Shown here: one piece after another, positions 1 to 34,029 of the stretch
Position numbering within the stretch: position 1 is the stretch's first letter
How the letters are laid out: each line of letters opens with the position of its first letter
Assembly (NCBI GenBank): GCA_052326545.1
Contig: JBKQML010000189.1
Coordinates: 1 to 34,029, forward strand
Direction: 5' to 3'
Origin: Dehalococcoidales bacterium
GTDB taxonomy: Bacteria; Chloroflexota; Dehalococcoidia; Dehalococcoidales; Fen-1064
Length of the DNA: 34,029 nt
Position numbers and translations under genes: made by a program
The notes under the pieces: generated by a model
The model's database searches: none
Told to the model about the DNA's origin: nothing
Seen by the model: the letters and a program-made list of their open reading frames with translations, nothing else

Positions 1-1
1 G

Positions 2-1795
2 TGATGCCGGGAATAACTTTTTCATGGAACCCATAATGATGGGAGCAGTTTCTTCCATTTTGGAACAAGCCTGCAGCATATCCCGCATCTCGGTCAAGAT
101 GGTACTCTGCCGCTGCTGCTCTTCAAGTTTTTTAACCAATACAGTAAGTTGTTCATTAGTCCGTTTTGTTTCTTCTTGAAGTCTTTTAATTTCGGTAATA
201 TCCCTGGTCATCCCGATGAAATAGAGGAATTCACCATTTGCGTCATGCAATGTATTCCCCGTGCCATTGTGCCAGCGCCATTCACCGGAAATATGACGGA
301 CGCGGTATTCAGTGCCGCCGGGAGTCTGGTGTCCATCCAAAATATTCCGTTGTATTGCTTCCTGAATTAATTTGACATCATCAGCATGAACAACTGACTG
401 GAAAAAATGGCCTATCAGGTCGTTAGCATTATAGCCAAGCATGTTTTTAACTGAAGCTGATATAAAAGTGAATTCTCCGGCAGCGTTAAGAGTGAAGATA
501 ATATCACTACTGTTCTCCACAATCAGGCGGTATTTCTCTTCGCTTTCATGAAGCGCTGCTTCCGCCTGTTTCAGCTCGGTAATATCCTGGTAATAAATTT
601 GTAATTCCTGCTTGCCATTCCAGAGCACATCGTGGAGTAAAACCAGTAAATGCCGGATTTTGCCGTCTTTGCGTACAATATCAATTTCAACTTTATCCGG
701 GATTGCTTCACCCCGTATCCGTTTCTCTCTGCGTAAGTCAAAATCCTTAAATCCCTCCGGAGTGAAATGGTCTTGCGGAGGGCTTGATTTTACTTCATCT
801 AAATTAGCATAGCCAAAGATATCCAATAAGGCTTTATTCGCATATAAAGTCTGTCCTTGTACATCGATAATACGAATGCCAAACAAAGAACTATCCAGCG
901 AATTACGGAGGTTCTTTTCCGATAGTCTAAGGGCATCTTCTGCCTGCTGCCGCGCGGTAATGTCCTGGTAAATAAGCTGCCGCTGCTTATTACCATCCCA
1001 GATAACTTCGTTGGCATAAACTACGATATGCAGAACGGTACCATCTTTACCAATAATATCAACTTTCGGATTGTCCGGAATTGATTCGCCGCGCTGCTTT
1101 TGTTCCATGCGATGCTGATAACGGGCTTTCTCTTCCGGTGTATAACGGTCTTGCAAAGAAGTACGACTTACTTCATCGATATTTTTGAAACCAAACATCT
1201 CCAGAAATACCCGATTGACATATAGAGTATGCCATTCCGCATCGACAATACGAATGCCCATTAATGAACTATCCATCGAGTTACGGAAGTTTTGTTCAGA
1301 GGCTTTCAAAGCGTTTTCTGCTTGTTTACGCTCGGTGACGTCATTATAAATAAACTGATGCTGCTGCTTGCCATCCCAAAGCACACTTTTACTGAAAAGC
1401 TGCAAATGTCTGATGGCGCCATCTTTGCGGATGATATCAAATTCCAACTGGTCAGGGAGTGATTCGCCGCGTAGAAATTGCTCATGCCGCCGGAGAAAAG
1501 CAGCACGCGATTCAGGTGTGTAATGTTCCTGCGGCGGGCTGGCTCTTAATTCATCGATATTTTTGTAACCAAACATATCCAATAAGGCTTGGTTGGCATA
1601 AAGGGTATAATCGGCATCACCCATGATACGAATGCCCATTAATGAACTATTCATCGAGTTACGGAAGTTTTCTTCGGATGCTTTCAGGGCAGCTTCTATC
1701 TGCTTACGCCGGGTAATTTTATTATCAGGCACAACCTGTCTTATCTCTTTAGATTTCCCTGAAGATTTTAATTTAGATCTATCCGGTGTACTCAT
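2..1795 (-). CDS. Multi-PAS sensor protein (4 PAS domains, coiled coil, start of probable GAF); 3' end off window, output domain not visible (GGDEF is a common partner)
   Basis: Manual translation: RBS AAGGAGG, ATG at 1795, MSTPDRSK..., open to the window edge. Three repeats of SE(E/Q/K)N(F/L)RNS(M/L)(N/D)SSL(M/F)GIRI...(N/Q)D(V/I)T, a fourth PAS (YRLIVENSSDIIFTL...GEWRWHNGTG...RDITE), then LTEMRDMLQACSKMEE. Missing from the ORF track because no stop lies in the window. Confidence 0.9.
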   Translation of the reverse strand, partial: MSTPDRSKLKSSGKSKEIRQVVPDNKITRRKQIEAALKASEENFRNSMNSSLMGIRIMGDADYTLYANQALLDMFGYKNIDELRASPPQEHYTPESRAAFLRRHEQFLRGESLPDQLEFDIIRKDGAIRHLQLFSKSVLWDGKQQHQFIYNDVTERKQAENALKASEQNFRNSMDSSLMGIRIVDAEWHTLYVNRVFLEMFGFKNIDEVSRTSLQDRYTPEEKARYQHRMEQKQRGESIPDNPKVDIIGKDGTVLHIVVYANEVIWDGNKQRQLIYQDITARQQAEDALRLSEKNLRNSLDSSLFGIRIIDVQGQTLYANKALLDIFGYANLDEVKSSPPQDHFTPEGFKDFDLRREKRIRGEAIPDKVEIDIVRKDGKIRHLLVLLHDVLWNGKQELQIYYQDITELKQAEAALHESEEKYRLIVENSSDIIFTLNAAGEFTFISASVKNMLGYNANDLIGHFFQSVVHADDVKLIQEAIQRNILDGHQTPGGTEYRVRHISGEWRWHNGTGNTLHDANGEFLYFIGMTRDITEIKRLQEETKRTNEQLTVLVKKLEEQQRQSTILTEMRDMLQACSKMEETAPIIMGSMKKLFPAS

Positions 1796-2595
1796 ATCTT
1801 CCTCCTTGAAAGGAGCCCGTGATCTCAATTATTCTCTCTTTCAGATGTATGTAATCAATTTTTCCCATTGTGCTAAATTGTCAGTCAAGGATATTATAGA
1901 TGATTTAGCGGTTATAAAACAGGTGGAACCATTTATTTCTGCATTCAGAAACCGCTATCATCAATGTTGATACGTGTTGATAATATCTGACTATTTTATT
2001 CAACATATATTCGCGTGAATCTATCCCTCTATCAGGCCATCCCGTGCAGTACTTTAGTAGTTGAAATCAATGTCGCGCCAGCATATCAGTCTCCTGCGTG
2101 CATTTGATAAAAGTAATTGTTTCATTCAAAAATCAGGTCTTGATTAATAATCGGGGAAAATACCGGCACAATAAGGCTTCTCCGGTGGAAATGAACCTTT
2201 GTAAAAATGCTGAAATCACCATCCAGCTTATTGAAGCTAAACCACAAGAACGATGACTGCGGTTCGCCGGAAATTTAGATTCGCTGCTGATACGCGGCTT
2301 AAGCGCTTCATCCTGCTTATTCCTCGGTAGCGCTTTCGCCTCTGAGTTGATTCCGGAATTGACTGATGGTTTCTGAGGATACATTGTGCAAATACCCTGA
2401 ATATTTGAAAACTAAAAAACGAAAGAATTATACTAAGGAAATGTTTTCTGACCGTAATCGTTTTAAACAAGACTGGTGTAAATCCACGTGATTAATAGAA
2501 ACATTCATTTGCTGTATCTGTTTCAGTAAAGCTCATGTTGTCAAAATGTTCCATATCACTGTGACAATTATTGTCGAAAAAGAGAAAGTTACCTG

Positions 2596-4023
2596 ATGAA
2601 ATTCAAAATGGATTATAAATGGGTGGCCATGTCCGTAACGAATATCGGCACATTTATGGGAACCCTTGATTCAAGCATTGTAGTGATAGGGCTCCCCACG
2701 ATCCTGCAGAATTTGCATGCGAATATGGTAGAAGGTGTCTGGATTCTCACCGGCTACAAGCTGATGGTTACCCTACTTTTAATTTTATTCGGGCGCCTGG
2801 CTGATTTATACGGTAGAGTCAAACTTTATAACCTGGGGTTTGTAATATTCACGATCGGGTCACTGCTTTGCGCTTTGTCTCAAAACGGTGAGCAGTTGAT
2901 TATTTTCCGGTTCCTGCAGGGCGCCGGCGCGGCGTTGCTCATCTCAAACAGCTCGGCCATCATTACCGATGCTTTTCCTAAAGAACAACTCGGGATGGGC
3001 CTGGGAACGAACATGATGGCAGCGAATCTCGGCGTAATATCAGGCTATACACTCAGCGGTGTGATGATTACCTTTTTTGGCTGGAGATCAATGTTTCTGA
3101 TTAATGTGCCTATCGGCATATTCGGAACACTCTGGGGTTATTTCCGTTTAAAAGAGATCGGGAATAAAAGCGTTGGTCAAAAATTAGATTTCGCCGGTTC
3201 TATCCTGTACTGTATCGGGCTGGCGACGATTCTGCTGGCTTTGACTATTGGAAATCCGGATTCAGGACGTAATATTGCTATCCTTGCCGCCGGACTGGCA
3301 TTTTTCGTCGCGGTGATATTTGTCGAGTTAAAACAAAAGTATCCGACTCTTGATATAACATTATTCAAAATAAGACAGTTTGCGACCGGGAATTTAGCCA
3401 ATTTTCTAAACTCTCTGGCATTCGCCTGCGGGCCGTTTCTCAGGTCATTATATCTTCAGCTGATACTGGGTTACAGTGCTTTAAAAACAGGCTTATTACT
3501 GATACCAATGGATGCTATAATCCTTCTATTGAGTCCGATATGCGGAAGGCTGTCGGATAGATATGGGAGCCGCGTATTAAGTTCAGTTGGCTTAGTATTT
3601 AATGCTGCAGCACTGATATGGTTTTCGACGCTTAACGAAAGATCTTCTTATACTACCGTATTAGTCAGTCTGGTGTTGTTCGGTTTTGGATTAGCCCTGT
3701 TTGCTCCTGCCAACACCAGTTCCATCATGGGTTCTGTACCGGCGGAGAAACGTGGTGTCGCCAGCGGTATCAGAAATACCATCAACCAAACTGCCGGTGT
3801 TCTGAGCGTGCCATTTTCTTTACTGTTAATGACACTGGTGATACCCTACAATCAACTTTCCCAGATAGTTAGCGGAACACAACTTAACAATTCTAATGAA
3901 GTTACTCTATTCCTGAGAGCCATTAACCACGCTTGTCTGATCCTTGGTATCGTTACATTGCTGGCGATTATTCCATTATTATGGGTGGGCCGGCAAGAAA
4001 CTAAAAAGAAAATCACCTATTAA
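2596..4023 (+). CDS. MFS transporter, DHA2 (EmrB/QacA-like, 14 TM), paralog 1
   Basis: LDSSIVVIGLPTI (motif D1), GRLADLYGRVK (motif A), RFLQGAG, WRSMFLINVPIG; many TM segments. Confidence 0.93.
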   Translation: MKFKMDYKWVAMSVTNIGTFMGTLDSSIVVIGLPTILQNLHANMVEGVWILTGYKLMVTLLLILFGRLADLYGRVKLYNLGFVIFTIGSLLCALSQNGEQLIIFRFLQGAGAALLISNSSAIITDAFPKEQLGMGLGTNMMAANLGVISGYTLSGVMITFFGWRSMFLINVPIGIFGTLWGYFRLKEIGNKSVGQKLDFAGSILYCIGLATILLALTIGNPDSGRNIAILAAGLAFFVAVIFVELKQKYPTLDITLFKIRQFATGNLANFLNSLAFACGPFLRSLYLQLILGYSALKTGLLLIPMDAIILLLSPICGRLSDRYGSRVLSSVGLVFNAAALIWFSTLNERSSYTTVLVSLVLFGFGLALFAPANTSSIMGSVPAEKRGVASGIRNTINQTAGVLSVPFSLLLMTLVIPYNQLSQIVSGTQLNNSNEVTLFLRAINHACLILGIVTLLAIIPLLWVGRQETKKKITY

Positions 4024-4468
4024 TCAGCCGCCATCAGGAAAGAGAAACGGTATTCCTATAATTATATTTTTAATTACATCATTAAAAGTTACTCTGTCAA
4101 GATAAAGGATTTCTGCATGATTAATGACCAAAAGGGGTTACAAGTCCTGCTCGTGCGGGTGCAATCTTTCCTTGTTTAGCTCCCGATTTGGATTATAGTG
4201 ACTAATTTATTACCAGATCAAATAGAGTCAAAGCCGAACCTTTAAACATTGTTGACAGCGGTTGACTTTTTTTGATATATTTCCTAACATGCTGATGCAT
4301 ACCGTATTGTAATAAAGAAGATCAAATATATTATTTATCGGAATGCAGCAAAATAAACTTCCTTCAATCTTGTGGTCGGTTTTTACCGATTCAATCTGAA
4401 ATACGGTTTTTATTTATTTACCGAATTACATAATCTAAAGAACTTGATGTAACGGGAGGTATTCTACT

Positions 4469-7177
4469 GTGGGCAAAAGAAGGGATTTGTATTATAAGTT
4501 GGCACTTCTTGCTTTATCTCTGATGTTAATCATGCCGATGTTGTCAGCCTGTAATGTCTTAAAACTAAATGGTTCTTCCGGAGGCACCACTGCGATTACA
4601 GCAACGGCTGAAACCGAGATCTATAACAATGGCAATATCGCCGGTGTTATTAACAATCCGACCGGTGGTCCGACCACCTTTACGATCACCGGCAGTTATG
4701 ATATTACGTTGATTACAGACTACCACTGGAACAATGGGCAGGGAGCGAGCGCGGGAACGATCGGACTGACAGATACTAACGGAAATGTCATCGGAACGTG
4801 GCCGGTAACCGTGAGATCCGGCGTCTACTGGGATGCAGAACCAAATACTATTATCGGGCCGGGGACTTATACTGTTGTTGATTCAGACCCATCCACCTGG
4901 GCTCAGAACAGCCAATCGAGTAATCAAGGTATTACAGATATTAAAGGGAAGTCTGTTACTTACGTTGCGAGTGCGAATACAACTAACTCTTCAACAAACA
5001 ATACAACCCAATCTACGGGTACCAAGAACACCCAGCCGCCAATGGATGTCACGGCGGATAAAGCCAGCGCCACGGTGGGCCAAAATGGCGGGGAACTTGA
5101 TTTGAAGAACGGGGCGAAACTGGTGGTCCCGGCAGGAGCGTTAAACGCTAATGCTGCTCTTCAAATAAATCAATTAAGCAATCCGGTCGATTTTGGCGCG
5201 GATACTACCGCCTATGACATTACCGGGCTCAACCAGGCAACGAGCGCGGTTACGCTTACTTTCCCGGTAACGAAGGGTCTCACCAGTGACGAGGTAAATG
5301 TCTGTACGTATGATATGACCAGTCAGCAGATAGGTGCTATTCCATACAAATATGATGCAGCCGGTAATACCGTTACGGTAACTATCGACCCCAATACAAT
5401 CAGTTCCGACTCTATCAAACCGCACACAGTTCTCCCAATTGTGGCATCAGTGTTAGAACCATTATTCAAATTGTTTAAGCCAAATTATTCAATATTGGAG
5501 AGATTAGAGATCCTTTTTACCCCCGAACAGCCTTACACTGCTCAATCCCCCCAGCATATTATTGCTACTCCCTATTACGAACAAAGCGGCGGTTCCTGCT
5601 GGGCAGCGGATACCATGATGCTGATACGAAGTTATGATACAGCGCCTGCAATCCAGAGAAATCTTGGAGATGCATTGTATGCATGTAATGATGCTGGAGT
5701 GTCGCTTGCAGATTTTGGGTTAGATGCCTATGGGTTTGAAACTAACCTTGCCAGTTATATTTCCGGACAAACCGGCGCCACAGTAACATGGCGAGGCTAT
5801 TACAATATAGACAGCCTGCAGGCGGAAATATTAAAGCAGCTGGATCTTAATCATCCTCTAATAATACATTTACCGGGTATTGGACATTATGACCTGATTA
5901 CAGGGTATAAATCTGATGGAGCCGTATTAATTATTCAGGATTCTAATGGCCTGGAGCCTAACAGTGCCGACCAGCCCAATCTAGGAGGAATGAATTTCGT
6001 TCGGACATTTGATTGGATTCGCAGTTTGGACACTGGAGTCGGCAACAATCTTTTAGTGCCTTTACAAATCCTATGGGTCGATAAGGCGGTAACCACTAAC
6101 TGTACTTTACAGACTATCGAATGCCCGGGAGCGGGAGATGCCGGCACCTACAGTTGTCCTTATGGTAATATTGATTTTTATGCGATTAATCCAAAGGTTA
6201 CGTCGAATAATAAACTTGTATATGGGTTCCTTCAGTTTGATCCCAGTCAAGTTGATGGCTACAGTTGGTATGGCACTAAAAAAACACCGATAAGTACTAT
6301 TCCCAGTAATGTCACTAATTTCGAGTTAAGCATGCCGGTCTTTAATTCGGCGACATCTGAAGTAACGGTCACCGAGAAAACATTAATCCGGTCTGAAACC
6401 ACCCAATTGGACGTCGAAACTCAGAGCGTCTCCTTACCGGAGGCAGAGGACAATACTACATCACCGGTTCAGGTTAATCAAACTATTCCCATGGATAAAA
6501 TTGTCAACCCGGCGCTGGCCGACGCGAATGGAAATGAACCGGTGAGTATCGACGTGACTTTGAATCAAGGGGGAACTGTTTTAGATCATTTTGAACTTGA
6601 AGTGAATGTTTCGGTTCTTCCTAATATTACCAGTGTTTCACCCGCTCCGATTGTACCGGGAAGCGCACTTGCAATTTATGGAAGCAACTTTGGCGCTAAG
6701 CAACTATCGAATAGCAAGGTTCTCATAACGGGCAAGACGGTAGATATCGTTAGCTGGACGTCGAGCGAAATCGATGTCGACGTCCCTGCCGATCTCGACA
6801 CGATTCAAGGTGTAACTGTCTTAGGACCGGAATCGGTGATAGTCTATACCGGGGATAAATACCAATACCATAGTACTGCGTTTGTTGTAGCCCCGGCAAC
6901 GACGGCGGCAAAGGCTTATTCAATATCGTGTACAGTTAACTGTCTTAATGGAGACTCTCAATTAGCTCAGGCAGCTGGTTGTGAAGTTTACGTGACAGGT
7001 TCCGGTAGAGCTGGCTCAACATCAACTCTTTCAGTCTCCGTCCCTTCCGGTTACGATTTCTCTGGTTTTACCGGGGAGGATGATCTTAACCTTACCACCG
7101 CAGTGAAACAGACCTTTGTCATGCCGGCCCATAATGTAAGTCTGGTGGCAAACTTCACTGCTCTCCCTCCAGATTAA
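4469..7177 (+). CDS. Large surface lipoprotein with papain/C39-like cysteine peptidase domain, IPT/TIG domain and C-terminal InlB B-repeat-like domain
   Basis: RBS GGGAGG plus GTG; lipobox LSAC; Thr/Asn-rich linker; PYYEQSGGSCWAA (Gln...Cys), GHYDLITGY (His), IIQDSN (Asp); PNITSVSP...IYGSNFG...IVSWTSSEIDVDVP (IPT/TIG); PSGYDFSGF...FVMPAHNVSLVANF (B-repeat-like). Confidence 0.8.
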   Translation: MGKRRDLYYKLALLALSLMLIMPMLSACNVLKLNGSSGGTTAITATAETEIYNNGNIAGVINNPTGGPTTFTITGSYDITLITDYHWNNGQGASAGTIGLTDTNGNVIGTWPVTVRSGVYWDAEPNTIIGPGTYTVVDSDPSTWAQNSQSSNQGITDIKGKSVTYVASANTTNSSTNNTTQSTGTKNTQPPMDVTADKASATVGQNGGELDLKNGAKLVVPAGALNANAALQINQLSNPVDFGADTTAYDITGLNQATSAVTLTFPVTKGLTSDEVNVCTYDMTSQQIGAIPYKYDAAGNTVTVTIDPNTISSDSIKPHTVLPIVASVLEPLFKLFKPNYSILERLEILFTPEQPYTAQSPQHIIATPYYEQSGGSCWAADTMMLIRSYDTAPAIQRNLGDALYACNDAGVSLADFGLDAYGFETNLASYISGQTGATVTWRGYYNIDSLQAEILKQLDLNHPLIIHLPGIGHYDLITGYKSDGAVLIIQDSNGLEPNSADQPNLGGMNFVRTFDWIRSLDTGVGNNLLVPLQILWVDKAVTTNCTLQTIECPGAGDAGTYSCPYGNIDFYAINPKVTSNNKLVYGFLQFDPSQVDGYSWYGTKKTPISTIPSNVTNFELSMPVFNSATSEVTVTEKTLIRSETTQLDVETQSVSLPEAEDNTTSPVQVNQTIPMDKIVNPALADANGNEPVSIDVTLNQGGTVLDHFELEVNVSVLPNITSVSPAPIVPGSALAIYGSNFGAKQLSNSKVLITGKTVDIVSWTSSEIDVDVPADLDTIQGVTVLGPESVIVYTGDKYQYHSTAFVVAPATTAAKAYSISCTVNCLNGDSQLAQAAGCEVYVTGSGRAGSTSTLSVSVPSGYDFSGFTGEDDLNLTTAVKQTFVMPAHNVSLVANFTALPPD

Positions 7178-7460
7178 AGTGTAATGATACATCGAAGTAA
7201 GGAGAGGGTATGGTTTATGCCAATTCGGAGATAGTATTTTGTTTCACTCAATACAAGGTCAATAGTTAATGGTTGAGGAAAAACGCTGGTATGGAGATTA
7301 TTTACCTGTAGACACGGTGGAAAGACCATTTATACCAGAGTTACAACTGGAACAACTCTCCGTATCAATATTTAACCGGGTTCCGCGGAAAATACTTGCC
7401 GGGCGAATGATAAGATGCTCACGATGATAAACTGCGGTATTTGAGCGTTTTTAGTTAGTA

Positions 7461-7498
7461 TTGACAATTATTATGTAGACAATTATTATTAATGACAA
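7461..7498 (+). promoter_or_regulatory. Probable promoter with overlapping direct repeats (GACAATTATTAT x2 plus a partial third copy)
   Basis: TTGACA at 7461; GACAATTATTAT at 7463-7474 and 7478-7489; GACAA at 7494; lies just upstream of RBS GGAGG at 7521. Confidence 0.5.
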
Positions 7499-7530
7499 CC
7501 ATCCGAAAATAATTAATTATGGAGGATATC

Positions 7531-7997
7531 ATGTTTTGTCCAAATTGTGGGAAGCAAAATCCGGATAATGCCAAATTCTGTGCTGTTTGCGGTGCCCCGA
7601 TAAATACAGCCGGTCCGCAATACACCGCCCCGCCACCACCGCCACAGTACGCACCTCCGCCTCAATATGCGCCGCCTGCCCAACAAACAATAATTAATAT
7701 GGCACCTCCACAGGCACCGCCGGTATGCCTTTCGCAACAGGCATTTCACCAAAATCGAAAACTGTCGCTGAAATATTGGCTTTCTTTTTAGGGACACTCG
7801 GCATTCACCGGTTTTATACCGGTTAAATCGGAACCGGGATAGTTATGTTGATATTAAGTATTATCGGTTATGCGACCTTTGTCTTTGTCGTTGGTTATAT
7901 TTTTCTTGCAGTAGTGGAAATCTGGGTTTTAATCGACTTCATCATGATTCTAGTGGGTAAATTTAAAGACAAAAACGGTCTATATCTCAAGAATTAA
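7531..7997 (+). pseudogene. Zinc-ribbon / Pro-rich / TM2-domain membrane protein, disrupted by a frameshift and a nonsense codon
   Basis: MFCPNCGKQNPDNAKFCAVCG zinc ribbon and PPQY repeats. After a frameshift near 7720 the other frame reads SPKSKTVAEILAFFLGTLGIHRFYTG*IGTG...IWVLIDFIMILVGKFKDKNG (TM2 family), with TAA at 7824-7826 where Lys is typical. Confidence 0.85.
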
Positions 7998-8104
7998 AAG
8001 CAGGGTAAACCGAAGGGTATTAACGCAAACCTCATAGTTTTTAGCTTTGTAAAAACATTAAACTTCCTTTGCTGGTTTTTAAAGCTAATTCGTGAGAATG
8101 GTAA

Positions 8105-8128
8105 AAAACGCCATTTACCTGGCGTTTT
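8105..8128. terminator. Inverted repeat, possible intrinsic terminator
   Basis: AAAACGCCA-tttacc-TGGCGTTTT downstream of the TM2 pseudogene. Confidence 0.45.
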
Positions 8129-8292
8129 AGCGGACTAAAGCACCAATAAGTTTAATTAAAGTCATATACCGGGGGTTAATTCCCAAACCGCGGCAATACC
8201 CGATAGATAGCTTCAGCACCGGAACTTTTACGGGAAGTTTTACCGAATGGTGCCTCATTTCCAATAAAACAATTGGAAAAGAAGGGCAGATT

Positions 8293-9036
8293 ATGAAATT
8301 AAAAGATAAGGTTGCGATAATAACCGGCGGCAGCCGCGGAATAGGACGCGGCGTAGCTGTCGCGTTCGCCAATGAAGGTGCCGCTGTCGCTATAGTGGGC
8401 AGGAACAGGACGGTCTGTGATGAAACAGCGGCTTTCATCACGCAGAGCGGGGGAACTGCAATCAGTATATCCGCAGATGTTTCCAAAGAAGCAGACGTGG
8501 CTAATATAGTTACGCAGACCATGGAAAAACTGCACCGTATCGACATTCTGGTAAACAGCGCTGCAGTGAATTTGCCGTACCGCGTAGTGACTGACGTGAC
8601 CCTTGATGATTGGAACTGGATAATTGGAGTCAACCTGACCGGTATTTTCCTCTGCTGCAAGGCAGTATTGCCGCAGATGAAAAAGCAGCATTCCGGCAAA
8701 ATAATTAACTTTTCTTCCATCGGCGGATTGTCGGGAGCGCCGGGAAGAGCTCCGTATCGGGCATCCAAAGCCGCGATTATCAACTTTACCGAATGTCTGG
8801 CGTCCGAAGTAAAGGAGTATGGGGTTGACGTTAATACCATCTGTCCCTGCGTCGTGGAAACAGATATGCTGCGGGAAACCAAACAAACGGTGGCAATACC
8901 TAATATTCCCATGCCGCCTGAAGAAATGGCTGAAGTGGCCGTGTTTCTCGCTTCCCCGCAGGGCCGGGCTATAACCGGCACCACGATCAATGCTTTTGGT
9001 CAGGGAAACCCGCTGTTTTACTTACCTAAAAAATAG
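8293..9036 (+). CDS. Classical short-chain dehydrogenase/reductase (SDR)
   Basis: TGGSRGIG nucleotide-binding motif, LVNSAA, NFSS, catalytic YRASK, VNTICP. Confidence 0.95.
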   Translation: MKLKDKVAIITGGSRGIGRGVAVAFANEGAAVAIVGRNRTVCDETAAFITQSGGTAISISADVSKEADVANIVTQTMEKLHRIDILVNSAAVNLPYRVVTDVTLDDWNWIIGVNLTGIFLCCKAVLPQMKKQHSGKIINFSSIGGLSGAPGRAPYRASKAAIINFTECLASEVKEYGVDVNTICPCVVETDMLRETKQTVAIPNIPMPPEEMAEVAVFLASPQGRAITGTTINAFGQGNPLFYLPKK

Positions 9037-9249
9037 TCAGGATAGAGCAACTATTTTGTAAACATTATAAAAAACGTACTATACTTAGAACATGTTTCCC
9101 TGTTTATTTTTACCTGAAGAAAGCCGCAGACCTGAATTTTTCATTATCAAATTCTTTTCCGCCGGGATAATCCAAATCAAACATTTTAAGCAGTACTCTT
9201 TTTCCGTCTGTTATTCCTATAAAAATATGATTTCAGGTATATCTATTTC

Positions 9250-10674
9250 ATGAAACGGAAGATGGATTATAAATGGGTCGCCCTGTCGGTCACCTGTTTG
9301 GGCACCTTAATGGCAAACCTGGATTTGACAATAGTTGTAATCGGGCTGCCGACGATTCTGCAGCAATTGCATGCTACCATCGTTCACGGTATCTGGATTA
9401 TCACCGGCTATACTCTGATGATGACGATACTGCTGGTGCTGCTCGGTCGATTGGCTGATTTGTACGGCAGAGTCAGGCTTTACAATCTGGGTTTTGCCGT
9501 CTTTACCGTCGGGTCGCTGCTTTGCGCTTTATCCCAGAACGGCGTACAATTAATCGCTTTCCGATTCCTCCAGGGTGCCGGTGCTGCATTACTCTACGCC
9601 AACAGCGGCGCGATTATTACCGATGCTTTCCCTCCCGATGAACTCGGTATGGGACTGGGTATCAATATCATGGCGGTGAATATCGGAGCTATTGCCGGTT
9701 ATACGCTCGGCGGGGTAATGATAACTTATTTCGGGTGGCGGTCAATATTCCTGCTTAATATTCCGATTGGAATTTTCGGCACGATTTGGGGATATTTGAA
9801 TCTAAAAGAAATCAGCAAAAAACCGGTCGGCCAAAAATTTGATTTTGCCGGTTCAATCCTGTATTGTGTCGGCCTCGCAACTATCCTGCTGGCCCTGACT
9901 ATCGGAGACCCCCTTTCAACCCGTAATCTTATTATTCTTGGTTGTGGCGCAGCATTTTTTGTCGCCGTAATATTTGTCGAACTAAGGCAGAAATTCCCAA
10001 CGCTTGATTTAACGCTTTTCAAGATCAGACAATTTGCGCTGGGCAACTTAGCCAGTTTTCTGAACGCAATCGCATTCAGTTGCGGCCCCTTTTTGAGGTC
10101 ACTATACTTGCAGTTGATACTGGGTTACAGCGCGGCTAAAACAGGTCTTTTGCTCATCCCGATGGAAATTATCATCTTCGCCATCAGTCCGTTCAGCGGA
10201 AAGCTGTCCGATAAATACGGCGCCCGGGTTCTTAGTTCTCTGGGTTTACTCCTGAATGCTTCCGCATTATTCTGGTTTGCCACATTCAGTAAAGCATCGA
10301 GCTACAGTGCTGTATTAATAAGTCTAATACTGTTCGGTTTGGGAATGGCGTTATTCTTCCCTCCCAATTCCAGTGCCGTTATGGGTTCTGTTTCCGCGGA
10401 GAAGCGCGGCGTAGCGAATGGAATCAGGATGACTCTGAATCAAACAGGCAATGTCTTCAGCGTGCCCTTTTCTTTATTGCTGATGACATTAGTGATGCCC
10501 TACACTAAACTATCTTTGATAGTCAGTAGTTCTCAATTGCTCAGTTCCAATGAAGGCCCCATTTTCATGAGGGCCATAAATCATGCCTGTTTTATCCTCG
10601 GGATAATCACATTAGTCGCCATCATACCGTCTTTGGGATTGCGCTTTAAAAAAGACCAGAAAGCGAGCGAATGA
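9250..10674 (+). CDS. MFS transporter, DHA2 family, paralog 2
   Basis: Same motifs as, and long identical blocks with, 2596-4023 (KMDYKWVA, GRLADLYGRV, DFAGSILYC, CGPFLRSLYLQLILGYSA, AEKRGVA). Confidence 0.93.
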   Translation: MKRKMDYKWVALSVTCLGTLMANLDLTIVVIGLPTILQQLHATIVHGIWIITGYTLMMTILLVLLGRLADLYGRVRLYNLGFAVFTVGSLLCALSQNGVQLIAFRFLQGAGAALLYANSGAIITDAFPPDELGMGLGINIMAVNIGAIAGYTLGGVMITYFGWRSIFLLNIPIGIFGTIWGYLNLKEISKKPVGQKFDFAGSILYCVGLATILLALTIGDPLSTRNLIILGCGAAFFVAVIFVELRQKFPTLDLTLFKIRQFALGNLASFLNAIAFSCGPFLRSLYLQLILGYSAAKTGLLLIPMEIIIFAISPFSGKLSDKYGARVLSSLGLLLNASALFWFATFSKASSYSAVLISLILFGLGMALFFPPNSSAVMGSVSAEKRGVANGIRMTLNQTGNVFSVPFSLLLMTLVMPYTKLSLIVSSSQLLSSNEGPIFMRAINHACFILGIITLVAIIPSLGLRFKKDQKASE

Positions 10675-10790
10675 GTTTTTTCCTGCCAAATTGCATGTTT
10701 CGCTTTGGTTAAAAACAACACTCATCCCCGCTCCGATGCTATTACATTTTAAACATTGTCTAACTCCAATTTTGGGTCTCCCGGGAATGT

Positions 10791-10831
10791 TTGACAAAGT
10801 CAAATGCCGATGCTATACTTCACGTAAATTT
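10791..10831 (+). promoter_or_regulatory. Sigma70-type promoter of SnoaL operon A, with conserved downstream box
   Basis: TTGACA-N17-TATACT with extended -10 TG, followed by CACGTAAATTT; near copy at 16240-16281. Confidence 0.8.
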
Positions 10832-10926
10832 TCATTCGCATAGCAGGTCTTTCACATGTTCATAAAATGTTGAAATATGAAAAAGAATATCACCAGGCAT
10901 TTTTCAATCAGAGAAGGAGGCAAATT

Positions 10927-11592
10927 TTGAAATCGGAAGATTTGGAAATAAAAGTCAAAAGGCTGAAAGAAACCGTGAAAACCCTGGAAGCGAGGGTGCA
11001 AGCCGTAGAAGACATCGAGGCAATAAATAAATTAATGAACGCCTACGGCTATTACCTCGAACACTGGCAGGAAGATCAGATAATCGGACTGTGGTCTCAC
11101 AGCGACGATGTCACGCTGGAAATACATGATACCGGACTTTATAAAGGGTTCGAAGAAGTTAAACGGAGTTTCCAGTTTAAAGACCACTATACCGCTTTTA
11201 ATGGAGAGAAAACCGCCCCGCCGGAATATCTGCACATCTTAATCCCCAATGCAGGTATTATTGACGTAGACCCGGACGGCAAGAATGCGAAAGGGAGATG
11301 GTACGGTTCCTTCCTGGGCGCTTTGCGCCGGGGCGGACAACTGCGGGCTTTAATCGGATGCGGAATATGGGAAAACGAATTTGTGAAAGAAGCAGAGATT
11401 TGGAAATTTAAGAAGCTTTTATTTAACGATATTATCAGCAGTCCGTTGGACGAAGGTTGGGTCAAGACGCCTTATCTGGCTAACCCGCCGGCCAATGACA
11501 GGCCGCCTTCCGGGCCGAACACTCATGCCCAGACTTACCCATCCGGCTATATCTTCCCTTACCATTATAAAAATCCGGTCACCGGGAAATAA
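10927..11592 (+). CDS. SnoaL-like / NTF2-family protein with N-terminal coiled coil, paralog 1
   Basis: RBS AAGGAGG plus TTG at 10927 (MKSEDLE, matching the paralogs); EDIEAINKLMNAYGYYLE, YLHIL, IIDVDPDGKNAKGRW, GIWENEFVKE..WKFKKL, FPYHYKNPVTGK; SnoaL_4-like pattern. Confidence 0.85.
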   Translation: MKSEDLEIKVKRLKETVKTLEARVQAVEDIEAINKLMNAYGYYLEHWQEDQIIGLWSHSDDVTLEIHDTGLYKGFEEVKRSFQFKDHYTAFNGEKTAPPEYLHILIPNAGIIDVDPDGKNAKGRWYGSFLGALRRGGQLRALIGCGIWENEFVKEAEIWKFKKLLFNDIISSPLDEGWVKTPYLANPPANDRPPSGPNTHAQTYPSGYIFPYHYKNPVTGK

Positions 11593-11656
11593 AAACATAT
11601 TATTTAGCAAGAAATAGTAATGATAATTTAAATATTAAATAAAAGGAGAAAAACAA

Positions 11657-12112
11657 ATGGATTGGAAACTGGATACCGGAAACATTCAACTCACTAACCT
11701 GAGCCACGTTGGTATCGTGGTCAAAGACGCCGAGAAGACAACGAAATGGCTATCGACGATTTGGAATATCGGCAAGCCGGATGTTACCGATTACGAACCC
11801 AAGAAAGAAGAATTATTTGTCGGTGAACCGTTTAAGGTAAGGATTGTCAATATCAAGTTCGGAGCTTTTCCGATAGAATTACTCCAACCTCAGGATAATA
11901 AATCCATCTGGTCCAAATTCCTTGCTGAAAAGGGTGAGGGCATCCATCATGTCGCGCTGGGTGTTTCCAATTATGAAGAAATGGTAGCAAAACTACGAAA
12001 ACAGAAGCATCCATTACTGGTGGCCGCGATATTCAAGGGCGAGCGCTGGTGTTATTTCGATACGAATCCCGGCGGCACGGTCCTTGAATTCCGCGAAGAG
12101 TATAACAAGTAA
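11657..12112 (+). CDS. VOC superfamily protein (methylmalonyl-CoA epimerase/glyoxalase-like)
   Basis: HVGIVVKD, IELLQP, GEGIHHVAL, VLEF give His/Glu/His/Glu metal ligands; RBS AAGGAG. Confidence 0.9.
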   Translation: MDWKLDTGNIQLTNLSHVGIVVKDAEKTTKWLSTIWNIGKPDVTDYEPKKEELFVGEPFKVRIVNIKFGAFPIELLQPQDNKSIWSKFLAEKGEGIHHVALGVSNYEEMVAKLRKQKHPLLVAAIFKGERWCYFDTNPGGTVLEFREEYNK

Positions 12113-12213
12113 TAAACTGCTATGCAAAAATGGTTGAATTGATGCTTAATTAGTGCCTGATTAGCCCATTCGATAGAATGTATGAGTTATACGCTGGCAA
12201 AAAGAGGCTGATT

Positions 12214-12879
12214 ATGAAGTCAGAAGAATTGGAAGCAGAGGTAATATCACTAACTGAAACCGTCGTGAAGCTGGAAGCCAGACTACAAATCGCGGAAGAC
12301 ATCGAGGCAATAAAAAAACTACAAAGGACCTACGGCTATTACCTCGAACACTGGCAGGAAGAAGAGTTAATCGGGTTATTTTCCCATCGCCCCGATGTCA
12401 CAATCGAGATCAATGCCGGCGGCCAGTACAAAGGATGGGAAGGAGTTAAGCAGGCTTTCAACTTCGCAGGTCATTATACAGCTTTCGACGGGGTAAAAAA
12501 GGCTCCCCCGGAATACCTGCATATCCTGATGCCGCTTTCGGGAATAGTGGACGTGGACCCGGACGGCAAGAATGCGAAAGGAAGATGGTATGGTTATTTC
12601 CTTGGCGCTTTACGGAGGGGTGGAAAACTCCGCGCTTTAATCGGCTGCGGAATCTGGGAAAATGAATACGTGAAAGAAAAAGAAATCTGGAAATTCAAGA
12701 AACTCTTCTTTAACGATATTATCAGCAGCCCGTTGGACGAAGGCTGGGTAAAGACACCTTATCTGGCAAATCCCCCGCACAAGGAAACACCGCCGCCCGG
12801 CCCTAATACGCATTTTCAACATTATCCATCCGGTTATATTTTCCCTTATCATTATAAAAATCCGGTCACCGGGAAGTAA
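12214..12879 (+). CDS. SnoaL-like / NTF2-family protein, paralog 2
   Basis: RBS GAGG plus ATG at 12214 (MKSEELE); same motifs as paralog 1. Confidence 0.85.
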   Translation: MKSEELEAEVISLTETVVKLEARLQIAEDIEAIKKLQRTYGYYLEHWQEEELIGLFSHRPDVTIEINAGGQYKGWEGVKQAFNFAGHYTAFDGVKKAPPEYLHILMPLSGIVDVDPDGKNAKGRWYGYFLGALRRGGKLRALIGCGIWENEYVKEKEIWKFKKLFFNDIISSPLDEGWVKTPYLANPPHKETPPPGPNTHFQHYPSGYIFPYHYKNPVTGK

Positions 12880-12951
12880 AAATATCGTTCAAGAGTTTAT
12901 CCGGCATCTGCTTTAAATTATTGTATTCAGGCAATGCGACAGGAGGCAGGT

Positions 12952-13923
12952 TTGAAAACTGTTAATACGGTACTCGGGCCGTTGGAAACATCTAAAATCG
13001 GCTTTGCGTTAATGCATGACCACATTTTAGCTTCTATCGGCGGTGTGCCCCAAATCTATCCGGAATTATTGGGGAAAGACTATAAAGAGCGTATTATTAA
13101 AGGCCTGGTGGATGCCAAACAAGCCGGCGTGAATACCGTTGTCGACGCCGATACCATGAATTTGGGTAGAGATGTAAAAATACTGGCAGAAGTGTCGCGG
13201 ATAAGCGGGGTAAACGTCATTTGCTGCAGCGGCTGGTATCTGGATTTGCCCCCATTTCTCGGCACATTCAACGCTGACCAGTTTGCGCAAATCTTTGCCC
13301 GTGAGGTTCGGAAAGGAATTGAAGGTACCGATATTAAAGCCGGCATTTTAAAATCCGCCGCTGATTTTGAGGGAGTAACACCCAGTATCGAATTAGTTTT
13401 ACGCGGTGTCGCCAGGGCCCAATTGATGACCGGAGTGCCGATAATGTTGCATTCTTACTCGCAGGGACAGGTCGGAAGGCAGCAAATACCGATTTTAAAA
13501 GAAGAAGGCGTAGATTTACGGCGGGTAAAACTGGACCATTCGCCGGATACCACCGACATGGAATATCTAACATGGATAATAGAACAAGGTTGTTATTTGG
13601 GTATGGATCGATTACCGGGAATACATGTTCCACCGAAGGCCAGTGTCAGCGCTGAAGGCCGGATAAAAACGATAAAAAATTTAATCGATGCCGGCTACGG
13701 CAGCCGACTGCTGCTGGGTCATGATGCCTGCCTGGTTTCATCATTATTCGATACCATCTCTGATGCCGATAAAAGAAAACTTGAGAAAGATAATCCTTAC
13801 GGTTTCTCATATATCTCCAAAGTGGTAATCCCCAAACTCCGCGATTGGGGCGTCTCTGAAGAAACAATAAAGATGCTCATTATTGACAACCCGCGGAGAT
13901 TTTTCGAAGGAACTCCGGAGTAA
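12952..13923 (+). CDS. Phosphotriesterase-family amidohydrolase (PTE-like lactonase)
   Basis: RBS AGGAGG plus TTG; VNTVLGP, HDH metal motif, GRDV, AGILK (carbamylated Lys), MLHS, LDHS, GHD, NPRRFF. Confidence 0.92.
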   Translation: MKTVNTVLGPLETSKIGFALMHDHILASIGGVPQIYPELLGKDYKERIIKGLVDAKQAGVNTVVDADTMNLGRDVKILAEVSRISGVNVICCSGWYLDLPPFLGTFNADQFAQIFAREVRKGIEGTDIKAGILKSAADFEGVTPSIELVLRGVARAQLMTGVPIMLHSYSQGQVGRQQIPILKEEGVDLRRVKLDHSPDTTDMEYLTWIIEQGCYLGMDRLPGIHVPPKASVSAEGRIKTIKNLIDAGYGSRLLLGHDACLVSSLFDTISDADKRKLEKDNPYGFSYISKVVIPKLRDWGVSEETIKMLIIDNPRRFFEGTPE

Positions 13924-13976
13924 TCTATCAACATTAAAAATCAGGAACACCGGATAAATTGTTTCTGAACATTTAT

Positions 13977-15938
13977 CTAGTAGAGCATCCGGGCAACCAT
14001 ATTGCCTTGATGGATTGCCATTCTGATATTGTTGGGAACCAGACAATCCCCTGCCAGATAGACCTCACGCGCCAGGCCCTGCAGAGCATTCGGCACTGTT
14101 TTATCGGGTTTAGCGCCGGTGGCAATGATTACATTATCAGTTTTAATCGTCCGTTTTTTCTGCTGTTTATCGACAATCTCGACACTATCACCGGTGATCT
14201 CTTCAACTTTGGTGCCGGTTAAAATTTCAACCTTGTGCTGCACGAGCTGGTCGATCGCATAATCAATCACGTCCCGTACCATCAGTTCCCCAATGACCGG
14301 GAGTATCTCTACCAGAGTGACTTTTTTACCCTGAGCGGCGAGAAATTCCGAAGTTTCGATGCCGACTTCACCGCCGCCGATCACTACAATATCATTCCCG
14401 ACTTTAACCGAACCATCCAGTACTTTACGGGCATCAACGACAATACTCTTATCGATTCCAGGAATCTGAGGGAAGAAAGTGCGCGAACCGCTGGCGATGA
14501 TAATGACATCAGGTTTCATCTGTTTTACCAGGGCGGGAGTAGCTTCTTTATTCAGTTCAACTTTTACGCCAAGTTTCTTAAACTGCGAGTTGTAGTATCT
14601 GGGGATACTCATGATTTCTCCCTTAAGCGGAGGAACAGCGGCCAGGTTCAATAAACCGCCGAGTTTATTATCTTTTTCCCAGAGCGTCACCTTGTGGCCG
14701 ATAAGCGCGCTGATACGGGCGGCTTCCATACCGGCCGGTCCGCCACCTACTACCAGAACATTCTTCATTCTTAATGAAGGTTCGAGATGAGACACTCCCT
14801 CCCGCCAGGCATCCGGATTTACAGCACAGCGGGTCTCGTGGAACCAACCCTGACAGAGGATATCATGGCAGGTATTACAGGCAATACATGTCCTGATTTC
14901 ATCGAGCCTGCCCTCGGCCGCTTTTTTCGGCAGTTCCGGGTCGGCTACCAACGGCCGCATCATCCACACTAAATCCACTTTTCCTTCAACGATGAGTTCA
15001 TCGGCCAATATCGGGTCATTTATCCGGTTAATCACGCCTACCGGGATTTTAACCGCTTGCTTAATCCGAGCGGCATAATCGGCAAAGGCAGCTTTAGGGA
15101 CATAATACGGACCGACCGCAGACCACATGGGAGCCTCATGGGTGCCTCCCGATAAATGAATTTCATCGACACCGGCTTTCTCCAGGTAGGGGGCAATAGC
15201 CGTAACGATTTCAGGCGTCAATTGTACCGGAGCTTCATTTTTATCGAGGCGATCCAGCGCATTGACTTTGATTAAAACAGGGAAATCCTTACCGCACTTT
15301 TTCTTGATTCCCCGGATAATTTCACAGGCAAATCGGGCGCAATTCTCGATACTGCCACCATATTGGTCAGTTCTTCGATTGGTATAAGGAGACATGAACG
15401 AACCAATAAGATAACCATGGGCGCCATGAATCTCAACGCAATCGTAGCCGGCGCGTTGCACTCTTCCGGCAGCTTCGATAAACTGATTTTCCATATGCTT
15501 GATTTCTTCAACGGTCAATTCATGAGGAACGACACCGAATTTAAATTTGACCGGTGACGGCGCGACCGGTTTTAGATTTTTTGCCGCTCCGGCTTCATCG
15601 GGACGCATGGCTCTACCTTCATGCATTATCTGTATCCCGATTTTGACATCCGGGGCTACCTCATGCATTCGTTTTCCCATTTTAGCCAGAGCAGGGATGT
15701 ATTTATCATCATCTATTCTGGCCATCGACTCGGTGCCCCATCCTGAGATATCGGGACATATTCCCCCCACCATCACCAGCCCGCAGCCGCCTCTTGCTCT
15801 TTCAACGTAAAAATCCTCCGTCGCCTGGGTGATGACACCATGCGCGGCTTGAGGCGCCTGTTCGCCAAAAGCGATCCTGTTTTTAAGCTCCATTTTCCCT
15901 ATCTTGACAGGCTGGAAAAGTTTCTTAAATTCGTACAT
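13977..15938 (-). CDS. Fe-S/FAD-containing old-yellow-enzyme-family NADH:flavin oxidoreductase (FadH/BaiCD/BaiH-like)
   Basis: LKNRI, EIHGAHGYL, SPYTNRRTDQYGGS, CIACNTC...C cluster motif, two GGG dinucleotide-binding motifs, AGDC. Confidence 0.93.
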   Translation of the reverse strand: MYEFKKLFQPVKIGKMELKNRIAFGEQAPQAAHGVITQATEDFYVERARGGCGLVMVGGICPDISGWGTESMARIDDDKYIPALAKMGKRMHEVAPDVKIGIQIMHEGRAMRPDEAGAAKNLKPVAPSPVKFKFGVVPHELTVEEIKHMENQFIEAAGRVQRAGYDCVEIHGAHGYLIGSFMSPYTNRRTDQYGGSIENCARFACEIIRGIKKKCGKDFPVLIKVNALDRLDKNEAPVQLTPEIVTAIAPYLEKAGVDEIHLSGGTHEAPMWSAVGPYYVPKAAFADYAARIKQAVKIPVGVINRINDPILADELIVEGKVDLVWMMRPLVADPELPKKAAEGRLDEIRTCIACNTCHDILCQGWFHETRCAVNPDAWREGVSHLEPSLRMKNVLVVGGGPAGMEAARISALIGHKVTLWEKDNKLGGLLNLAAVPPLKGEIMSIPRYYNSQFKKLGVKVELNKEATPALVKQMKPDVIIIASGSRTFFPQIPGIDKSIVVDARKVLDGSVKVGNDIVVIGGGEVGIETSEFLAAQGKKVTLVEILPVIGELMVRDVIDYAIDQLVQHKVEILTGTKVEEITGDSVEIVDKQQKKRTIKTDNVIIATGAKPDKTVPNALQGLAREVYLAGDCLVPNNIRMAIHQGNMVARMLY

Positions 15939-16047
15939 CGTTACTCTCCATAGATATAGTCTGCCACTTGAGTTGCACCACTCTAAAAGTTTAGATTCGG
16001 GTTATCATCGCTGCTCAGGGATGGAATTGCCGGTACTCCGCGGTTGC

Positions 16048-16085
16048 AAATGATTATATTCCTTACTCCACTAATTTATCAATAC
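16048..16085 (-). promoter_or_regulatory. Promoter of the OYE gene; near copy upstream of the second alpha/beta-hydrolase gene
   Basis: Minus strand GTATTGATAAATTAGTGGAGTAAGGAATATAATCATTT (TTGATA-N18-TATAAT). Confidence 0.65.
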
Positions 16086-16239
16086 CATCGGTTTGCCCTA
16101 ATAGTAAATAATTAAATGTTAAATAGCTGGCTGCTACCTTAATAAATGACAAGAAGCACTGGTTGTTTTAGAGTCCAATCAATAAATCCAACGCGGATAT
16201 TCAGATAGAGATGAAGTCTTAGTTCGGACGAAGCAGCTG

Positions 16240-16281
16240 TTGACAATAGTCTAAAACTGATGGTATACTGCACGTAAATTT
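16240..16281 (+). promoter_or_regulatory. Sigma70-type promoter of SnoaL operon B, with conserved downstream box
   Basis: TTGACA-N18-TATACT with extended -10 TG, followed by CACGTAAATTT, as at 10791. Confidence 0.8.
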
Positions 16282-16375
16282 GCTCTCACATGATATCTAC
16301 CATCCTTCTCCAATAATATTCCACAAGAAACGTAATATCAATCAAATGAATATTAATCGATTATGGAGGCTGATT

Positions 16376-17032
16376 ATGAAGTCTGAAGATTTAGAAGCCA
16401 GGGTAAAGGCCCTCACGAAAACCGTAAAGAAACTGGAAGCCAAGGTTCAGGCTCAAGCGGATATCGAAGCAATAAAAAAATTACAACACGCCTACGGTTA
16501 TTATCTCGAACACTGGCAGGAAGATGAAATAGTAGAACTGTTTTCCCATAGCCCCGAGGTATCGTTAGAGATAAATGATACCGGCTTTTTTAAAGGGTGG
16601 GATGAAATCAAACAGAGTTTCAACTTCGCAGACCATTATACTGCTTATGGGGTAAAAAAAGCTCCCGGAGAGTTTCTGCACATATTGATACCGAATGCGG
16701 GTATTGTCGACCTGGCCCAGGATGGAAAGACGGCTAAGGGAAGATGGTATGGTTGCTTCTTTGGAGCCATGCCCAGACCGGTAGAAACCAAAGCACTAAT
16801 TGGCTGCGGCATTTGGGAGAACGAGTATGTTAAAGAAAAAGGAATCTGGAAATTCAAGAAACTGTTTTGGAATGATATTTTCTGCAGCCCATTAGACGAG
16901 GGGTGGGTAAAGAACCCATTTTTGGGACATCCGATGAAAACTGTCGCATCCAGTCCCGATGTGCATTTTCAGCATTATCCATCCGGCTTTATTTTCCCTT
17001 ACCATTACAAAAACCCGGTTACCGGCAAATAA
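16376..17032 (+). CDS. SnoaL-like / NTF2-family protein, paralog 3
   Basis: RBS GGAGG plus ATG at 16376 (MKSEDLE); same motifs, ends FPYHYKNPVTGK. Confidence 0.85.
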   Translation: MKSEDLEARVKALTKTVKKLEAKVQAQADIEAIKKLQHAYGYYLEHWQEDEIVELFSHSPEVSLEINDTGFFKGWDEIKQSFNFADHYTAYGVKKAPGEFLHILIPNAGIVDLAQDGKTAKGRWYGCFFGAMPRPVETKALIGCGIWENEYVKEKGIWKFKKLFWNDIFCSPLDEGWVKNPFLGHPMKTVASSPDVHFQHYPSGFIFPYHYKNPVTGK

Positions 17033-17139
17033 GAATTTTATACGCCAATTGAGTGACAGAGATGATACTAAATCATTCAACTTTAATTAGCTTTTTTACC
17101 GCACCTCCACCGGTAAAAAGAAGATAATCTGAGGGGAAA

Positions 17140-17919
17140 ATGAAAAGAGCTTTTACAGACATACCTGAAGGACAAATGCATTATCGGACCGAAGGACAGG
17201 GTGAACCGGTATTACTGTTGCACATGGCAGTTGCTTCTTCGGACGAATTCACAAGAGTAATGCATATTCTGTCAAAGAAATACCAGGCGATTGCCCTGGA
17301 TTTTCTGGGTTTCGGAGACTCCGACCCTGCGCCCCGTCAGTACCAGATAATTGACCATGCTCATACTGTTATCAGTTTCATGGACTCGCTTGGAATCAAG
17401 AAAGCTCACATTGCCGGTCAATTCTTCGGGGCTGAGATTGCGGTGGAGGTTGCGGTAAATTGGCCCAGGCGCGTGAATAAATTGGTTTTAGCCGGCGCAG
17501 AATTCTGGGAGGAAACTCAAGCGATCGATTTAAAAGAGCCTGAGAACTTCACCACCACCGTGGAAATAAAAAAAGACGGTTCTCATCTGCTGGAATGGTG
17601 GCGGCGGGCATGCCTTTGGGGCGATTACTCACTGGATATACTTGAGGAACGGGTCATTGAGTATGTCAAGGCCGGGCCGAGAGGCGAAGAGGCACACTGG
17701 GCCGGTGGAGAATATAACTCGAAGAACAGATTACCGCTAATAACCCATCCGACCCTGATACTGGATGCAACCGGTTTTCCGCTACATTCACGATCAAAAG
17801 CCGTCCAGAAATTAATTCCTGACAGCAAGCTAACCACCATTGAAAACGGCCCGATGTATTGCGACCGGGCCATGCCCAAAGAATATGCTGAAGCAATTCT
17901 TAACTTTTTGAATTCGTGA
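17140..17919 (+). CDS. Alpha/beta-hydrolase-fold protein with non-canonical active site, paralog 1
   Basis: GEPVLLLH, IALDFLGFGDSD, nucleophile elbow GQFFG (no Ser), PRRVNKLVL, HPTLIL, IENGPMY where a catalytic His is expected. Confidence 0.88.
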   Translation: MKRAFTDIPEGQMHYRTEGQGEPVLLLHMAVASSDEFTRVMHILSKKYQAIALDFLGFGDSDPAPRQYQIIDHAHTVISFMDSLGIKKAHIAGQFFGAEIAVEVAVNWPRRVNKLVLAGAEFWEETQAIDLKEPENFTTTVEIKKDGSHLLEWWRRACLWGDYSLDILEERVIEYVKAGPRGEEAHWAGGEYNSKNRLPLITHPTLILDATGFPLHSRSKAVQKLIPDSKLTTIENGPMYCDRAMPKEYAEAILNFLNS

Positions 17920-17927
17920 GGTAAATT

Positions 17928-18593
17928 TTGAAATCAGATAATTTAGCAACAGCGGTCCTGGCCCTGGAAGCAACTGTGAAGCAACTGGAAGTAAAACTCC
18001 AGGTTGTAGAAGATATTGAAGCGATTAAAAAATTACAATGGGCTTACGGCTATTATCTGGAACACTGGCAGGAAGAAGAACTAATCGGGTTATGGTCTCA
18101 CCGCCCTGATGTATCTGTCGAGATAAACGATTTCGGACTGTTTAAAGGATGGGAAGGAGTTCAAAGCTGTTTCCATTTTGAAGACCACTATCCCGCCTAC
18201 GGCCACGCGAAAAAAGCGCCGCCGGAATACCTGCACATATTGATACCGATGGCCGGTATTGTTGACGTTGACCCGGATGGTAAAAATGCAAAAGGACGGT
18301 GGTACGGCTATTTCCTTGGGGCAATGCCCAGAGAGGGGCAAACCAGAGCCTTAATCGGTTGCGAGATTTGGGAGAACGAGTATATCAAAGAAGATGGAAC
18401 CTGGAAATTTATGAAACTCTTCTGGAGCGAGATTATTAGCAGCCCGTTAGAAGAAGGCTGGGTTAAAAAACCATCAATCCTGAACCCGCCGCACAGATAT
18501 AGTCCCCCCTCCGGACCTGACACTCATTTTGCTCCTTACCCATCAGGGTATATTTTGCCCTATCATTACAAGAATCCGGTCACCGGGAAATAG
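17928..18593 (+). CDS. SnoaL-like / NTF2-family protein, paralog 4
   Basis: RBS GAGG plus TTG; same motifs, ends LPYHYKNPVTGK. Confidence 0.85.
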   Translation: MKSDNLATAVLALEATVKQLEVKLQVVEDIEAIKKLQWAYGYYLEHWQEEELIGLWSHRPDVSVEINDFGLFKGWEGVQSCFHFEDHYPAYGHAKKAPPEYLHILIPMAGIVDVDPDGKNAKGRWYGYFLGAMPREGQTRALIGCEIWENEYIKEDGTWKFMKLFWSEIISSPLEEGWVKKPSILNPPHRYSPPSGPDTHFAPYPSGYILPYHYKNPVTGK

Positions 18594-18653
18594 ATACACT
18601 TATACGTAAAAAAATAACGAAACTACGATAATTTTTCACCATAGTCGTTCAAC

Positions 18654-19784
18654 TCATTTCTTATTGCGGTTCTTTTTCCAGGGTATTGAGAATAGTTCGT
18701 TTCTAAAAACGATAATTTGTATCGCCATCAGCAACATTATCAAATCAAGCACCAGGCTTTGGTTACTCAATAAAGGTCTGGCTACACCGAAGCAATTACA
18801 AACTTTTATATTGAGTTTAAGGACCAAAGCTGCTATTTTTGCGGCCGCAAAGCTGATAAGCAGTAAACCGGCAATACTCGCGCTTACCCTCAGGACAATA
18901 CCCAAAACCAGGAGAATACCGATAATAATTTCAAGGTAAGGGAGAACATGCCCGTATATTGAGCCTAACGTAACAGGTAATATCTTATATTGGTTGATTT
19001 CATTTATCAAAGCGCCGATGCTGTGTATCTTGGCAAAACCGGCAAAGATGAAAATACCGCCTAAAATAAGACGAAATATGAGAGATGTATAGCTGCTGCG
19101 CAAAGTTCTTAAGAGTGTATTTTTTAACTTTTTCCGATATTTAAACCCTAGCCAGACGATCCCGCCGATTATCGTCAGTATAATTATCGACACGATAATT
19201 ATGCCCAATATCAGCCATGCGGACCATATCCGGGAAAAACCGGCTGTCACTGTCATGTCTGAATTCAGTGTTAACGATGTTTCTGCAGAATTTGGGTTGG
19301 TGACATTCGGAGTCCATCCGTCAAATTTCCACCCTTTGGCCGGAGTGGCTTTAAGATTAATAACGGTTCCAATGGGATAATCATACTGTCCGACTGGGGG
19401 TAAGATATTACCATCGCCATGTTTAGCAATGGTTAGCACAGGAGTTATCAGACTAAAAGTAGCGGTTAGGGCAATATTACAGTTCATGTCGATCGTGACC
19501 TGATTCGCCGTGCTGTTAAATTCCGACCCGCTCCAGGATACAAAACGGTATCCCTGAACCGGAATTGCTTCCAGTGTGACTTGCGCGAGAGAGTCATAGA
19601 CATAGTAGGAAAAGTCGGATTTTACAGGTGTCCCATCTACGGTTACGGTGCCACCGTTACCACTGACAGTCACGGTCAGTGTAAAAGGGGGACTCGCTCA
19701 AGCTGATACCGGTTGAGTATTGACGATTGTTACCGTAAATAGTAGTAACAAGCAAATCAATAACTTGGTGATAATCTTTTTCAA
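18654..19784 (-). CDS. Candidate selenoprotein: signal peptide, TGA at codon 29, two InlB B-repeat-like domains, TM helix, MauE/DoxX membrane domain with CxC
   Basis: RBS AGAGG, TTG at 19784, MKKIITKLLICLLLLFTVTIVNTQPVSA-TGA(19698-19700)-ASPPFTLTVTVSG, in frame with ORF 18654-19673. B-repeats (LEAIPVQGYRFVSWSG, LKATPAKGWKFDGW); MauE (RLILGGIFIFAGFAK, LPYLEIIIG, CNCFG). The protein is well supported; the Sec reading is inference. Confidence 0.75.
19661..19681 (-). promoter_or_regulatory. Bacterial SECIS-like hairpin 3' of the in-frame UGA
   Basis: mRNA CACUGAC-CGUGACU-GUCAGUG: 7-bp perfect stem with 16 nt between UGA and stem, 23 nt between UGA and apical loop, and G at loop position 2. Confidence 0.55.
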
Positions 19785-19905
19785 TTTTCTTTTCCTCTAA
19801 CTCTGTTGGTGCTTGCCAACGGTTCAGGAATATGGTTAGGTAGATTATAACACAACAATTATTAAAAATCGGGAATCATCGTTGAGAAAGACATTTTTAG
19901 TTTAG

Positions 19906-19965
19906 GCCAGAACAAAGTACGCCAGAACAAAGTATATTGACAATGAAAGATACATGTGTTATATT
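19906..19965 (+). promoter_or_regulatory. ABC operon promoter preceded by a tandem 14-bp direct repeat
   Basis: GCCAGAACAAAGTA at 19906-19919 and 19921-19934; TTGACA(19937)-N17-TATATT(19960). Confidence 0.6.
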
Positions 19966-20165
19966 CTTCTCAAATTTATGATATTCACTGGTGGAATATT
20001 ATAGTTTAATTAACATTAAGAGTGTACATTCTCTTATTCTTATAATACATTCTGAGGAGGTGCGAGGGTAACAGTAGCCAATAGTTCATCAATAGATTAT
20101 AAAATACCAATTTGGGAAACAAACTATCGCCAAAGGTAAATAATACTCTAAAAGGATGTGAACAA

Positions 20166-21404
20166 GTGAAAAAATCATTAATGGTTATCTTCACCTTTCT
20201 TATAGCACTCGGTCTAATAAGTAGTTCCCTGGCAGGCTGCACAAAATCGACAACAACTACCCAGGCATTACAACAGGCAACCATCACGATTGGCGTGGAC
20301 ACTCCATTAACCGGCGGAGCTGCTCCCTGGGGTTTATCTGAAATGCACGGCGTTACGCTGGCATGCGATGATTTTAATACCGCCGGCGGTCTTACAGTCG
20401 GCGATACCCACTATACTTTCCAGGTTGAAGCTCTGGATGATAAGTATGATACCGCCACAACAACCAATAACATAAATCAGATGATCTATACTGACGGCAT
20501 CAAATTCATGTTTACCTTCCAGACCGAAGGTTCACTGGCCCTTGCCCCGACTTTGACTACACAAAAGATATTGAATTTTACGGTCGTTAATGACGACCGC
20601 ATCATCGCGCAACCGGCAGATGCGTATACTTACAGAACGTATATGGGCTTTTCCGTCCAGGCGAATGATTACATTCAATGGATACAGCAAAATTATCCTA
20701 ACGCCCATAGCCTTGCCGTAATGACAACTAATGACACCAACGGTACCGTGACCGAGGCATATGCCAAGACAGCTGCTGCCGCGGCCGGTCTCACCTACCT
20801 CGCCCCGATTTTTTATGATGACGGCACCACCGATTTCACTCCATTTGTCACCAAAATGTTAGCTGAAAAGCCGGATATTATTTTAACCATCGGCGACCCG
20901 ACCGGTGATGTGGCATTAATCGCCAAGACACTTACCGGTATGGGTTTCACCGGTATCCATGCCACGGGTATCGTCGGAGCTTCTGACCTGTTAGGTGCCG
21001 GTGCCAGCCAGGCTGATATCGAGGGTATGTTAACCCTGAATATGCCTTTAATTCCCGGTGGACAGATATCCGCTGCTGCTTTAGGTTTACCAGCCAGAGA
21101 AGATGCCCGGTGGGGTGCTCATTATTGCTGCACCTGGGACTTCTATAGTGAAGCAACAATCATGCTTGACGCGATGAAACAGGCTGACAGCGTGGACCCA
21201 ACGGTTGTCAAAGCTAAGATTGATCAGCCCGGAGCTCAATTTACATATGCGGCGATAAACAACGGTATTGCCACATTTGGTTCCGCGGCCTCCGATGCCG
21301 TATTTGGTCCGGTAGTAGGTCTTCATCAGGTTACTAATTCCTGGGCAATCGATGTCGTTAAGAATGGCCAGGACACTATCGGCGCCATTATCAATCCGAA
21401 GTAA
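20166..21404 (+). CDS. ABC transporter substrate-binding lipoprotein, HAAT/LivJ-like
   Basis: GTG start after AAGGA; lipobox LAGC; ITIGVDTPLTGGAAPWG, DDKYD, DFTPFVTKMLAEKPD; first gene of a liv-like operon. Confidence 0.9.
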   Translation: MKKSLMVIFTFLIALGLISSSLAGCTKSTTTTQALQQATITIGVDTPLTGGAAPWGLSEMHGVTLACDDFNTAGGLTVGDTHYTFQVEALDDKYDTATTTNNINQMIYTDGIKFMFTFQTEGSLALAPTLTTQKILNFTVVNDDRIIAQPADAYTYRTYMGFSVQANDYIQWIQQNYPNAHSLAVMTTNDTNGTVTEAYAKTAAAAAGLTYLAPIFYDDGTTDFTPFVTKMLAEKPDIILTIGDPTGDVALIAKTLTGMGFTGIHATGIVGASDLLGAGASQADIEGMLTLNMPLIPGGQISAAALGLPAREDARWGAHYCCTWDFYSEATIMLDAMKQADSVDPTVVKAKIDQPGAQFTYAAINNGIATFGSAASDAVFGPVVGLHQVTNSWAIDVVKNGQDTIGAIINPK

Positions 21405-21451
21405 TGTTGTATTTAAAAATGCGGCACATCATCATCGTTTAAGTTAAATGT

Positions 21452-21484
21452 CAGGTAGTGAGGCTGATAAAGCCTCACTACCTG
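21452..21484 (+). terminator. 14-bp perfect hairpin after the SBP gene (terminator or mRNA stabiliser)
   Basis: CAGGTAGTGAGGCT-gataa-AGCCTCACTACCTG followed by CTTGTT. Confidence 0.75.
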
Positions 21485-21668
21485 CTTGTTAAAATTTTAA
21501 ATTTCCTCAGCCTAACTATGCAGCATCGAAAGATTGCTGGAATTAATGTGAGCTGTTTTCGTGCTGCTATTTGCAAGCAATGGCACTATTTAGCATTCAT
21601 GATATTCTTGTAATAAAAACCCTGTAAACCGAAAAAACATAGTTTTTAGAATGGAGTAAAAATAGGTC

Positions 21669-22523
21669 ATGGCTCAGATACTTCAGGTAATCGTTAACGC
21701 GATTTCTTTGAGTCTTATTTATATCTTGTTCGCCACTGGATTAACCCTGATCATGGGAATCTTTGATGTTTGTAATTTCGCCTACGGCGAGTTCGTTATG
21801 GCCGCGGGCTTTGTTACATATTTCGTGGTTGTCAAATGGGGATTGCCCTATATTATCGCGCCTTTCGCGGCAATGGTGGTCGTCAGTCTGCTAGGCATAA
21901 TATTCGAGAAAGGGATTTTTTACCCGATGCGCAACCGCGGCGGACTGGAACCTGCGCTGGCCACTTTCGGTTCAAGCAGTATTCTCACAACCGCCGCATT
22001 AGTTCTTTTCGGCGGCATGCCTCACGGTGTCCCGGCAATAATTACAGGACAATTCAAAATAGGTTCGGCGTCTGTTCCTAACAACAACCTCCCAGTTATT
22101 TTCGGCGGTCTGTTAATGATAGCGTTACTTTTCTTGTTTGTTCAAAAAACCAAACTTGGACTGGCAATAAGAGCACTGCAGCAGGACCAGGACGCGGCCG
22201 CTCTACAGGGAATAAACATCGCCAGCACCCGTATCGTGATCTGGGTAGTGGCCAGTTGTCTGGCAGCCGCCGCGGGAGTTTTGCTATCATCCACCTATTA
22301 CGTAACCCCCACGATGGGAAGCGGGTATTTACTCAAAGGTTTTGCGGTAGTAATCATAGGCGGACTGGGCAGCATACCCGGTGCGCTGATTGGCGGTTTT
22401 GTTCTGGGATTCGTTGATTCATTCGGTCAGACCTACCTCGGGTCATACAGTTACATGTTTGCCTTCGCTTTTATTATGCTGATACTGATAGTCAGACCGC
22501 AGGGTTTAATGGGGAAACGATGA
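21669..22523 (+). CDS. livH: Branched-chain amino acid-type ABC permease (LivH-like)
   Basis: ATGLTLIMG..NFAYGEF, TKLGLAIRA, AAALQGIN, IIGGLGSIPGA, RPQGLMG. Confidence 0.9.
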   Translation: MAQILQVIVNAISLSLIYILFATGLTLIMGIFDVCNFAYGEFVMAAGFVTYFVVVKWGLPYIIAPFAAMVVVSLLGIIFEKGIFYPMRNRGGLEPALATFGSSSILTTAALVLFGGMPHGVPAIITGQFKIGSASVPNNNLPVIFGGLLMIALLFLFVQKTKLGLAIRALQQDQDAAALQGINIASTRIVIWVVASCLAAAAGVLLSSTYYVTPTMGSGYLLKGFAVVIIGGLGSIPGALIGGFVLGFVDSFGQTYLGSYSYMFAFAFIMLILIVRPQGLMGKR

Positions 22524-23542
22524 AGAAATCACCAAAATGGCTGACTTATCTTCCTATTCTGATAATAATATTTATATTCGTAATCCCGTTATTAATACCT
22601 TCACCACGGTATATTAATCTTTTTATTCAACTGTTCCTCGGCATCGTCCTGGCGATGGGCGTTTATTCCGTATGGTCGGTTGGTTTTATCAATGCCGCCC
22701 AACCAATCTTTTATGGTCTGGGGGCTTATGTTGTAACGCTGTTGATGATACGCTCGCATTTTCCATATTGGCTGGCATTTCTGGGGGCGGGAGTCATTCC
22801 GGGCCTGGTGGCATTACTGTTTGGCTTTGTTGGCTTGAAGATGAAAGGCGCGTACTTTTTATTTCTGACCATCGCGTTAAATGGATTTCTCTCATGGCTG
22901 CTGGTCAGCTGGAAAAGTCTGTTCGGCGGAGAACTGGGTATTTTCCCTGTCCCGCACCCTGAAATCCGTTTGTTCGGTTTAGATATTAATTTTGTGTCGT
23001 CGCGGACACCGTATTATTATCTGGCGCTGATATTAGCCGTCTTCACGTGCCTGGTTTATTTTAAACTTTACGGCTCGCGGCTTGGCCGCGTTTGGGAGTG
23101 TATCGGTAAAACCGAGGACCTGCTGTCTAACACGGGAATATCGGTATTTACCCAGAAACAAATCGCTTTTTCACTCTCCTGTTTCTTTGCCGGATTAGCG
23201 GGCGCAATCTGGGCGCCTTATATCACCATTGTAACCCCGTCAGAATTTACGCTGTGGCAGGGAATAACGATTGTCCTGGGAGTGCTGGTAGGCGGCATTT
23301 ACAGCCCGCTCGGCGCCATTATCGGCACTGTTTTTATGGCAGTTTTGAACCTTTTATTTACTTATCTTCCCAGAGCCACAATTCAATACCAACCGATGAT
23401 CCTGGGCCTGATTCTTGTCCTTGTTTTATTATTTATGCCGACCGGTATCCTGGGGTTATACGGAAGAATTAAAACCGGTATCAAGGAATTAACCGGTAAA
23501 AAAACCGTTCCCGTTGAGATTAATAAGACAACTTTAACGTAG
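22520..23542 (+). CDS. livM: Branched-chain amino acid-type ABC permease (LivM-like)
   Basis: FYGLGAY, GAYFLFLT, SRLGR, AGLAGA, PTGILG; ATGA overlap with the upstream gene. Confidence 0.9.
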   Translation: MKKSPKWLTYLPILIIIFIFVIPLLIPSPRYINLFIQLFLGIVLAMGVYSVWSVGFINAAQPIFYGLGAYVVTLLMIRSHFPYWLAFLGAGVIPGLVALLFGFVGLKMKGAYFLFLTIALNGFLSWLLVSWKSLFGGELGIFPVPHPEIRLFGLDINFVSSRTPYYYLALILAVFTCLVYFKLYGSRLGRVWECIGKTEDLLSNTGISVFTQKQIAFSLSCFFAGLAGAIWAPYITIVTPSEFTLWQGITIVLGVLVGGIYSPLGAIIGTVFMAVLNLLFTYLPRATIQYQPMILGLILVLVLLFMPTGILGLYGRIKTGIKELTGKKTVPVEINKTTLT

Positions 23543-23572
23543 TTATATTCGTAGGGAGTACGGAGAGTTGTA

Positions 23573-24337
23573 ATGGCTTTACTCGAAACTCAAAAATTAA
23601 CGAAAACATTTATCGGCCTTAAGGCAGTGACGAATCTGGATCTGTCTGTGAATAAGGGGCAACTATTAGGATTGATTGGTCCTAACGGTGCCGGAAAAAC
23701 AACTGCATTCAACCTGATTTCGGGCGCCCTGCCAGTGACGAGCGGCAAAATAATTTATAAAGGCCGGGACATTACCGGTTTCAAACCCCATATTGTAGCC
23801 CGTATGGGGATTATCCGTACCTTTCAATTAGCCTCGGTCTTCCCGGATTTATCTGTTCTGGACAACATCCGCGTAGCGTTACATTATAAATCCGGGGTGG
23901 GTTTTGTACAAACGCTATTTGAAACACCCGCGATGGAACGTAAAGAAAATGGCACAGTACGGGAAAAAGCGATGAAGCTACTGAACATCGCCGGTTTAAC
24001 CGACCTGGCAGATACGAGGGCGGGAAACTTACCGGGCGGCACCCAAAAGTTGATGAGTATCATTATCGCCCTGGCCGGAGACCCGGAATTACTACTGCTG
24101 GATGAACCGATGAGTGGTCTGAATGCTGAGGAAATACAAATTCTAATCCGATTGGTAAAGACCATCAGGGATGAACGGGGTACTGGTATTATTATGGTTG
24201 AACACAATATGAAAGTGGTAATGGAACACTGTGAATATGTCGTGGTGATAAATTTCGGCGAAAAAATTGCCGAGGGGACACCTGCCCAGATCGCTAACGA
24301 TAAACGGGTCATTGAAGCTTATTTAGGGAGCGAGTAG
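23573..24337 (+). CDS. livG: ABC ATPase (LivG-like)
   Basis: Walker A GPNGAGKTT, GIIRTFQ, LLLLDEP, VEHNM, VIEAYLG. Confidence 0.93.
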   Translation: MALLETQKLTKTFIGLKAVTNLDLSVNKGQLLGLIGPNGAGKTTAFNLISGALPVTSGKIIYKGRDITGFKPHIVARMGIIRTFQLASVFPDLSVLDNIRVALHYKSGVGFVQTLFETPAMERKENGTVREKAMKLLNIAGLTDLADTRAGNLPGGTQKLMSIIIALAGDPELLLLDEPMSGLNAEEIQILIRLVKTIRDERGTGIIMVEHNMKVVMEHCEYVVVINFGEKIAEGTPAQIANDKRVIEAYLGSE

Positions 24338-25047
24338 TGTTACTTAATGTCAAAGACCTTAAAGTACCCTACAATAAAGTAGAAGCTGTCAAGGGTGTGT
24401 CCTTCTTTGTGGATGAGGGCACTCTGGTGAGTATTATCGGGGCCAATGGCGCCGGCAAGACTACCATCCTGAAGACATTATCCGGTTTGCTTAGAGCAAG
24501 TTCCGGAGAAATATCATTCAATGGAAAAAGAATAGACAAAACTCCTGCGGACAAAATCGTAAAAATGGGCATCGCACAGGTCCCGGCAGGCAGAAAGCTT
24601 TTTCCCCAATTATCAGTATTGGAAAATCTTCATGCCGGAGCATACACAATCCGCAAACGAAATGAAGTCGATTCATTGCTTGAGGATGTGTATAAACATT
24701 TTCCGAGGTTGAAGGAGAGACTGAACCAACGTGCCGGTAGTTTGAGCGGCGGTGAACAGCAGATGTTAGCCATTGGACGGGCTCTGATGTGTAAACCTAG
24801 ACTTCTGGTGATGGACGAACCTTCGCTTGGACTCTCTCCGATAATGGTTCAAGAAATCAGCAATATTATCAAAACGATGAAAGAAGCAGGAAAAACTATC
24901 CTGCTGGTGGAGCAGAATGCTAACCTGGCGTTAAAACTGGCTGATCGCACCTACGTTTTGGAACTTGGTAAAGTGGTTCTGGAAGGGAAATCAGCCGATA
25001 TTATGAATAACCCGATAGTCAAGAAAGCCTACCTCGGCGCCACGTAA
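24337..25047 (+). CDS. livF: ABC ATPase (LivF-like)
   Basis: GANGAGKTT, LSGGEQQMLAIGRAL, MDEPSLGL, LVEQNA. Confidence 0.93.
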   Translation: MLLNVKDLKVPYNKVEAVKGVSFFVDEGTLVSIIGANGAGKTTILKTLSGLLRASSGEISFNGKRIDKTPADKIVKMGIAQVPAGRKLFPQLSVLENLHAGAYTIRKRNEVDSLLEDVYKHFPRLKERLNQRAGSLSGGEQQMLAIGRALMCKPRLLVMDEPSLGLSPIMVQEISNIIKTMKEAGKTILLVEQNANLALKLADRTYVLELGKVVLEGKSADIMNNPIVKKAYLGAT

Positions 25048-25109
25048 TTTGCCCAGAAAGGACAATCTGTTATTCTTTCCGGATAAATTCTTTTTACCTG
25101 GCACTATAC

Positions 25110-25904
25110 TCAATTATGCCCGTCAGTATTCAAGAAGTTAAGTATCGCCTCAGCAAATTGTTGAGGCATGGCGCGGTCAAGATAAATCGGTCCGTTTTCA
25201 ATAATCGCCAGTTTACTGTCAGGAATTGATCTCATGACTTTTTCTGCCCCTGAGAAGAACGGGTCGAAGGTTGCCGTGAGCACCAAAGTCGGGCAGGTGA
25301 TCAGCGGTAGCCTGTGTTTCAGGTCATAGGCCGTGGCTGTTGAGTGTTCTTCTTCCCCTCTTGGCCCGGCTTTAATGTATTCAAGCACTCTTTCCTCCAG
25401 TATCTCCGGAGAATAGTCTCCCCATAGTGCAGACCGCCGCCACCATTCGATCAGGTGAGAGCCGTCTGCTTTAATTTCTACCCGGCTCATGAAGTTTGGC
25501 GGGTCCTTAAAAGCAATCCCCTCGCCCGGTTCCGGCCGATATCCCAAACCGGACAAAACCAGCTTGTTAACACGTTTCGGCCAGGTTATTTGAGTTTCCG
25601 CCGCAACGATAGAACCGAGATGGTGACCGACGATATTTGCTTTTTTAATCCCTAAAGCATCCATAAAACTGATCACGGTACGGGCATGGTCTGGAATCTG
25701 ATATGCGTAAGGGGCCGGGTCGGAATCTCCTGCGCCCAGGAAATCCATGGCAATCGCTTGATATTTCCTGGAGAGAAAATGCATTGCTCTTAAGAATTCG
25801 TCGGAAGAAGCCACCGCCATATGCAGCAATAAAATAGGCAACCCATCTCCCTCAATACGGTAGTGAATCTGACCCTCCGGAATATCCGCATAAGCTCTTT
25901 TCAT
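25110..25904 (-). CDS. Alpha/beta-hydrolase-fold protein with non-canonical active site, paralog 2
   Basis: RBS GGAGAG plus ATG at 25904 (MKRAYADIPEGQ, matching 17140); elbow GHHLG; IENGPIY at the expected His position. Confidence 0.88.
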   Translation of the reverse strand: MKRAYADIPEGQIHYRIEGDGLPILLLHMAVASSDEFLRAMHFLSRKYQAIAMDFLGAGDSDPAPYAYQIPDHARTVISFMDALGIKKANIVGHHLGSIVAAETQITWPKRVNKLVLSGLGYRPEPGEGIAFKDPPNFMSRVEIKADGSHLIEWWRRSALWGDYSPEILEERVLEYIKAGPRGEEEHSTATAYDLKHRLPLITCPTLVLTATFDPFFSGAEKVMRSIPDSKLAIIENGPIYLDRAMPQQFAEAILNFLNTDGHN

Positions 25905-25963
25905 TGTTCTCTCCAATTTTTTAGTGCGTCTCAAACAATAAAGTGCCTGGTATTATGGATTGA

Positions 25964-26000
25964 AAATGATTATAGCCTTCCCTGGTTAACTTATCAATAC
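25964..26000 (-). promoter_or_regulatory. Promoter of the second alpha/beta-hydrolase gene
   Basis: Minus strand GTATTGATAAGTTAACCAGGGAAGGCTATAATCATTT (TTGATA-N17-TATAAT), resembling 16048-16085. Confidence 0.65.
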
Positions 26001-26142
26001 ATCTTAAAGGCTGGAGAACGTTGCTGCTGCTAATTTTTTTAAGTTTAGTACATGTTTGTCAAAAAGATGTTATAATTTTGTCACTATTTCCGGCATTATT
26101 TTATATTTATTCGATATCCCGGCCGGTATAATGGTGAGGAAA

Positions 26143-26607
26143 ATGATAAAGAAAATTTTAGTTCCACTGGATGGTTCAAAACTGGCCGAGTGCGTTCTTC
26201 CGATAGTGGAAGAATTGGCGGCGAAGTTGAGTGCTGAAGCGGTTTTTATCAGTATCACAAATCGGATACAGGGTTACTGGCCGCTGGAAGATGCGAGTCA
26301 GCCGGATGAAGTCAGACTGGTGCCTCAAGGGACCTGTACGATGGAAGAACAGGCAGCTCAATATCTGGAAAAAACAGTTAAAGGTCTCGAGGGGAAAGGG
26401 TTTAAAATAACAAAAGAAGTTATCTGTGGAAAGCCGGCTCAAGAGATAGTTTTCTATGCGAATGATAACCACTGTGATTTGATTATTATCTCAAGCCATG
26501 GGCGGAGCGGTTTAACAAAATTTACACACGGCAATGTCACGGGAAAGATACTCAAACTGGCGAGTGTTCCAGTGATGGTGGTCAGACCTGTTAGCCAGGT
26601 GAAATAA
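26143..26607 (+). CDS. Universal stress protein (UspA family)
   Basis: MIKKILVPLDGS, GKPAQEI, DLIIISSHGRSG, GNVTGKIL...PVMVV; RBS GAGGA. Confidence 0.93.
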   Translation: MIKKILVPLDGSKLAECVLPIVEELAAKLSAEAVFISITNRIQGYWPLEDASQPDEVRLVPQGTCTMEEQAAQYLEKTVKGLEGKGFKITKEVICGKPAQEIVFYANDNHCDLIIISSHGRSGLTKFTHGNVTGKILKLASVPVMVVRPVSQVK

Positions 26608-26671
26608 AATAAGCCAAACCCATTAAATTTCTTAGAACATTGGCCCGGTGACCGATAACAATCCAGCTGAT

Positions 26672-27682
26672 TTAGGGTAATATTTTTGTTTTTTTCGGTT
26701 TTAAAGAGGGTTTGTCCGCCTTATATTTGCCCATTTTCCTTTTTATTTCATCCAGGTACTGTTTTTGTTTCGAAGGCGGCATGGTTGAAGTCTGTTTGGA
26801 TGTCCATGCCTTTTCTGGGTCAAGCGGATGATACTCATTCCAATGTTCCATTTTTCCGGCGAGCGTTAAACGGGACCTTTTTCGCTCTTCGTCGCTGAAT
26901 ATAACTTTTATTTCGCCGTTTTCTATCTTGAGTTCTCCGTAGATACCGCAAATCGGGCATTGAACCGGATTTTTATTTTTGATGGTTATTTCATTCTGGT
27001 GGCATACCGGGCATGTCCCGATTTCATCACCCCTCCATTTCATCTCAGAACCCGTCTTACCCATCACCTCTGCAACATGATGTCCTAATTTATGCACTCT
27101 TGACATCGCGTTATCATCTAATAAAACCTGGCCTTTGATGATGTTGGTCCCCATCACCATCATCTGGTCGACAACTTCCAATTGTATTGAAAAAGTCATT
27201 GTTTGGAATATGGACAGTCCCAAAGAGAGCCAATCCGGGGTCACTGAACCGCCAACAGAAATAAATGCGCCAGGGCGTGTTTTAAAGCACCTTTCATCAA
27301 CAAATACTTTTTCACCCCGTTCTTTTAATTTTTTACGTTCGATCATCCAGGCTACATCAGACTTAGAACCAAACAGCCTGTCTCGAATCACGAGTAAGTA
27401 ACCGGGAGGAGTCAGGCAATAGACGGGACCGCTGAGAATCAGTCCATCGGAATCCATGATTTTATTCCAGACAAAAACCGCGTCGTCCTTAATGACACAC
27501 GCTTCCTTACCGATTATTTCTGCCTGGCAGACTTTACAGCCGATACATGGTTTGACATCAACATCTAACAGGCTCAGGACCTCAGTCTTTACACCCAGTT
27601 CTTCAGCCGCCATTAATGCTTCCCGTAATAATATTTCGCTGTTCCCCATCTTGCGACCGCATGAGATTCCTAAAAGATTCAT
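26672..27682 (-). CDS. Flavodoxin-fold FMN reductase / iron-sulfur flavoprotein-like protein with a C-terminal CxxC...CxxC domain
   Basis: Probable ATG at 27682 (MNLLGISCGRKMGNSEIL); PCIGCKVC...CVIKDD; DGLILSGPVY; CPVC...CPIC. Confidence 0.85.
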   Translation of the reverse strand: MNLLGISCGRKMGNSEILLREALMAAEELGVKTEVLSLLDVDVKPCIGCKVCQAEIIGKEACVIKDDAVFVWNKIMDSDGLILSGPVYCLTPPGYLLVIRDRLFGSKSDVAWMIERKKLKERGEKVFVDERCFKTRPGAFISVGGSVTPDWLSLGLSIFQTMTFSIQLEVVDQMMVMGTNIIKGQVLLDDNAMSRVHKLGHHVAEVMGKTGSEMKWRGDEIGTCPVCHQNEITIKNKNPVQCPICGIYGELKIENGEIKVIFSDEERKRSRLTLAGKMEHWNEYHPLDPEKAWTSKQTSTMPPSKQKQYLDEIKRKMGKYKADKPSLKPKKTKILP

Positions 27683-28128
27683 ATCAATAACCCCCATAAA
27701 ATACTTCTTTTTGCAATTGAAATATATACAATATAAATTATTTTCTTTGATTATAGCAAAAACGATACCGGATAATTTCAAAAGATGGTATTTTTATCGG
27801 GATTCTTTTGTGGCTTTTCCTGGAGCGCAAAGCATTGAGAACCTTATGAATATATTCTTAACTAACATATTGAGGCCGATGATTCGGCTCTTTGCTTTTT
27901 AGCAGAATCTCGCCCAACCCCGGGTAATGTTTAAAAAAAATGGCAGTGGCTGAACAATCAATCTTGTTGTTACCCAATAATTCAATGGAATAAATAATAA
28001 AACCAAGAATTTGTGGCGAGAAGTGGGAGTGTTGGCCTCTCTCTAAAGCACAGATTTTAGCTTTGTTTATGACAAACTATTAATACTTGTCTCAAATTGA
28101 GCCAGTGGTTACGATATACATATTTGTC

Positions 28129-28893
28129 TCATGCTGCTTTATTCAGCTTTTTTTGAGCAGGCTCTTCTGGAATTACATTGGACTGTTCAACCCGGGCAAA
28201 ACCGTGAATGAGCGGAAAGCGGAACACCCCAAACACTTCTCTGGTACGCAGAAAGCCAATAAAGATGATGATAACACCAGCTAACTCGAGAATATAAAAG
28301 GGCGCACCGCGGGCAGTCCCCAATCGCAACAACGAACCACCGATAGCCGGCAATAGCGCACCAACGGCAATGAGCACATTCGATTGTACACGATGAGGTA
28401 GAGTGCGTTTCCTCCAAAAAATCCACGCGCTGTAAAGTGCCCCGCCGACAAGAGTAACAGTGCCATAGACATTTAATAAACCAGTCAGAATACCAACATC
28501 AGTAGGTACAATGATTTTATCGGTTAACCTTGTCGCAATGCCTAAATCAATATTGTCGGTGAATAATCTAATGGCGCCGTATACAGAGAGAACCACCAAT
28601 ATTGCGGTTAAAATATGAGCGGTTCGGCGTTTTGCAAGAAGATAGACTGTCCCCTGGCCGAGAAAAGCTGCCACACAAATAGCCCCGAATAAATACCAAA
28701 GACGGAACATGAGAAGATTTAATCCATAGGTTTCAGTGTAAAATTCGTTGAAAGCACTGATACCATACATGAAAAGTCCAATCATCCACAGAAGTTGAAA
28801 CGGCTGGCGGCGTGCGAAATACTGGTCGAGAACGGTTATGCCGAATATCAATGAGACGATGGCTGAAATTAAGGGAATGCCCCCTATACCCAT
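28129..28893 (-). CDS. Uncharacterised polytopic (about 7 TM) membrane protein
   Basis: RBS AAGGAG; about seven hydrophobic segments; divergent from padR. Confidence 0.75.
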   Translation of the reverse strand: MGIGGIPLISAIVSLIFGITVLDQYFARRQPFQLLWMIGLFMYGISAFNEFYTETYGLNLLMFRLWYLFGAICVAAFLGQGTVYLLAKRRTAHILTAILVVLSVYGAIRLFTDNIDLGIATRLTDKIIVPTDVGILTGLLNVYGTVTLVGGALYSAWIFWRKRTLPHRVQSNVLIAVGALLPAIGGSLLRLGTARGAPFYILELAGVIIIFIGFLRTREVFGVFRFPLIHGFARVEQSNVIPEEPAQKKLNKAA

Positions 28894-29000
28894 GTCCTAC
28901 TCCTTAAGTAAATCTCCGTTTAGTACATAGTATTAACTGTTAATTTGGAACAGATTAGAAAGTCTGGACTTGTTCAATAGTGAGTATCTCCAAAAGATTA

Positions 29001-29050
29001 TTGACAAACCCAAAATTCGAGAATATACTCTTACCTAGACAAACTAGGTA
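29001..29050 (+). promoter_or_regulatory. padR promoter and palindromic operator
   Basis: TTGACA(29001)-N17-TATACT(29024), then TACCTAG-acaaa-CTAGGTA (29032-29050). Confidence 0.85.
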
Positions 29051-29066
29051 CAGGTGAGGTTAATTC

Positions 29067-29402
29067 ATGAGACAACAAAATGAGCTTGTTAAGGGGAGTG
29101 TGGATGCTCTGTTGCTCTGCTTGATTGGCCAGCAACCGATGTACGGTTATCAAATTATTAAAGAGCTTGAAGATAAAAGCCAAGGCTATTTCAAATATAA
29201 AGAGGGAACTCTTTACCCTGCGCTGCATCGCTTGGAGAAAGCGGGGTTGCTTGTCGGAAAATGGGAGCCGGCTTCGGGCGGACGCCAAAGACGGTACTAT
29301 CATATTACCGATAAAGGAAATAAGATTTTAGCAGAGAAGAAAGTACAGTGGCTAGATTTCTTAGCCGCAATGAATCTGATTATAAGTCCGGTTAGTGCCT
29401 GA
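29067..29402 (+). CDS. PadR-family transcriptional regulator (short subfamily)
   Basis: MYGYQIIKEL, EGTLYPALHRLE, RRYYHITDKG. Confidence 0.95.
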   Translation: MRQQNELVKGSVDALLLCLIGQQPMYGYQIIKELEDKSQGYFKYKEGTLYPALHRLEKAGLLVGKWEPASGGRQRRYYHITDKGNKILAEKKVQWLDFLAAMNLIISPVSA

Positions 29403-29416
29403 AATGGGGTACTATT

Positions 29417-30340
29417 TTGAAAAATGGGTTAAATCAATATCTCCAAAGTCTTAAAGACCATCTAACCATGGACCCGGCTTCTGAAAATGACGTGATCCAT
29501 GAATTGGAAACTCATGTTGAGGATAGCTGCCAGGAATTACAAAATGAGGGTCTTTCAGAAGATGAAGCTTTGGAAAAATGCCTCAAGCGGCTCGGTTCTG
29601 CCAAAATAGTTGCACACCAGATATACGAAGCTAATAATCAGGGAACATGGCGAGAAGCTTTACTTGCTGCATTACCCCACCTGATTTTTGCTTTTATCTT
29701 TGCTTTAAAGTGGTGGATAGACATTAATGTATTACCGATAATGTTTGTTGTTATCCTTGGTATCGCTATTTATGGGTGGTATCATGGAAAACCATATTGG
29801 CTTTTCCCGTGGCTTGGTTATTCGCTATTTCCAATAGTCGCAGCCGGCGTCTCTCTTCTTTACTTACCGGCAACGTGGGCATGGATCACTCTGGCGCTCT
29901 ATATTCCTTTAATTTTGTTGCTTCTTAGCCTCATCACTATTAAATTTTTGAAACGCGATTGGTCTTACAGTTTGTTGATGCTCTTACCGGCATCCGCATT
30001 CGTCGGTTGGCTATTGGCGGCAGGGCAAAAACCTGGTTTTCCGGGTCTTAAGATTAATTTTATGTACGGTTTTGCACCGTGGACGAGCATGACTTTCCTG
30101 GTACTCGCAATCTCAGTGGCACTATTTATCCGATTACGACAACGATGGCTGAGGATTACCACATTAGTCACCTCCGGTATAATTATATCTATTGTCACAA
30201 TCTTAGCCAGTAACCAATTAGGTCCAGCATCATTTATCGGTTTAGTACTGTTGATTATTAGCTTTTTAATTGTGCCTGCCTTCGTGGAACGTAAAGTAAG
30301 AAGGAATCAGTCAGCAGTTATACAGACCCCATTGCCCTAG
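29417..30340 (+). CDS. PadR-associated membrane protein with N-terminal HAAS/permease-prefix-like helical domain
   Basis: YLQSLKDHL...VIHELETHVED...GLSEDEA...RLGSAKIVA followed by about 8 TM segments; directly after padR. Confidence 0.8.
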   Translation: MKNGLNQYLQSLKDHLTMDPASENDVIHELETHVEDSCQELQNEGLSEDEALEKCLKRLGSAKIVAHQIYEANNQGTWREALLAALPHLIFAFIFALKWWIDINVLPIMFVVILGIAIYGWYHGKPYWLFPWLGYSLFPIVAAGVSLLYLPATWAWITLALYIPLILLLLSLITIKFLKRDWSYSLLMLLPASAFVGWLLAAGQKPGFPGLKINFMYGFAPWTSMTFLVLAISVALFIRLRQRWLRITTLVTSGIIISIVTILASNQLGPASFIGLVLLIISFLIVPAFVERKVRRNQSAVIQTPLP

Positions 30341-30363
30341 CTGCATATTTATTGATATTCCTC

Positions 30364-30427
30364 TTGACAAAATGCGCCTTTTACTTTATCATACCTATTT
30401 ATTCTAGGTATATCGGCTGACTAGGTA
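30364..30427 (+). promoter_or_regulatory. Promoter with a second copy and a partial third copy of the PadR-type operator
   Basis: TTGACA(30364)-N17-TATCAT(30387); TACCTAT-ttatt-CTAGGTA (30392-30410); further CTAGGTA half-site at 30421-30427. Confidence 0.8.
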
Positions 30428-30453
30428 TGCAGCCAAAAGGAGAAAAGAACAAC

Positions 30454-30843
30454 ATGCGTACAATCTTGAAACTACTCGTATCAATTATCGGGGTTGCGGC
30501 AATCGTCTTCGGTATTATCTTCATCTTCCAATCATGTCCCGCGAAAAAGCAGGTTGCGGATAACATCGCACCGGTGACTCTAAGCCAGTTGAATGCCACT
30601 TATAATACGGTCACAGCTAACCTGACAACAGTTATGCAAGCCGAGGAGCCAAATATTCAGGCCGGCACAGCTCAACCCAGTGCCACTTTCGCCTACCTCT
30701 CGGCCCAGCAAGCAGGGTTAGGACTCGCTAAGTCAAATGTCGGAACGGCCAACATGGTAATGATGATGGGAATTGTTGATGTGATCATTGGTTTGGGGTT
30801 GGTTATCGGCGGCGTGCTTATTCCCGGCAAAGCAAAATCGTAA
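30454..30843 (+). CDS. Small two-TM membrane protein of unknown function
   Basis: RBS AAGGAG plus ATG at 30454; hydrophobic N- and C-terminal helices around a helical loop. Confidence 0.75.
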   Translation: MRTILKLLVSIIGVAAIVFGIIFIFQSCPAKKQVADNIAPVTLSQLNATYNTVTANLTTVMQAEEPNIQAGTAQPSATFAYLSAQQAGLGLAKSNVGTANMVMMMGIVDVIIGLGLVIGGVLIPGKAKS

Positions 30844-30871
30844 AGCTTCGTATCGCGATCTGGAAAATATA

Positions 30872-32200
30872 ATGCAGATTGACAGGGAAGTAGAACTATC
30901 TGAATCAGGTTTTAAACTAATTGAACCTGGCCCGATGGCAAACTTATTTGCGACTCTTGTTGCCACTGCTTTCCATATTGGCATTCGTTCCATTTCCAAG
31001 GTGGAGATAATAGGACTTAAGAACTACACCGGATCGCCTTCTACCCTTGTGATTAGCAATCATAAAAGAGACCTGGACATGTTGGTCATTGGTCCTGCTC
31101 TCCACTTTGGAGACCGGTTTCCACGTCCCATGGTAAGGCCTTATTTTGTAGCCCGTGAAGATGAATTTGCTCCTGGTTTCCTTGCCACCTACTACAACCT
31201 GCCGCGTTGGCTTAACCGAACGATACTATATAAATTGAATATTAGCCCGGTAATGTATGCCTTTAGAGCTTACCCTATGCGACAGGCATACGCTTTCTCT
31301 ACCAATCAGGCATTTAGAGAGGTCTTGCAACTGGAGGGCAATGTAGAACTGGGAACGGTAGTTCAGGAAAGCTGGCTTCGAAATTCTGCCGATTCATTAG
31401 GATTACCGATCAATCTGTTAAAATCTATGGCCATAAAGGACTTCATGAATTGGCGTTCACTGAGAGTACTCCGACAAAAGGCTGATTCTTCCATGCTCCA
31501 GAAAAACTTATGTCGGCGAATGCGTCTCTCCCAGGGCAGGGTCATTCGAAGGCAACTGGAGTATTTCGTCAATATATTGAATCGAGGTAAAACGCTGTTC
31601 CTGGCTCCCGAAGGCGAACTCTCCCCCGATGGAAAGCTATGCCCGATCCGTGGCAGCCTTAATCGACTGGTAAAGATGTCTCGACAAGCGGTAAAAATAC
31701 TACCCATGAATATTAGCTACGACTTCATGACGACTGGCCGGATGAAAATCTTTTTAAATATCGGGCAAGAAATACTCGACACGGAAAGACTGCCAAAAGC
31801 TGAATTAGAATGTTGGGTAAAAGACTCTCTCCTCAAACTAAACGTGGTAACAATGAGCCAGATAGGTAGTTACTCACTATATCGTGAGGCTACCAAAGGG
31901 AACGATGTTCTTCTGGAAGAAAGCTGGCAGGGAGAATTGGCAAGTCTGGCGCAGAAAGTTGAAAAAGCTGGACTTGTGGTAAACAGGGCACTACTTGAAG
32001 AACGGACCTTTAACCGTAACTTTACGGATTTCTTGGGCTATTGTCTCCGAAATGGTCAACTAGCCTCTACATCCCCAGGAAAACTGCAAATCAATAGGGA
32101 AAGAATCCTGGATACCTCCTCCGTAGGATATTTCTCAAACCCAGTTTATTACTGTCACAATGAATTTAAAACTCTTCTTGGCTCTGACTTAGTTTATTGA
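30872..32200 (+). CDS. PlsC-like glycerolipid acyltransferase with a large insertion and a C-terminal extension
   Basis: SNHKRDLD (HX4D), YFVARE, FLAPEG, ILPMNISY; start uncertain (ATG at 30872 assumed). Confidence 0.8.
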   Translation: MQIDREVELSESGFKLIEPGPMANLFATLVATAFHIGIRSISKVEIIGLKNYTGSPSTLVISNHKRDLDMLVIGPALHFGDRFPRPMVRPYFVAREDEFAPGFLATYYNLPRWLNRTILYKLNISPVMYAFRAYPMRQAYAFSTNQAFREVLQLEGNVELGTVVQESWLRNSADSLGLPINLLKSMAIKDFMNWRSLRVLRQKADSSMLQKNLCRRMRLSQGRVIRRQLEYFVNILNRGKTLFLAPEGELSPDGKLCPIRGSLNRLVKMSRQAVKILPMNISYDFMTTGRMKIFLNIGQEILDTERLPKAELECWVKDSLLKLNVVTMSQIGSYSLYREATKGNDVLLEESWQGELASLAQKVEKAGLVVNRALLEERTFNRNFTDFLGYCLRNGQLASTSPGKLQINRERILDTSSVGYFSNPVYYCHNEFKTLLGSDLVY

Positions 32201-32273
32201 CCACTCTTTGCAGGCATTCAATAACGGATTTCGGCTCTTATTCGATAGCGGCATACTTTGAGTGTTAAAAGAA

Positions 32274-32312
32274 AAGGGCGGTCGTTTCAGGTTTTGTTAA
32301 AATGCCGCCCTT
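32274..32312 (-). terminator. Probable intrinsic terminator between the convergent acyltransferase gene and katG
   Basis: AAGGGCGG(T)CGTTT...AAATG-CCGCCCTT hairpin; followed on the minus strand by TTCTTTT. Confidence 0.55.
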
Positions 32313-32434
32313 ATACATCCCTAATGGCTCACGTTGAGCATTCGAACCATCCGTGAGTTTGTAAAGGGTATCCCTTCTCGATTTTCTGATTTCTAGTTCA
32401 GAATGAATTTTGGAAACCCTCGAAGAAGCTTATT

Positions 32435-34027
<1,593 letters not shown>

Positions 34028-34029
34028 GT

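Follow-up and report, generated by a model that had tools for sequence, protein, structure and literature searches.

A candidate selenoprotein of a Dehalococcoidales bacterium with its UGA codon directly behind a signal peptide and a fusion of B-repeat and MauE domains

Genes with a UGA and an in-frame SECIS element, such as those for formate dehydrogenase alpha and SelD, are among the closest described counterparts of a gene found on the minus strand of the stretch of DNA analysed here (the window: 34,029 nt, positions 1-34,029 of contig JBKQML010000189.1 in assembly GCA_052326545.1, from a Dehalococcoidales bacterium). The likeness consists of an in-frame UGA, a hairpin that follows the consensus, and selA, selB and selD in the genome, and as with known selenoprotein genes a Cys is found at or within 3 residues of the site in two relatives. 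The position of the residue and the fold are different, however: known selenoprotein families have an internal active-site Sec, mostly in a thioredoxin-like or metal-cofactor enzyme fold, whereas the predicted Sec of the window's protein would be the first or second residue of an exported, signal-peptide-processed protein, in front of a B-repeat beta domain.

Among exported selenoproteins, the DsbA-like, DsbG-like, thiol:disulfide interchange and TlpA-type UGC proteins, listed in Table 1 of PMC13188914, are comparable in that a Sec/Cys pair is presumed to have a redox role, and some relatives of the window's protein also have UxxC. In the Dsb/TlpA-type proteins this motif lies inside a thioredoxin fold, whereas the partner Cys of the window's protein is 73 residues away from the Sec. 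SaoB and SaoX likewise have signal peptides, are extracytoplasmic and were missed or split by gene callers, but they differ (10.1101/2022.07.06.499078) in their internal Sec (e.g. position 72), their CU/TU motifs, their ABC substrate-binding fold, and their taxon and neighbourhood. The sequence G-U-P-G, common among relatives of the window's protein, fits the motif GUxG given in the table of PMC13188914 for the selenoprotein 'Hypothetical protein DG' (NF049953, 'ribbon_DG'). Homology to NF049953 was rejected, since four tested family members gave no NCBIfam match at E up to 0.1 and the model had no match at the candidate locus (its best score elsewhere in the genome being 18.6 bits, against a cut-off of 130).

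In methylamine dehydrogenase maturation, MauE works with a thioredoxin-like partner, MauD, and this pair is paralleled by MauE-thioredoxin fusions in sister genera of the window's organism. The window's protein is unlike these fusions in that the outward partner is N-terminal, consists of a B-repeat module and offers Sec...Cys instead of CxxC. Its B-repeats (two domains above cut-off) are tandem surface beta domains like those of InlB B-repeat or Listeria-Bacteroides repeat proteins (PF18998, PF09479; TIGR02543), of which no described member is a selenoprotein. An earlier note on this DNA had not recognised the architecture among described selenoprotein families, and indeed no B-repeat or MauE family is present among the 119 prokaryotic selenoprotein families in Table 1 of PMC13188914 (2026). 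The literature searched contained no description of a signal peptide-Sec-B-repeat family (BSepDB's 111 families may include one); selenocysteine combined with B-repeat returned one unrelated paper, and selenoprotein combined with MauE returned author-name matches only.

Gene layout, the proposed Sec/Cys pair and the MauE domain

The features of the gene, all on the minus strand, are as follows.

19794..19798, minus: AGAGG, Shine-Dalgarno-like, 9 nt 5' of the TTG start (direct sequence reading)
19701..19784, minus: TTG start codon (19784-19782) and 28-codon signal peptide, with a KK n-region, a hydrophobic core and ...QPVSA (translation)
19698..19700, minus: in-frame TGA, codon 29, candidate selenocysteine codon (TGA in 17/17 aligned loci)
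19661..19681, minus: SECIS-like hairpin CACUGAC-CGUGACU-GUCAGUG (7-bp stem, 7-nt loop, covariation)
19449..19688, minus: B-repeat domain 1, residues about 33-112 (Pfam Flg_new_2; AF2 strands 34-112, pLDDT about 90)
19479..19481, minus: Cys102, sole ectodomain cysteine (invariant in 17/17 homologues)
19227..19439, minus: B-repeat domain 2, residues about 116-186 (Pfam Flg_new_2, best stretch 117-186)
19140..19223, minus: transmembrane anchor, residues 188-215 (hydropathy peak at 201; AF2 helix 188-215)
18717..19094, minus: MauE/DoxX four-helix membrane domain, residues 231-356 (Pfam; hydropathy peaks 244, 289, 313 and 351)
18792..18800, minus: Cys329-Asn-Cys331 of CNCFG in the MauE helix 3-4 loop, predicted outward
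18654..18656, minus: terminal TGA stop of the candidate selenoprotein gene (translation)

The ORF called with table 11 begins at GTG 19673, i.e. within the first beta-strand (MTVSGNGG...), and lacks a signal peptide; the earlier note was right to describe it as starting inside a domain without an export signal. The elements that it had placed upstream (the ribosome binding site AGAGG, the TTG at 19784, a 28-aa signal peptide and the adjoining TGA) were all recovered on the minus strand: the 28 codons from TTG 19784 encode LKKIITKLLICLLLLFTVTIVNTQPVSA, followed by TGA 19700-19698 and then by ASPPFTLTVTVSG.

When the TGA is read through, the protein matches Flg_new_2 (B-repeat, PF18998) in two stretches (80.7 bits against a gathering cut-off of 23.6), MauE (PF07291) at residues 231-356 (63.2 bits against 27) and DoxX (PF07681; 30.8 bits against 23.6), while neither Pfam nor NCBIfam gave a match to a thioredoxin-type domain. 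The AF2 model (mean pLDDT 74) has the signal-peptide residues 2-21 as a helix, an ectodomain at about 90 and a MauE part at about 50-65, which is low confidence. A Foldseek search of the PDB with the whole model returned generic tandem beta-domain surface proteins at TM-scores of 0.14-0.27, with InlB at rank 34; these matches (adhesins, pilins) support surface beta repeats as modelled, and nothing beyond that. The anchor is followed by a K/R-rich cytoplasmic segment (residues 216-231, 6 K+R), and the outward orientation predicted for the CNC loop of MauE, as already proposed from helix counting, agrees with the positive-inside pattern. This loop is part of CNCFG at residues 329-333, and CxCFG, which is presumably typical of the MauE family, is kept in the three genus-level orthologues, in the MauE-thioredoxin fusions and in public homologues.

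Within the ectodomain (residues 29-187), U29 and Cys102 are the only Cys-type residues, there being no Cys within 3 residues of U29 in the window's protein. Cys102 is the lone Cys of the first B-repeat (IDMNCNI) to which the earlier note had drawn attention, and it turned out to be invariant in all 17 family-level homologues. Members of the wider family without Cys102 mostly have a Cys near the Sec instead (UPSC, UPEC, UPHC, URC, UPC, UC, CAU, CGU).

The most plausible reading of 18654-19784 (minus strand) is a 376-residue selenoprotein, probably with a Sec/Cys pair that MauE would service; to this reading as a whole we assign a probability of roughly 0.75. Translation would start at TTG 19784, UGA codon 29 would be decoded by SelB and Sec-tRNA under direction of the hairpin, and signal peptidase I would cut after VSA, leaving Sec as the mature N-terminus (U-ASPPFTLTVTVSGNGGTVTVDGTPVK). 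The mature protein would then consist of two surface B-repeat domains, one membrane helix and the MauE/DoxX four-helix domain, with Sec29 and the invariant Cys102 forming a surface selenol/thiol (selenenylsulfide) pair. In the window's genus, the fused MauE, whose CxC loop is predicted to face outward as well, would keep this pair in a working redox state, whereas in sister genera the same MauE domain would have a CxxC thioredoxin as its fused partner. The parts of this reading differ in strength: insertion of Sec at UGA codon 29 is very probable, Sec at mature position +1 is a reasonable expectation from the predicted cleavage site, and the maintenance of a Sec-Cys redox pair by MauE is somewhat doubtful.

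As for the latter, five sister-genus loci (L032, L033, L036, L041 and L052) have MauE joined, by way of an additional membrane helix, to a thioredoxin domain that faces outward and has CxxC. With the query used, any MauE match was obtained in only 8 of the 16 same-family genomes with the TGA form. Since most family members lack MauE, the MauE redox relay that had been suggested for this polypeptide cannot be the general mechanism of the family. If the fusion works as proposed, it would tie the poorly understood MauE/DoxX domains to a defined outward Sec/Cys client and would provide a system for probing the role of MauE. A more tentative proposal, which is on balance unlikely, is that Dehalococcoidia have on their surface a large, hitherto unannotated class of proteins in which a mature N-terminal Sec (a free 1,2-aminoselenol) would serve as an exposed catalytic or metal-capturing 'selenium hook', recycled by MauE in one genus; if true, such a hook would be borne by a beta domain that is not of the thioredoxin type, MauE would be a selenenylsulfide-handling enzyme, and this extracytoplasmic selenium biochemistry would be unprecedented among catalogued selenoprotein families.

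Alternatively, the N-terminus could be a chelating hook for a soft metal, in which the Sec selenolate, the free alpha-amine and a nearby Cys (Cys102, or the Cys of UxxC, UxC or CxU) would act as ligands at the cell surface and not as a redox relay, comparable to the N-terminal nickel hook of Ni-superoxide dismutase. With few exceptions among the 30 loci inspected, Sec would be the first or second residue (+1 or +2) of the mature protein, as would be expected if the free N-terminus matters, and the variable spacing of the partner Cys would be tolerable for a metal site. The MauE/DoxX part furthermore has a weak match to HvfX ('Cu-binding RiPP maturation', NCBIfam) at E 2.5e-4, which is below cut-off, and the exported selenoproteins SaoB and SaoX are proposed metal binders (10.1101/2022.07.06.499078). 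On the other hand, no metal-handling genes were found among the neighbour genes examined, the fusion to MauE (elsewhere combined with a CxxC thioredoxin) points to thiol redox chemistry, and UxxC and CxU, the motifs seen in relatives, are classical redox motifs of selenoproteins (PMC13188914). The metal-binding function is distinctly improbable.

The TGA and its surroundings in Dehalococcoidia

Sequence comparison places the gene in a large family of predicted surface proteins of Dehalococcoidia with the order signal peptide-Sec-B-repeat. An in-frame TGA follows the signal peptide directly in 30 loci that were inspected, spread over 25 genomes of the class: 17 loci in 16 genomes and 6 genera of the window's own family, where the TGA column is occupied by TGA in 17 of 17 aligned loci, and 13 further loci in 9 genomes that belong to 4 other Dehalococcoidia families. 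Each of the three genus-level orthologues has a TTG start 28 codons ahead of the TGA. A phylum-level search (401 genomes, E up to 1e-12) retrieved TGA forms only from two Dehalococcoidia genomes that were already known (G000 and G255), and its matches in other classes have no stop. Membership in a large family is a point on which the earlier note was silent.

Regarding the codon itself, TGA was seen in all 30 inspected loci and a Cys-type residue in two relatives, while Gln, Arg and Trp did not occur at the site. Contigs of 4 sequencing runs, which come from 3 studies, have the same TGA as the window, a comparison that shows its presence, not its depth or strand; no RNA run was among the runs listed as containing this stretch. 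The first of the two Cys-type relatives (L072) reads ...PVGAG-CC-DNP, with Cys at or beside the Sec site, and comes from a genome (G298) that is 97% complete and has no selA; the second (L103), from another class, reads ...VRA-IN-C, with Cys at +3 after the A-x-A site and a second Cys present. These two are the only Cys homologues seen that are not lipoproteins, and they have to be read against the fact that most non-Sec relatives are lipoproteins, in which an N-terminal Cys is common anyway. The close public homologues are all truncated proteins, not Cys forms.

Could the TGA simply be a stop, with a short upstream ORF for a signal-peptide-like peptide and a separate B-repeat/MauE protein made from GTG 19673? 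This is what the output of every gene caller implies, and all close public homologues are called from the downstream start (339-340 aa of 376, or 165-180 aa of 230). However, a protein made from the called start would lack part of its first beta-strand and would be an N-out membrane protein with no export signal, and several orthologues have no suitable start: L043, L049 and L050 offer none in frame anywhere in the aligned repeat 1, and in L031, L048 and L051 the first one is found at +54 to +71. Moreover, the reading frame across the TGA is intact in 30 of 30 loci, the residues from the TGA to the called start are conserved in homologues, and the TGA forms track selA. The signal-peptide stretch has a pN/pS of 0.54 (11 related pairs) and is therefore translated; the pooled pS falls from 0.476 in the signal peptide to 0.195 in codons +1 to +22 behind the TGA, and is 0.465 in the remainder of repeat 1. 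Termination at this TGA is thus very improbable.

With the selenoprotein reading, dozens of family members in at least 5 GTDB families of Dehalococcoidia would have been systematically shortened by gene callers. Since gene callers hide both the signal peptides and the Sec, selenoproteome counts would then be too low in one of the most selenoprotein-rich bacterial classes. In public metagenomes, the MauE-fused form is represented by at least 30 clusters, N-terminally truncated (P0002-P0063). The Sec site would be unusual as well, being the first or second residue of a surface-anchored beta-repeat protein, where most known selenoproteins are thioredoxin-like or cofactor enzymes.

A further possibility is that Sec replaces the Cys of a lipobox, in which Cys follows at +1 directly after the hydrophobic core, so that signal peptidase II would cut and the diacylglycerol would be attached to selenium. 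Most non-Sec B-repeat relatives in the class do have a lipobox Cys right before the first strand (LVGC, FSGC, LGGC, LGC, SAC, VSC, GAC), and VSA-U of the window, as well as VAA-U and LAG-U, formally fit such a box. Most Sec forms, however, have a longer polar c-region (with Pro or charged residues), then A-x-A, 0-2 residues and U, and sequences such as PVEAV-U, PVEAG-U, EVDA-U and VSGD-U resemble a signal peptidase I site and not a lipobox; in addition, a C-terminal membrane anchor is already present and lipidation would leave the invariant partner Cys unexplained. A lipid-modified Sec is accordingly hardly to be expected.

The hairpin and the selenocysteine machinery

The hairpin consists of CACUGAC (19681-19675), the loop CGUGACU (19674-19668) and GUCAGUG (19667-19661), and corresponds in full to what the earlier note had reported, i.e. 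a perfect 7-bp stem 16 nt past the UGA with a 7-nt loop and G at loop position 2. The distance from UGA to loop is 23 nt and the folding energy -7.9 kcal/mol. The bacterial SECIS consensus (PMC13188914) has a loop of 3-9 nt with G at one of its first two positions, a stem of 4-16 bp, 16-37 nt between UGA and loop, and a dG of -7.5 kcal/mol or lower. The window's hairpin agrees with all four published constraints. With only contiguous stems counted, the four SECIS constraints hold for 21 of 29 TGA loci, the window included; seven of the eight that fail the strict test do so on energy (-5.1 to -7.0 kcal/mol, with a contiguous stem), and L050 fails the loop-G rule in its best-scoring fold. A hairpin of SECIS grade was found in 0 of 9 Cys-type homologues, and after 79 of 3000 random in-frame positions (2.6%) in open frames of the window's genome.

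The nucleotides of the hairpin also encode the first strand of B-repeat domain 1 (FTLTVTVS). The hairpin is kept in orthologues with compensatory changes, as would be demanded of a functional RNA structure by the earlier note: 94.1% of 119 cells in the alignment of the stem are paired, four of the seven stem pairs have changed on both sides and none on one side only, and a pair between the third positions of a Leu and a Val codon is GC in 12 and AU in 5 sequences. The covariation score was reached by 0 of 500 shuffles and slid registers are 17-48% paired, although the shuffle statistics overstate independence, given the overlap of the hairpin with a conserved peptide motif and the relatedness of the sequences. 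Of 34 instances of the same peptide motif that lie behind a TGA, 30 are encoded as a 5/5 Watson-Crick stem, versus 5 of 26 elsewhere, and within the window's genome the motif forms the stem in 1 of 10 instances, which is the candidate gene itself. One relative (L073) has an unrelated stem, GUCGUC/GACGAC, with the loop AGGUCC. If the selenoprotein reading holds, the SECIS would be a clear example of an RNA signal that shares its nucleotides with the coding sequence of a conserved beta-strand and whose compensatory changes are both synonymous and amino-acid-changing.

An Rfam scan of 19560-19800 at E up to 10 gave no SECIS family (the models may not cover this lineage) and one chance sRNA match of 13.1 bits. 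A GGUC apical loop was considered as an organism-wide SECIS signature and rejected: of the 4 candidates that a genome scan returned, none lies in a recognisable selenoprotein, and the genome's own selD has no such hairpin by RNAfold, GGUC being typical of relatives of the window's protein only.

The sel genes that the earlier note had called for are largely present in the genome of the window. selA (457.7 bits), selB (308 bits) and selD (369 bits) all lie on one contig (C4), and selD is of the Sec type, with a single TGA at the known Sec site (...RGAGUAAK). The SelB wing domain (PF09107) had no match in this genome because selB runs off the end of the contig. The tRNA-Sec gene (selC) was not found in the MAG, which is 91.7% complete and in 272 contigs, the best Aragorn and Rfam matches being tRNA-Ser; tRNA-Sec scored above cut-off and adjoins selA in 5 of 5 relatives with better assemblies, two of which belong to the same genus. 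Among the 25 genomes with the TGA form, selA was detected in 22 (13 of 16 in the same family and 9 of 9 in other families), and the three without it (G007, 83% complete; G015, 92%; G018, 60%) are all incomplete MAGs.

Downstream hairpins can generally stimulate stop-codon read-through, and the three TGA-bearing MAGs without selA could be taken to suggest decoding without selenium, through hairpin-stimulated reading by a near-cognate tRNA or through a lineage-wide reassignment, but this is the least credible explanation of all, given that 225 of the 994 stop-to-stop frames with 300 or more codons in this genome end in TGA, as does the candidate gene itself, that the single TGA of selD is at a known Sec site, that the genomes without selA are incomplete, that the Cys-Cys homologue L072 sits in a genome without selA, and that the hairpin fits the SelB-type consensus. 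The same genome-wide count bears out the view that recoding of the whole genome is unlikely. As to the TGA stops that had been listed elsewhere in the window, the triplets ending at 10674, 17919, 22523 and 29402 are indeed all TGA, and the one at 17919 was seen to end an ORF. The candidate gene has TGA twice, as in-frame codon 29 and as terminal stop, as selenoprotein genes can.

Reading frame and coding signals across the TGA

The candidate gene very probably belongs to a new selenoprotein family that is widespread and has so far been mis-annotated. The interpretation of the earlier note (i.e. UGA at the first mature residue of an exported B-repeat/MauE protein, with a SECIS-like hairpin) is supported, and the finding is real. 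The decoding of the gene is canonical, and what is unusual is the Sec position, the fold and the cell-surface location. All sequence statements of that note proved correct when the following features were re-read:

19798-19794, minus strand: Shine-Dalgarno-like AGAGG upstream of the TTG start (sequence read)
19784, minus strand: TTG start, opening 28 codons for a typical signal peptide ending QPVSA
19700-19698, minus strand: in-frame TGA (codon 29), directly after the signal-peptide codons
from 16 nt past this TGA, minus strand: hairpin CACUGAC-CGUGACU-GUCAGUG with a 7-bp stem
19673, minus strand: GTG start of the table-11 ORF, inside the first beta-strand
18656-18654, minus strand: terminal TGA of the gene, the frame being open from codon 29 to here

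The read-through product is 376 residues long and comprises two B-repeat domains of the InlB type (Pfam Flg_new_2, 80.7 bits), one membrane helix and a MauE/DoxX domain (Pfam, 63.2 and 30.8 bits). TGA is an ordinary stop in this organism, as had been claimed, since it ends 225 of the 994 long frames of the genome as well as the candidate gene itself. The contigs of four runs from three studies cover the in-frame TGA without difference, and an assembly error is therefore not the explanation; their single variant (G>A at 19650 on the plus strand, in one run only) is a synonymous change of GGC to GGT, 16 codons past the TGA and outside the hairpin. The closest named record, the Dehalococcoidia MAG PMMG01000028.1, has 63% identity and likewise the TGA. 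On the opposite strand (17140-18593 and 20112-21404) lie genes for an alpha/beta hydrolase, a SnoaL_4-like protein and a Peripla_BP_6 binding protein; these genes also surround two orthologues (L025 and L027), so that the selenoprotein gene forms a single-gene unit in the window.

The pN/pS of 0.54 for the signal-peptide codons (11 related pairs) means that these codons are translated. Synonymous divergence is 0.195 in the 22 codons past the TGA, versus 0.476 before it and 0.465 over the remainder of repeat 1, a dip to be expected if an RNA element overlaps the coding sequence. Translation from a downstream start would destroy the B-repeat domain, because the aligned repeat 1 of three relatives (L043, L049, L050) offers no in-frame start codon and three others (L031, L048, L051) have their first only 54-71 codons downstream.

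Distribution of the TGA form and of the Sec machinery

When 60 relatives were searched in six frames with the read-through protein, many matches were flagged with one TGA, and inspection established an in-frame TGA in 17 loci from 16 genomes and six genera of the window's family. All 17 share one layout: start codon, signal peptide ending A-x-A, 0-2 residues, TGA and the first B-repeat strand. Three genus-level orthologues (64-69% identity) have the full B-repeat/MauE architecture and a fourth (in G001) is ended by a contig edge just past the TGA site, while the remaining members are shorter, with a signal peptide, Sec, one to three B-repeats and a membrane anchor. A profile search across the class (401 genomes) extended the set: 13 further loci, in nine genomes of four other families, were inspected, and ten more rows bear a TGA. 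The comparison of codon 29 proposed in the earlier note thus finds TGA kept in both sets of loci; in a phylum sample of 401 genomes, TGA forms occur in Dehalococcoidia only. A second type (L047, from G004) lacks MauE, and its 285 aa (...QPVCA-U-TGP...) include a long insertion within repeat 1, so the window's genus has both fused and unfused forms. Three 3-kb loci (L078, L096, L097) carry two or three signal-Sec-B-repeat paralogues each, with differing motifs around Sec (CAU-G, CAURC, UPC), a tandem expansion in family f88.

Another contig of the window's assembly (C4) carries selB, selA and selD clustered in ~5 kb, selB being cut by the contig end, and its selD is itself a selenoprotein (single TGA, in ...RGAGUAAK). 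Of the four sel genes to be looked for, only selC was thus missing: no tRNA-Sec was found in the fragmented, 272-contig MAG, where the best matches are tRNA-Ser. It scores above cut-off in 5/5 better-assembled relatives (two of the same genus), and because it lies ~2 kb from selA there, it is probably located just beyond the end of C4. Among family genomes with the TGA form, selA is present in 13/16, the three misses being MAGs of 83, 92 and 60% completeness, and it is present in 9/9 such genomes of other families; the same-genus genomes without selA (G002, G003, G005) carry no TGA form.

Every close homologue in a collection of 5.8 billion proteins is truncated, the short form to 165-180 of 230 residues and the MauE-fused form to 339-340 of 376 (~30 clusters, 57-99% identity, all starting from the V in ...VTVSG), under names such as 'hypothetical protein', 'DoxX/SURF4 family' and 'TIGR02543 repeat protein'. 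The earlier note recognised no such architecture among described selenoprotein families, and indeed a B-repeat, MauE or DoxX domain appears in none of the 119 prokaryotic families tabulated in a 2026 review (PMC13188914). Only 'hypothetical protein DG' (GUxG, NF049953) has a similar motif, and it gave no match. The full-text literature yielded no description of a signal-Sec-B-repeat family, the BSepDB family list lying outside this comparison; in BSepDB's ranking, Dehalococcoidia (49 and 46 genes) are among the bacteria richest in selenoproteins (PMC13326102).

The hairpin as a putative SECIS element

The covariation called for by the earlier note was found. The RNAalifold consensus of the 17-sequence DNA alignment is the 7-bp stem, in which 94.1% of 119 cells are paired and four of seven pairs have changed on both sides, none on one side only. 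Neither the pairing nor the covariation score was matched in any of 500 shuffles, and in slid registers 17-48% of cells pair. A third-position Leu/Val pair is free of mismatches (G-C in 12 sequences, A-U in five), and L027 has U-A in place of a C-G pair, a replacement that involves two amino-acid changes (Thr to Ile, Val to Ile). The alignment thus points to selection on the hairpin as an RNA element. Relatives from other families have GCUGAC-GGUC-GUCAGC, and one of them (L073) has an unrelated stem (GUCGUC/GACGAC, loop AGGUCC).

The published bacterial SECIS consensus (PMC13188914, Fig. 2 legend) comprises a loop of 3-9 nt on a stem of 4-16 bp, a G at loop position 1 or 2, a UGA-to-loop distance of 16-37 nt and an energy of -7.5 kcal/mol or below. 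The window hairpin has a 7-bp stem, the loop CGUGACU, a distance of 23 nt and an energy of -7.9 kcal/mol. Counting contiguous stems only, 21/29 loci fall within all four constraints, against 79/3000 random in-frame positions of the window's genome and, at the equivalent place, 0/9 Cys-type homologues. The stem-encoding peptide motif has a 5/5 Watson-Crick stem in 30/34 instances behind TGA (two of the four exceptions being unrelated frames) and in 5/26 elsewhere (one a contig-cut orthologue, two a single unrelated ORF counted twice), figures that count locus entries, some overlapping, and are not probabilities, because the sequences are related. Within the window's genome the motif has the stem in 1/10 cases, namely the candidate gene.

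The probable Sec, its Cys partner and possible function

Support is good for every step as far as Sec insertion; the later steps we infer. Going by the A-x-A pattern, predicted cleavage would make Sec residue +1 or +2 of the mature protein in nearly all members. Cys was sought at this site and found at it or within three residues: in G298 (97% complete, no selA) the homologue reads ...PVGAG-CC-DNP, where its neighbours read ...PVEGA-U-GGG, and a homologue from another class has I-N-C after the A-x-A site, plus a second Cys. Other non-Sec relatives are lipoproteins with the lipobox Cys at the equivalent place, which is weaker evidence since such residues are common. The chalcogen is not kept by all relatives, as two complete genomes of family f10 (1.4-1.5 Mb; L092 in G191, and G137) encode a homologous B-repeat protein in which the N-terminal hydrophobic segment is followed by neither Sec nor Cys (L092 reads ...LTAGHFPPWGIAVDVSISP).

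Besides Sec, Cys102 (immediately ahead of the final strand in repeat 1) is the only invariant Cys-type residue in 17/17 family members. It is present in 0/13 inspected members of other families, of which 11 have a Cys within three residues of Sec (UPSC, UPEC, UPHC, URC, UPC, UC, CAU, CGU) and two have one in a 'P-C' loop. The constant presence of a Cys partner for Sec is suggestive of either a selenenylsulfide/selenol couple or a metal site with two ligands.

In the window protein, which adds a MauE domain, the cytoplasmic side is identified by K/R-rich segments (216-231 and 366-376), and the predicted topology therefore agrees with the earlier placement of the CNCFG loop (329-333) on the same outer face as the B-repeats. 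In sister genera (L032, L033, L036, L041, L052), MauE (CGCFG) is followed by an extra membrane helix and a C-terminal thioredoxin-like domain with an outward CxxC motif (GCSSCE, GCPPCE, GCPACK), which looks like a MauE plus MauD-type pair in one chain. By analogy with these fusions, the Sec/Cys module may be the outward redox partner of MauE in the window's genus. Against a general role for MauE, however, any match to it occurs in only 8/16 TGA-form family genomes, and most members are unfused. The protein may act as a redox relay or as a metal hook.

The short-form gene is flanked in three genera by a C_GCAxxG_C_C 'putative redox-active' gene on one side and a TPR gene on the other. The order in L031, L035, L038, L039 and L043 is Amidohydro_2, C_GCAxxG_C_C, Sec gene, TPR protein and TauE/SafE, with C_GCAxxG_C_C before the Sec gene in 4/5 loci and TPR after it in 4/4 loci scanned downstream. 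C_GCAxxG_C_C is a family with selenoprotein forms of its own.
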